Below are positions 1 to 55,240 of a DNA stretch of 55,240 nucleotides, piece by piece. Positions within the stretch are counted from its first letter, which is position 1, and every line of letters begins with the position of its first letter. The position numbers were made by a program, and so were the translations under genes. The notes beneath the pieces were generated by a model. The model was given only the letters and a program-made list of their open reading frames with translations. It was not told the origin of the DNA and did not search any database. The DNA lies in contig JBGAIQ010000039.1 of assembly GCA_044225365.1 (NCBI GenBank), positions 1-55,240 of the forward strand, given 5' to 3'. The stretch comes from Planctomycetota bacterium (lineage in GTDB: Bacteria; Planctomycetota; B15-G4; JADJEK01).

Positions 1-838
1 CGGTACTTCCCCCTATCTCTATCACACGGATGAGAATGGCTTTCTTGGCTCGTTTCCCATCGACGCGTGTTCGAATATCACAACCTACCAATCGATCATC
101 GTGCGGAACGAGTACTATGTGTCGGTGGGAATCAATACACCAGCCGGTGGTCAGGGAAATCGGATCTTCCAATATCACCTTCCGGATGGCTCTTTGATAG
201 CAACGTACGACCTCACGGGGCTCGTCACGGGGTTCTCCATTCGCGGCGACGGGGTCGTCGTCTATGCGACAACGAACGAGGTGACGGGCGAGTATCTTAA
301 CCGTATTAATCTAGATTCGAAAACGGTCTCGAAGCGACTTTTGAACGGGCTCTTCCAACTCGGATCGACGGCGACCCCCATTGGCGACTCGACGGGATAC
401 ACGGTCGCCAATGTGCTCGATCAAGACGGGGACAACGACGGTGATGGTGATTCCAACGCCGATGAAGTCGACGCGCGTAGCAACCCCTTCGATCCACTGA
501 GCCGTCGGACCGGCCCCCACGTTGCCGTGAGCTTCGCGCCGGGGAATCACGCTTTGCGGCTTCACTTCGAAGACCCGGATGGCGTGCTCGACCCGATCGG
601 CGGATTGGACCCCTCGTCGCTCTCGATTCACGCCGACGGTTTTGGCGAAATCCTTCCGGTCCTTTGGCCGTTCCTGTCTGCGACGACGGTTGCGAGCGAC
701 GGCAAGTCTGCCGATCTCGAATTCGGGTTGCTTCCGATCGCCAACAACCTCAAGATCCGCATCACCGCGAGCGTGCGCGACTTCAAGGGTGCTCGCTCCG
801 ACGATTGGGAGGTCACGCCTCCGGGATTGTGGCAATAA
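1..838 (+). CDS. Partial (5'-truncated) secreted/surface protein with a Ca-binding DxDxDG-like motif and a beta-rich C-terminal domain
   Basis: Frame is open from nt 2 (GTSPYLYHTDENG...) to TAA at 838; contains DQDGDNDGDGDSNADE..SNPFDP (TSP3-like Ca-binding motif). Confidence 0.7.
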   Translation, partial: GTSPYLYHTDENGFLGSFPIDACSNITTYQSIIVRNEYYVSVGINTPAGGQGNRIFQYHLPDGSLIATYDLTGLVTGFSIRGDGVVVYATTNEVTGEYLNRINLDSKTVSKRLLNGLFQLGSTATPIGDSTGYTVANVLDQDGDNDGDGDSNADEVDARSNPFDPLSRRTGPHVAVSFAPGNHALRLHFEDPDGVLDPIGGLDPSSLSIHADGFGEILPVLWPFLSATTVASDGKSADLEFGLLPIANNLKIRITASVRDFKGARSDDWEVTPPGLWQ

Positions 839-983
839 ACGAGCACCGCACGCGGTTCGTCGAGCAAATCCTGGATCAGTACGGCTTGGGCAGACCAGGG
901 GTTCGTCCGCCTGCGAAATGAGGGTTGCGGTATCTCGTCGCAACCCCCGCGTCTTTTGCATTCGAATCGGCAGAATCTGCGAT

Positions 984-1778
984 GTGACTCGCTTCCTCGC
1001 CCTCATTGGCTTTGCGCTCTCGACCGGCTTCGCGCTGACGGTCGATGTCGGCCTTTACTCGATCGTCCACTTCGCGACGACGAACGGGGCGCGCACGGCG
1101 CTGCGCTTCGCGATCGAGATCGCGACCGCGCATGCCGTCTTCCTCGTGGTCGGCGCGCTCTCCGCAGAGTTCATCGCGCATTCGCTCGGCAGCGATGTCC
1201 TCGTCGACGCCGTCTCGGCCATCGCATTGCTCGTCGTGCTTCGAGGAGCCTTCGGGCGTGCGATGGAAGGCCCGCATGCGGAAGCGGGCGACGAGGCGCC
1301 GACGGCACATCCGAACGCCGGTGTCGTATGGTTCACCGCGTTCGCGTTGTCCCTCGACGCACTGCTCGTAGCGCCGAGCGTCGATGAGTTCGTGGGTGAC
1401 GTATCGACGATCGCGCGCCTCTACGCCCTTGCCCTGCTCTTCCTCGGCGTCTTCGTGTTCTCGTTCGTCTATGCGGCGTTCTCCAAGCGTCTGCGAGCGC
1501 TCGTTCTCGATCCAACCGCGGAGAGCCGCAGACGCCGCAACTTCCTCTCGATCGCGAGCGCGGCCGAACTCGGCGTGTTCTCGATGTTCTTCGCCGAGGG
1601 CGTCTTCGGGGTCTTCGAACACCTCGTCACGAAGGAGCCGGTTGCGCCCGTCCTTCGCCGAGTCAGCGGGTTCGCGTTCGGGATCGTCCTCTTCTCGATC
1701 GCGCGGTTCCGTGCGGGGCGAATGGACGCACGGAGAGAACGCAGTGTGGGGTCCGCCGTCGACGACACGCCCCGATGA
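984..1778 (+). CDS. Integral membrane protein, MntP (DUF204)-like putative metal exporter
   Basis: GTG at 984; several hydrophobic helices; GFALTVD and AFALSLDAL resemble the two MntP ALSxDA motifs. Confidence 0.5.
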   Translation: MTRFLALIGFALSTGFALTVDVGLYSIVHFATTNGARTALRFAIEIATAHAVFLVVGALSAEFIAHSLGSDVLVDAVSAIALLVVLRGAFGRAMEGPHAEAGDEAPTAHPNAGVVWFTAFALSLDALLVAPSVDEFVGDVSTIARLYALALLFLGVFVFSFVYAAFSKRLRALVLDPTAESRRRRNFLSIASAAELGVFSMFFAEGVFGVFEHLVTKEPVAPVLRRVSGFAFGIVLFSIARFRAGRMDARRERSVGSAVDDTPR

Positions 1779-2104
1779 AGGAACTCGACTGCGAGACGTG
1801 CGGCGCCTGCTGCTGCAACCCCGACGAGAATCGCGCCGAGGGATATCGCTACTACGTCTTCGTCGACGACTCGAAGTCGAAGCTCCTTACGCGGGTCGAC
1901 TGGGAGAAACGCTACGTCGTCTACGACGAGAGCGGCGCGCCCCATTTGCGGCTCGATCCGAGTGGGCGTTGTGCCGCGCTGGAAGGAAGGCTCGGTCAAC
2001 GCGTGCGCTGTGTCGTCTACGCGCATCGGCCGAAGGGCTGCCGGGAAGTCATGCCGCACAGTGAGGAATGTCTGCGCGCTCGGAAGGAACGCGGTATCGA
2101 ATGA
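1775..2104 (+). CDS. YkgJ-family cysteine cluster protein (CxxCxxCC)
   Basis: CETCGACC, RCAAL, CVVYAHRPKGCR; ATGA overlap with the upstream gene. Confidence 0.85.
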   Translation: MKELDCETCGACCCNPDENRAEGYRYYVFVDDSKSKLLTRVDWEKRYVVYDESGAPHLRLDPSGRCAALEGRLGQRVRCVVYAHRPKGCREVMPHSEECLRARKERGIE

Positions 2105-2107
2105 AGC

Positions 2108-4075
2108 TCAGGCGTCCGCGCGCGACCCCGATCGGCCCGAGAGCAGATCGCGGCAGCGCGCGAGCTGCTCGTGACTACCGGTGACGACGAGCACGCTGTC
2201 CGGGTCGAGTTTGAAATCGCCGCCGGGCGCATGGACGACGACACCGGCCCGCACCGCCGAGATGACCGCGGCTCCGGTTCGCGCTCGAAAGTCGATCTCG
2301 GCGAGCGTGCGGCCCGCCTCGGGCGAGTTCTCCGGAACCCGGATCGTCTCGACCGACGTCTCGGCGAGGATCTCCCGCATCATGTCGAGCGACCGATTGG
2401 GATCGAGATCGCCGGTGAGCATCGAGTACCCCTCGCGGCGCATCAGTTCGACCTGCACGGCGATGTTGCCGCGCGGTACGCCGAGGCGTCGCAATACGCG
2501 ACTGAAGATCTGGATCGAAGTCTCGAACTCCTCGGGGATGACTTCGCTCGCGCCGAGATTCGAGAGTTCCTCGCGCTCCGACATGTAGCGAGTGCGGACG
2601 ATGATGTAGATGTCCTCGCGCAGCCTCCGCGCCACGGCGACCGCGCGACGCGTTGCCGCCGGATCCGCGATCGCAATCACGAGGATCGATGCGTGCTCCA
2701 CGCCCGCGCGTTCGAGGACCTCGGCGCGGCTCCCATCGCCGAACATCACGACGAGCCCACGATGCCTCGCGAGATTCGCTCGCTGCACGTTGAGTTCGAC
2801 GACACGGAATGGGATCGCGGACTGCTGGAGCACGCGCGCCACGTTCTCGCCGTTCAATCCGTAGCCGAGCACGATCACCTCGACGTGCTCTTCCGCTGCC
2901 GCTCCGGGCGCTCCGTGGAGAGATCCCGCCGCCCGCAGCCGCGCGGCGATCTTCGGCGCGCCCTGGATGAGGAACGGCGAGGCGAGCATCGACAGGATCG
3001 CGACGGCGAGGAAGCGCGACGAGTCGTCCGCGTCGATGACGCCGAGGGCGACCGACTGCTTCAGCAGGACGAACGAGAACTCGCCGACCTGCGCGAGCGA
3101 CGCCGCGGCCATCCACCCGATCGCGGGCGACCTCGTGAGCCAGTAGCCGATCGGCATCATCACGAGCGCCTTCAAGGCGACGAGCAGCGAGACGAGTCCG
3201 AGCGTCGCGAACGGATGCTCGGAGACGATGTGGACATCGAACAACATGCCGATCGCGATGAAGAAGAGCGCGTTGCACACGTCGCGGAACGGCAGGATCT
3301 CGCTCACGACCTGATGGCTGTACTCGGATTCGGCGATGAAGAGTCCTGCGACGAAGGCGCCGAGCGCGAGCGAGAGACCGATCCGAGCGGTGGCCCACGC
3401 CGCGCCGAGCGCCGTGAGCACGACGAAGAGCGTGAAGAGTTCACGACCGCCGAGGTGCATCACGATCTTCGCGATCCGCGGGAACACGAACCTCGCGATC
3501 AAGACGATCGCGACGAGCGAGACGACGGCCTTCAAAAGGGTGAGTGCGATGCCGCTCGCTCCCGATCCTTGGCCACCCGCGAGCAGCGGCAGCGCGAGCA
3601 TGAGCGGGATGACGCAGAGGTCCTGGAACAGCAGGATGCCGACCGTGAAGGTTCCATGCGGTGCGTCGATCTGCCGCGTGTCCGTGAGCACCTTCAGCAC
3701 GAACGCCGTCGACGACGGTGCTACAAGCATTCCGAGCAGAATCGAATGACGTGTCTCGAGATGGAGAGCGCGACCCATCATGAACGCGACCGCGAACGTG
3801 ACGAGCATCTGCAGCGCGCCGGCCGTAACCAGTTTCTTGCCGTTCAAGAAGAACCGCGGCAGCGAGAATTCGAGACCGATCGTGAAGAGCAACAGCGTGA
3901 CGCCGACTTCTGCGAGCTGCTCGACTTCTTCGGCCCTCGCGACCCATCCTAGGCCATGCGGACCGACGACGGCTCCAACGGCGAGAATGCCCGCGATCGA
4001 GGGCAGCCGCAGATGGCGGAACAAGAGCACGGCCGGGACCGTGAGCGCGAGCAATAGGATGAGATCAGCGATCAT
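2108..4075 (-). CDS. CPA2 cation:proton antiporter (Kef-like) with TrkA-N and TrkA-C domains
   Basis: LAEVGVTLLLFTIGLEFS, GILLFQDL, SLALGAFVAG, LAQVGEFSFVL, GYGLNG Rossmann motif, C-terminal TrkA-C; start re-chosen at MIADL. Confidence 0.92.
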   Translation of the reverse strand: MIADLILLLALTVPAVLLFRHLRLPSIAGILAVGAVVGPHGLGWVARAEEVEQLAEVGVTLLLFTIGLEFSLPRFFLNGKKLVTAGALQMLVTFAVAFMMGRALHLETRHSILLGMLVAPSSTAFVLKVLTDTRQIDAPHGTFTVGILLFQDLCVIPLMLALPLLAGGQGSGASGIALTLLKAVVSLVAIVLIARFVFPRIAKIVMHLGGRELFTLFVVLTALGAAWATARIGLSLALGAFVAGLFIAESEYSHQVVSEILPFRDVCNALFFIAIGMLFDVHIVSEHPFATLGLVSLLVALKALVMMPIGYWLTRSPAIGWMAAASLAQVGEFSFVLLKQSVALGVIDADDSSRFLAVAILSMLASPFLIQGAPKIAARLRAAGSLHGAPGAAAEEHVEVIVLGYGLNGENVARVLQQSAIPFRVVELNVQRANLARHRGLVVMFGDGSRAEVLERAGVEHASILVIAIADPAATRRAVAVARRLREDIYIIVRTRYMSEREELSNLGASEVIPEEFETSIQIFSRVLRRLGVPRGNIAVQVELMRREGYSMLTGDLDPNRSLDMMREILAETSVETIRVPENSPEAGRTLAEIDFRARTGAAVISAVRAGVVVHAPGGDFKLDPDSVLVVTGSHEQLARCRDLLSGRSGSRADA

Positions 4076-4127
4076 CGATTTGGGAACATAGCAATGACGG
4101 CGGAGTTTTCGCCGTGCGGAGGAAGAA

Positions 4128-5354
4128 GTGAACGAGACGCTCGATACTGAAGTCGCGATCATCGGCGGCGGGCCCGCTGGAATGCTGCTTTCCCTGCTGC
4201 TCGCACGCGAGGGCGTTCGGACGGTCGTGCTGGAGCGCCACGCCGATTTTGCGCGCGAGTATCGCGGCGAAGTCCTCATGCCGCGATTCTCGCGACTCTT
4301 CCATCAGCTTGGACTCGACGAGCTCATCGCCGGTTTGCCGCATCGCAGACTCGACGCGCTCTGGATCCACGATCAGGAGCGAAAGATCGCGGAGGTTCGA
4401 TTCGATCGCTTCGAACACGAGTTTCCGTATGCGCTCTGGATCCCGCAGACGATCCTGCTCGACGCTCTCGCCGCCGCCGCGAAGCCTTACGCCGCGCATC
4501 GACTCCTTCTCGGCACGACTCTGCGCGACCTCGTTCGCGATCACGAGAAGGTGACCGGCCTCGTTGCCGAGCGGGGCGAAGATCTCCTCGAGATCCGTGC
4601 CAACGTGGTGGTCGGCGCGGATGGGCGCTTCTCATCGGTGCGACGGCTCGGTCGATTCGAGATCGAATACGAAGCGCACGATTTCGACGTGCTCTGGTTC
4701 ACGCTTCCGGATGACGGAGGAGGCGAGGTCGCTGCCGTCCGCGGCTATCTCAGTCCCGCTCGCGGTTACCTTGCCCTGCCGAAGTACCCGGCATCGCTGC
4801 AATGCGGAATGCTGCTGCCGCCGAACGGTTTCGCGTACTACCGCGAGCATGGAGTCGAGGCGCTTCGCAAGCATCTGCTCGAGGGACCGAAGTTCCTGCA
4901 TGACTTCGCGCGGTCGATCCACGACCTGAAGCCGTTCACGCTCCTCCATGCCAATCTCGATCTCGTGCGCGATTGGGAGCGGGACGGACTCGTCCTCATC
5001 GGCGACGCGGCGCACACCTGTTCTCCGGCCGGCGCCGTCGGTGTGTCGATCGCGGCCGAGACCGCGGCCGTTGCCGCCGATGTCCTCATCGATTGCGTTC
5101 GACGCTCTGACTTCTCGAAAGCCGCGCTCGATCGGATTCAGGCGCGCCGCGAACCCGCGATTCGACAGGTCCATGCTCGTCAGCGTCGCATCGGCACCCA
5201 ACTCGCCGGATCCGCCCTCGGCCGTCGCATTGCGACGCTCGTCATTCCCTGGCTCAGCAAGTTGCATCTGCCCGAGCGCTTGTTCGGACCCCTTGCATGC
5301 GGCGAGGCCCTGGAGCTCGACGTCGTTCGTCGCTCTCCAGGGCCTCCAAACTGA
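4128..5354 (+). CDS. FAD-dependent oxidoreductase/monooxygenase (UbiH-like)
   Basis: IIGGGPAG, VVGADGRFS, LIGDAAH..SPAGAVG. Confidence 0.9.
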   Translation: MNETLDTEVAIIGGGPAGMLLSLLLAREGVRTVVLERHADFAREYRGEVLMPRFSRLFHQLGLDELIAGLPHRRLDALWIHDQERKIAEVRFDRFEHEFPYALWIPQTILLDALAAAAKPYAAHRLLLGTTLRDLVRDHEKVTGLVAERGEDLLEIRANVVVGADGRFSSVRRLGRFEIEYEAHDFDVLWFTLPDDGGGEVAAVRGYLSPARGYLALPKYPASLQCGMLLPPNGFAYYREHGVEALRKHLLEGPKFLHDFARSIHDLKPFTLLHANLDLVRDWERDGLVLIGDAAHTCSPAGAVGVSIAAETAAVAADVLIDCVRRSDFSKAALDRIQARREPAIRQVHARQRRIGTQLAGSALGRRIATLVIPWLSKLHLPERLFGPLACGEALELDVVRRSPGPPN

Positions 5355-5361
5355 ATCGAGT

Positions 5362-6354
5362 TCAACCGGTGGCCTTGGCGGCGAGGCCTTCCTTCACGAG
5401 CTTCTCGATCTTGTCGTGAGACTTCTTGCCGGAGCCCACCGCGTTGCCAAGCACCTTCCCGTCCTTGCCGATGACGAAGACGGTAGGAATGCCCTTCACG
5501 TAGAACTGTTCCTTGCTGACCTTCGCGTCGGTGAACACGATCGGGTAGTTCACTTCGAAGGCCTTGATGAACACTTCGTTCACCTTCATCTCATCGGCCT
5601 CGGGGATCGGACTCGTCCGACTGCCGACCTGCTTGCCGCCGTGCGGCTTCTCCGCATTGGGATCGGAGAAGTCCATGCCATAGCCGAAGAGGCGCGTCGC
5701 GCCGACGACCTGCACATCGCCCTTGTGTTCCTTTTGCAGTTCCACGAGTTCGGGGATGACCATGCGGCACGGCGGACACCAAGTCGCCCAGAAGTCGATG
5801 ACGACGACCTTGCCCTTGAGAGCCTTCATGTCGAACGTCCCGTTCAGGACCTTCGAAACCTCGAACGCCGGGCACGGCTTGCCGTTGAGTTCGCCGCGCT
5901 TCACGTCGTCGGGCAGGTTGCCCTTGAAGTACTCGAGCATCTGCTTCTGTTCATCGCCGAGTCCGTTGTCCTTCGTCTCGTTCGCGAGCTTCAGCAGTTC
6001 CGATGGCTCGTGATCGGACCCTCCGACGACGATCGCCTCCACCCGCGCGCGATTCGCGAGGTCGCTGTCCTTGTGGTCCGCGGCGTACTTCACGAGGAGC
6101 TTGTACGCGGCCTCGGTTTGGTTCGCGCGACCCAGCAGCATTCCCTGGTAGACGAGCCCTTCGTCGGTCGCGAGATCGGCGGCATTGTCCTTCAAGGCCT
6201 GCTCCGCGGCCGCCTTGATCGACGCCATCGCCGAATCTCCATCCTTGGCCGCCGCCGCCGCGCTATCGACCTTCTCGATGATCGCGTCGAACTTCGACGT
6301 GTCGCCCACGACGGGCATCGACAACATGAACGCGAGGGACAACGCGACGAACAT
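5362..6354 (-). CDS. Exported TlpA/ResA-like thiol:disulfide oxidoreductase
   Basis: Signal peptide; KGKVVVIDFWATWCPPC; GIPTVFVIGKDG. Confidence 0.9.
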   Translation of the reverse strand: MFVALSLAFMLSMPVVGDTSKFDAIIEKVDSAAAAAKDGDSAMASIKAAAEQALKDNAADLATDEGLVYQGMLLGRANQTEAAYKLLVKYAADHKDSDLANRARVEAIVVGGSDHEPSELLKLANETKDNGLGDEQKQMLEYFKGNLPDDVKRGELNGKPCPAFEVSKVLNGTFDMKALKGKVVVIDFWATWCPPCRMVIPELVELQKEHKGDVQVVGATRLFGYGMDFSDPNAEKPHGGKQVGSRTSPIPEADEMKVNEVFIKAFEVNYPIVFTDAKVSKEQFYVKGIPTVFVIGKDGKVLGNAVGSGKKSHDKIEKLVKEGLAAKATG

Positions 6355-6458
6355 GGGCGCACTCCTGGTTTCGTGATGGATGGACTACAGATCCGTTCGC
6401 ACCGGATGGATCCTACCGCCTCCGGCAATGGCGTCGATCCCGGACCGCCGGGACTGCG

Positions 6459-6822
6459 GGACCGCCGGGCTCTGCCCGGCATTCTTGGTTCCATGCCACG
6501 CTGGAGCGTGGCGGTCCGGCAGTCAGGCTTCCTTGGACCGCCGGGCTCTGCCCGGCATTCTTGGTTCCATGCCACGCTGGAGCGTGGCGGTCCGACGATC
6601 GGGTTTCCTTGGACCGCCGGGCTCTGCCCGGCATTCTTGGTTCCATGCCACGCTGGAGCGTGGCGGTCCGACGATCGGGTTTCCTCGGGCCGCCGGGCTC
6701 TGCCCGGCATTCTTGGTTCCTTGCCACGCTGGAGCGTGGCGGTCCGGCAGTCGGGTTTCCTCGGACCGCCGGGCTCTGCCCGGCATTCTTGGTTCCTTGC
6801 CACGCTGGAGCGTGGCGGTCCG
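6459..6822. repeat. Tandem array of 5 REP-doublet (REPIN/BIME-like) units, 76-bp period
   Basis: Units start at 6459, 6535, 6611, 6687, 6763: GGACCGCCGGGCTCTGCCCGGC-ATTCTTGGTTCCWT-GCCACGCTGGAGCGTGGCGGTCC-G plus a 16-nt near-identical linker; partial GGACCGCCGGG at 6442. Confidence 0.92.
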
Positions 6823-6827
6823 CATGA

Positions 6828-7967
6828 TCACGACGCCGTCTTGATTTCGTTCCAAAGCCGATCCCACACGCTCTGATCGCGCCCGAGGTCGATCTGGTAC
6901 TCGAGGCGCTTGCGCTCGTCTTCCCCGGGATAGGGCATCGCGTTCCCAAGCCTCGCTTGCGCGGCGGCGTTCGGCGTGCCGTAGCCCGTGACTTTCGATA
7001 TCGCCGCGCCGACGTCGGCCCGCAGGACGTAGTCGATGAACGCGTGCGCCGCGTTCGGATGCTGGCCTGCCTTCGGGATCACGAGCGAATCCGACCACAG
7101 GTTGCCGCCCTCCTTCGGCAGCACCCATTCGACCTTCGCATCCTCCGCCTTCGCCTGCAGCGAATCGCCGTTCCAAAGCTGGGCGACCCACACCTCGCCC
7201 GCGATGAGCTGCTGCTTCACCGCCGCCGAGATCCATGCCTTCACGTTCTTCTTCGCGACGATGGCGTCCTGCTTCGCGACCTCGAGCTTGCTCGTATCGC
7301 GGCAGTTCAGCGACTCGCCCTTCCACTTCAGCATCCCGCCGATGACTTCGCGGCCGTCGTCCATCATCGTCATCTTCCGGCGATAGCGCGAGTCCGCGAA
7401 GATCCCGTAGTCGGTCGGCGGGACTTCGAGCTTGTCCGAGCGATATGAGATGCCCGTCATGCCCCACTGATACGGCGCGGTGTAGACGTTGCCCTTGTCC
7501 CAGGGAGCGTCGAGGAACGCCTTCTCGTAGTTCGCGAAGTTCTTGATGCGCGATCGATCGAGCGGCACGAGCAGGTCGGCGGCGATGAGCCGCGTCACCG
7601 TGTAGCCGGTGGGCACGCAGAGGTCGTACGCCGACCCGCCGGTCAACAGTTTGGCCTCGAGCTCTTCGTTGCTCTCGTAGGTGTCGTACTTCACCTTCAC
7701 GCCGAACTCCTTCTCGAAGTTCGCGACCGTGTCCTCCGCGATGTAATCCGACCAATTGAAGACGTAGAGCTCTGGCTCGAGTCCGTTCGGCATCAGCGTC
7801 GACGACTTCGCGCCGGATTCCGAACGGCCACACGCAGAGAGCGCCGCGCTGACGATCGGCAACGTCGCTCCGAGCGCGAGCATTCGCGTGACGAAGTCGC
7901 GACGCGATAGAGCGCCACGCCGAAGGTCGAGGAACAATTCGATGGCGCGTTCTTCGGAATGAGTCAT
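6828..7967 (-). CDS. potD: Polyamine ABC transporter substrate-binding protein (PotD/PotF); Tat-like signal plus lipobox
   Basis: LYVFNWSDYI, FEKEFGVKV.YDTYESNEE, PYQWGMTGI, PKEGGNLWSD; SRRDFV...LSAC. Confidence 0.88.
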   Translation of the reverse strand: MTHSEERAIELFLDLRRGALSRRDFVTRMLALGATLPIVSAALSACGRSESGAKSSTLMPNGLEPELYVFNWSDYIAEDTVANFEKEFGVKVKYDTYESNEELEAKLLTGGSAYDLCVPTGYTVTRLIAADLLVPLDRSRIKNFANYEKAFLDAPWDKGNVYTAPYQWGMTGISYRSDKLEVPPTDYGIFADSRYRRKMTMMDDGREVIGGMLKWKGESLNCRDTSKLEVAKQDAIVAKKNVKAWISAAVKQQLIAGEVWVAQLWNGDSLQAKAEDAKVEWVLPKEGGNLWSDSLVIPKAGQHPNAAHAFIDYVLRADVGAAISKVTGYGTPNAAAQARLGNAMPYPGEDERKRLEYQIDLGRDQSVWDRLWNEIKTAS

Positions 7968-7992
7968 GGGCGTTCCACCTGGTGCTCTGCCG

Positions 7993-8790
7993 TCAGCGGC
8001 GCGACGCGCCCGCAAGGCGTTTGTCGGCGACGTAGACGGCGAACGTCGTGACGAGGACGAGAATCGTAGAGACTGCGTTCACGCTCGGCTCGATTCCCCG
8101 CCGCACCATCGGATAGATGACGAGCGGAAGCGTGCTCGAGCCGGGGCCGGCGACGAAGAACGTGATGAGGAAGTCGTCGATCGAGAGCGTGAACGCGAGG
8201 ATCGCCCCCGCGATCACGCCCGGCATGAGCTGGGGCAGCGTAACCTTGAAGAATGCCGAGAATTCGTCGGCGCCGAGCGACATCGCGGCCTCTTCGAGCT
8301 GGCGATCCATGCCCTGCAACCGTGCGAGTACGACCAGAACTACGTAGGTGAGGCAGAACGCGATGTGCGCGATCGTGATCGTCATGAGCCCGAGGGAGAA
8401 TCCGAGCGCCGCGAACAGCGCGAGCAGCGAGATGCCGACGACGATCTCCGGAGTGACGAGCGGCAAGTAGAGCAAGGAATCGATCGCGCGCCGCGCGGGC
8501 AGGCGGTGGCGTGCGAGCGCGAGGGCCACGAGAGTTCCGAGAACGGTCGAGATGAGCGACGCTGAGATTCCGACGATCAAGCTGTTCACGAGCCCGTCGC
8601 GCAGGTCTCCGCGTTCGAACATCCTCTCGTACCAATGCCAGGTGAAGCCCTTCCACTCGATGCCGTATCGCGAGTCGTTGAACGAGAAGACCATGAGCGC
8701 GATCACGGGAAGGTGCAGGAACAGGAGTGCGAGGACGGCGATGCCGAAGAGCGCGTACGACCGCATCGGGATCGAACGGATGCTCATCAC
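7993..8790 (-). CDS. potC: Polyamine ABC transporter permease
   Basis: FSFN, GFTWHWY, LEEAAMSLGA (EAA motif), AFTLSIDDF. Confidence 0.9.
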   Translation of the reverse strand: MMSIRSIPMRSYALFGIAVLALLFLHLPVIALMVFSFNDSRYGIEWKGFTWHWYERMFERGDLRDGLVNSLIVGISASLISTVLGTLVALALARHRLPARRAIDSLLYLPLVTPEIVVGISLLALFAALGFSLGLMTITIAHIAFCLTYVVLVVLARLQGMDRQLEEAAMSLGADEFSAFFKVTLPQLMPGVIAGAILAFTLSIDDFLITFFVAGPGSSTLPLVIYPMVRRGIEPSVNAVSTILVLVTTFAVYVADKRLAGASRR

Positions 8791-9674
8791 GCCTTCGCTC
8801 CCGTATCGAGTCGGGCGTCTTCGGTCCGTTTCGCCAGCAGCACGGCGACGACGAGCAGGATGAGCAGCATTGATGCAGCCGCTCCGAGCGGCCAGTTGCG
8901 CGCCGACGTGAATTGACTCTGCACCAGGTTGCCGATCAGGACTTCCTTCGAACCGCCGAGCAGATCCGACGTCAGGAAGGAGCCGAGGCTCGGAATGAAC
9001 ACGAGCACGCAGCCCGTTGCGATGCCGGGGAGCGTCAGGGGCAGCGTGACCCGAACGAACTGCGAGAGCGGACGAGCGCCGAGTACCGACGCGGCGTCGA
9101 GCAAGGCGAAGTCGAGCTTCTCGAGCGACGCGTAGATCGGCAAGAGCATGAAAGGCAGGAAGCCGTGGACGAGTCCCACGATCACGGCGGCGGGGCGATA
9201 GAGCATCTCGAGCGGCTCATCGATCCAATGCAGTCGAAGCAGAACGTCGTTCACGAGCCCGCCGTCGCGCATCAGGAAGATGAGCGCGTACGTTCGAACG
9301 AGGAAGCTCGTCCAGAACGGGAGCACGAAGAGGAACAGGAGGAGGCGGCGCCATCGCCCCGCGCGCACGATCGCGTAGGCGCAGGGGTACCCGATGAAGA
9401 GGCATGCAATCGTGGCGTAGACCGCATACCGAACGGTGCGCAGCAGCACGCCGAGATAGAGCGGATCCATCAGCTCGCGATAGTGCTCGAGCGTGAAGCC
9501 ACGCCGCACTCCGCCTTCATCCGTGCGCGGCAGGAAGCTGTAGCCAAGGAGCATCACGAGCGGAATCAGGAAGAACACGACGAGGAAGAGCAGTCCGCCG
9601 CTCGAGAGAAGGAGACCGCTCGTACCGGGGCGCTTCTCCTCGAGCTTCACGAGGCCGGAACGGACGCGCTTCAC
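8787..9674 (-). CDS. potB: Polyamine ABC transporter permease
   Basis: LPFWTSFLVRTYA, LPFMLLPIYASLEKLD..LLDAASVLGA; GTG start overlaps the potA stop. Confidence 0.9.
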   Translation of the reverse strand: MKRVRSGLVKLEEKRPGTSGLLLSSGGLLFLVVFFLIPLVMLLGYSFLPRTDEGGVRRGFTLEHYRELMDPLYLGVLLRTVRYAVYATIACLFIGYPCAYAIVRAGRWRRLLLFLFVLPFWTSFLVRTYALIFLMRDGGLVNDVLLRLHWIDEPLEMLYRPAAVIVGLVHGFLPFMLLPIYASLEKLDFALLDAASVLGARPLSQFVRVTLPLTLPGIATGCVLVFIPSLGSFLTSDLLGGSKEVLIGNLVQSQFTSARNWPLGAAASMLLILLVVAVLLAKRTEDARLDTGAKA

Positions 9675-10762
9675 GACGAGGACTCCAGTACGCGAGCGTC
9701 CTCGGGCTCGAACGAGAACTCCACTTCGTCGCCATTCTCGCAAGGCACTGCACGCATGTCCTGTTCACGCAGGACGGCCGAGACCAGGGCGCCCGATGGC
9801 AACACCCCGACGACACGGGTCGATTCGCCACGGAAGAAGCGCTCACGGATCCTGACACGAAGTCGATTCGAATCGGGTGACGCGACACCGATATGCACCT
9901 TCTCGGGACGCACGGCGATCTCGATCGAAGTGCCCTTGGCGTGGCCGGCCGTGCGGACTTCGATCGCCCCATCCTGCGTCATCACCTTGGTGCGAGTCGG
10001 CGTCGCCTCCACGATCTCGCCCGAGAGGAAGTTGGCCTCGCCGAGGAACGCTGCGACGAATCGCGTGCGCGGCCTGTCGTAGATCTCATGGGGAGTGCCC
10101 ATCTGCGCGATCTTCGCATCGCTCATGACGGCGACGCGATCCGACAGCATGAGTGCTTCTTCCTGGTCGTGAGTCACGAAGACGAACGTCACCCCGAGCT
10201 GTTGATGGAGCGCCTTCAACTCCTGCTGCATTTCGCGACGGAGCTTGAGATCGAGAGCGCCGAGCGGTTCGTCGAGCAGGAGGATCGGCGGTTCGAGGAC
10301 GAGGGCACGCGCGAGCGCGACGCGCTGCTTCTGCCCACCAGAGAGTTCGGAAGGCTTCCGTGCGCCGAAGCGATCTTGGGGCAAACGCACGAGGTCGAGC
10401 GCCTTCTTCACTCGCTGTTCGATCTCCGGCTTTGGCCGTTTGCGCTGCTGAAGGCCGAACGCAACGTTCCTCGCGACGTCGAGATGAGGAAAGAGCGCAT
10501 AGCTCTGGAAGACCATCCCGAGGTTCCGCTCGTAGGGCGGCACGTCGTTGACGATGCGCGAACCGAGTCGGACCTCACCCCCGTCGCGGTCCGGTCGCTC
10601 GAAGCCCGCGAGCAGGCGCAACGTCGTGGTCTTGCCGCAGCCCGACGGACCGAGCAGCGAGAAGAACTCGCCGCTCTCGATCGTGAACGAAACCGAGTCT
10701 ACGGCCTTCGTTCCCGCGAAGGTCTTGCTCACGTTGCGAAAGTCGACGAGAGGATCGCTCAA
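9671..10762 (-). CDS. potA: Polyamine ABC transporter ATP-binding protein
   Basis: GPSGCGKTT, LSGGQKQRVALARAL, LLLDEPLGALD, VTHDQEEA, TOBE-like C-terminus. Confidence 0.93.
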   Translation of the reverse strand: MSDPLVDFRNVSKTFAGTKAVDSVSFTIESGEFFSLLGPSGCGKTTTLRLLAGFERPDRDGGEVRLGSRIVNDVPPYERNLGMVFQSYALFPHLDVARNVAFGLQQRKRPKPEIEQRVKKALDLVRLPQDRFGARKPSELSGGQKQRVALARALVLEPPILLLDEPLGALDLKLRREMQQELKALHQQLGVTFVFVTHDQEEALMLSDRVAVMSDAKIAQMGTPHEIYDRPRTRFVAAFLGEANFLSGEIVEATPTRTKVMTQDGAIEVRTAGHAKGTSIEIAVRPEKVHIGVASPDSNRLRVRIRERFFRGESTRVVGVLPSGALVSAVLREQDMRAVPCENGDEVEFSFEPEDARVLESSS

Positions 10763-11787
10763 CGCTTTGGAGGCTTCTGCTCGCTGGACTTCTTCGCCTT
10801 CAACGCTTCTTCCTCGGGATAGGCCCGCACCTTGAATTGCGGCGTCTTCAGGCGCTCGAAGAACTCGCTGGCCTTGACGGCGGATGCGTCGTCATCGATC
10901 GAATACAGCCAGTATTCCTCGATGTCGCCGCCGTTCATCGCAAGCTGCATCGTGCCCTGGCTCCTGTGCGCCGCGATCGCCCAATTCACCACGATCTTGT
11001 AGTTGAGCTTTCCCTGGTATCCGAACGGTTCGCTCCGATCGAAGGTGAATCGCGGTGCGTTGGGTTTGGGAATCGTCGACGATTCGCCGGGGAGGCCCGT
11101 GTAGGGATCCTTCGGTTTGTCGGTCTTCGTGAGACCGCGAACTCCGAGGATCACCGGGCGATGCCCTTCTGGTATTCGTGCGATCGCCTCGAGTGCGAGC
11201 AAGGTCGCGCATTGGTGATGAGCGTGGGTCTCGTTCGACGGCAGATGGGTGAAGACGAAGTCGTACTTGCCTTCCGCGAGGACGCGATCGATCGAGGATC
11301 GGACCCTCGCGAGATTCCAAGGCGAGGTCACGGCATCGAGGACGTGTTCCCGGTCGTTGGAGTATCCGTCGTCCTTCTCGTTGAGGAGAAAGAGGTCGCG
11401 AGCGCCCAGGACCGAGAGCCCCGACATCAACTCGCGGCGGCGAATCGCGGGCAGTTCCTTGCGTCCGACCTCCGGGTCGGTGAGTTCGAGCCCATAGAGT
11501 CGTTCGGCGAGCGTCGAGTACTTGTAGCCGCCTTCGCCGTTCGTGATCGTGAGGACGTCGCATCCAGCTCCGAGCATCGTCGACGATTTGTAGAGCGTGC
11601 CGGCGAAGGCGAGTTCGTCATCGGGATGAGCGACGATGCAGAGGATTCGCGGCGACACTTCGCGACCCATCGACGTGATCGACTCACGTTGGTAGGGCGA
11701 CGAATTCACGAGCGCACAGCCAGTCGCCGCAAGCAGACAGCCGAGCAGAAGGGCGGGCAGAGATGTAGTTCGTTGCGAGAAGTGCAT
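10759..11787 (-). CDS. PIG-L/LmbE-family N-deacetylase, probable lipoprotein
   Basis: IVAHPDDE, TNGEGG, HAHH, AHRSQ; LAATGC lipobox; 4-nt overlap with potA. Confidence 0.85.
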   Translation of the reverse strand: MHFSQRTTSLPALLLGCLLAATGCALVNSSPYQRESITSMGREVSPRILCIVAHPDDELAFAGTLYKSSTMLGAGCDVLTITNGEGGYKYSTLAERLYGLELTDPEVGRKELPAIRRRELMSGLSVLGARDLFLLNEKDDGYSNDREHVLDAVTSPWNLARVRSSIDRVLAEGKYDFVFTHLPSNETHAHHQCATLLALEAIARIPEGHRPVILGVRGLTKTDKPKDPYTGLPGESSTIPKPNAPRFTFDRSEPFGYQGKLNYKIVVNWAIAAHRSQGTMQLAMNGGDIEEYWLYSIDDDASAVKASEFFERLKTPQFKVRAYPEEEALKAKKSSEQKPPKR

Positions 11788-12011
11788 CGAGGCTCCGGAG
11801 TGCTTCAACGCGGCGACGAGTTCTTCGAGCCTCTCCATTCTGCAAAGCGCGATCTCTCGACGCATCGGGAATCTCCCGTTCGTTCGAATCGAGGGCCGCC
11901 TTCGACATCCCGCTCTCGGTTACGCTGAAACCGGCTCGATCGGTCGGTATCGAAGTCCGAACCGCCCCGTCGGGGCGGGCGATCTTCTGTCGAAGGACTC
12001 CTGGACCCGTC

Positions 12012-12995
12012 ATGAAGCGAAGCGATTCGATCGTCTTTTGGAGCGCAGCCGCAGCCACGACCCTTGCGTTCCTCGGTTACACGGCAAGCCGAGCTCGTGG
12101 CGCACTCGGCGACGATCGGCCCATCGCGCTCGGCGCCGTTCACTATCGAGCGAGCGTCGATTCGGCGCTGTCCGAGGCCAAGACGAGCGGCAAGCCCGTC
12201 TTCCTGCAGTTCCAGGAAGTTCCGGGTTGCGCCACTTGCCAGTCCTTCGGTCGCGAGGTGCTGTCGAATCCCCTGCTCGTCGACGCGATCGAGGAGCACT
12301 TCGTTCCGGCCATCGTCTACAACAACCGCGCGGCGGACGAGTCCCTCCTCCATCGCTTCTCCGAACCCGGGTGGAACAATCCGGTCGTGCGCTTCCTCGA
12401 TGGCGAGGGGAAGGACCTCCTGTCGCGAAAGGACGGGCTCTACCGTTCGCATGAGATCGCCGCGCGCATGATCGAGGCTCTCGAAGCGCAGAAGCGCGAT
12501 GTTCCGCTCTACCTCGCGCTCGCTCGCGACGAGGCCGACCCCGGCCCGCGCGCCGCGATCGTGTTCGCGATGTCGTGCTTCTGGGAGGGTGAGGGGCGCC
12601 TCGGCGGCCAGAACGGAGTCCTCGCGACGCGCGTCGGCAGCGTGAAGGGCCGCGAGACCGTCGAAGTCACGTTCCTCGCACAACGCCTCGACGTCGGATC
12701 TCTCGTGAAGAACGCGCTCGCAATGGACTGCGCCGGTGCCATCTACTGCGAGGACGCGGAGACCCGCGCCAAGATCATCGCCGCCTCCCCCATCGCCAAG
12801 GACCGTCTCGAGAGCGGGGCGTTTCGATTCGAGGAATCTCCGGCATCCGACCAGAAGCATGCGCTGCGGAGCAGCCGGTTCGCGGCCCTCGACCTCACGC
12901 CGAGCCAGGCGTGTCGCGTCAACTCAGCCGTGTTCCTGAAGGGCGACCCGACGCGGTGGCTGTCCGCTCGACAGGTCGCAGCGATCGCGAAATAG
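12012..12995 (+). CDS. VPGUxxT-type thioredoxin-like protein (Cys form) fused to an MsrA-like domain
   Basis: FLQFQEVPGCATC, WNNPVVRF, FAMSCFWEGE...GVLATRVG. Confidence 0.75.
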   Translation: MKRSDSIVFWSAAAATTLAFLGYTASRARGALGDDRPIALGAVHYRASVDSALSEAKTSGKPVFLQFQEVPGCATCQSFGREVLSNPLLVDAIEEHFVPAIVYNNRAADESLLHRFSEPGWNNPVVRFLDGEGKDLLSRKDGLYRSHEIAARMIEALEAQKRDVPLYLALARDEADPGPRAAIVFAMSCFWEGEGRLGGQNGVLATRVGSVKGRETVEVTFLAQRLDVGSLVKNALAMDCAGAIYCEDAETRAKIIAASPIAKDRLESGAFRFEESPASDQKHALRSSRFAALDLTPSQACRVNSAVFLKGDPTRWLSARQVAAIAK

Positions 12996-13086
12996 TTGAA
13001 ACGCAGAATTACTCCCGCCGCGCCCGGTTGGGAGGAGTCGCTACCAACCCCTACCATTCACGATCGTTTTTTTGTCGAGTGCGCAC

Positions 13087-13890
13087 ATGTCCGTGCGCTT
13101 CCAGAATCGTTCGCTCATCCGCGCCGCGGCCTTCTTCGTCGGCGATCGCATCGACACGCGCGCGCTCGAGACGACGGAGCGGCTCGCAGCGTTCCCGCTC
13201 CTCATCGCCGCCGGTGAGCAGGGGTGTGCCGCCATCTTTCGGTACGGGGCGGTCGTGCTCTTCGACCTCACGCCGGTGGAGCAGGCTTCGTTCTTGAAGC
13301 ACCTGCAGGCCTTCGTGCAGGCACCGTCGCCGAAGCCGGAGACCGAGGAAGTCACGTTGAAGCTCGATGCGACGACGGAGGACGAGCGAGCGGACAACGG
13401 GCTCGTCACGGTGAAGGACTTCTCGAACGAGCGGATCCTGACAGTCGCCGACATCCTGGCGAAGAGCGTGATCCTCGCGCGTTACGAGTCGAGCGTGGCC
13501 GCGATCTTCGATTCGATCGAGCCGCTCGCCGAGCGCCTTCGCCAGGGCGAGGGGGCTGACCCGCACGGCAAGCCGTTGCTCGCGCACATCGGTAACGCAC
13601 TGCTCATCCAGCATCGAATGGTCGGTCGCGCCGAGATCGAGGACAAGCCCGAGGTGTTGTGGAACCTGCCCGATCTCGAGCGATTCTACGTCCGGCTCGA
13701 GGACGAGTACGAGCTCGTCGAGCGGCATCGGGTGCTCAATCGCAAGATCGACCTCATTTCGAGAACGGCGGAGACGCTGCTGCAGCTCTCGCAGGCCCAG
13801 CGGTCGCTGCGCGTCGAGTATTACATCGTGATCCTGATCGTGTTCGAGATCGTCATCACGCTGATCGATATGTTCGTGATGCGGCGGTAG
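13087..13890 (+). CDS. RMD1/DUF155-family protein
   Basis: IFRYGAVVLF, LAKSVILARYE, DKPEVLW..PDLERFY..LEDEYEL.ER, C-terminal TM helix. Confidence 0.88.
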   Translation: MSVRFQNRSLIRAAAFFVGDRIDTRALETTERLAAFPLLIAAGEQGCAAIFRYGAVVLFDLTPVEQASFLKHLQAFVQAPSPKPETEEVTLKLDATTEDERADNGLVTVKDFSNERILTVADILAKSVILARYESSVAAIFDSIEPLAERLRQGEGADPHGKPLLAHIGNALLIQHRMVGRAEIEDKPEVLWNLPDLERFYVRLEDEYELVERHRVLNRKIDLISRTAETLLQLSQAQRSLRVEYYIVILIVFEIVITLIDMFVMRR

Positions 13891-14087
13891 GTCGGAGCGG
13901 AGAAGAGCCGCGCTGGAGCGCGGCGGTCCAATGTCGCGCGGTTCGACATGTTCGTGATGCGGCGGTAGGTCGGAGCGGAGAAGAGCCGCGCTGGAGCGCG
14001 GCGGTCCAATGTCGCGCGGATCGATATGTTCGTGATGCGGCGGTAGGTCGGAGCGGAGAAGAGCCGCGCTGGAGCGCGGCGGTCCAA
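13863..14087. repeat. Tandem array of ~2.9 x 78-bp units, each made of the RMD1 gene 3' end plus one REP hairpin
   Basis: ATGTTCGTGATGCGGCGGTAG at 13870, 13948, 14026; GCCGCGCTGGAGCGCGGCGGTCC at 13907, 13985, 14063. Confidence 0.92.
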
Positions 14088-14097
14088 GCGGGAGGGA

Positions 14098-14682
14098 TTA
14101 CGTCAGCACGACGACGAGCGAACGCGCCCCGTGCGCGCCGATCACCATCGCCTGCTCGATATCGGCGGTCTTGGAAGGGCCGGAGACGAAGAGGCCGAAG
14201 ACGCTGTCGTCGAGGGAGACGCGCTCCATCGCTTGGTGCATGTTGTGCACGATCTCGCGGCGATCGACCACGACCACGCTGTGCTGGCATAAGAACCACG
14301 CCGCGCGCGGCCGATCGCCAGAATCACGAACGAAGACGGCGCCGTTCTCCGCGACGCCGAATTCGCCGTTCAGGATGCAAAGGTCGCTGTCGGCCGCGGA
14401 ATGCGGATCGTCGTCACGCTCGCAACCTTCAATCGCGGCGATGAAGGAGTCGATGCGCTGCGCTGCCTGAACGATCGGCATTCGCGAGAGGACCGCGGCG
14501 ATGGGCTCGAAGGGCGCGTCGACGACCTGGCCGCCCGCGGCGACGACCATTTCCTTGAACTTCGCGAGGGGATCGTCGTACGTCGTCCACGGTCCTTCGC
14601 TCGAACCTTGCGAGAGTGGAGGCGCCTTCGGCGCGTTCGCGGCGCGCAGACGCGCGAGGATTCGGGAGCGGGCGTCATCCAC
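14098..14682 (-). CDS. lutC: Lactate utilization protein C (LUD domain)
   Basis: GEFGVAENGAV, FVSGPSKTADIEQAMVIGAHG; GTG start overlaps the lutB end. Confidence 0.88.
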   Translation of the reverse strand: MDDARSRILARLRAANAPKAPPLSQGSSEGPWTTYDDPLAKFKEMVVAAGGQVVDAPFEPIAAVLSRMPIVQAAQRIDSFIAAIEGCERDDDPHSAADSDLCILNGEFGVAENGAVFVRDSGDRPRAAWFLCQHSVVVVDRREIVHNMHQAMERVSLDDSVFGLFVSGPSKTADIEQAMVIGAHGARSLVVVLT

Positions 14683-16045
14683 GGCGCTTCTCCCTCTCGG
14701 CCCACTGCTGCTGGAAGCTCTGCTTCGGCGCTTGCGGCAGATCGCGCGACTTGGTCCAGCCGATGGGCAAACCGTTCGTGAGCCGAGTCGGCAGGATCCG
14801 CAGCGAGAAGCGCGCGAGCCGGCCCAGGGCGCGGTACCAGGTCGGGCGGCGGAGCACCTCGGAGAGGATCCCCATCGCCGCGGATTCCGACTTCGAGCCG
14901 TGGCCATGCTCCACGATCTCCCGGCGCCACGCGAGCAATTGATCGTGGAGGTCGACCTTGACCGGGCAGACCTCGGAGCACGATCCGCACAGGCTGCACG
15001 CAAAGGGCAGGCTCGCGTGCTTGGCGGCATCCTTCATCGGCGCGAGCACGGAGCCGATCGGTCCCGCAACGGTGACGCCGTAGCTGTGGCCACCGCTACG
15101 GCGGTAGACCGGGCAAGTGTTGAGGCACGCGCCGCAGCGAATGCACTGCAGCGAAGTGCGGTGATGATCGTCGTTCAGCAAGGCGCTGCGACCATTGTCG
15201 ACGAGCACCACGTGCAGCTCCCCGCCCTTGCGCGGCGAACGATACATCGAGGTGTAACTCGTGATCGCCTGACCCGTCGCCGAGCGAGCGAGGAGGCGTA
15301 AGAAGACGCCGAGATCCGCCATCGTCGGGATCAGCTTCTCGATCCCCATGCACGCGACGTGCAGCTTGGGCAGCGAAGTCCCGAGATCGGCGTTGCCTTC
15401 GTTGGTGCACACCACGATCGTTCCGGTCTCCGCGACCGCGAAGTTGACACCGGTGATCCCCGCATCCGCGCCGAGGAACTTGCTGCGCAGGTGAGCGCGT
15501 GCCGCTTCGGTGAGCCGGGTCGGATCGGTCTCGCCCGCCGTCGTTCCGAGCACGCGGTGGAACAGCGCGCCGATGTCCTCGCGCTTCAGATGGATGGCGG
15601 GAGCGACGATGTGGCTCGGCGGCTCGTGTCGGAATTGAACGATTCGCTCGCCGAGGTCGGTATCCACCACTTCGATGCCACGCTCCTCGAGGAACGGGTT
15701 GAGACCGCATTCCTCGGTCAGCATCGACTTGCTCTTCGCGACGAGCTTCACGCCGCGCGCCTTGAACAGGTCGTACACGATCGCGTTGTGCGCGGCGGCA
15801 TCCTCCGCCCAATGAACGACGATCCCGTGCGCCGATGCAGCCCTCTCGAATCGTTCGAGATGATCGGCGAGGTTCGCGATCACCTGCTTCTTGATCGCCG
15901 CCGCACGCGAACGCAGTTCTTCCCATTCGGGCAAATCGCTCGCCGCACGATCACGTTTCGATCGGACGTAGTAGACGGCCTTGTCGTGCCACTTCGCCCG
16001 CGGACCATCCTGCAGGAATGCGCTCGCCGTTTCGGGATGGCTCAT
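14675..16045 (-). CDS. lutB: Lactate utilization Fe-S protein B
   Basis: KSKSMLTEE, DTDLGERIVQ, PSHIVAPAIH, TNEGNAD, CIRCGACLNTCPVY, CSLCGSCSEVCPV. Confidence 0.93.
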   Translation of the reverse strand: MSHPETASAFLQDGPRAKWHDKAVYYVRSKRDRAASDLPEWEELRSRAAAIKKQVIANLADHLERFERAASAHGIVVHWAEDAAAHNAIVYDLFKARGVKLVAKSKSMLTEECGLNPFLEERGIEVVDTDLGERIVQFRHEPPSHIVAPAIHLKREDIGALFHRVLGTTAGETDPTRLTEAARAHLRSKFLGADAGITGVNFAVAETGTIVVCTNEGNADLGTSLPKLHVACMGIEKLIPTMADLGVFLRLLARSATGQAITSYTSMYRSPRKGGELHVVLVDNGRSALLNDDHHRTSLQCIRCGACLNTCPVYRRSGGHSYGVTVAGPIGSVLAPMKDAAKHASLPFACSLCGSCSEVCPVKVDLHDQLLAWRREIVEHGHGSKSESAAMGILSEVLRRPTWYRALGRLARFSLRILPTRLTNGLPIGWTKSRDLPQAPKQSFQQQWAEREKRRG

Positions 16046-16800
16046 GCATCCCCGTTTCGGCCGGCAAGGATCTGCGCGACGTGCATCGCCTTCAGCTTCC
16101 GGCCTTGGCGGTGGATGAGACCGTTGAGATGCAGGAGGCACGAAGTGTCCGTCGCCGTGACGATGCTCGCTCCCGCCGCTTCACAGCGATCGAGCTTGTC
16201 GCAGCCCATCGAACACGACACCGCATCCTCCTTCACCGCGAACGAGCCACCGAATCCGCAGCATTCGTCGGCTCGTTCGAGCGGGGCGACGACGAGGCCG
16301 TCGATCTTGGTAAGCAGCGATTCGACCTTGTCGGTCCGCTCGCTCGATGGAACGCTCCGCTCGCTCGGCGTCGTGAGTCCGAGTTCGCGCACGCCGTGGC
16401 AGGCGCGATGGACCGCGACGCGATGCGGGAACCTCGTCGCCACGCTCGTCACCTTCAACACGTCGCAGAGGAACTCGCAGAGCTCGTACGTCTTCGTCGC
16501 GACGGGTTGCCATTCAGCCGGCGTGTCGAACAACTCGGCGTAGTGCTTTCGCACCATCGCGACGCACGAGGCGGAGGGCGACACGATGTAGTCGTACTCC
16601 GTGAACGTGGCGACGAAGTGCCGCGCGATCGGCTTCGCTTCGATCGAGTAGCCGGAGTTCGCGAGCGGTTGTCCGCAGCACGTCTGATCCTTCGGGACGA
16701 CCACTTCGCAGCCGTAGCGACGCAGGACCTCGACGGTCGCCCAGGCGACGTCGGGCTCGAATTGATCGACGAAGCAGGGGACGAAGAGGGCGACTTTCAT
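16042..16800 (-). CDS. lutA: Lactate utilization protein A (two CCG domains)
   Basis: MKVALFVPCFVD, QTCCGQP, ECCGFGGSF. Confidence 0.93.
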   Translation of the reverse strand: MKVALFVPCFVDQFEPDVAWATVEVLRRYGCEVVVPKDQTCCGQPLANSGYSIEAKPIARHFVATFTEYDYIVSPSASCVAMVRKHYAELFDTPAEWQPVATKTYELCEFLCDVLKVTSVATRFPHRVAVHRACHGVRELGLTTPSERSVPSSERTDKVESLLTKIDGLVVAPLERADECCGFGGSFAVKEDAVSCSMGCDKLDRCEAAGASIVTATDTSCLLHLNGLIHRQGRKLKAMHVAQILAGRNGDA

Positions 16801-16806
16801 CGGAGT

Positions 16807-18114
16807 TCAGCGGCGCCGGGACGCCCAGACCTTGCCGCTCGGGTATGCGTAATCGCGCAGGCTCTCGTTCTTCATCTCGACCGAGAAACCTGGACGCTTT
16901 GGCGGCACGTAGTGACCGCGCACGATCTCGATCGGGTCGAGGAAATGCTCGTGGAGGTGACCGGCATGCTCGACGACGCGGTTCTCGAGACTCCCGGACA
17001 CGCAGATGTAGTCGATGAGGGAGAAGTGCTGGACGTACTCGCACAGGCCGACGCCGCCCGCGTGCGGGCAGACCGGCAGATCGAACTTCGCGGCGAGCAG
17101 CATCACGGCGAGCACTTCGTTGAGGCCGCCGAGCCGGCAGCCGTCGAGCTGAACGAAGTCGATGGCGCCGATCTGCATGAACTGTTTGAACATCACCCGA
17201 TTCTGGCAGTGCTCACCCGTGGCGACGCCGATCGGCGATACGGCCTTCGCGATGCGCGCGTGGCCGAGCACGTCGTCCGGGCTCGTCGGCTCCTCGATCC
17301 ACCAGGGCTTGAACTCCTTCAAGTGGCTCATCCACTCGATCGCCTGATCGACGTCCCAGACCTGGTTCGCATCGACCATCAGCTTGCGATCCCAGCCGAT
17401 CTCCTCGCGAATGATCTTGCAGCGCCGCACGTCCTCTTCGAGCGACTTGCCGACCTTGATCTTGATGTGGTTCCAGCCGGCGGCGACCGCTTCGCGACAC
17501 AACTTGCGGATCTTGTCGTCGCTGTAGCCGAGCCAGCCGGCCGACGTCGTATACGCCGGGTATCCGTCCTTGCGCATCTGCGCTTCACGCGCGGCGCGTC
17601 CGCTCGCTTTGGCATTCAGGATCGCAAGGGCATCGTCGGGCATCAAAGCATCGGTGATATGACGGAAGTCGATCGCGGCGACGAATCGCTCGGGCGACAG
17701 ATCGACGATGTACTTCCACAGCGGCTTCTTCGCTCGCTTGCTGAGGATGTCCCACACCGCGTTCACGACCGCCGCCGTCGCGAGGTGGATCACGCCCTTC
17801 TCGGGCCCGACCCAGCGCAGCTGCGAATCGCCGGCGAGCCGGCGCCAGAATGCGCCCGGATTCTCCTCGATCGCGTCGAGCGAGAGACCGACGACGAACG
17901 ACTTGAAGGCCTCGATCGCCTTGGTGCAGATTTCGTTCCCGCGTCCGATCGTGAACGTCATCCCGTGGCCCTCGAGGCCGGGCTCGCTCGTCTTCAGGAT
18001 GCAGTAGGCCGCCGAATAATCGGGATCCGGGTTCATCGCGTCCGAACCATCGAGGAGATCCGAGGTCGGATAGCGCACATCGATCGCGGTGAGGTCGGTG
18101 ATGGTGAGGGGCAT
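16807..18114 (-). CDS. fucD: L-fuconate dehydratase (enolase superfamily, mandelate racemase subgroup)
   Basis: GSDAMNPDPDYSAAY, FTIGRGNE, YTTSAGWLGY, KIKVG, DANQVW, IEEPTSPDD, CPHAGGVGLCE. Confidence 0.92.
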   Translation of the reverse strand: MPLTITDLTAIDVRYPTSDLLDGSDAMNPDPDYSAAYCILKTSEPGLEGHGMTFTIGRGNEICTKAIEAFKSFVVGLSLDAIEENPGAFWRRLAGDSQLRWVGPEKGVIHLATAAVVNAVWDILSKRAKKPLWKYIVDLSPERFVAAIDFRHITDALMPDDALAILNAKASGRAAREAQMRKDGYPAYTTSAGWLGYSDDKIRKLCREAVAAGWNHIKIKVGKSLEEDVRRCKIIREEIGWDRKLMVDANQVWDVDQAIEWMSHLKEFKPWWIEEPTSPDDVLGHARIAKAVSPIGVATGEHCQNRVMFKQFMQIGAIDFVQLDGCRLGGLNEVLAVMLLAAKFDLPVCPHAGGVGLCEYVQHFSLIDYICVSGSLENRVVEHAGHLHEHFLDPIEIVRGHYVPPKRPGFSVEMKNESLRDYAYPSGKVWASRRR

Positions 18115-18148
18115 TCGAACATCGTCGCCGTCGGCCCTCGAATGTCAA
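18112..18148 (-). promoter_or_regulatory. Candidate leaderless sigma70 promoter of the fucD-lutABC operon with an inverted repeat
   Basis: Minus strand TTGACA-N16-GACGAT-N6-ATG; CATTCGA (18112-18118) / TCGAATG (18138-18144) inverted repeat; the -10 is imperfect. Confidence 0.4.
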
Positions 18149-18426
18149 TCGGGAGTTCCGCAGTTCGACGGGCGGAGAAAAGGACGGGTCCGCGGTGAGG
18201 CCGCGCTCGACGTCCGCGGCGATTTCTACAAACACGATCCGGAGCAAGAGCGAGCGGTTCGCTCCACGACACGTCGCACTAACTCGTTGGTGTGTCGTTT
18301 CCCGCGAGTCGTTCTCGCGAGCAAGAGAGGGTCGCTCTCGAACCGTGCACCGATACGGCACTGCGTTTGATTGGACGATCCCGTCGTCAACGAAGACCGG
18401 CTGCGGCCGGAGAGAAGGAATGGATC

Positions 18427-18594
18427 ATGTTGAGCTGGTCACTCCTGTTCCTCGTCATCGCACTCATCGCCGGAGCATTGGGTTTCTTCGCAGTCGCTGG
18501 CCTCGCCGCCGTATTCGCAAAGGTCTGTTTCGTGATCTTCCTCGTGATGTTCCTCGTCTCGATCATCAACGGCCGCAGCCGGCCCATCGCCTGA
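18427..18594 (+). CDS. DUF1328 (UPF0391/YtjA-like) small membrane protein
   Basis: MLSWSLLFLVIALIAGALGFFAVAGLAAVFAKVCFVIFLVMFLVS; AGAAGGA upstream. Confidence 0.9.
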   Translation: MLSWSLLFLVIALIAGALGFFAVAGLAAVFAKVCFVIFLVMFLVSIINGRSRPIA

Positions 18595-18604
18595 GGAGCT
18601 CGAG

Positions 18605-19180
18605 ATGTTCGCGGAACGTGTCGACGGCCGTCTTGCGATCTGGCAACGAGCGAGTTCATCGAGGCTCCTCTCTCCTTCGACCCGAGATGCAACGCACGAA
18701 CGGTCATCGCGCGCGGGCGTGTCGCGGGAGAACCTCGCCCTCACGATCCAAGAAGCGCTCGCCCTCGTGAAACCGCTCCTCGACTTCGCGGGCATCCACG
18801 CTCACGCCTTTCGTATGTCGAAGGCCGTGATGCTGGAAGCGAACCATGAGCTGATCCGCCACGCCCTCGCGAATCTGCTCATCTGCATGGTGGATGATGA
18901 TCTGGACGATCTCGAAGTCCGAGTCGAATCAGCGGACGACGGGGTCCGAATCATAGGGTGCGGGCGGAGTCGATCGTCCGACGAAGCCAATCCTGGGAAT
19001 CCATCGGTTCGCGCCCTCACGAAGGCGTCGGCCAGACTTCGTCGAGCCATTGCGACGAAGGACATCGATGCGAGCGGCGGAACACTGCGGCTTCATCTCG
19101 ATTCGCCTCTTGCCCGCTTCCAGATCCAATTCGATCGATCTCCCCTGCTGACCGTCCCGGCGACCGAAGATCGCGGATAA
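18605..19180 (+). CDS. Hypothetical protein resembling a degenerate HATPase_c domain
   Basis: GAGGAG RBS; ELIRHALANLL (N-box-like), AIATKDIDASGGTLRL, FQIQF; no G1/G2 glycine motifs. Confidence 0.5.
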   Translation: MFAERVDGRLAIWQRASSSRLLSPSTRDATHERSSRAGVSRENLALTIQEALALVKPLLDFAGIHAHAFRMSKAVMLEANHELIRHALANLLICMVDDDLDDLEVRVESADDGVRIIGCGRSRSSDEANPGNPSVRALTKASARLRRAIATKDIDASGGTLRLHLDSPLARFQIQFDRSPLLTVPATEDRG

Positions 19181-19205
19181 CGCATCGCGACCTGTGAGGA
19201 ATCTC

Positions 19206-19781
19206 ATGATCCGCCACGAAGATCCAGATCGCAGGCCGACGCGCACGCAAGACGGAACCTGCCCGCACTGCGGAGCGACTCGCGACCTTCCGTCACGTCA
19301 CGTCGACGAGCGCAACCGGGGCGATGAAGAGGGCCCCGTGCCTTCGTTCAATCCCTCCAAGTGGCTTGGAGTCGTGGATCGCGATTTCAGCGGAGGAGCG
19401 GGCTTCGTAGGGGGGACACCCATCGGCTTCCCGCTCTCGGGAACCCCCCGCTCTCTCGCTGAGAACTTCGAAATGAGTACGCATCGCGGCAAAGGACCGA
19501 AGGGATACCGGCGCCCCGACACGAGGATTCGCGACGAGGTATGTGAGCGACTGACCGATGACCCCGTACTGGACGCATCGGACATCGAATGCAGCGTCGA
19601 GGATGGCGAGGTGACCCTTACGGGGACCGTTCATTCCCTGCCCGCGAAGCGTCGCGCGGAGGACCTTTCCTCGGAGATTCGAGGCGTCCGCGAAGTTCAG
19701 AACAAGCTCCGAGTTCAGCGCGCGGACGCGCTCGGCAACTCCACTTCGAACGATCCGACCCGACGTTCGGACGGACGTTGA
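19206..19781 (+). CDS. BON-domain protein
   Basis: HRGKGPKGYRRPDTRIRDEVCERLTDDP.LDASDIE..V.DGEVTLTGTV...GVREVQNKLRV. Confidence 0.88.
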   Translation: MIRHEDPDRRPTRTQDGTCPHCGATRDLPSRHVDERNRGDEEGPVPSFNPSKWLGVVDRDFSGGAGFVGGTPIGFPLSGTPRSLAENFEMSTHRGKGPKGYRRPDTRIRDEVCERLTDDPVLDASDIECSVEDGEVTLTGTVHSLPAKRRAEDLSSEIRGVREVQNKLRVQRADALGNSTSNDPTRRSDGR

Positions 19782-20185
19782 GGGGGCAACGACGTCGATG
19801 AATCCACGCCGCGGCACTCGCAATCTCGTCCGTGGCGTTCGCGGGCAACGACGAGCGGTGACGAGAGTGATCCAGCATCGACCCATCCAGTCGGTCCGCG
19901 GCCGAATCGGCCTTGGGTTGGCGTTCGGCATGGTGCCGTCGATCCTGCTGCGCCGCGCGTGCGCGAGTTTCTGCGACTTCTGAGCCCTGTTGGCCGATCG
20001 CTCCCAGCGTCCTCTCGCTCGCCCCCACGGACCTGACTGATTTCGGGCAAGCAACTCGGAATGGGGCGAAGCGAAGCTTCTTAGCGCGAGGCTTTGCTCG
20101 ATCGGGACCGTGGCAGATTGCTACGGTCACCCTCAAACTCCCCCGATGCTGCCATTTATGAAGCGAGTCCAAGTCGACGGCTCGC

Positions 20186-20201
20186 CGGCATGAACGTTGC
20201 A
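20186..20201 (+). promoter_or_regulatory. Candidate sigma54 (-24/-12) promoter upstream of the degP-like gene
   Basis: CGGCATG-AACG-TTGCA matches TGGCACG-N4-TTGCW with exact GG-N10-GC spacing, ~70 nt before the ATG. Confidence 0.55.
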
Positions 20202-20271
20202 TTTGGCGACCTCCGTACCCATCGAATCACCCCGCGCGGCCGAACGCGCCGGTTCGTTCTCGGAGGTTTCC

Positions 20272-21753
20272 ATGCTTCGTATCCAGCGAACTCTCTCCCG
20301 ATTCACCACCGCTCCCATCGCGCTTGCCCTCGCCGTCGGAGCCGCCACCTTGGGCGTCGGTTCCCACCTCCTTGCCCGCGACGACGGCAAGACCCCGCCC
20401 GACCCGCAGGCGATCCAGCGCGCCAACGATCTCTCCGCGGCGTTCGAGTATGCCGCAGACCGCGTTCACGCCTCCGTGGTCTCGATCAATTCGGTCGTGC
20501 GCGCACAACCGACCGCCGGCGTCCGGGGCAATCCGTTCCGCGGTTCGCCGTTCGAACAGCTCTTCAACGATCGCATGTTCAACATGCAGCAGGCGCCGCA
20601 GGAAGGCCTCGGCTCGGGCTTCGTGATCGACAAGCAAGGTCACATCGTGACGAACAATCACGTGGTTCGCGGCGCCGACGAGCTGACGGTGACGCTGACG
20701 GACAAGCGACAATTCAAAGCGAAGGTGATCGGCGCCGACGCCAAAACGGACATCGCAGTGATCAAGATCGATGCCGATGATCTCACGCCCGTCGAGTTCG
20801 GCAGCTCCGCACAACTGCGTCTTGGGCAGTGGGTGATCGCCGCTGGCAATCCGTTCGGTCTCAGCTCGTCGATCACCGCAGGAATCGTGAGCGCCAAGGG
20901 CCGCTCGCACATGAACCTCGCCGACTACGAGGACTACATCCAGACCGACGCTGCGATCAATCCCGGCAACAGCGGTGGCCCGCTCGTCGATCTCATGGGC
21001 CGGGTCGTCGGCATGAACACCGCGATCTTCACGCGTACCGGCGGCTCGATGGGCATCGGTTTCGCCATCCCGATGGACCTCGCGCGCCCGGTCATCGAGA
21101 GTCTGAAGAAGGACGGCACGGTCACTCGCGGCTGGTTCGGCGTGGGCATCAAGAACCTGTCGCCGGAAGATCGCAAGGACTACTCGTACAAGGGTGATGG
21201 CGTCCTGGTCTCCGAGGTCACGAAGAAGAGCCCTGCCGAGGAGGCGGGCATCAAGGCCGAGGACATCCTGACCAAGATCGACGGCCAGCCCGTGAAGGAT
21301 GTCGACGAATTGCGCACCACGATCGCGACGATGCGTCCGGGTTCCAGCGTCGAGGTCGAACTCGTCCGAGACGGCGACGAACACAAGGTGAGCGTCGAGA
21401 TCGGCAAGCAGCCGGAGGACATCTCGCTCGAATCGAATCGAGTCCAGCCCGGTCTGCGCGCGGACAATCAACTCGGTCTCGTCGTGAAGGACCTCAATGA
21501 GCAGCTCGCCGAGAAGTTCGACCTCGAACAGGGCACGACGGGCGTCGTCATCACGAACGTCGATTCGAACAGCCCGGCCGACCTCGCGGGCCTGCAGGCC
21601 GGGGACGTCATCCTGCGCGTCGGCAAGAAGCCGGTCGCGAACGTGAAGGAGTTCAAGAAGCTCCTCGCCGGAGCGGATCTCTCGCAGGGCGTGAAGCTGA
21701 TCGTGAACAGCGGCGGAACGCAGCGGATCATCGTCCTGCAGAGCGAGCGCTGA
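20272..21753 (+). CDS. degP: Do/DegQ-family serine endoprotease (trypsin domain plus two PDZ)
   Basis: GGAGG RBS; signal peptide; GSGFVI, TNNHVV, IQTDAAINPGNSGGPL; two PDZ domains. Confidence 0.92.
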   Translation: MLRIQRTLSRFTTAPIALALAVGAATLGVGSHLLARDDGKTPPDPQAIQRANDLSAAFEYAADRVHASVVSINSVVRAQPTAGVRGNPFRGSPFEQLFNDRMFNMQQAPQEGLGSGFVIDKQGHIVTNNHVVRGADELTVTLTDKRQFKAKVIGADAKTDIAVIKIDADDLTPVEFGSSAQLRLGQWVIAAGNPFGLSSSITAGIVSAKGRSHMNLADYEDYIQTDAAINPGNSGGPLVDLMGRVVGMNTAIFTRTGGSMGIGFAIPMDLARPVIESLKKDGTVTRGWFGVGIKNLSPEDRKDYSYKGDGVLVSEVTKKSPAEEAGIKAEDILTKIDGQPVKDVDELRTTIATMRPGSSVEVELVRDGDEHKVSVEIGKQPEDISLESNRVQPGLRADNQLGLVVKDLNEQLAEKFDLEQGTTGVVITNVDSNSPADLAGLQAGDVILRVGKKPVANVKEFKKLLAGADLSQGVKLIVNSGGTQRIIVLQSER

Positions 21754-21923
21754 AGTGAATTGCTGAGCGGCACGGCCCCGGACCGCTCTTTCTGAAGTCT
21801 CCGGGACCACAAACTAGTACTCGCCCGACGTTGCGGAATCGCCCCGCGATGTCGGGCGCTTCTCTTTCGCGCGCGATTCCGCCGCTATCATGGCCGCTTC
21901 GTATCCATGCTTCGAAGGAACGC

Positions 21924-22940
21924 ATGAATCCCACCGCCAAACGCGCGCTCGGCACGCGCGGCCTCGAAGTCACACAATTCGGCCTCGGTAGCGCAGCGCT
22001 CGGAAACTTGTTTCGCACCGTCGACGACGAGTCGGCGCGCGACACGATCGAGTTCGCGTTCGAATCGGGGCTGAACTACGTCGACACCGCCCCCTACTAC
22101 GGACATGGGCTCGCGGAACATCGCGTGGGTGACGTCCTGCGCGGCAAGGCTCGCGATTCGATCGTCCTCTCGACCAAGGTCGGGAGGCGCCTCGTCCCGC
22201 AGCGAGGCCGGTCGCTCCCTGACACGGGCTACGTCTCCGCGCTGCCGTTCGAGCCGGTCTTCGATTACAGCTACGACGGAGTGATGCGCTCGTACGAGGA
22301 CAGTCTGCAACGGCTCGGGACGGATCGCATCGAAATCCTGCTGATCCACGATATCGGCGCGATGACGCACGGCGCGAAGAACGACGGACTCTTCGAGACC
22401 GCGATGACGGGCGGCTACCGCGCACTCGACGAATTGCGCAGGAATGGCGACATTCGAGCCGTCGGCCTCGGCGTCAACGAGATCGAAGTGTGTCTCGCGG
22501 CGATGGACCGCGGTCATTTCGACTGCTTCCTGCTCGCCGGTCGCTACACCCTGCTCGAGCAGCGTGCGCTCGATGAGCTCTTCCCGCGATGCGTCCGCAC
22601 GAAGACGTCGATCATCCTGGGCGGTCCCTACAATTCGGGCCTGCTCACCGGCGAGCCGAAGCCGGGTGCGACCTGGAACTACGCGCCGGCGCCCAAAGAA
22701 GTGCTCGCCCGCGCCCACCGACTGTACGAAGTTTGCCAATCCCACGGCGTACCGCTCGAGGCGGCGGCGCTGCAGTTCCCTCTGTTCCACCCCTGCGTCT
22801 CGAGCGTGATTCCGGGCTCGCGGTCCAGGAACGAGCTCTCGGCGAATCTGCGTTTCTTCGCGACGCCAACGCCCGCAGCACTATGGCGAGATCTTTCGTC
22901 CCTGGGCCTCATTCGCTCGGACGCTCCCATCCATTCGTAG
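21924..22940 (+). CDS. Aldo/keto reductase, probable L-fucose (D-threo-aldose) 1-dehydrogenase
   Basis: GLGSAALGNL, DTAPYYGHGLAE, STKVGR, FDYSYDGV, LLAGRYTLLEQ; fucose-pathway context. Confidence 0.82.
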   Translation: MNPTAKRALGTRGLEVTQFGLGSAALGNLFRTVDDESARDTIEFAFESGLNYVDTAPYYGHGLAEHRVGDVLRGKARDSIVLSTKVGRRLVPQRGRSLPDTGYVSALPFEPVFDYSYDGVMRSYEDSLQRLGTDRIEILLIHDIGAMTHGAKNDGLFETAMTGGYRALDELRRNGDIRAVGLGVNEIEVCLAAMDRGHFDCFLLAGRYTLLEQRALDELFPRCVRTKTSIILGGPYNSGLLTGEPKPGATWNYAPAPKEVLARAHRLYEVCQSHGVPLEAAALQFPLFHPCVSSVIPGSRSRNELSANLRFFATPTPAALWRDLSSLGLIRSDAPIHS

Positions 22941-22961
22941 CAACAGACCCGAGAGGTTTCG

Positions 22962-23795
22962 ATGCGTGTCGACGCTCATCAACATTTCTGGTCGCTCGCT
23001 CGCGGCGATTACCGCTGGCTCACGCCGGCGCTCAAGAAGATCTACCGCGACTTCCTACCCGACGATCTGCGTCCCTTGATCGCAAAGCAAGGCGTCACTC
23101 ACACCGTTCTCGTTCAGGCCGCGGACACGGTCGACGAAACCCGCTACATGCTGGAGCTCGCGAAGCAGCACGATTTCATTGCGGGGGTCGTCGGCTGGAT
23201 CGACTTCGACAAGAAGAACGCGCCCGATGTCATCGCCGACCTCTCGCGCGATCGAAAACTGCGGGGGTTGCGCCCGATGATCCAGGACATCCCCGACGAC
23301 GGCTGGATGCTGCGCCCCGAACTCGGCCCCGCTCTGAAATCGGTTCAAGCGCTGGACCTTCGGTTCGACGCCCTCGTCCTTCCCAAACACCTGAAGGCTC
23401 TGCACACGCTCTTGCTCCGCCACCCGGACCTCGAGGTCGTGATCGATCACGGTGGCAAGCCCGCGATCAAGGACAAGGGATTCCAGCCCTGGGCGAACGA
23501 CATCGCGCGCATCGCTCGCGACACGCGAGCCCTATGCAAGGTGTCGGGCCTCGTCACCGAAGCGAGCGCGGACTGGAAGCCGATGGATCTGCGCAATTAC
23601 GTCAATCACCTGATGCAGTCGTTCGGCCCATCGCGATTGATCTGGGGCAGCGATTGGCCCGTCGTCAACCTCGCTGCGGACTACGAGAAGTGGATCGTCA
23701 CCGCGGAGCAGTTGTTCTCCGGCCTCCCGCAGAACGAACTCGACGCGATCTTCGGCAAGAACGCGCGGAAGTTCTATCGTCTCGCGATCGGATGA
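22962..23795 (+). CDS. Amidohydrolase_2 family, probable L-fuconolactonase
   Basis: DAHQHFW, VIDHGGKP, KVSGL, WGSDWPV. Confidence 0.85.
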   Translation: MRVDAHQHFWSLARGDYRWLTPALKKIYRDFLPDDLRPLIAKQGVTHTVLVQAADTVDETRYMLELAKQHDFIAGVVGWIDFDKKNAPDVIADLSRDRKLRGLRPMIQDIPDDGWMLRPELGPALKSVQALDLRFDALVLPKHLKALHTLLLRHPDLEVVIDHGGKPAIKDKGFQPWANDIARIARDTRALCKVSGLVTEASADWKPMDLRNYVNHLMQSFGPSRLIWGSDWPVVNLAADYEKWIVTAEQLFSGLPQNELDAIFGKNARKFYRLAIG

Positions 23796-23817
23796 CCCCC
23801 ATCGACGCAGGACTGCG

Positions 23818-24147
23818 ATGAAACGCTTTGGCCAGATCCTCGGTCTCGAAGTGACTCGGCTCGAGGAGTATCGCCGTCATCACGTGAAGATCTGGCCCGA
23901 GATCGAGGAAGCGATTCGCGAAGCCGGGATCCGCAATTACTCGATCTTCTACCGCGAGGGTTTATTGTTCGCGTACTTCGAGTATCACGGAGCCGATTCC
24001 GAGTTCGACGAGCGCATGGCGCGGCTTGCGAAGGCACCGCGGATGCGTGAATGGTGGGACATCATGGAGCCGATGCAGCGGCCGTTCCTCGACCGCAAGC
24101 CGGGTGAGTGGTGGACCACGATGACCGAAGTCTTTCACCAGGATTGA
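23818..24147 (+). CDS. L-rhamnose/L-fucose mutarotase (RhaM family)
   Basis: EYRRHH..IWPE, GIRNYSIF, LFAYFEY, WW..M.EVFH.D. Confidence 0.88.
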   Translation: MKRFGQILGLEVTRLEEYRRHHVKIWPEIEEAIREAGIRNYSIFYREGLLFAYFEYHGADSEFDERMARLAKAPRMREWWDIMEPMQRPFLDRKPGEWWTTMTEVFHQD

Positions 24148-24151
24148 ACCG

Positions 24152-26227
24152 ATGCGCCGAACGCCATTCGCCACGACCTTTGCATGGATCGCTCTTTCCC
24201 TGGTCTCCACCTCGGCCTTCGCGGAACCGCCCACGGCCGCCTCTGCGCCCAAGGACGACGCCCGGATGAACTGGTGGCGCGACGCGCGCTTCGGGATGTT
24301 CATCCATTGGGGTCTCTATGCGATCCCCGCAGGCGAATGGAACGGCGCGACACATCACGGCGAGTGGATCCGTGAGAGCGCGCAGATCCCCGTCGAGAAG
24401 TACGAGGAGTTCAAGAAGCAGTGGAACCCCGTCAAGTTCGACGCCAACGCGTGGGCCTCGCTCGCGAAGGAGGCGGGCGTGCGGTACGTCGTGATCACGT
24501 CCAAGCACCATGATGGGTTCTGCCTCTTCGACTCGAAGCAAACCGACTGGGACGTGATGGACACTCCGTTCCATCGCGACATCCTGAAGGAGCTCTCGAC
24601 GGCCGTGCGTTCGCAGGGCCTCACGATGTGCTGGTATCACTCGATCATGGATTGGCACCATCCTGATTACCTGCCGCGTCGCTCCTGGGAGAAGCGCTCC
24701 ACCGAGGGTGCCGACTTCGGTCGCTACGTGAACTACCTGCACTCCCAGGTCGAAGAGCTCCTCACGAACTATGGGCCGATTGGCGTGATGTGGTTCGACG
24801 GCGAATGGGAAGGCACTTGGAACCATGAGCTCGGCCAATCGCTCTACGACGAGTGCCGAAAGCTGCAGCCGAACGTCATCGTGAACAACCGTGTCGACAA
24901 GGGCCGCGCTGGAATGGCGGGCATGACGGTCGACAGTCTCTACGCGGGAGACTACGGCACGCCGGAACAGGAGATCCCGGGCCGAGGATTGCCGGGCGTC
25001 GACTGGGAGACGTGCATGACCATGAACGATCATTGGGGATACAACAAGCGCGACAAGAATTTCAAATCGTCGCGCGAGCTGATCCGCATGCTCGTCGACA
25101 TCGCGAGCAAGGGCGGAAACTACCTCTTGAACGTCGGCCCGACGGCGGATGGCCAGATTCCCGAGGAATCGATCGAGCGCCTGAAAGCGATGGGCCGCTG
25201 GATGAAGGTGAACGGCACCGCGATCTACGGCACGCAAGCGAGTCCATTCGAGAAGGTCTCATTTGGCCGCTGCACCCAGAAGAAGGACGGTGCGAACACC
25301 CATCTCTATCTCGAAGTCTTCGATTGGCCGGCGGACGGCAAACTCGTGCTCGAGGGATTGGGCAACGCGCCGGTGCATGCGCGCTTGCTCGCCAAGCCGG
25401 ATGTGGATCTTCCCATCGCGAAGTCCGACAGCGCGATCACCATCACACTGGGTGAAGCGGGCGGTGCTCCCGCGGATGCCGATTGCAGTGTCGTCGATCT
25501 CGTCGTGGGCGGCGATCCCATCGTCTACGAGGCGCCCAGAATCGTCGCCCCGGCCGACGCGTTCGTCTCCGCGATCGACGTCGTGATCCAGACGAACTCG
25601 CCATCGCTCGAGATTCGCTACACGCGGGACGGCTCGAACCCGACGAAGAAGTCCGAAATCGCAAAGGCGCCGATCCACCTGACGGAGACCGGAACGCTGC
25701 GTGCGCAAGCGTTCCACGATGGGAAGGCGGTGAGCGCCATCGTCGACAAGCGATTCGAGAAGGTCCAACCGCGTCCCTCCGTGAATACGCTGGAGTCGAA
25801 ACCGGGCCTCCTAGGCGAGGTCTACAAGGGCAAGTTCAGCAAGATCTCCGAGTTCGCGAATGGGAAGCCCGAGCAGACGGAGGAATTCACCAACGTCGGT
25901 ATCGGCTCCCACGGCGGTCAAGAGTTCTTCGGCCTTCGCCTACGCGGCTACATCGAAGTCGATGCGGATGAACTTTATCGCTTCGAGCTGACTTCCGACG
26001 ACGGCGCGCGACTCTACGTCGACAACGAATTGGTCGTCGATCTCGATGGCCTCCACAGCACGGAGTCCAAAGTGGGTTCGATCCCACTCAGCAAGGGCCC
26101 TCACGCATTGCGCGTCGATTACTTCAATCAGACGGGGGGCGCCGAGTTGGCGCTGCGAGTAGGGACGCTCACGAGGGAGCTCGCTCCCGTCCCGCCCGCA
26201 ACGTTATCGCACCCGCAGGCGCGCTGA
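24152..26227 (+). CDS. Secreted GH29 alpha-L-fucosidase with Fn3/chitobiase-like and PA14 domains
   Basis: WWRDARFGMFIHWG, TSKHHDGF, WFDGEW, WETCMTMN, LLNVGP; IRYTRDGSNP; LTSDDGARL...DGLH (PA14). Confidence 0.93.
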   Translation: MRRTPFATTFAWIALSLVSTSAFAEPPTAASAPKDDARMNWWRDARFGMFIHWGLYAIPAGEWNGATHHGEWIRESAQIPVEKYEEFKKQWNPVKFDANAWASLAKEAGVRYVVITSKHHDGFCLFDSKQTDWDVMDTPFHRDILKELSTAVRSQGLTMCWYHSIMDWHHPDYLPRRSWEKRSTEGADFGRYVNYLHSQVEELLTNYGPIGVMWFDGEWEGTWNHELGQSLYDECRKLQPNVIVNNRVDKGRAGMAGMTVDSLYAGDYGTPEQEIPGRGLPGVDWETCMTMNDHWGYNKRDKNFKSSRELIRMLVDIASKGGNYLLNVGPTADGQIPEESIERLKAMGRWMKVNGTAIYGTQASPFEKVSFGRCTQKKDGANTHLYLEVFDWPADGKLVLEGLGNAPVHARLLAKPDVDLPIAKSDSAITITLGEAGGAPADADCSVVDLVVGGDPIVYEAPRIVAPADAFVSAIDVVIQTNSPSLEIRYTRDGSNPTKKSEIAKAPIHLTETGTLRAQAFHDGKAVSAIVDKRFEKVQPRPSVNTLESKPGLLGEVYKGKFSKISEFANGKPEQTEEFTNVGIGSHGGQEFFGLRLRGYIEVDADELYRFELTSDDGARLYVDNELVVDLDGLHSTESKVGSIPLSKGPHALRVDYFNQTGGAELALRVGTLTRELAPVPPATLSHPQAR

Positions 26228-26232
26228 TCGAA

Positions 26233-27900
26233 TCATTGCTTCGCGAACTCGTCGCCGGGATTGTAGTGCGGGATCTCCGGCTCCGAAGCAACGCGCCAAC
26301 CGATCCGGCCGGCGAAACGGGCCGTCTTGACGATCCCCGAGAAGTCCCACGTCGGATCGAATTCGTCACTGGGTTGGTGATATCGATTCTTCGAGTAGTC
26401 GCCCGTGAGTTTGGCAACGACTGCGTCGTCCACGCCCTTCAATTTCTTGCCCGCTCGAAGGTGGATCGACGGCACTCCGTTCTGGGCGAACGGAAAGTGA
26501 TCGGAGCGGTAATAAGAACCGGCCTCCGGCGATGAATCGGGCAAGAGCTCCACGGAGAATTCGCGCGCGGCGAGTTCCACGGACCGCTTCAACGTCGACC
26601 GGTCGTAACCGAGAGGCTCGAATTGCAAGGGCTCACCGAAGACCGTGAGCGCGTCGAGATTGATATCGGCGGCGATGCGGGCCTTCGGAAACGTCGGATG
26701 CGTCGCGTAGTACTGCGAGCCGCGCAATCCGCCTTCTTCGGCGGTCGTGAACAGGAACACGAACGACCGGTCGGGAGCAGTCTCGAGGCTCTTCGTCTCG
26801 CGTGCGAGCCAGAGCAGAGCCGCGCATCCCGTACCGTTGTCGACCGACCCGTTGAAGATCCCGTCCTTGCCGGCATCGACGAGCTTCGGATCGACGCCGA
26901 GGTGATCGTAATGTGCGCTGAAGATCACGGCCTCGCTCGGTCGCTTGCTCCCGCGCGCGACACCGATCACGTTGGATGTCTCGAGTGGCCTTAGGTCCGA
27001 GACGACGGTTGCCTTGAGGCGCACGCCGAGAGGAACGGGAGCGAACTCCGGTTTGGTGGCGGCCGCGAGCAAGTCCTCGAGCTTCTTCCCAGCGAGCTCG
27101 ACGATCGCTCGCGTCTTGCCCTCGCTCGCCCATCCCGTCATCGGCAGATGCGATTTCCCGTCTGCGAGGGGACCGCGAACGTCGACGAAGGGCCGTTCCC
27201 TTGCGAACGACGTGCGCACGACGTTCCAGCCATAGGCCGCCATGTCATCGCGATGCATGAGAATCGCGCCCACTGCACCGCGACGAGCCGCCTCCTCGTA
27301 CTTGTAGGTCCAACGACCGTAGTAGGTGAGACCCTTCCCGCCGAAGACCTTGGGGTCATCCGACGGCGGATCGTTGACGAGCATGAGCAAGACCTTGCCC
27401 TTGACGTCGACGCCCTTGTAGTCGTCCCACTTCTGCTCGGGCGCGGCGATGCCGTAACCGACGAACACCATCTCGGCGTCGACGGCTGCGCTGTCCTCTT
27501 CGCTCTCGTTACCGAAGACGAAGTCTTCGAGGAAGGTGACGTCGACTTTGCCGCCGGTTGTGCCATCCTTGCCGATCTCGACGCGCGAGCGACCGTAGTC
27601 GGTCTTGATCCCGAGAAGCGGGACCCTTTGGAAATAGGTGCCCGAATCGCCACCGGGTTCGAGTCCCAGCAGTTCGAGCTGCGAGGCGAGGTATCGCGCC
27701 GCGAGGTTCCCGCCGCGTGTTCCCGGAGCGCGACCCTCGAAGAGGTCGTCCGAGATCAACTTCAACTGCGCGCGCACGTAGTCGAGGTCCGATCGACTCG
27801 GCTCGCGGTTCGTGAAGGCTGCGGCCGAACCCGCTTGACCGAATGCAAGACTCGGTACGAGCGACAAGGCGACGACCGCGAGCGATTTCACTGCGAACAT
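26233..27900 (-). CDS. Exported M28-family metallopeptidase with PA domain
   Basis: EGRAPGT, SAHYDHLG, NGSVDNGTG, TAEEGGLRGS, RSDHFPF, YHQPSDE. Confidence 0.92.
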   Translation of the reverse strand: MFAVKSLAVVALSLVPSLAFGQAGSAAAFTNREPSRSDLDYVRAQLKLISDDLFEGRAPGTRGGNLAARYLASQLELLGLEPGGDSGTYFQRVPLLGIKTDYGRSRVEIGKDGTTGGKVDVTFLEDFVFGNESEEDSAAVDAEMVFVGYGIAAPEQKWDDYKGVDVKGKVLLMLVNDPPSDDPKVFGGKGLTYYGRWTYKYEEAARRGAVGAILMHRDDMAAYGWNVVRTSFARERPFVDVRGPLADGKSHLPMTGWASEGKTRAIVELAGKKLEDLLAAATKPEFAPVPLGVRLKATVVSDLRPLETSNVIGVARGSKRPSEAVIFSAHYDHLGVDPKLVDAGKDGIFNGSVDNGTGCAALLWLARETKSLETAPDRSFVFLFTTAEEGGLRGSQYYATHPTFPKARIAADINLDALTVFGEPLQFEPLGYDRSTLKRSVELAAREFSVELLPDSSPEAGSYYRSDHFPFAQNGVPSIHLRAGKKLKGVDDAVVAKLTGDYSKNRYHQPSDEFDPTWDFSGIVKTARFAGRIGWRVASEPEIPHYNPGDEFAKQ

Positions 27901-28754
27901 CAGTCTTCCTTTCGCACGTGCTGGCGCGACGATCCGAGACCAGCGATTCCGCACTCGACGACATCGTTGGGATTCAAGTAGAGCGGCGGATTGTGACCAA
28001 GGCCCACGCCGGCCGGTGTCCCGGTGCTGATCACGTCACCGGGGAGCAGAGTCATGAACTGGGATACATACGAAACGATCGTCGGAACATCGAAGATCAT
28101 GTTCGACGTACTGCTCTTCTGCTTGGTCTCGCCGTTCACGGTGAGCCACATGTCGAGCGACTGAACGTTGAGGAGTTCGTCCTTCGTCGCGACATACGGG
28201 CCGAAGGGCGCGAACGTGTCACAGCTCTTTCCCTTCACCCACTGACCGCCGCGCTCGAGCTGGAATCCACGCTCGGAGTAGTCGTTGTGGAGGCAGAACC
28301 CCGCGATGTGGTCCCAGGCACCGTCGCGTGTGACGTACTTCGTGCGCTTGCCGATCACGATCGCGAGCTCGACTTCCCAATCCACCTTGCCGCCGCCGCG
28401 CGGGATCAGCACGTCGTCGTCCGGTCCGTTCCAGGCCGTCGTCGACTTGAAGAAGATCACGGGCTCCTTCGGGATCTGCGCGTTCGTTTCCTTCGCGTGA
28501 TCCACGTAGTTGAGTCCGATGCACACGATCTTGCTCGGGCGCATCAGCGCGGGGCCAAGACGCGTCGTTTCCGGGACCCGCGGCGCGAGGACGCCGTTGG
28601 CGTCCACCCACTTCTTGAGGCGGGAAAGACCGTCGGAATCGAAGAACGCCTCGCCGAAGTCCTCGCCGAACCCGGAGACGTCGATCCGATGACCATCCGG
28701 GAGGATGACTCCGGGCCGTTCCTTACCGCGCGCACCGAACCGAATCAGCTTCAT
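27900..28754 (-). CDS. Fumarylacetoacetate hydrolase family, probable 2,4-diketo-3-deoxy-L-fuconate hydrolase
   Basis: KIVCIGLNY.DH, DWEVEL, NDYSER, QWVKGKS, GDVISTGTPAGVG. Confidence 0.85.
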   Translation of the reverse strand: MKLIRFGARGKERPGVILPDGHRIDVSGFGEDFGEAFFDSDGLSRLKKWVDANGVLAPRVPETTRLGPALMRPSKIVCIGLNYVDHAKETNAQIPKEPVIFFKSTTAWNGPDDDVLIPRGGGKVDWEVELAIVIGKRTKYVTRDGAWDHIAGFCLHNDYSERGFQLERGGQWVKGKSCDTFAPFGPYVATKDELLNVQSLDMWLTVNGETKQKSSTSNMIFDVPTIVSYVSQFMTLLPGDVISTGTPAGVGLGHNPPLYLNPNDVVECGIAGLGSSRQHVRKED

Positions 28755-28767
28755 ATCGATCCTCGCT

Positions 28768-29538
28768 TCACTTGCAGAGCACGCCGCCATCGATCGGGAA
28801 CGCCGCGCCCGTGATGAAGGACGCCTCGTCCGAACACAGGTACAGGGCGAGCGCAGCGACTTCGTCGGGCCGCCCCATTCTTCCGATCGGTTGATAGGCC
28901 GAGAGCTTCTCGAACATCTCTTGCTCGCGGCCGGGATAGTTCTTCTTCAGGAAGCCGTCGACGAACGGCGTGTGGATCCGCGCGGGGCAGACGCAATTGC
29001 AGCGAATGCCCTTCTTCATGTAGTCGACGGCCGTCGAGAGCGTCATCGTGAGCACGGCGCCCTTGCTCATGCCGTACGCGAAGCGATCCTCGAGACCGAT
29101 GAGCGACGCGATGGACGCGAGATTCAGGATCGCGCCGCCGCCCGTCTTCAGCATCGACTTCACGCCGCGCTGCGAGCAGAGGTAGACGCCCTTCACGTTG
29201 ACGGAATAGATGCGGTCGAGATCCTCTTCCGACGTGGTTTCGACGCTGCCGACGTGGGCGATCCCGGCGTTGTTCACGAGGATGTCGATCTTCGAGAAGC
29301 GCTGTTCGACCGCCGTGAACGCCTTGTCCACGCTGTCCTTCTTCGACACGTCGCACTCGAACGCCGCCGCCGTCCCCTTGTCCTTCTCGATCGCGGCGAC
29401 CGCGGCCTGCGCGGTGTCGACCTTGAGGTCGAGGGCGGCGACCTTTGCCCCTTGCTTCGCGAACGTCGTCGCGATGGCGTAGCCAATGCCGGAGCCGGCG
29501 CCCGTGACGACTGCGGTCTTACCGTCGAGCCGGAACAT
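28768..29538 (-). CDS. SDR oxidoreductase, probable 2-keto-3-deoxy-L-fuconate dehydrogenase
   Basis: TGAGSGIG, NNAG, RFAYGMSKGAV (YxxxK); adjacent to the FAH gene. Confidence 0.85.
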   Translation of the reverse strand: MFRLDGKTAVVTGAGSGIGYAIATTFAKQGAKVAALDLKVDTAQAAVAAIEKDKGTAAAFECDVSKKDSVDKAFTAVEQRFSKIDILVNNAGIAHVGSVETTSEEDLDRIYSVNVKGVYLCSQRGVKSMLKTGGGAILNLASIASLIGLEDRFAYGMSKGAVLTMTLSTAVDYMKKGIRCNCVCPARIHTPFVDGFLKKNYPGREQEMFEKLSAYQPIGRMGRPDEVAALALYLCSDEASFITGAAFPIDGGVLCK

Positions 29539-29636
29539 GCCTCACCTCGTGCGAACGATGGTTTCACCGCAGCCGAACGCCGCGGCATCTCGAAGCAAGG
29601 CATCGTAACGAATCGCTCGCGGCGGGCGAGAGGGAC

Positions 29637-30263
29637 TTACTTGCGTTCGACCGTGACGAGCCGGCAGCCGCGTTTCCACAGCTCCGCGAGCATGGGCTCG
29701 GGTGCGGGCTTCTCGAGACCGAGGTCGATCAGGACGGTCTTCTCGTCGAGGACTCCGCGAAGCAACGCCAGCACTTTGGCGTGATGACGTACGCACACGG
29801 CGGCGACGTCGATGTCGACGCGCTTGTCGATCGCGAGCAAGAGCCGCACGACTCCGCCGCCCTCGAGAAGCTGCACGAGCGCCCGGAATACGTCGGACTC
29901 CGTCAGCATTCCCACGACCTTGTCGCTCTCGACCACGGGCATGCCGCCGATCCGATTCAGGATCATTCGTTGTGCGGCGAGTTCGAGGTGGTCGTTCGGC
30001 GATACGGTGATCACGGGTGACGACACGATCGCCTTTACCGGCGCGTCCATGCCGTGCTCGCCGGCCTCGCTCGCGATCTGCTCGGGTGTTCCCGGCAGGA
30101 CCGCGAGGAGTCGACGCTCGCTCACGATCCCGAGAAGGCGACCGTTCTCGATCACCGGAGCCCGACGGATCCGTCGGGTGTGGAGATCATGGAGCGCGTC
30201 GATGCAGCGCCGCTCGGGCGACAGCGCGAACACCTCGCGCGACATGAAATGACGAACGATCAT
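29637..30263 (-). CDS. CBS-pair protein (AcuB-like)
   Basis: IRRAPVI...GIVSER; IGGMPVV...VGMLTESDVFRAL. Confidence 0.85.
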   Translation of the reverse strand: MIVRHFMSREVFALSPERRCIDALHDLHTRRIRRAPVIENGRLLGIVSERRLLAVLPGTPEQIASEAGEHGMDAPVKAIVSSPVITVSPNDHLELAAQRMILNRIGGMPVVESDKVVGMLTESDVFRALVQLLEGGGVVRLLLAIDKRVDIDVAAVCVRHHAKVLALLRGVLDEKTVLIDLGLEKPAPEPMLAELWKRGCRLVTVERK

Positions 30264-30330
30264 CCCGCTACATCGACGAAATCACGTCTCGTCGATGAGT
30301 CGAAGAGAGACGGAGGCGCTCCCGCCCTGC

Positions 30331-30819
30331 TCACTGGATGTCGATCTTCAAGCCGTTCGACCAGTTGTAGTCGTGCGTGAAGCCGAATGTCGTGAAGTAG
30401 TCGTTCACGCCCTGAACGTAGACCGTGAGTGCAAGTGCCGGGATCGGCGACGTGAAGGTGTTTCCGGCCGATGCTGGGAACACGAGGAGGACATCGGGAG
30501 AGGCGAGGAGCATGCAGCCCGAGACGAACGGAGGAACCGCGATCTGCGCCGGGGAAGCGCCGAGGATCAGGATCCGATTCCACAGGTAGGTGTTGCAGCA
30601 CCCGCTGATCCCGGAGAGGCTGAACGTGAGGGTGCAGGCGGACGGGTCGACACCGGCCTTGAGGACCGGAACGTCGAAGAAGGGCGCGCAACCGAAGCCG
30701 TAGGGGGACGCGGTCACTTGGGGACAGGCGGCGGTGGATATGGCCGCGGGAGCGCCGGTACCCACCGCGAACACCGCGATCGCAATGGACAGGATCGCAT
30801 GACATGCGAGTCGACTCAT
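30331..30819 (-). CDS. Secreted Cys-containing beta-rich hypothetical protein
   Basis: Signal peptide; YGFGC...GCMLLASPD...PIP..VYVQG...WSNGLKIDIQ; codon pattern looks coding. Confidence 0.7.
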   Translation of the reverse strand: MSRLACHAILSIAIAVFAVGTGAPAAISTAACPQVTASPYGFGCAPFFDVPVLKAGVDPSACTLTFSLSGISGCCNTYLWNRILILGASPAQIAVPPFVSGCMLLASPDVLLVFPASAGNTFTSPIPALALTVYVQGVNDYFTTFGFTHDYNWSNGLKIDIQ

Positions 30820-31180
30820 GGCGAGGCCCTCTTCATTGGAACTGGGAACTGGGAACTGGACACGGCGAAGTGCGGGGCGATTCGATTACGCCATGGGCCA
30901 AGGGTATCCCGCGCATGAAATCAGCGGATTTCGGGGAGGACCGACCGGCCGTCATCGGGCCCGTGTGACCGTTCCTCGCTTCGTTTCTACATTTCTCCGG
31001 ATGGCTCGTCCGTGGTCGGCTCGACCGGCTCTCTCCAACTGCCCCGGAAGGCGAAAGTAAACGAATGCGGTGGGATCTCTTGGCCTCCCGCCGGCACTTT
31101 CTTTGCGCCTCTCATGGCGCACCTGGCCCCGCGGTTCCCTTTCGAATCCGCGGCCTCCAGGACTCTCCTCGAGAAATGCC

Positions 31181-31402
31181 ATGCGTTCCCTCCTCCGCTT
31201 CGTTCTGCTCGCATTGATCGTATTCGTGATCGTCGGCTTCATGCGCGGCTGGTTCACCGTGAACAGCTCGTCCTCGCCGATCGACTCCGACAAGGTCGAC
31301 GTCAGCTTCACCGTCGACAAGGAGAAGATGCGCGACGATGCGACGAAGGCGAACGACAAGGCCCACGAGCTCGCGAACAAGGCCGTCAACAAAGCGAAAT
31401 GA
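31181..31402 (+). CDS. Small single-TM hypothetical protein
   Basis: MRSLLRFVLLALIVFVIVGFMRGWF...VDKEKMRDD. Confidence 0.75.
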   Translation: MRSLLRFVLLALIVFVIVGFMRGWFTVNSSSSPIDSDKVDVSFTVDKEKMRDDATKANDKAHELANKAVNKAK

Positions 31403-31534
31403 AGAGCGCCGCAGCGAGCGTCGTAGCGTGGTGAACTCTTGGTCGGCCAGGATGGGAACGAATCCCGCGCCGCCTTCGTTCCCCAGTTCGAGATCGGACC
31501 CCGTCGCGCCTTCCAAGTTCGAAAGTGACTCCGC

Positions 31535-32380
31535 ATGGACTCCTACACGTCGCTCTCTGGTCGCTCTCTCCGATCCATCCGGCTCGGTGCATGCCTCGGC
31601 ATCGCGATGGGGTTCCTCGGCTGCGCGCAACCGTTTCACGCGAAAGCCGACCGCGAGTCGAGCCATGTCGTCGGCGGCGCGAACGCGCTCGAGGTGAAGA
31701 CCGACAATGGCGACGTCTGGATCCATACCGAGCCGGGCCGCACGGAGATCGGAGTGAAAGCGAGGATCACCGGCGCGGGAAAGACTCCCGAGGAGGCCGA
31801 GGAGCGGGCGAGAAACGCAAAGGTGCAGTTCGCCATCGATTCCGCGAGCGGCGTTGCGCACCTGACGGTCGCTTTCGAGGGCGACCGACGCTCCTCAGAG
31901 GGGTGCGCGTTCGACCTTCTGGTGCCCGGCCTCGATCGGATCCGGGTCGACACCGGCAATGGCGGCGTCGAGATCGATGGCGCCCGCGGTGAAGTCGTCG
32001 TCGACACGAGCAATGGCCATGTGAGCCTGTCGAACGTCTTCGGTTCGGCGCATCTCGAGACCAGCAACGGCGCGATCGAGTTGACCGATGTGAGCGGCTC
32101 CGTCATCGCGCGTTCGAGCAATGGCGCGGTCACGACGCGAGGCTCGGCGATGGATCTGAAGGACTTCGAGATCGAGACGAGCAATGGCGACATCGAACTC
32201 GCGCTCGGTGCGAACTACGACGGCGAGATCGACGCCGAGACCAGCAACGGTGGAATCGAGTGCCGCCGCGAGGGCGCGGCCGTGACGAAGCAACGCCACG
32301 GCGGTCATTGTTCCATCCGGCTCGGCGACGGCGCGCGTTCGCGGGTTCACACCTCGAATGGATCGATCACGATTCGTTGA
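31535..32380 (+). CDS. DUF4097-family beta-strand repeat lipoprotein
   Basis: FLGC lipobox; repeated TSNG.I motifs. Confidence 0.88.
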   Translation: MDSYTSLSGRSLRSIRLGACLGIAMGFLGCAQPFHAKADRESSHVVGGANALEVKTDNGDVWIHTEPGRTEIGVKARITGAGKTPEEAEERARNAKVQFAIDSASGVAHLTVAFEGDRRSSEGCAFDLLVPGLDRIRVDTGNGGVEIDGARGEVVVDTSNGHVSLSNVFGSAHLETSNGAIELTDVSGSVIARSSNGAVTTRGSAMDLKDFEIETSNGDIELALGANYDGEIDAETSNGGIECRREGAAVTKQRHGGHCSIRLGDGARSRVHTSNGSITIR

Positions 32381-32486
32381 TCGTTCGCCCGGATCGGGCG
32401 GATTCTCGAGAAATCCCTGTCACCACCGGCGACGAAGGACGGTGTAACGGCTCGAGCAGACGCAAGAATGTCTGTGGAGCCCCTCC

Positions 32487-34940
32487 GTGCCTTTGAACCC
32501 GAATCCCCAGGCCTTTCCTTCGGACGAACAGCGACGCGTCATCGAGCGCGTGCGCGGCGCGCATCTCGTTCTCGCGCCGGCCGGCTCGGGGAAGACCCAG
32601 GTGATGACCGCCCGGCTGCAGAAGGCGATCGAGTCCGGAATCGCGCCGGAACGAACGCTGTGCGTCACGTTCACCAATCGCGCGGCCGAGGAGATGCGCG
32701 CCCGCATCGCCACCGACCTCGAGGGCATCGCGCGGAAGATCGAGGTTCGTACGTTCCACGGTCTGTGTGCGGCGTTCCTGCGCGAAGTCGCGAGCCGAAT
32801 CGGCATCCCGCGTGATTTCGCGATCTACGACGAGCAGGACGCGATCGAGATCCTCTCCGTCGTACTCGCTCGATCTCAGACCCGTCTTGCGGGGGCGAAG
32901 CCGCGCGACGTGTTCTTCACGCTCGCCGAACGGAAGTCGGGCGCCCTGCCTCCCGAGCTCTCGCTCGATCGCGTGCCGCCGTTGTTCCAAGGGGTGGGCG
33001 AGGAAGCCGAGAAGCTCGTCGCGGAGCGCTACCATCGAGTGCTCGCCGATCGAGGAGCGCTGGACTTCGCAGACCTCGTGTACCGGATTCGCGCACTCTT
33101 GGAATTCGATCCCGAGGAACGCTCGAAGTTCGAGAATCGCTACGACTGGATCCAGATCGACGAAGTGCAGGACACTCACTTCTCCGAGTACGACGTCATC
33201 CGAAGGCTCGCCGGTCGCACTCGCAACCTGACGCTCTTCGGCGACATCGATCAGACGATCTACGAGTGGCGGGGCTCCGATCCCGACTCGATCCTCGGCC
33301 GCTTCCGGCGCGAGTTCCAACCCGTCATCGAACATCAGCTCACGCTCAACTTCCGCGCGACGAAATCGCTCATCGCCTACGCGGATCGCTTCGCGGCCAC
33401 GTTCTCGCGACGGCGCACCCGTCTGTCCGCGGACGACTCCTTGCCCGAGGGCGAACCTCCGCGCGTGGCGTTCTTCAAGACGTCCGAAGCCGAAGCCAAA
33501 TCGATTGCGAAGGAAGTGGGCACACTGCGCGCCAAGGACGCGAGTTTGCGCATCGGGATCCTGGGTCGGACGCACGCGCGACTCGTCGAGATCAGCGCGG
33601 CGCTCGCCGCGTCGAACGTGCCGCACGTCACCGTCGAGGAGTTCGAGTTCTTCCGCAGGCAGGAGATCAAGGACGCGATCGCGCGCCTGCGGCTCATCCA
33701 GAGCCCGGACGATTCCGGCGCATTGCGTCGATCGCTCCTGCGGCCTGCCTCGCGCGTGGGGAAGGCGACGCTCGACAAGCTCTCGCAACTCGGGCCCGCT
33801 TCCGGGCTGCGGCTCACCGACCTCGCGCGCGTCCGAACCCTCGCACAGGGTGAACCCTTCGGGCGGCTGCTCCACGCATTCGAACGCGGCAGCATCGTCA
33901 TCGTCGACGTCGAAACGACGGGCCTCTCCACGGCCGTCGACGAAGTGATCGAGATCGCGGCGATCCGCGTCGAGAACGGCGCGATTCGTGATCAGTTCCA
34001 CCGCTGGATCCGCCCGACTCGGCCCGTAGGCGAGTCCGAGGGCATCCACGGCTACTCCGATGCACACTTGAAGCAGCATGGCATCGCGAGCGAGGTCGCC
34101 CTGCGCGAGTTCCTCGCCTACGCGAAGGATGCTCACCTCGTCGGGCACAACGTACGTTTCGACATCGCGATGTTGCGCGCCGCGACGGAACGCGCGCGCC
34201 TCACCTGGCCCGCGTTCGACTACGACGACACCCTCGATCTCGCACGCCGGTTCATCCCGTCGCCGCGACTCGATCTCGGATCGCTCGCCGAGCAGCTCGC
34301 GCTCGCCCATCGCCCGACGCATCGCGCGGAGGACGACACGCTCGCGACCCTCGATCTCCTGAAGATCCTCGTCGAGAAGGCAGGCGAGACCGCGGCCGCG
34401 CGCGCCGCGCTCGTCTCCGAGCTCGGCAAGCCGTTCCTTCCCCTCGCCGAGCAGATCGATCGATGGCGCGAGATGGCTCGCAGCGTGCGACCGCCGATCC
34501 TGCTCGAGCGCATCCTCGACGAATCCGGACTGCTCACGCACTACGCGCCGGCGCGCGAGCGAGCCACGAATCTGCGTGAGCTGTGCACGATCTTCGCCCG
34601 TCTCGACGGCAAGATCCTGCCGCCGCCGATCGCGCTCGCCGAGATCGTCCAATACGCCGCGCTCGCCCGCAACGTCGATCAACTCGGCGAGGACGACGAT
34701 CGCGTTCCGGTCGTCACGGTCCATCAAGCGAAGGGGCTCGAGTTCGACGTCGTCTTCGTCGCGGGGCTCTCGGACGGCGAGTTCCCGTCGTTCTTCGCGG
34801 TACGCGAACAGCGACTCGACGAGGAACGGCGGCTGTTCTACGTCGCGATCACGCGGGCGAGACGACGCCTGTTCCTGAGCGGTCACGAGCGCAACGCGCG
34901 CGGCTACGTCGTGGGCCGCAGCCCGTTCCTACTGAAGTGA
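32487..34940 (+). CDS. UvrD/PcrA-like SF1 helicase with an inserted DEDDh 3'-5' exonuclease
   Basis: APAGSGKT, TFTNRAA, DEVQD, GDIDQTIYEWRG, LNFR; IVDVETTGL...VGHNVRFD...HRAEDD; TVHQAKGLEF, EERRLFYVAITRA. Confidence 0.92.
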   Translation: MPLNPNPQAFPSDEQRRVIERVRGAHLVLAPAGSGKTQVMTARLQKAIESGIAPERTLCVTFTNRAAEEMRARIATDLEGIARKIEVRTFHGLCAAFLREVASRIGIPRDFAIYDEQDAIEILSVVLARSQTRLAGAKPRDVFFTLAERKSGALPPELSLDRVPPLFQGVGEEAEKLVAERYHRVLADRGALDFADLVYRIRALLEFDPEERSKFENRYDWIQIDEVQDTHFSEYDVIRRLAGRTRNLTLFGDIDQTIYEWRGSDPDSILGRFRREFQPVIEHQLTLNFRATKSLIAYADRFAATFSRRRTRLSADDSLPEGEPPRVAFFKTSEAEAKSIAKEVGTLRAKDASLRIGILGRTHARLVEISAALAASNVPHVTVEEFEFFRRQEIKDAIARLRLIQSPDDSGALRRSLLRPASRVGKATLDKLSQLGPASGLRLTDLARVRTLAQGEPFGRLLHAFERGSIVIVDVETTGLSTAVDEVIEIAAIRVENGAIRDQFHRWIRPTRPVGESEGIHGYSDAHLKQHGIASEVALREFLAYAKDAHLVGHNVRFDIAMLRAATERARLTWPAFDYDDTLDLARRFIPSPRLDLGSLAEQLALAHRPTHRAEDDTLATLDLLKILVEKAGETAAARAALVSELGKPFLPLAEQIDRWREMARSVRPPILLERILDESGLLTHYAPARERATNLRELCTIFARLDGKILPPPIALAEIVQYAALARNVDQLGEDDDRVPVVTVHQAKGLEFDVVFVAGLSDGEFPSFFAVREQRLDEERRLFYVAITRARRRLFLSGHERNARGYVVGRSPFLLK

Positions 34941-34970
34941 CGTTGTCGGCCCGAGCCGTACGACCGAGCC

Positions 34971-37487
34971 TCAGCGGCCGGGACGAAATCGCGGTCGAGG
35001 GTCGCCGAGCCGTTCGCGCAATGCCGCGGCGAGGGCGGTCAACGCGTCCTTGTTCGCATCCGCGGCGGGCGGGTTGAGGTCGAAGTAGGGCGCCGCGAGC
35101 GCGAGGTTGCTGCGTGCGGTCGTGACGTCATCGTGCGAGAGGGCGCGCTCGCCGCGGATCGTGGTGCATTGGGCGTACGTCGTGCGCGTATCCGAGTCGT
35201 TCGCGTCGACGTCGATTGCGCGCTTCCCACAAACGATCGCGAGGTCGAGGCAACGGTCGCCGTCCTTCTCGTCGTTGCGACCATCCGAACGCAGTGCTTC
35301 GCGCAACATCGCGTCCGCGATCGCGGTTGCGAAGAACGGGTTCTTCGGATCGACCTGGATGAGGGCTTCGCAAAGCGCAACCGGGTCGACAGGGCTCGGC
35401 CGGCCGATCCGATATTCGAGGCAGTTGTCGATGAGATCGACGGTCTCGCGATCGAGTCCGTCGCGCACCGCGGTGACGCCCGGGTCGTATTTCACGGCCT
35501 CGACCAGCGACGCCGCGGCGCGCTCCTGATTCTGCGCGAGGAGGTGCGCGAAGCCCTTGCCCTGCGCGGCGAGCGCCTGCTGCGCCCGCGCGCTGGCCGC
35601 GTATTCGGCCCGGAGCGCGATGCTCTGATCGTATGCCGAGATCGCGCGATCGTAGTTCTCGATCGCGAGGGCAGGGTCTTCCATGCGACGGCCCCAGTCC
35701 CCGAGGAGCTGGTAGTCGTAGCCCAGGTGCCACGCGTTGTCGGCCGACTTGTTGTCGCGATTCAGTTCGCGCTGACTGAACTGGACACCGAGCTCGGGCC
35801 GTCCGATGCGCGCAAACACCTCGCGCGTGGCCTGCCGAATCTCTGTCGCGGCGGTGAATCGCGCGACGCCTTCTTCGGCGATCAGCGCCGCATCGCCGCG
35901 TAGGCCGAGCACCGTGAAGAACGAGATCACGGATTGCCAATCCACGGGATCGGCCTGCGGGGAGACGGCGGCGTACATCAACGCATGGGCGCCGCGGAGC
36001 ATCCCTCCGATCTGCGCGACCGGGTCCTTGCCATAACGCGAATTCACGAGGCGGGCCGATGCGTCGCCGACCCATCGCAAGGTGTCCTGGCGCAGCGGTG
36101 AGTCGACGAACGCGTTCGTCATCGCGTTCTCATCGGAGTGCTTCGGATCGGGAATCGGCGACAGACGCGCGTCGACTTCGAGAGCGAGTGCCTCTTCGCG
36201 TTCGAACTCGCCCTTCACGTAGGCGAGCTTCGCGAGGTCGAGGACGATCGAGAGATCGTCCTTTCGCGCCTCGCGCGCGCGGCCGAGGTACATCGTGGCA
36301 TCGCCCAGATGCAGGTCGACGCCCTCGGCGCCGGCATCGATCTTCGCGCGCGCGCACTCGAGCGACGCGCGGCCGAGTTCCGCCATCGCTTCGCCATCCT
36401 CGGGCTTCGCCTTCAGCAGGGCGACCGCTTTATCGATGCGCGCGAGGAGCTCGTCGACGGGCGGCGTCTTGGGGCTGATCTTGGGCTGCAGTCGGTCGTT
36501 CACGCGATACGAGCGGGCGTAGTTCAGCAGGACGTTCACGTCGACCGGCCCGCCGGACGACGCGACGGTCTTCTCGATCGCGTCCGCGACCTCGGCTCCG
36601 TAGACCGACTTCAGCGCCGCGTCGGCGCCCGCCGCGTTCACCGCGCGGAGTGCGAGCAGCGCGAAGCGAGTCATCTCATGTTCTGGATCGAGGGTGGCGA
36701 GCAATGCGAGCTCTCCCTCGACCGGGGCTGGAACCATTCGATCCGGCAAGGCTCGACAATCGAACAGCGCGGTGCGGACGATCTCCGCCGCCTGCTTCTC
36801 GATTCCGAACTTCTTCGCGTTCACGCCGAGCTGCGCGAGCATCGCGGCGCGATTCGGGTGTTCCTTGTTGACCGTCCCGAGGAACAACACCCGCCAGGTG
36901 TCGACGACCGACTGCCGCATCGTCGGCGTCTCTTTGGCCGGCGGCGCGTCCTTCACGTTCTCGAGCAGCGCCTTGTCGAGGTCGTGGAGATCGAAGATCA
37001 ACGAGAGGTCGAACTTCTTCTCGCCGGCGGGCGTGATGAAGGCATGGCGCGGCGCGATGCGCTCGCCCTCCAGCATCTTGAACAATTGCGGCTCGAGCGC
37101 GATGTGCTCGCCGCAGGTGACGGAGCCGAGTCGCGGACAGGGGATTCGCTTGCCCTGGTCGTCGTAGTCGCGCGGATTGTGGCGGAACAGACTGCCCATC
37201 ACGCTCACGCAGCGCTTCGTCGCGTCGACGAACGCCGGGTCGCGATACTCCTCGAACGTGATGCGCTCCGACGCGGATTCCCCATCCATGTTGAAGGCGA
37301 GGAAGAGCGGTCGGTTCTCTTCCTTGGCGATCTGCTTCGCGACCTCCAGGTCGGGTTGCCATGCGATCTGAGGTTTCGCTTTCTCGTTTCCGAGTGGAGA
37401 GGCCGACGTCGATCGATTCGAGACGCAGGCGATCGAGATGATCAGCAGCGGCAAGCCGAGCCGAACGGTGGAGCGCGACGCGAACAT
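34971..37487 (-). CDS. Large lipoprotein: thioredoxin-like N-terminal domain plus TPR-like helical repeats
   Basis: ISIAC lipobox; IAWQPDLEVAKQIAKEENRPLFLAF (Thioredoxin_7-like start); helical-repeat C-terminal part. Confidence 0.7.
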   Translation of the reverse strand: MFASRSTVRLGLPLLIISIACVSNRSTSASPLGNEKAKPQIAWQPDLEVAKQIAKEENRPLFLAFNMDGESASERITFEEYRDPAFVDATKRCVSVMGSLFRHNPRDYDDQGKRIPCPRLGSVTCGEHIALEPQLFKMLEGERIAPRHAFITPAGEKKFDLSLIFDLHDLDKALLENVKDAPPAKETPTMRQSVVDTWRVLFLGTVNKEHPNRAAMLAQLGVNAKKFGIEKQAAEIVRTALFDCRALPDRMVPAPVEGELALLATLDPEHEMTRFALLALRAVNAAGADAALKSVYGAEVADAIEKTVASSGGPVDVNVLLNYARSYRVNDRLQPKISPKTPPVDELLARIDKAVALLKAKPEDGEAMAELGRASLECARAKIDAGAEGVDLHLGDATMYLGRAREARKDDLSIVLDLAKLAYVKGEFEREEALALEVDARLSPIPDPKHSDENAMTNAFVDSPLRQDTLRWVGDASARLVNSRYGKDPVAQIGGMLRGAHALMYAAVSPQADPVDWQSVISFFTVLGLRGDAALIAEEGVARFTAATEIRQATREVFARIGRPELGVQFSQRELNRDNKSADNAWHLGYDYQLLGDWGRRMEDPALAIENYDRAISAYDQSIALRAEYAASARAQQALAAQGKGFAHLLAQNQERAAASLVEAVKYDPGVTAVRDGLDRETVDLIDNCLEYRIGRPSPVDPVALCEALIQVDPKNPFFATAIADAMLREALRSDGRNDEKDGDRCLDLAIVCGKRAIDVDANDSDTRTTYAQCTTIRGERALSHDDVTTARSNLALAAPYFDLNPPAADANKDALTALAAALRERLGDPRPRFRPGR

Positions 37488-37569
37488 GAATGAGCCCTTC
37501 GACAACGATCGGCGCCGGCGGAGTGCCGCCGTTACGCCAGGAGAGCCACGAAACGGTCAAGCAACGCGA

Positions 37570-38004
37570 TCAGCCGCGACGCAACAGGACGACACCGATC
37601 AGGACGAAAACGACTCCGACGAGTCGGTTCGTCGAGAAGGGCACACGCGTCATCCCGAACAATGCGTAGTGTTCGATGACGATCGCGGCAACACCTTGAC
37701 CGGCGACGAAAAGAGCGAGAGCGGGTGCGGGACCGATGCGGGGAAAGGCGAGCGCTGCGGCGGTGATGATCAAGAAGCCGCAGAATCCACCGATGTACAA
37801 CGATAGCGGCACGTTCGGCGCGGTGATGCTGCCCATGCCGCGGTACAGATAGAAACCGATGCAGAACAACCAGACGATCGTCGTGCTGACGAGCAGCGCC
37901 GAGTGGAGTCCGATGCGATGACCGAGCGAGGCGTTGGCCGCGCCTTGAAGAGCCACGGCGATTCCACCGAGGAGCGCGAGCACAAAATAGGGTAACGAAC
38001 TCAC
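37570..38004 (-). CDS. DMT-family transporter (YdcZ/DUF606)
   Basis: GIAVALQGAANASLG, YIGGFCG, PRIG, VAGQ...IEHYALFG. Confidence 0.88.
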   Translation of the reverse strand: MSSLPYFVLALLGGIAVALQGAANASLGHRIGLHSALLVSTTIVWLFCIGFYLYRGMGSITAPNVPLSLYIGGFCGFLIITAAALAFPRIGPAPALALFVAGQGVAAIVIEHYALFGMTRVPFSTNRLVGVVFVLIGVVLLRRG

Positions 38005-39191
38005 GAATTCGCCTTCGGCAGGATGGTGATCAGGGACACTTCCGGCGGAACGAGGAAGCGGATTCGCGGGGCTTGCGTGCGCTCCATGCCCGCGCCGCGG
38101 CTCACATAGATCTTGTGTCCCTTGATGTCGAACAGTCCACCACCGCCGATGGGCCGTGGGAGACGGGTGAGCGTGATCGGGGCACCGATGAACGGAAAGG
38201 CGATCTGTCCTCCGTGGGTATGCCCCGCGACGAAGAGGTCGACGCGAACGGTCTCGCCGAACGCGCCGACGTCGTCGGGATGATGGGCGAACGCGATCCG
38301 CAACTCAGGGCCGGAGGTAGGTTGTGCGCCGAGCGCAGCGACGGCGTCGTGCTCCGCCGTGACCGAGCCCATCGGATACAGCCCGCAGATCGCGAGCGGT
38401 ATGCCGTAACCATCGCGGCGCACTACATGGTTGTCGATGTGCTGGATGTGGGTCCCGGCGAACAGGCGCTCGAGGTACTTCGGGGGATCGACATCGCCCG
38501 TCACGAAGTAGACCCCGAGCGGTGCGTCGAGCCGCTGGAGGATGGCGTTGTACTCGGCGACGGCTTCGTCGAATTCGGAGTCGAGACCGTGAAAGAGATC
38601 GCCCGGCATCAGGATGATGTCGGGATGTTGGTCCATCAGGACATCGATGACGTGATGTTCGTACGGCGTGATGCGGTCGGTCTGGAAATCGGCGAGCACC
38701 GCGATCTTGATCGGTTTGTCCGGCGCGTTCGCGACCCGGACCTCGGACTTCTCCACCCGCAGGTCGAACGGACAATAGAAGCGGGCATAAGCGGCGCACG
38801 GCCACACGAAGAGACCGACGAGGAGCGGGATCCACGCCGCCGCCGTGATCGTCCTCCCCTGCATCCGTTGGCGTAGCGCGAGCCAGGCGACGGGCGCCAC
38901 CGCGAAGTTGAGATGGCACCAGACCGTGAAGATGATCCCGAAGGCGGAGAACCACAGGACCGTCGCCAGGATCGGCAGTTTGATGATCAGCGACAGGAAA
39001 CCGGCGACAGCACCGAACACGACACGGCGAAAGTCGATCGGTTCGTCAGCGCGCCTCAGCACGATCTTCCCGATGACGAACGCGTCGATCAGGGTCGAGG
39101 CGAGCATCACCGACGAGTAGAGCGCCGGTGAGTACACGCCTCGTAACCCGAAGAACGGGACGAAGTCGTAGGGTTTGAGTCCGAAGATCAT
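38001..39191 (-). CDS. Membrane-anchored metallophosphoesterase (YkuE-like)
   Basis: N-terminal TM helices; ADFQ, PGDL, TGDVD, AHHPD, AGHTHGGQ, SRGAG. Confidence 0.88.
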   Translation of the reverse strand: MIFGLKPYDFVPFFGLRGVYSPALYSSVMLASTLIDAFVIGKIVLRRADEPIDFRRVVFGAVAGFLSLIIKLPILATVLWFSAFGIIFTVWCHLNFAVAPVAWLALRQRMQGRTITAAAWIPLLVGLFVWPCAAYARFYCPFDLRVEKSEVRVANAPDKPIKIAVLADFQTDRITPYEHHVIDVLMDQHPDIILMPGDLFHGLDSEFDEAVAEYNAILQRLDAPLGVYFVTGDVDPPKYLERLFAGTHIQHIDNHVVRRDGYGIPLAICGLYPMGSVTAEHDAVAALGAQPTSGPELRIAFAHHPDDVGAFGETVRVDLFVAGHTHGGQIAFPFIGAPITLTRLPRPIGGGGLFDIKGHKIYVSRGAGMERTQAPRIRFLVPPEVSLITILPKANS

Positions 39192-39230
39192 CCGAAGATC
39201 TGGCTTCGCGCCCGCCAGCGCGACGTGCCG

Positions 39231-39956
39231 TCAGTTCCCCGCCGGCTTGTCCTTCTTGTCCTTCTTCTTGTCACCCTTCGGCTTGTCGGCCTTCGCCGAC
39301 TTCGCGTAGTTGAGCTCCATCGTCTTCGTGCCCTTGCCGGTCGCATCGACGTCGTAGAACTCGATCGAATGCGACTCCGGCGACTTCACCGTGAGCACGT
39401 ACTTCATCTTCGCGACGCGACCGGGGCCCGGAACGTCACCGAACAACGTGATCACCGTGCCGTCCTTGTCGCAGTCGCCCTCCATGGTGGAGTGGAAGGT
39501 CGACATCGTATCGGCCCACGTCATCGTGAACTTGTTCTTCACGGTGTCGTAGCCGAGCAGGCCGTAACCCTGGAAATCCTGGCCGTCGAACTTCGACTTG
39601 AAGTTCTCCTGCAGGAATCGGCCGCCGAGGACCATCTTCTGCTTCGACGAGCCCGTGATCTCCGACGGCGCCTGTCCCGGAGCCATCCAGGCCTTACCCG
39701 TGACGTCGAAGTCTCCTTCGAACTTCGCGAGGACCTTGTGCTTCTCGCCCGGCTCCATCTTCTTCATCCACTCGGCCTGTACCGGGTCCATCGGTGTCGC
39801 CGGAGGCGCGGCCTTCTTGTCGTCCTTCGGCTTCTCGGGTGCGGTGGGTGCCGCGGGCTTACCCGCGGGGTCCTGCACGATGGCGATGGCCCCGAACGAC
39901 GAGGAACAAGCAAACGTAATGATGGACGCCAGGGCGATCGCGCGAGTTGGATTCAT
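39231..39956 (-). CDS. Exported DUF1579-family protein
   Basis: PGEKHKVL..FEG.F, VLGGRFL, FQGYGLLGYD..K.KF..TWADTM. Confidence 0.85.
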   Translation of the reverse strand: MNPTRAIALASIITFACSSSFGAIAIVQDPAGKPAAPTAPEKPKDDKKAAPPATPMDPVQAEWMKKMEPGEKHKVLAKFEGDFDVTGKAWMAPGQAPSEITGSSKQKMVLGGRFLQENFKSKFDGQDFQGYGLLGYDTVKNKFTMTWADTMSTFHSTMEGDCDKDGTVITLFGDVPGPGRVAKMKYVLTVKSPESHSIEFYDVDATGKGTKTMELNYAKSAKADKPKGDKKKDKKDKPAGN

Positions 39957-40083
39957 GAGCTTTCTCCGAATTGGTTCTTCATCTGCCGACCCTGCGCACT
40001 CACAGCGCCGGCTGCTGCCACGCTAAACGGCATGGCCGTTCGCGAGCAAGTGGATGCTTCGTCATCTCGGGAGGCAGTAGGCC

Positions 40084-41193
40084 TCACGTCTCGGGAGCCG
40101 AGAGCTTGATCGACACCTTCAGCTCGTCGCCGTCCCGCAGCAATTTCAGCTTCACGACATCGCCCGGCTTGTGACTCTCGAGCACCTTGTTCAGATCGTC
40201 GATCTTCTCGATCTTCTGCCCGTCGGCCTCCTGGATGATGTCGCCCGGCACGACGCGTCCCTTCCGATCGTACTCGATTCCGCGCACGCCCGCGCGATCC
40301 GCGCCGAGTCCCGGCTTCACACTGAGGACCATGAGGCCGGCGGTGCCGTAGCGGCGCATGACAGCCAGATTCTTCTGGTCGTTCAGGGTCTCGAATCCGA
40401 TCTCCGGCCGGATGATCTTCCCGAAGGCGATGAGCTCGGGGACGATCTGGTTGATCGTGTCGACGGGGACTGCGAACCCGATGCCCGCGCTTTGTCCCGC
40501 CGCGGAGTAGATCGCCGTGTTGATCCCGATGAGGCGACCACTGCTGTCGAGCAGAGGGCCGCCGGAATTGCCCGGATTGATCGCGGCGTCCGTCTGGATG
40601 ACGTCTTCGATGTCGCGTCCCGCGATGCTCTGGATCTTGCGGCCGAGCGCCGAGACGATTCCGGTCGTCAAGGTCTGGTCGAGCCCGAATGGGTTGCCGA
40701 TCGCGAGCACGGTCTGGCCCACTTCGAGGTCGTGGCTCGTGCCGATCGAGACCGGGTACAGCTGTTCGTCGCCGGCATCGATCTGCAGGACGGCGAGGTC
40801 GTGCGTCGGAGCCCATCCCACGAACTTGGCGTCGTAGGCCTTGTGGTCCGAGAGAGTGACGGTGATCGCATCCGCGTTGAGGATCACGTGCGAGTTCGTG
40901 ACGATGTGGCCGGCCTTGTCCCACACGAATCCGGAGCCTTGACCGCCGCGTTCTTCGTACGCGCGGCCGAAGAACGTCGTGCGCTCCTGCATCGACGTGA
41001 TGTACACGACCGATCGTGCGCATTCCTTGAAGAGTCGAATGGTCGCTTGCTCGTTCGGCTCGAGGGGTCCGCGCTTCGTCACCTCTCGCGGGGTCGAATC
41101 CGCGGGCAGCAGCGCGTCGAGGCGCGGGATCAGGTAGCCGCCGATCAGGAGGCCGATCGCAAGACTGGCGGAGAGCGCGGAGAATCGTGCCAC
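40084..41193 (-). CDS. S1C (HtrA/DegS-like) serine protease with one PDZ domain
   Basis: GSGFVWD, TNSHVI, IQTDAAINPGNSGGPL. Confidence 0.92.
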   Translation of the reverse strand: MARFSALSASLAIGLLIGGYLIPRLDALLPADSTPREVTKRGPLEPNEQATIRLFKECARSVVYITSMQERTTFFGRAYEERGGQGSGFVWDKAGHIVTNSHVILNADAITVTLSDHKAYDAKFVGWAPTHDLAVLQIDAGDEQLYPVSIGTSHDLEVGQTVLAIGNPFGLDQTLTTGIVSALGRKIQSIAGRDIEDVIQTDAAINPGNSGGPLLDSSGRLIGINTAIYSAAGQSAGIGFAVPVDTINQIVPELIAFGKIIRPEIGFETLNDQKNLAVMRRYGTAGLMVLSVKPGLGADRAGVRGIEYDRKGRVVPGDIIQEADGQKIEKIDDLNKVLESHKPGDVVKLKLLRDGDELKVSIKLSAPET

Positions 41194-41210
41194 GGTAGTT
41201 CCTCGGTCGA

Positions 41211-41330
41211 TCAGAACACGGCGTACAGGAAGGGGTCGAGCGCGGGCCCCTCGATCAGAGCCACCGCAATGAGTACGAGCACGACGACCGTCGCGATGGG
41301 CAAGAGCACGATCCGAGCGAAGTTCTTCAT
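41211..41330 (-). CDS. 39-aa membrane peptide, DUF5989/SxtK-like
   Basis: MKNFARIVLLPIATVVVLVLIAVALIEGPALDPFLYAVF; AAGGAGG 12 nt upstream; C-terminal PFLYxxF. Confidence 0.75.
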   Translation of the reverse strand: MKNFARIVLLPIATVVVLVLIAVALIEGPALDPFLYAVF

Positions 41331-41358
41331 GAAGTCTTCCATCCTCCTTGCTTCGGGG

Positions 41359-43074
41359 TCAGAACCAGTGGAAGACATCGCACGCGAATGCGAAACGGAT
41401 GATGTCGGCATCGGACTCGAGCTTCGCTTGCCCGCGAATTCCCGGTTGTCCCGCGTACTTGTTCTTCAGTTTCAGGAAGTAACTCCGCACGTCGTCCATC
41501 TTGCCGAGTTTCGTGAGAGCCCAACCGTAGTAGAGCTGCGCGATGACGTCGTCCTTCAGATCGTCTCCGGATACGGCCTTCGCGCACTTCAGCGCATCGT
41601 CGTACTTGCCGGCGTTGATCGCGCGCACCATCTTATTGGCGAGTGGCGCTTCGAACTTGGCGCTCGCGCCGAGTACGAGTTGATCCGTCCGGTCGAGCCG
41701 CGGGTCGGTGAGCGGCGGAAGGTCCTTCGAGAAGAACCGGCTTTGGATCGTCTCGTACACGCCTCTCGCGATGACGCGGTTCGTCTTGGGCATGGGATGC
41801 ACCGAGTCCGTGAACTCGGTGTAGCCGGGCACGCCATCCTCGGCGATCGCGACGACTCCCTCGAACGGATCGACGAGCGGGAATCCTTCCTTGTCCGTGA
41901 CGGCCTTGATCTCCGCACGCATCGGATGCTGGAGATACGGCTTCGAGTATTCGGCGAGCGCTGCCGCCTTGTCTCCCAGTCGTTCGTGACACTCACCGAT
42001 GTAGTAAGCGAGGATGTCGTCGTCGTCGTGCACGTACAACTCGCGTACGCGCTGGAAGCCTTGAATCGCTTCCGCGAAACGACCCTGTTTCTTGGCTTCG
42101 AGCGCATTGTCATAGCGGCGCTTCCATTCGTCGACTTGCCCGCCCTGGATCTCCGCCGGCGTGACGTGGAATTTCAAATAGAACGACGCTCGCAGATTCC
42201 GCAGCGGCATGACGACCACGAACGGGACGCCGCGCTCCTTCGCGAGGTTTCCCATCGTCGCGAGGTTCTTCTGGAACCGAGCCTGTGCGACGTCGATCTC
42301 GGTCTTCGGGATCGGCGAGTCCATGAGCACGGGCGCGCGGTCGACCTTGAACTCGAGGTAGCGCGTGAAGAGATCGGGCTGGAACGGGGAGAGGACGATC
42401 GCGGCGACGAACGCCGAGAACGCCGAACTCTGGGCCTGGCCTTCCTTGCCGTGCGCGAGGCAGCGTTGATAGAGATCGCGGAGGCCCTGATAGAGCCGCA
42501 GACGGGCAAGCGTTCGCCGGGCGAGGACGCGCAGCGGGCTCGCGTCGTCCTCCTTCGCGAGAATGCCCTGCGGCTGGGGCGGCACCATGTTCTTCTCGCC
42601 GCCCTCGGGCATCAGAACGATGAGGTCGGGGCCGTAATCGAGGACTTCGCGCAGCACCTCGAGGTTCTGGATCGAACCCATTCCGCCGCCGCCACAATTC
42701 AAGACCGTGATCTTCCGCGACGGCATCGCGGTGCGCAGGTATTGCCAGAGCATGAATGGGAACGTGCCGTCTTCGGTGAAGGCATCGGATCGCACTCCCG
42801 AACCACCGATGCAGAAGACTCGGAACTCGTTGTCCGCTTTCTTCCGCCCGAACTTCTGGGTGCGGTACATCCCCTGCTTGTTCTTCGCGACCTCGTAGAT
42901 CTCGGCGCCGTCGCTGCCGACCGTCGGTTGATAGAGCGGGTTGGTGCCCGGGAAACCGAGGTACGGATCAGGCCGCGTGCTCGGATCGAGGAAGCCACGG
43001 TTTCTCGCGACGACCTCGAATCCAACGACGAAGAGCAGCGCGATCACGATCGAGCGAAGTAGAGACATCATCAT
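41359..43074 (-). CDS. Membrane-anchored SGNH/GDSL-like protein with TPR-like segments
   Basis: N-terminal TM helix; FRVFCIGGS (block I), NCGGGG (block II), FTDSVHP (DxxH, block V). Confidence 0.8.
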   Translation of the reverse strand: MMMSLLRSIVIALLFVVGFEVVARNRGFLDPSTRPDPYLGFPGTNPLYQPTVGSDGAEIYEVAKNKQGMYRTQKFGRKKADNEFRVFCIGGSGVRSDAFTEDGTFPFMLWQYLRTAMPSRKITVLNCGGGGMGSIQNLEVLREVLDYGPDLIVLMPEGGEKNMVPPQPQGILAKEDDASPLRVLARRTLARLRLYQGLRDLYQRCLAHGKEGQAQSSAFSAFVAAIVLSPFQPDLFTRYLEFKVDRAPVLMDSPIPKTEIDVAQARFQKNLATMGNLAKERGVPFVVVMPLRNLRASFYLKFHVTPAEIQGGQVDEWKRRYDNALEAKKQGRFAEAIQGFQRVRELYVHDDDDILAYYIGECHERLGDKAAALAEYSKPYLQHPMRAEIKAVTDKEGFPLVDPFEGVVAIAEDGVPGYTEFTDSVHPMPKTNRVIARGVYETIQSRFFSKDLPPLTDPRLDRTDQLVLGASAKFEAPLANKMVRAINAGKYDDALKCAKAVSGDDLKDDVIAQLYYGWALTKLGKMDDVRSYFLKLKNKYAGQPGIRGQAKLESDADIIRFAFACDVFHWF

Positions 43075-43147
43075 CCATCACCGATCGGTCGAGTATAACG
43101 GGCTTCTTCTGCGCCGCGCGAAAACGCATTCTTGGCGACGAATCCGA

Positions 43148-44590
43148 ATGAAGCCGATCCACTCCACAGCGACCCTCGTTCTTTCGTGTCTCGTCATCGC
43201 GTTCACGGGGGCCTGCGCGGTGCAAGCCCCGAAGCAAGACGAGCGACCGCTGCTCACGTGGCGCATCGAGTATCGACATCGGCTCGCTCCCGACAAGACG
43301 AGCGAGGACTTCGTTCTCGACCGAGTCGTCGAAGAGGGCCCGTGGTGCGGACCGGATCCACGTCATTTCGCAGAGGACGATCTCGGACTCTACCGTTGTG
43401 AACTTGTCGAGAAGGGCACCGGCAGAGTGTTCTTCGCGGCTGGCTTCTGCTCGGTGTTCGGTGAATGGCGCACGACCGACGACGCCAAGGCGCATCCCGA
43501 GCGAGCTTTCGAAGAGTCGCTGCGCGTGCCGTCGCCGACCGCTCCTTGCGATGTGCGGATCCTAAAGCGAGACGCCATGAATCGCTTCGCGCCCATCTTC
43601 ACGGGGGAGTTGCCCGGTCCCATCGAAACCGCGAAGGATTGCGATCCGAACGACCTGCGCGAGCTCGGTCCCATTTCGGATCCACGCACGCAGGTGGACC
43701 TGCTCTTCCTCGGCGATGGGTATACCGAAGCCGATCGCGCCAAGTTCTTCGCCGATGCGACTCGCTTGTCGGAGTCGCTTCTTTCGCGCGAGCCCTATCG
43801 CGCGCAGCGCTTGAAGTTCAACGTGCGTGCGTTGTTCACACCGGGCGCCGTCCCCGGAATCGCGAACCCCGACGCCAAGGTCGAACACGACTCGGCGCTC
43901 GGCTGCCGCTTCTCCACCTTCGGGCTTCCCCGCTACGTCCTCACGCTCGAGGATCGAAAGTGGCGCGCCGCGACCGGTCGCGTTCCCTACGACGCCGTCA
44001 TCATGCTCGTGAATTCTCGAGACTATGGCGGGGGCGGGATCTTCAACACCTATTGCATCGCGACGGCCGACAATCCCGCCTCGCCCTACCTCGTTGCCCA
44101 CGAATTCGGGCATTCGTTCTCAGGGCTCGGAGACGAGTACTACACCTCGCCGGTCGCATACCGGGATTTCGCGTCGAAGACCGTCGAGCCATGGGAACCG
44201 AACATCACGGCCCTCCTCGACCCTGCGGCGCTCAAATGGAAAGATGCCGTCGCAGCGGGCACCGATCTGCCCACTCCGTGGGCGAAGGCCGAGTTCGACA
44301 CCTTGAGCAAGACCATCGAAGCCCTGAAGAGTTCGCTCGACGCGGAAGTCGCGGCGGGAAGAAAGACGTCATCCGAGGCCGCCGCCATCGTGGAAGACTC
44401 GCGTCGCGCTGCAATGCGACGCATCTTCGATTCCCCGGAGCGAATCGGCGCCTACGAGGGGGCGCTCTACGAGTCGCACGGCCTGTATCGCCCCGCGGTC
44501 GACTGCATCATGTTTCGACGGGACTGCGATCGGTATTGCCAGGTCTGCTCGCGCTCGGTCGCACGGCGCATCGCCAATCTGACTTCGTGA
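43148..44590 (+). CDS. M64 (IgA peptidase-like) metallopeptidase, lipoprotein
   Basis: FTGAC lipobox; LGDGYT, YGGGGIFN, AHEFGHSFSGLGDEY, YRPAVDCIM, CQVC. Confidence 0.9.
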   Translation: MKPIHSTATLVLSCLVIAFTGACAVQAPKQDERPLLTWRIEYRHRLAPDKTSEDFVLDRVVEEGPWCGPDPRHFAEDDLGLYRCELVEKGTGRVFFAAGFCSVFGEWRTTDDAKAHPERAFEESLRVPSPTAPCDVRILKRDAMNRFAPIFTGELPGPIETAKDCDPNDLRELGPISDPRTQVDLLFLGDGYTEADRAKFFADATRLSESLLSREPYRAQRLKFNVRALFTPGAVPGIANPDAKVEHDSALGCRFSTFGLPRYVLTLEDRKWRAATGRVPYDAVIMLVNSRDYGGGGIFNTYCIATADNPASPYLVAHEFGHSFSGLGDEYYTSPVAYRDFASKTVEPWEPNITALLDPAALKWKDAVAAGTDLPTPWAKAEFDTLSKTIEALKSSLDAEVAAGRKTSSEAAAIVEDSRRAAMRRIFDSPERIGAYEGALYESHGLYRPAVDCIMFRRDCDRYCQVCSRSVARRIANLTS

Positions 44591-44750
44591 GGCGGTCGAC
44601 GGCCGCGGAAGGCTCCGGCTCGATTCGAGAGTCGAGCTGTATCTTTTTGGAACACTTTTCTGACTCGGTCGGTGGTCCAACCCCCAGATGATCGCCTAAT
44701 ACATTCAGCAAGAGCGACTTGCGAAATTACTCCCAATCGGCCTAGGGGTT

Positions 44751-45025
44751 GCTTGCTTCCCGGTGCTCCCGTTCGAGCCTGAAGAAGGCAAGTTTCTTGG
44801 TCGCACGTCCTCCCATTCCCCTAGATCCCCACGATGCGTCACTCCCCGTGGCGTACTCGTCTCCTGACCTCGTGCGGCCAGGCAATTCGTTCGGGAGCAA
44901 GCGAAGTCTGCTTCTCTCCCCCTTCTCCCTTTTCCCGGTTCCGCGCTGCCCGGCGCGGTAGTTCACTGCTCAGAAGCGGCTTCGTCGGAGCCCGACTCGC
45001 GCCGAGTCGGGCTCCACTTTTTTTT
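44751..45025 (+). ncRNA. Candidate structured ncRNA with C/U-rich loops
   Basis: Nested stems 44764-71/44892-99, 44796-807/44871-82, 44831-42/44848-60, plus 44941-47/44952-58; mismatches are G-U on the + strand; ends in an intrinsic terminator; lies between convergent genes. Confidence 0.6.
44987..45025 (+). terminator. Rho-independent terminator
   Basis: GGAGCCCGACTCG-CGC-CGAGTCGGGCTCC (13-bp perfect stem) followed by AC-T8. Confidence 0.9.
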
Positions 45026-45051
45026 CACGACGGGTCGGCGCGAGAGCGCCG

Positions 45052-46209
45052 TCAGGACTTCTTCGAGAGCGATCGGTCGAGCGCCATCACCGAGAACGCC
45101 GTCCCCCACGTCTTCGAGAGGTCCGCGACGTAGAAGTCCCAGAACGAACCGTCGTCCTGCTGGCACTTCATCAGGTGGTATCGCAGCTTGGAGAACTCCT
45201 CCGAGCGCTTCGGCTCGGCAAGCCGGTCGATCGTGAACGCCGCGTAGTAGTGGCCGAACAGGTAGAAGTAGGCCGCGTTCTGATAGTAGGCCTCGTGCGG
45301 GATCGGTTTGTTGGTCGCGACGTCGAGGAATTTGTGGTCCTCGAAGAACGCGTCGACTCCCCTCTCCAGCGCACCTTCCTCGAGCGTGACTCCGGCGCGG
45401 AGCAGCGCGTAATTGCCCGCCTGGATCCGACCGAGCGAGCCCTTCACCTGATTGATCGTGCCGCCCGGCATCCGGCGCGGGTAAGCCGCGATGTCGTAGT
45501 CGTAGGCGCCATTCGGCAGCCGCGCCCGATCGAGCGCGTGGATCGCCACCGTCTTCATCTTGACGTCGACCGGCAGCTTCAGCGCATCCGCATCCAGGAT
45601 CGCGAGGATCGCCGCCGAAGTGGTGAACGACGTACCCCAATCGGGTCGCCATGCCGCGTCGGGATCGGCGTAGTAGCCCCATCCGCCGCGAGCTCCCTGG
45701 TACTCACGTAGACCGTCGAGATAGGTCTTCGCGGCCTCCATCAACTCGCCGCGCCGCGGACCGCCCGAGTACCGCGGGTCGTTGAGCGCCGCGCAAATCG
45801 TGGTGAGCCCGTAGATCAGGCCCCAGTTGTTGTCGATGTCCCATTGCGCGGGACGCAGGACCTTGGCGTTCTTCAAGACGTAGTCGAGCCCACGCTCCAC
45901 GGCCTTGTCGGCTTTCTCGCCATGGTCGAGCGTGAGGATCGCCTGCGTCGCGAGGGCCGAAGCGCCGAGCTGCCAGCACGAGTAGGTCGCGGGATTCGCG
46001 AAGTACGAATTGAAGGCGATGTTCCGAATCGCGCCGAACGAACCGTTCTCGTTCTGAACGGAGTAGAGGAAGGCGAGGCCCTTCGCGATCGATTGCTTCA
46101 CCGCGTCGGTCGAGACATCGAGCGATGCCGTCGTCGCCGGCTTCTGCGGTGCTGCGTCGTCCGTGGGCGGGAGCGCGAGCGCTCCAAGGAGGACGACTCC
46201 TCCGATCAT
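45052..46209 (-). CDS. Exported prenyltransferase/squalene-oxidase repeat (alpha/alpha toroid) protein
   Basis: QNENGSFG, YQGARGGWGYY, LPNGAYDY, QQDDGSFWD repeats; ATGA overlap with the upstream gene. Confidence 0.78.
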   Translation of the reverse strand: MIGGVVLLGALALPPTDDAAPQKPATTASLDVSTDAVKQSIAKGLAFLYSVQNENGSFGAIRNIAFNSYFANPATYSCWQLGASALATQAILTLDHGEKADKAVERGLDYVLKNAKVLRPAQWDIDNNWGLIYGLTTICAALNDPRYSGGPRRGELMEAAKTYLDGLREYQGARGGWGYYADPDAAWRPDWGTSFTTSAAILAILDADALKLPVDVKMKTVAIHALDRARLPNGAYDYDIAAYPRRMPGGTINQVKGSLGRIQAGNYALLRAGVTLEEGALERGVDAFFEDHKFLDVATNKPIPHEAYYQNAAYFYLFGHYYAAFTIDRLAEPKRSEEFSKLRYHLMKCQQDDGSFWDFYVADLSKTWGTAFSVMALDRSLSKKS

Positions 46210-46907
46210 GACTTGACCCCGGCCGCCGCCGCGGCGAGGTCCGTCTCCGCCTTCGCCACCTCCGATTCGGCGCTGAGGACGCGAACTTCGCGATCGATCC
46301 GATCGTTCTGCAGGGCCGCGCGAGACTTCTGGAGGTCGGCTTCCTTGCGCGCGACGTCGAGTTCGAGCTTCGCCTGTTCGCGAGGCAGGTCGTGCTTCGT
46401 CGTCACTTCCATGTTCTTCTTCGCGATCTCGAGCTGCTTCGCGGCGCGTTCGGCGTTGCGGCGTCCGCGGCTCACGACGAACTCCTTCGTCCGATCGTCG
46501 AGTTTCTGGCCCTCGTACATCGCCTCGATCTGCGAGAGCTCGTCGGCGTTCTCCTGGGCCGCATCGCTCATTCGCTGGACATCGAGTTCGGCCTGCGCGA
46601 GCTTGTTCGGGAGTTCCAAAGTCTTGAACGTCTCGAGCTTCTCCTTCGCCATCGCAAGGTCCTTCTCGGCGAAGGCGAGTTCCTTCTCCTTCGCGGCGAT
46701 ATCGACCTCCATCGCCATCTTGGCCTGTTCGAGATGGCGCTTCGCGATCTCGAGCGCGATCTCGAGCGGACGCTTCTTCGCGTTGTCGGCCGTCGCTTGA
46801 ACGGTTGCGGGCGCGGACTGCACTTCGGCTCGAGTGCTTCGAACACTCGTTCCGCTGCATCCCGTGGCGACGATGGCGAACAACAACGCGGTGGACTGGA
46901 AACGCAT
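46206..46907 (-). CDS. Coiled-coil lipoprotein
   Basis: VATGC lipobox; continuous heptad-rich helical sequence. Confidence 0.75.
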   Translation of the reverse strand: MRFQSTALLFAIVATGCSGTSVRSTRAEVQSAPATVQATADNAKKRPLEIALEIAKRHLEQAKMAMEVDIAAKEKELAFAEKDLAMAKEKLETFKTLELPNKLAQAELDVQRMSDAAQENADELSQIEAMYEGQKLDDRTKEFVVSRGRRNAERAAKQLEIAKKNMEVTTKHDLPREQAKLELDVARKEADLQKSRAALQNDRIDREVRVLSAESEVAKAETDLAAAAAGVKS

Positions 46908-46990
46908 GGATCGAACCTCCCGAGGAATGCCGATGAGCAGCCGACGCCCTATTCCACGCCCCACGTCGCTAAACTGCAAGTCTGTGTTGC

Positions 46991-47028
46991 TTGTGCCACG
47001 TGCGAACTCTCTTTAGTTTGACGTAATG
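46991..47028 (+). promoter_or_regulatory. Candidate leaderless sigma70 promoter of the dynamin gene
   Basis: TTGTGC-N17-TAGTTT-N6-ATG(47026); no Shine-Dalgarno sequence. Confidence 0.5.
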
Positions 47029-48822
47029 CCGAACGAGATGATCCACGAGCTGATCGGCGACGAAGCCGCGGCCCTTCTCGGGCGAGTGCGGGAAACACTC
47101 AGCGCCCTCTCTGGAATCGCCACCGAGCTCGATCCGCACGGAGAGATCGCCAAGAACGCGAAACTCGTCCGGGAACACGTCGACGAGTTCTTCCTCCTCG
47201 TCGTGATCGGTGAGGTCAAGTCGGGGAAGTCGTCGTTCATCAATGCGCTCCTCGGCGAGAAGGTCCAGGCCGAAGGACCGCTGCCGCTCACCGATCGAAT
47301 CTGGGTGCTGCGCCACGGCGACAATGCGACCGAACGGATTCGCGACGAGTACGTCTACGAGAAGACGCATCCGAATCGGCTGCTGCGCCTGTTCAACATG
47401 GTGGACACGCCGGGCACGAATTCGATCATCCATCGCCACGGCGAGATCACGCTCTCCTACATCCCGAAGGCAGACCTCACGCTCTTCGTCACCTCGATCG
47501 ACCGCCCGTTCTCGGAGTCGGAACATCAGTTCCTCAACTTCGTGAACGCGAAGTGGCGCAAGAAGGTGATCTTCATCCTGACGAAGGTCGACACTCGCGA
47601 GCCCGAGGACGTCGTGCCGGTCGTCGACTTCATCAAGCAAAACTGCAAACGCTTCCTCGAATTCGAGCCTCGCGTCTTCCCGATCTCGGCCAAACTCGCA
47701 AATCAGGCGCGCGAGAGCGGCAATGCCGAATTGCTGCGTCGCAGCGGTTTGCCGGATCTCGAGAACTTCCTGGCATCGAGTCTCGCTGAACAGGAACGCG
47801 TACGGCTGAAGTTGTCGAGTCCGGTCGAGTCCGGCCTCGCGCTCATCGAACAGATCGACGCGATCTGTAAGGAACGTCGCCAGCTCCTCGAGCGGGATTT
47901 CCAATCGCTCTCCGACCTCGACGCCCAGCTCACGCAGGCCGCCGTCGAGATGAAGGAGCGCTACAACGTCTACGTCGTACGCCTCTACGACCTCCTGCGC
48001 GAGTTCGAGCGCCGCGGCAAGAACTTCCTCGAGAACGTCATCCGCGTGCAGAACTTCGGGCTCCTGCGCGATCCCGACACCTTCAAGCGACGATTCGAGA
48101 AGGAAGTCGTCGCCGACATGCAGGAGCAGATCCAGAAGGTGATGCACGAGTCGTCGGATTGGCTGATGAAGGAGGAGATCGCCCTGTTCGAGCGCTCGAT
48201 GCGCTACCTCGCCGATCGCCTCGTGATCGACAAGTATCGCGATCGCGTCGCGTCGCGACCGCCTCACGAGCACAGCTTCGACTATCACCGCGACCAGCTC
48301 GTCGCCTCGATCCAGGCGACGTTCCAGCGCGAGGTCGACCGCTTCGACGTCGCGGGCGAATGCAATCGCGTCATGGAGCAGGCCTATCGCGGAGTGCTCC
48401 ATCAGGTGGGAATCCAAACCGGGGCCGTCGGAGTCGGCGCGCTGCTCTTCACGATCCTCACGGGAGCCGCGATGGTGATCACGGGAGTGATCGCTGCCGG
48501 CCTCTTGTTCGCGGCGGGCTTCGTCATCCTGCCGCGCACGAAGCGACGCGCGATCCAGGAGTTCTCGATGAAGGTGGACGCGCTCATCCGGGAGTTCCGG
48601 CGCGCGATCTGCATCGAGTTCGACAACGAGATCGATCAATGCACGGGCCGCTTGCGGAGCGCCTACGAGCCCTATCTGCAGTTTTACAGGGCCGAGACAT
48701 CGATCCTCACCCGCACCGAGGATCATGAGAAACAGATCCGGCTCCAACTGCTCACGTTGCTCGACTCGATCAAGGCACTGAAGCCGCGCGTGGGATCGAC
48801 TGCGGGTCAAGACTCGGCTTGA
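47026..48822 (+). CDS. Bacterial dynamin-like GTPase (FZL/mitofusin-like)
   Basis: GEVKSGKSSFINALLG, VDTPGTNS, TKVD; helical stalk; hydrophobic hairpin near the C-terminus. Confidence 0.9.
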   Translation: MPNEMIHELIGDEAAALLGRVRETLSALSGIATELDPHGEIAKNAKLVREHVDEFFLLVVIGEVKSGKSSFINALLGEKVQAEGPLPLTDRIWVLRHGDNATERIRDEYVYEKTHPNRLLRLFNMVDTPGTNSIIHRHGEITLSYIPKADLTLFVTSIDRPFSESEHQFLNFVNAKWRKKVIFILTKVDTREPEDVVPVVDFIKQNCKRFLEFEPRVFPISAKLANQARESGNAELLRRSGLPDLENFLASSLAEQERVRLKLSSPVESGLALIEQIDAICKERRQLLERDFQSLSDLDAQLTQAAVEMKERYNVYVVRLYDLLREFERRGKNFLENVIRVQNFGLLRDPDTFKRRFEKEVVADMQEQIQKVMHESSDWLMKEEIALFERSMRYLADRLVIDKYRDRVASRPPHEHSFDYHRDQLVASIQATFQREVDRFDVAGECNRVMEQAYRGVLHQVGIQTGAVGVGALLFTILTGAAMVITGVIAAGLLFAAGFVILPRTKRRAIQEFSMKVDALIREFRRAICIEFDNEIDQCTGRLRSAYEPYLQFYRAETSILTRTEDHEKQIRLQLLTLLDSIKALKPRVGSTAGQDSA

Positions 48823-48839
48823 ACCGAGCCGAAAGACGG

Positions 48840-49634
48840 ATGACCATGAAGCGCGCCCACAGTGCGGTCCTACTCTTGCTCAGTCTCGCCCTCGCCGGCT
48901 GTCGTGGCACGAACCTCGGCCGCTACGGCAGCTCGCGCGCGCTCGACTTCATGGATTCGATCCCCGTGAGCGTGGGCGGCGGCCTTGGCTTGCTCGCGGA
49001 AGTACGCGCGACGCCCTTCGTCGGCCTCGGCATCGGCTACGCCGACATGGTGCGCGCTGGAATCGACGATCAGCGCTTCGGACCTTTGTGGACCGAGAAG
49101 GAGCGCGGATACCCGATCGTCACCTATTACCGCATCCAGGCGTACGTCGATCGCGAAGACCGCTGGTCGGGTGGCGACGCCAATTGGCGCGACGAGGAGT
49201 ATCGGGGCCGCGGATCGTCGTGGATCATCCTGCCCGCGTTTCCCCGCGATGGCGAATCGTTCGTTCCGCTGCCGGGGCCGCTCGACAAGCCCGAGCGCGA
49301 ACTGTGGAACTTCGATCCTTGGTTGCCCTTCACTCCACCCTACGTGCAATGGGTGGCGTACGAGTGGCCGCTCTACTCGTGGGTCAACATCCTCAACGTC
49401 GAAGTCGGTGTCGATGTCGGCGTCGTCGGTCTGCGCGTGGGCGTGTCTCCGATCCAGCTCCTCGATTTCGTCGGCGGCATCTTCCTCTTCGACTTCGCGC
49501 GGGACGATGTGCGGGAGTACCCGACGTTGTGGCCCGACCCCGAGGCAGAGACATCGTTCCCGGAAACGATGAAGAAACCGCCACCGCCCAAGACGACCGC
49601 CGCGCCCGCCGCGGCACCCGCCAAATCACGGTGA
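48840..49634 (+). CDS. Hypothetical lipoprotein
   Basis: LALAGC lipobox; beta-strand-like segments; 17 nt after the dynamin stop. Confidence 0.72.
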   Translation: MTMKRAHSAVLLLLSLALAGCRGTNLGRYGSSRALDFMDSIPVSVGGGLGLLAEVRATPFVGLGIGYADMVRAGIDDQRFGPLWTEKERGYPIVTYYRIQAYVDREDRWSGGDANWRDEEYRGRGSSWIILPAFPRDGESFVPLPGPLDKPERELWNFDPWLPFTPPYVQWVAYEWPLYSWVNILNVEVGVDVGVVGLRVGVSPIQLLDFVGGIFLFDFARDDVREYPTLWPDPEAETSFPETMKKPPPPKTTAAPAAAPAKSR

Positions 49635-49642
49635 TCCGCGTC

Positions 49643-50344
49643 TCAGAGGTTCGTTGCGCTCTTCGTCTCTGCCCGTAGCGCTTCGAGCACGCCGACGAGT
49701 TCGGCGGTGAGCGGCGCTTCGATCGTGATCCACTCGCGCTTCTTGGCGTGGAAGATCACGAGTCGCTCGGAGTGCAGGAAGAGCCGATGGAGGCCGTAGC
49801 GATTGCGGAACTCGACGTTGATTCGACCCTTGCCGTAGGTCGTGTCCCCGATGACGTGGTGCGCACCGTGATTCAGGTGGCGCCGGATCTGATGCTGCCT
49901 TCCGGTGTGGATCCGCGCTCGCACGAGGGCGCATTTCGAAAATCTTTCGAGCGTGAGGAACTCGCTGTGAGCGGCCTGCGGCGCCCCCTCCGCGGAGCGC
50001 AGCGGACGAATGGAGAACCATTCGTCCGGGGGCGACCCGCGCACGAGCACGAGGTACTCCTTGCGCGACTCGTAGTCGTTCATCGCCCGCTGGACCCAGT
50101 GGACGGAGCGGCTATCCAGGGTGAACAGCACGATTCCCGACGCACCGCGATCGATGCGATGCACGGGATACACGTACTGCCCGACATGGTCGCGAACGCG
50201 TTGAAGGAGCGCATCGATATCGGTGGAGATCTTCGAACGGTGCACGAGGAGGCCGCTCGGTTTGGAGACCGCGATCAATTCGTCGTCGCGGTAGACCTCA
50301 CAAACCGGCAGCGGCGCCGGCGAATTCGCATCGCTTTCGGCCAT
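49643..50344 (-). CDS. truC: RluA-family pseudouridine synthase (TruC-like)
   Basis: KPSGLLVHRS, VYPVHRIDRGASG, TGRQHQIRRHL, IGDTTYGKG, LFLH. Confidence 0.8.
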   Translation of the reverse strand: MAESDANSPAPLPVCEVYRDDELIAVSKPSGLLVHRSKISTDIDALLQRVRDHVGQYVYPVHRIDRGASGIVLFTLDSRSVHWVQRAMNDYESRKEYLVLVRGSPPDEWFSIRPLRSAEGAPQAAHSEFLTLERFSKCALVRARIHTGRQHQIRRHLNHGAHHVIGDTTYGKGRINVEFRNRYGLHRLFLHSERLVIFHAKKREWITIEAPLTAELVGVLEALRAETKSATNL

Positions 50345-50506
50345 GGATCCTGGATGCTGTGGCGAGATTCGAATCACGACCTTTCGAAGCGTACCCTTGA
50401 CGAGGTTGCTGCGGTTTCACTCTGATCTTAAGAACGCGGGCCCGATGCTCCGAAGTTTTGCGAGATCGACCAGCGCGGAGAAGTCGCACGGCGTGCGATC
50501 ACATGC

Positions 50507-52786
50507 ATGAAGAAACGGCTCGTCATCGTCGAATCGCCGGCCAAGGCGAAGACCATCAACAAGTATCTCGGCAAGGACTACATCGTGAAGGCCTCGATGG
50601 GCCACGTTCGCGATCTGCCGAAGACGAAGCTCGGAATCGACGTCGAGCACGACTTCGCGCCGAAGTACACGCTGATCAAGACGCGCAGCGACGTGGTGAA
50701 GGAGCTGCGCAAGATCGCGAAGGAATCGGACAAGGTCTTCCTCGCACCCGACCCCGACCGCGAGGGAGAAGCGATCGCCTGGCACTTGCAGGAGACGCTC
50801 GACGTTGCCGACAGCAAGGTCTTCCGCGTCACCTTCAACGAGATCACGAAGAACGCGGTGAAGGCCGCGATCGACAACCCGGGCAAGATCAATCCGTCGC
50901 TCGTCAACGCGCAGCAAGCTCGCCGCATCCTCGACCGTCTCGTCGGTTACAAGCTCTCTCCGCTGCTCTGGGCGAAGATCGCCCGCGGTCTCTCCGCGGG
51001 TCGCGTGCAGTCGGTCGCCGTTCGACTCATCGTCGAGCGCGAGAAGGAGATTCGAGCGTTCAAGTCCGATGAGTACTGGAAGGTACTCGCGTCGCTCATC
51101 AAGACCGACCCGGAGAAGAAGTCGACGACGGGCCGCGCCTTCGAAGCGGAGCTGAAGCGCCGCGATGGTCTCGCGTTCGAGCCAAAGAACGGCGAGGAGG
51201 CGCAGAAGGTCCTCGACGACCTCAAGACGGCGACGTTCAAGATCGCGGCGGTCGAGAAGAAGACGAAGTCGATGAAGGCGCCGCCGCCGCTCTCGACCTC
51301 ACTCCTTCAGCAGCAGGCGTCGATCCGCTTGCGCTTCACCGCGCAACGCACCATGCGGGTCGCGCAGCAGCTCTACGAAGGCGTGGACATCGGCGGCGAT
51401 GAAGGTCCTACGGGTCTCATCACCTACATGCGTACGGACTCGTATCGACTCGCCAACGAAGCTCTCGCGGCGACGCGTTCGTTCGTCGAGAAGTCGTTCG
51501 GCGCGAGCTACCTGCCCGAGAAGCCGAACACGTTCCACGCTCGCAAGGGTGCGCAGGAAGCGCACGAAGCGATCCGGCCGACGGACATCGAGCGCACTCC
51601 CGACTCGCTGAAGAACAAGCTCACGAACGAGCAGTATCGACTCTACAAGCTGATCTGGGAGCGTGTCGTCGCCTGTCAGATGGCGAATGCCGTGTTCGAT
51701 CAGACATCCGCGACGATCGAAGCGGGTGCCTATCAGTTCTCGGCCCGCGGTCGCGCGTTGCGCTTCGACGGCCATTTGCGCATCACGGGTACCGAGCAGC
51801 TCGAAAAGGAGCAGGACCTGCCGCCGCTCGACGCCGGCGACCTGCTCACGGCAGCGAGCGAAGTGAAGGCGACCCAGCACTTCACCGAACCGCCCGCGCG
51901 CTACACGGAAGCCACGCTCGTGAAGGCGCTCGAGAAGAACGGCATCGGCCGGCCGTCGACGTATGCGACGATCATCTCGACGGTGCAGGCTCGCGGCTAC
52001 GTGAAGCTCACCGAGCGCAAGTTCCACGCGACGGAACTCGGCGAGATCGTCAACACGTCGCTCGTCGACCATTTCCCGAAGCTCGTCGACTACGACTTCA
52101 CCGCGCTCATGGAGCGCCAGCTCGACGACGTCGAAGCCGAGCGCGCGGATTGGCTCGCGATCGTCCGCGACTTCTACACGGACTTCGCGCTGCAGATCGA
52201 CAAGGCGCAAGAAGGCATGCCGAGCATGAAGGCGCTGAAGTCGCCTTCGGGAGAGACGTGTCCGAACTGCGGCAAGGACATGCTGCTGCGCTTCAACCGC
52301 TTCGGCAAGTTCCTCGGCTGCTCGGGCTATCCCGAATGCAAGTTCATCATGCGTCCCGGCAAGGACGGCGCGCCGGGGGAGCCTCGGCAAGAACCGGAGA
52401 AGACCGACGAGATCTGCGGCAAGTGCGGCGCACCGATGGTCATTCGGGCGGGACGCCGCGGTCGCTTCATGGCCTGCTCCGCGTTTCCGAAGTGTCGCAA
52501 CACGTTCTCGCTGGATGCCGAAGGCAAGCCCATCAAGCCGATCATCAGCGAAGTTCCGTGCGAGAAGTGCTCGGCGCCGCTCGTGGTCCGGTTCTCGAAG
52601 CGCGGCCCTTTCCTCGGTTGTCCGAACTACCCGAAGTGTCGCGGCACGAAGCCGTTGCCGGACGACATGAAGGAGATGGTGCGTCTCCTCCGCCCGCCGA
52701 AGAAGAAGGCGGAGGGCGAGCCCGTCGACGAAGCCACCGAGCCCTCCGAAGTGCCCGCGGAGATCACCGACGGCGACTCCGAGTGA
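50507..52786 (+). CDS. topA: DNA topoisomerase I
   Basis: LVIVESPAKAKTI, DPDREGEAIAW, SAGRVQS, GLITYMRTDS, GIGRPSTY; three C4 zinc ribbons. Confidence 0.97.
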   Translation: MKKRLVIVESPAKAKTINKYLGKDYIVKASMGHVRDLPKTKLGIDVEHDFAPKYTLIKTRSDVVKELRKIAKESDKVFLAPDPDREGEAIAWHLQETLDVADSKVFRVTFNEITKNAVKAAIDNPGKINPSLVNAQQARRILDRLVGYKLSPLLWAKIARGLSAGRVQSVAVRLIVEREKEIRAFKSDEYWKVLASLIKTDPEKKSTTGRAFEAELKRRDGLAFEPKNGEEAQKVLDDLKTATFKIAAVEKKTKSMKAPPPLSTSLLQQQASIRLRFTAQRTMRVAQQLYEGVDIGGDEGPTGLITYMRTDSYRLANEALAATRSFVEKSFGASYLPEKPNTFHARKGAQEAHEAIRPTDIERTPDSLKNKLTNEQYRLYKLIWERVVACQMANAVFDQTSATIEAGAYQFSARGRALRFDGHLRITGTEQLEKEQDLPPLDAGDLLTAASEVKATQHFTEPPARYTEATLVKALEKNGIGRPSTYATIISTVQARGYVKLTERKFHATELGEIVNTSLVDHFPKLVDYDFTALMERQLDDVEAERADWLAIVRDFYTDFALQIDKAQEGMPSMKALKSPSGETCPNCGKDMLLRFNRFGKFLGCSGYPECKFIMRPGKDGAPGEPRQEPEKTDEICGKCGAPMVIRAGRRGRFMACSAFPKCRNTFSLDAEGKPIKPIISEVPCEKCSAPLVVRFSKRGPFLGCPNYPKCRGTKPLPDDMKEMVRLLRPPKKKAEGEPVDEATEPSEVPAEITDGDSE

Positions 52787-52959
52787 CCGCGTTCCTTGGT
52801 GCTCGAAAGAACTCTCGATTCGGCTTCAGAACGGGTGCGATTCCCACATCGCAGAGCCTCCAAGTTACGGTGAGTTTGGCTCAAGGAAGAAGTCGATAAG
52901 CGGCGAAGTAGCGCCCGAACGCGGAGGTGACTCCCTCCGCGCTTTCGGAGACTTCCTTC

Positions 52960-53475
52960 ATGAAGCGCACGCCGGCCTTCACCTTCGTCGAACTCGTCGT
53001 CGTCGTTGCCGTCATCCTCGCCCTCGCCGGGATCATCACGCCCTACGTATCGCGAGATCTCTCGGAGACCAAGGACCGAACGGCCCAGTCCGACGTGAAT
53101 CGCATCACGAGTGCGATCAACCGGTACATGAACGACACATTGCTGCCGCCGACCGGGGAGCAGGGAAAGCGCAGCTTCCACTTCCTCGTCGGACCTGGTG
53201 CCCCCCCCGTCGATAACTCGTTCAACTCCGGCGACTCGGCACCGCTCTCCGCGTTCTTCGAACACAACACGTGGAACAACGTCTCCTGGCGCGGGCCGTA
53301 CCTCGAGGACGTCGGGGCGGATCCATGGGGCTGTGCGTACATCGTGAACGTCGAGGGGTTCTGGAATCACGCCGAACGCATCTTCGTGATCTCCGCGGGG
53401 CCCGATCGCAAACTCGAGACGACGCCGACGGACGTGGAACCGAAGGGCGACGACGTCGCCAACATCATCAACTGA
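52960..53475 (+). CDS. gspG: Type II secretion major pseudopilin GspG-like protein
   Basis: PA|FTFVELVVVV prepilin motif (Ala rather than Gly at -1); WRGPYL, DPWG..Y, ISAGPD. Confidence 0.75.
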   Translation: MKRTPAFTFVELVVVVAVILALAGIITPYVSRDLSETKDRTAQSDVNRITSAINRYMNDTLLPPTGEQGKRSFHFLVGPGAPPVDNSFNSGDSAPLSAFFEHNTWNNVSWRGPYLEDVGADPWGCAYIVNVEGFWNHAERIFVISAGPDRKLETTPTDVEPKGDDVANIIN

Positions 53476-53495
53476 CGAGCGGGCAGGACTTCTCC

Positions 53496-55148
53496 ATGGA
53501 CAGTGGCAAGAACGACACCTCGACGGCTACGCCCGTTGCGAAGAAGGGCACGAGCGGGCGTTTCGGTGATCGTCTCGTCGAGCTCGGCATCATCACGGCC
53601 TCTCAACTTCGCGTCGCGCTCGAAGAGCAGAAGCGAACGGGCGAGCGCGTCGGTGAAGTCCTCGCAAGCCTCGGCTTCGTGCGGGATGAGCAGATCGTCA
53701 AGCTCGTCGCGGAGGATCTCGGAATCCCCTTCGTCAAGATCTCGGAAGTCCAGACCGACCCGTCGCTCAAGACGAAGTTCGATTCCGAATTCCTCTCACA
53801 ACGCGCCATCGCGCCTTTGCGCGAGGATCGCGGGATCCTGATCGTCGCGACCGCCCGGCCCGCCGACGTTGCATCGATCGATCAATTCCAGAAGGCGCTT
53901 CGCAAACCACTCCGAGTCGTGGCGGCGAGTCAGAACGACATTCGCGAGTACCTGAGCGGCTTCTCGAAACAAGAAGTCGCTCGCGACACCGCGGTCGGCG
54001 TCGACGAAGTCACCGATCAAGTCGAGTCATTGCTCGAACGCGCCATTCGCGAACGCGCTACGGATATCCACATCGAGCCGGACGAGAAGCTGCTGCGCGT
54101 TCGCTTGCGAATCGACGGCATCCTCCGCGCCGCCGATTCGTTCTCCGTGTCGACGGGACAGGCGCTCGTCGCGCGCGTGAAGGTCTTGGCGAACGTCGAT
54201 CTCGCGGAACATCGCAGACCCCAGGACGGGCGATTCGACTTCACGATGAACGGTCAGCGCTTCGACTTCCGTGTCTCCATTCGCCCCACCCGTCACGGCG
54301 AGAACATCGTCCTTCGCGTGCTCGAACGCAACGGCGGCAACGCTCGACTCGAGCAACTCCGCCTGCCGAAGGCGGTCGACGCGCACGTACGGAAGATCTG
54401 CGACATGCCGCACGGGCTGTTCCTCGTCGCGGGTCCGACGGGATCGGGCAAGACGACGACGCTCTACTCTGCGCTCCGAACGATCGACGCGATGGCGCGC
54501 AACGTCACGAGCATCGAAGACCCGATCGAGGGCGACCTGCCTCTCGTCCGTCAATCGCAGGTCGATCCCTCCATCGGTTTCGGTTTCGCCGAGGGCCTTC
54601 GATCGCTGCTTCGCCAGGATCCTGACGTGGTGCTCGTCGGGGAGATTCGCGATCGCGATACCGCCGAGATCGCGATGCGCGCGTCGCTCACGGGACACCT
54701 CGTATTCGCGACGCTGCACGCCAACGACTCGATCGCCGCCGTGCCCCGTCTCCTCGACATGGGAATCGAGCCGTTCTTGCTCAACACGTCTCTCATCGGA
54801 GTCCTCGCCCAACGACTCGTGCGAATGCTCTGCCCCGCCTGCAGGTTCGAAGACGCTCCCGATGATTTCGACCGCGCCCTGTTCGGTGACAAACCTCCCG
54901 AACGCGTGATCCACGCGAAGGGATGCAAGAAGTGCGGAAGCAGCGGTTTCTTGAAGCGCGCCGGGATCTTCGAACTGTTCATGCCCGACGGAGACTGCCG
55001 GAAGATCATCCTGAACGGATGCAACGCCACCGAGCTTCGAGCGCTCGCGATCCACAACGGTTTCAAGCCGATGTTCGTCGATAGTCGCCAGAAGGTCCGT
55101 GACGGAATCACATCGTCACGCGAAGTGATTCGCGTCTCCGTGTGTTGA
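53496..55148 (+). CDS. gspE: GspE/PilB-family secretion ATPase with MshEN-like N-terminus
   Basis: RFGDRLVELG.I...QL..AL.EQ...GERVGEVL; ATDIHIEP, GPTGSGKTTTLY, LRQDPDVVLVGEIRD, CPAC/CKKC. Confidence 0.92.
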   Translation: MDSGKNDTSTATPVAKKGTSGRFGDRLVELGIITASQLRVALEEQKRTGERVGEVLASLGFVRDEQIVKLVAEDLGIPFVKISEVQTDPSLKTKFDSEFLSQRAIAPLREDRGILIVATARPADVASIDQFQKALRKPLRVVAASQNDIREYLSGFSKQEVARDTAVGVDEVTDQVESLLERAIRERATDIHIEPDEKLLRVRLRIDGILRAADSFSVSTGQALVARVKVLANVDLAEHRRPQDGRFDFTMNGQRFDFRVSIRPTRHGENIVLRVLERNGGNARLEQLRLPKAVDAHVRKICDMPHGLFLVAGPTGSGKTTTLYSALRTIDAMARNVTSIEDPIEGDLPLVRQSQVDPSIGFGFAEGLRSLLRQDPDVVLVGEIRDRDTAEIAMRASLTGHLVFATLHANDSIAAVPRLLDMGIEPFLLNTSLIGVLAQRLVRMLCPACRFEDAPDDFDRALFGDKPPERVIHAKGCKKCGSSGFLKRAGIFELFMPDGDCRKIILNGCNATELRALAIHNGFKPMFVDSRQKVRDGITSSREVIRVSVC

Positions 55149-55178
55149 TCGAACGGCGACCCGCGCGGACGAACCGAT

Positions 55179-55240
55179 ATGGCGATCTACACCGTACGAG
55201 CGATCAACGCTGAGGGACGAATCCGAACGCGACGCGAATT
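55179..55240 (+). CDS. Start of probable GspF/PilC (truncated by the window end)
   Basis: MAIYTVRAINAEG resembles the GspF N-terminus; position directly after gspE. Confidence 0.55.
   Translation, partial: MAIYTVRAINAEGRIRTRRE

Follow-up and report, generated by a model that had tools for sequence, protein, structure and literature searches.

What occupies the 461-bp gap between two convergent genes in this planctomycete contig, and is it a gene in its own right? In the window (the whole stretch of 55,240 nucleotides that was analysed, with a GC content of about 63%), the gap is bounded upstream by a + strand gene for an M64-family peptidase (Pfam Peptidase_M64, E 4e-89), whose stop codon is at 44588-44590, and downstream by a convergent − strand ORF at 45052-46860 with a weak match to squalene-hopene-cyclase/prenyltransferase repeats. 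The other genes of the window encode transporters, peptidases, a fucosidase, topoisomerase I and a T2SS/T4P ATPase; many of its proteins have no Pfam match, and it looks like ordinary chromosome. A preliminary description of the locus had placed in the gap a structured RNA with C/U-rich loops and a terminator of its own. We propose, tentatively and with a little less than even confidence, that the gap holds a stand-alone + strand non-coding RNA gene whose product acts as a C-rich-motif sRNA; its transcription, its own promoter and its mechanism are what we infer from the sequence. The RNA would have its 3′ end at about 45025 and its 5′ end between about 44650 and 44764, for a length of roughly 260-375 nt, and would fold into two domains ahead of a Rho-independent terminator.

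What structure would such an RNA adopt? The MFE fold of the + strand comprises two domains and then a terminator, and these lie in the gap together with the hairpin and spacer that precede them as follows.

44616..44648, + strand: terminator-like hairpin of the M64 gene, with a 10-bp stem (5 G-C pairs, 2 wobbles) followed by TATCTTTTTG
44649..44763, + strand: lower-GC spacer (52-53% GC), the expected place of a promoter and 5′ end
44764..44899, + strand: domain 1, made up of a closing helix, a side hairpin, a 3+12-bp helix, an asymmetric internal loop and a terminal hairpin
44764-44771/44892-44899, + strand: 8-bp closing helix of domain 1 in the MFE fold
44777-44789, + strand: small side hairpin in domain 1 in the MFE fold
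44792-44807/44871-44886, + strand: 3+12-bp helix of domain 1, its 12-bp part at 44796-44807/44871-44882 with 2 G-U pairs
44808..44830, + strand: 5′ side of the internal loop, 23 nt, C/U-rich, with three UCCC; mean unpaired probability 0.87
44831..44860, + strand: terminal hairpin of domain 1 (44831-44842/44848-44860), 12 bp plus one bulge, with 2 G-U pairs
44843-44847, + strand: 5-nt UCCCC loop of the terminal hairpin; unpaired probability 1.0
44861..44870, + strand: 3′ side of the internal loop, 10 nt (CUCCUGACCU); unpaired probability 0.72
44901..44985, + strand: domain 2, an interrupted 14-bp (6+8-bp) helix, 44901-44915/44972-44985, around a pyrimidine tract and a GC hairpin
44916..44940, + strand: core of the pyrimidine tract, about 25 nt in a multiloop, with three UCCC; mostly unpaired
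44941-44947/44952-44958, + strand: GC hairpin CCGCGCU/GGCGCGG of 7 bp with the loop GCCC in the MFE fold
44987..45025, + strand: intrinsic terminator, a 13-bp stem at 44987-45015 (10 of its pairs G-C) closed by a 3-nt loop and followed by AC and U8 (45018-45025)

The nested helices, the UCCCC loop, the further hairpin and the 13-bp terminator with T8 that had been reported from inspection of the locus are all present in this fold where they had been placed, and so are the two pyrimidine-rich tracts, 44808-44830 and 44911-44936, which are mostly unpaired by prediction, as had been claimed. Domain 1 forms a rod of 136 nt with about 42 pairs, interrupted by the internal loop with its unequal sides of 23 and 10 nt. 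In domain 2 the mean unpaired probability of the tract 44907-44937 is 0.66, rising to about 0.9 in its core. The terminator folds with −28.2 kcal/mol (z −5.99). Apart from its T8, the 55 kb holds no run of eight T or A. The 5′ boundary is less sharply drawn: the sequence carries no detectable mark at 44751, where the RNA had been taken to start. The CCGCGCU hairpin was also compared by blastn with tandem repeats of 76/78 nt found in other parts of the window, and no kinship was found.

Is the fold in excess of what composition would give, and on which strand? MFEs were compared with those of 200 dinucleotide shuffles per stretch and strand. For the whole of 44740-45030 the z score is −5.0 on the + strand, where none of the 200 shuffles was as good, and −2.64 on the − strand (2 of 200). 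Because the terminator hairpin adds equally to both strands, the values for the single domains are more telling: domain 1 without the terminator scores −4.16 on the + strand (0 of 200) and −1.26 on the − strand (26 of 200), and domain 2 scores −2.85 (2 of 200) and −0.01 (99 of 200), respectively. When the spacer is included (44650-44986) the signal is weaker, at −2.13 on the + strand and −0.70 on the − strand. Real sequence served as a second control, for which the MFE of 141-nt windows taken at steps of 20 on both strands (n=5510) was regressed on composition. The residual z of domain 1 against these genomic windows is −2.7 on the + strand and −0.23 at the same place on the − strand; 90 of the 5510 (about 1.6%) lie at −2.5 or below and 37 at −3 or below, many of them inside genes. 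The thermodynamic signal is strand-specific, but it is unexceptional in comparison with real genomic windows. The + strand orientation originally put forward is upheld by three observations: the fold excess appears on that strand only, nine of the 83 pairs in its MFE fold are G-U pairs that would be A-C mismatches if read on the − strand, and U8 is found on the + strand only, with no U tract after either hairpin on the other. Together they support a structure that forms preferentially on the + strand.

The motif content and composition of the stretch give a stronger signal than its thermodynamics. TCCC occurs nine times in 44751-44940, against a mean of 0.69 per 190 nt (a 13-fold enrichment), and no other 190-nt window on either strand holds more than five copies. 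Seven of the nine UCCC copies have a predicted unpaired probability of 0.68-1.0: one is in the hairpin loop, three are in the 23-nt internal loop and three are in the domain 2 tract. The eighth, in the 5′ leader, has an unpaired probability of 0.51, and the ninth lies in the closing helix. The stretch had been described as exposing C/U-rich motifs akin to those of UCCC-motif sRNAs, and the prediction for seven of nine copies agrees. The unpaired bases of 44751-44986 are pyrimidines in 78 of 96 cases (81%) and include eight G, and apart from 44907-44937 the 55 kb contains no tract of at least 22 nt in which pyrimidine, or purine, makes up 92% or more. The predicted exposure of these motifs is in part a matter of composition, because C-rich tracts in a G-poor stretch are predicted to be unpaired regardless of function.

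Could the gap instead encode a small protein, or an RNA already known by another name? Codon usage was scored for each of the four gap ORFs and gave −0.62 to −0.085 log2 per codon; in 70-codon windows of real genes the median is 0.40 and the 5th percentile −0.115, and all four lie close to this lower value or under it. For the + strand ORFs of 70 and 99 aa, a search of 5.8 billion proteins gave no relatives. For the 74-aa − strand ORF there is one match (E 8e-7) among 1.84 billion representatives, which we judge to be due to chance, as it amounts to 36% identity over 33-36 residues, in three copies of a repeat within an 835-aa protein. With low coding scores and no convincing relatives, the small-protein reading was rejected, and the evidence supports a non-coding gap region. 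Among known RNAs, cmscan with Rfam 15 gave no match in the whole window at gathering scores, and at E <= 10 with permissive filters the region 44550-45100 yielded only ylbH on the − strand, with 17.8 bits where the gathering score is 50; ARAGORN reported no tRNA or tmRNA. That no known family is matched, 6S included, is in keeping with the novelty first claimed for the RNA, and because no Rfam family matches, the candidate is not one of the known RNAs in disguise. Unpaired UCCC motifs, a non-coding sequence and a terminator, the traits by which the UCCC class is recognised, are all predicted for the candidate RNA. On its sequence, the candidate appears to belong to no described family; it would be new in sequence and, in kind, a further candidate C-rich-seed sRNA.

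How might such an RNA act? The best-supported mechanism, by analogy with sRNAs that carry similar motifs, would be antisense pairing of the C-rich stretches with G-rich sites. The exposed UCCC and CUCCC motifs would pair with GGGA- or GGGAG-type sites in target mRNAs, Shine-Dalgarno-like (SD-like) ones among them, and the pairing would alter the translation or stability of the target. Because SD-like motifs are few and initiation regions show no excess of pairing, we advance this mechanism only as a possibility somewhat short of an even chance. An SD-like motif precedes just five of the 33 longest-ORF starts in the window, whose start positions are uncertain; where such motifs are present they are of the GGGAG, GAGGAG or AGGA type. 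With only five of 33 starts being SD-like, there would be few targets for a general occlusion of ribosome-binding sites. Duplex energies of the C-rich segments with 43 initiation regions of the window average −9.3 to −10.1 kcal/mol, compared with −9.7 to −11.3 kcal/mol for random coding sequence, and a pairing scan of both strands of the window showed no enrichment at starts. The interpretation of the locus as a new sRNA is plausible.

Is the candidate RNA a separate transcription unit? The 55 kb contains 45 terminator-like sites, of which only three have stems of at least 10 bp, and two of these three bracket the candidate RNA. The first, the M64 hairpin, sits between the M64 gene and the candidate, 26 nt past the stop codon; it folds with −18.9 kcal/mol (z −2.23, 6 of 200 shuffles equally good), and terminator-like sites of its quality arise about once per kb in shuffled sequence. 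Between it and the T8 terminator the GC content falls to 52-53%. Bracketing terminators together with a dip in GC content are the layout expected of a separate small gene. The promoter is harder to place. A consensus scan found no sigma-70-like sites in the spacer; the same scan found three sites in the whole window compared with about 5.5 expected from shuffles, and because fewer sites are found than the shuffles predict it says little for this organism. In a relaxed scan, the only well-placed hexamer of the TAnnnT type was TACATT at 44700-44705, which is without a good −35 partner. Because no promoter was found, read-through from the M64 gene has to be reckoned with.

Such read-through is the basis of the main rival explanation, to which we assign a minor but appreciable probability: that the stretch is a structured 3′UTR or termination zone of the M64 mRNA, transcribed by leakage through 44616-44648 and stopping at T8. 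Several variants can be envisaged, in which the C-rich tracts pair with the 5′ region of their own mRNA, or form a rut-like site for Rho loading, or belong to an sRNA processed from the 3′UTR; a staphylococcal 3′UTR with a UCCC-type motif reportedly pairs back to the 5′ region of its own mRNA. The candidate does lie directly downstream of M64 on the same strand, with no promoter found between the two terminators, and the first of these is modest in its 10-bp stem and z score. That hairpin nevertheless ends in a T-rich tail and lies as far past the stop codon as is usual, and the GC content between the terminators resembles that of a promoter region. The GC skew is −0.20 to −0.27 across 44750-44999, an excess of C over G as at Rho loading sites; rut sites are C-rich, G-poor and unstructured over about 70-80 nt, whereas the G-poor tracts here span just 23 and 31 nt, and stable helices enclose them. 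Against the start region of M64 itself the C-rich tracts give duplexes of −16.3 and −16.0 kcal/mol, ranking 6th and 8th of 129 gene-segment pairs, but these energies lie within about one standard deviation of the coding background (−10.6 and −11.3; sd 4.4-4.9).

Does the RNA recur in related genomes? A search with the M64 protein across one genome per GTDB species gave 72 loci (1.19 Mb), and the best relatives, in metagenome-assembled genomes labelled Planctomycetota, have 46% identity; the source organism is probably without close sequenced relatives in this one-genome-per-species set. Neither blastn nor nhmmer found anything when 44641-45040 was compared with the 72 loci. A covariance model of domain 1 recovered only itself from the window and the 72 loci, the next matches having E values of 0.85 and 1.1. 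Blastn set for distant matches gave none in plasmid and phage collections, and the window holds no second copy of the candidate RNA. The word family in the preliminary description therefore goes too far, since no second member turned up in the loci, the plasmids, the phages or the window. When six neighbouring proteins besides M64 were used in tblastn, further neighbours were shared with one locus only (L032), which has M64 and two more neighbours (amino-acid identity 43-46%). In that locus the ORF for M64 overlaps the convergent one, so that no intergenic space is left for an RNA, and a homologue of 45052-46860 is lacking as well, so that the RNA and that gene are missing together. Because 43-46% protein identity is far too distant, the absence of the RNA from this locus says little.

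These searches bear on a second rival, which we consider unlikely: that the stretch is non-coding spacer without a dedicated function, perhaps a decayed remnant, whose strong hairpin merely stops two convergent genes. The lack of a homologue in the 72 loci, the plasmids and the phages would fit, as would a syntenic locus without any spacer, a fold excess that 1.6% of genomic windows equal, and a target signal that is absent within the window. Against it stand the 13-fold enrichment of UCCC, a pyrimidine tract unique in the window, and a fold excess that in both domains is found on one strand only. The T8 terminator, moreover, lies 435 nt past the M64 stop codon, though M64 has a terminator of its own, and the syntenic locus is so distant that little can be read from its lack of an sRNA.

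Could the repeated motif serve a purpose other than pairing with single mRNAs? One bold possibility, which we rate as a long shot, is a multi-UCCC decoy RNA, the first such in a Planctomycetota-like bacterium with little use of SD sites, that titrates either a protein binding to C patches or a group of G-rich RNAs. In this role it would mirror, with a pyrimidine motif, the GGA-rich sponges of the CsrB/Rsm type. With seven or more UCCC motifs exposed, it would titrate a factor rather than silence single mRNAs. The idea of protein titration takes its basis from eukaryotes, where poly(C)-binding proteins with KH domains recognise tetrads of this kind; we know of no bacterial partner protein for UCCC. 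CsrB, RsmY and RsmZ resemble the candidate in that one short motif recurs many times at exposed sites of an RNA that is structured and ends in a terminator, but in the candidate the strand that carries the terminator and the fold excess has UCC rather than GGA, and there is no Rfam match.

Read on the opposite strand, the stretch would be a purine-rich GGA RNA, functioning as a CsrA/RsmA-type sponge or as the 3′UTR of 45052-46860, and this we hold to be very improbable. GGA is indeed frequent there (11 copies in 190 nt; 3.48 on average), the UCCCC loop reads GGGGA and thus presents GGA in a hairpin loop, the context that CsrA prefers, and the region is directly downstream of the − strand gene. 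Yet that strand has no fold excess (z −1.26 and −0.01; genomic residual −0.23), it turns the nine G-U pairs into A-C mismatches and it has no U tract after either hairpin, and a CsrA gene was not seen within the window; enriched GGA notwithstanding, the sponge of the CsrB/Rsm kind was rejected on the missing fold excess and U tract.

A divergent 6S RNA or 6S-like RNA polymerase-binding RNA, the other option first raised for the locus, can be given next to no credence: domain 1 does share with 6S (RF00013) a rod helix broken by a large internal loop, but RF00013 is matched neither at its gathering score nor when E is allowed up to 10, the rod is confined to the first 136 nt, and a closing stem that is not made by the ends of the RNA is followed by 126 nt of further structure and terminator. 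In 6S RNA the 5′ and 3′ ends close a rod of about 180-200 nt with a central bubble, whereas the rod of the candidate (136 nt, about 42 pairs) is shorter, its loop is pyrimidine-rich and strongly asymmetric, and an extra 3′ domain and a terminator come after it.

What would a C-rich-motif sRNA at this locus mean? Work on regulatory RNAs has hardly begun in the PVC superphylum. In 2022 a review (PMC9029176) counted eight distinct annotated sRNAs for the PVC group, compared with 345 in Proteobacteria. A full-text literature search found no dedicated study of sRNAs or transcription start sites in Planctomycetes. If verified, the candidate would extend the convergent solution of a C-rich seed beyond the Firmicutes and Alphaproteobacteria, and one would then have to ask which sequences a seed of this type recognises in an organism with few SD motifs. 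Because it is a single unconserved in silico candidate, its weight is modest; sRNA candidates from single genomes are common, and specialists would be surprised only once expression and conservation had been shown.

How does the candidate compare with the sRNAs on which our preferred reading, a C-rich-motif sRNA, is modelled? In Staphylococcus, as described in PMC2790875, an unpaired UCCC of RsaE, of most other Rsa RNAs and of RNAIII binds SD regions and blocks initiation. RsaE/RoxS, the Rsa RNAs and RNAIII are like the candidate in possessing several unpaired UCCC(C) motifs, placed in loops and single strands, a structured 5′ part and a Rho-independent terminator. The likeness does not extend to sequence or covariance-model similarity: Rfam gives no match, and membership in RsaE/RoxS was rejected when its covariance model was not matched. 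In length the candidate is about two to three times RsaE. It further differs from the Firmicutes UCCC sRNAs in its setting, a 63% GC host with few SD motifs (5 of 33 starts), and in carrying most of its motifs in an internal loop and a multiloop, not in hairpin loops. The UCCC-motif class is a mechanistic and convergent grouping, not a homologous family.

The second point of comparison is with the cuckoo/CcsR RNAs of Alphaproteobacteria (RSs0680; RF02344), which PMC4615179 describes as having two to four adjacent hairpins with an anti-SD-like CCUCCUCCC in each loop. Repeated C/U-rich anti-SD-like motifs and a terminator at the end, as described there (PMC4615179), are common to these RNAs and the candidate. 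The array of hairpins with CCUCCUCCC loops is absent from the candidate, however, whose only C-rich hairpin loop is UCCCC, and with neither a match to RF02344 nor the hairpin architecture, membership in cuckoo/CcsR was rejected. Exact copies of CCUCCUCCC number zero in the window. Copies with one mismatch do occur in the RNA, neither of them in a hairpin loop: one spans the junction of helix and internal loop at 44806-44814, and the other lies in the multiloop at 44921-44929.

Two tandem repeat arrays are present in the window:

6459-6822, 4.8 copies of a 76-nt unit with 95% identity between copies
13859-14087, 2.9 copies of a 78-nt unit with 96% identity between copies

Every copy in the first array carries an all-GC 7-bp hairpin followed by a T-rich tail, and folds over this array rank among the most stable in the 55 kb. 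The array is contained in a 642-aa ORF (4948-6876) for which Pfam returned no match. Since a period of 76 nt is not divisible by 3, either this ORF is spurious here or the copies are each read in a different frame. The second array begins within the final codons of the DUF155 gene and takes up all the space between it and the LUD-domain gene, which is convergent with it. This array is rich in G (45% G, with 12 occurrences of GGA), and its hairpin, which consists of a GCGCUGGAGCGC core and then GGCGGTCC, is similar to one found in the 76-nt unit. On the basis of this likeness, we propose that the two arrays may belong to a single repeat family.

When the folding energies of 141-nt segments were corrected for composition by regression (5510 segments, both strands), the greatest excess in the window was found at 53700-53841, within the T2SSE ATPase gene, where the residual z is −4.9 on the − strand and −3.7 on the + strand. 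The T2SS/T4P ATPase gene has a 484-bp "gap" upstream of it, and within this, at approximately 52960-53270, we also note an unlisted short ORF; its start, MKRTPAFTFVELVVVVAVILA, looks by eye like a prepilin-type N-terminal methylation motif.

The longest terminator-like hairpin of the window sits in a 159-bp gap between two − strand ORFs:

21822-21858, + strand, hairpin of 15 pairs, 11 of them G-C, with tail CTTCTCTTTC

Canonical intrinsic terminators are rare, with only three sites in the 55 kb having a stem of at least 10 bp, and Shine-Dalgarno-like motifs are rare too, preceding 5 of 33 longest-ORF starts in the window. The scarcity of both indicates that translation initiation and transcription termination in the source organism are mostly of non-canonical type.

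Among the 72 M64-containing loci collected from related genomes (L-numbers), a set from Aminicenantes/Saccharicenans MAGs shares a conserved purine tract of approximately 25 nt, directly followed by a largely complementary pyrimidine tract, and the adjacent tracts form a purine/pyrimidine hairpin:

L008, 7338-7393, purine/pyrimidine hairpin
L010, L012, L013, L015, L016, L019, L022, L024, L026 and L072, the same hairpin
L028, L029, L030, L036 and L037, a variant of it

The distance from this hairpin to the M64 gene downstream is 1.2-2.7 kb, and the hairpin is unrelated to the candidate sRNA 3′ of M64. Separately, one Planctomycetota MAG locus (L050, 7692-7772) contains an 81-nt pyrimidine microsatellite of the CCTTCCTCC type.
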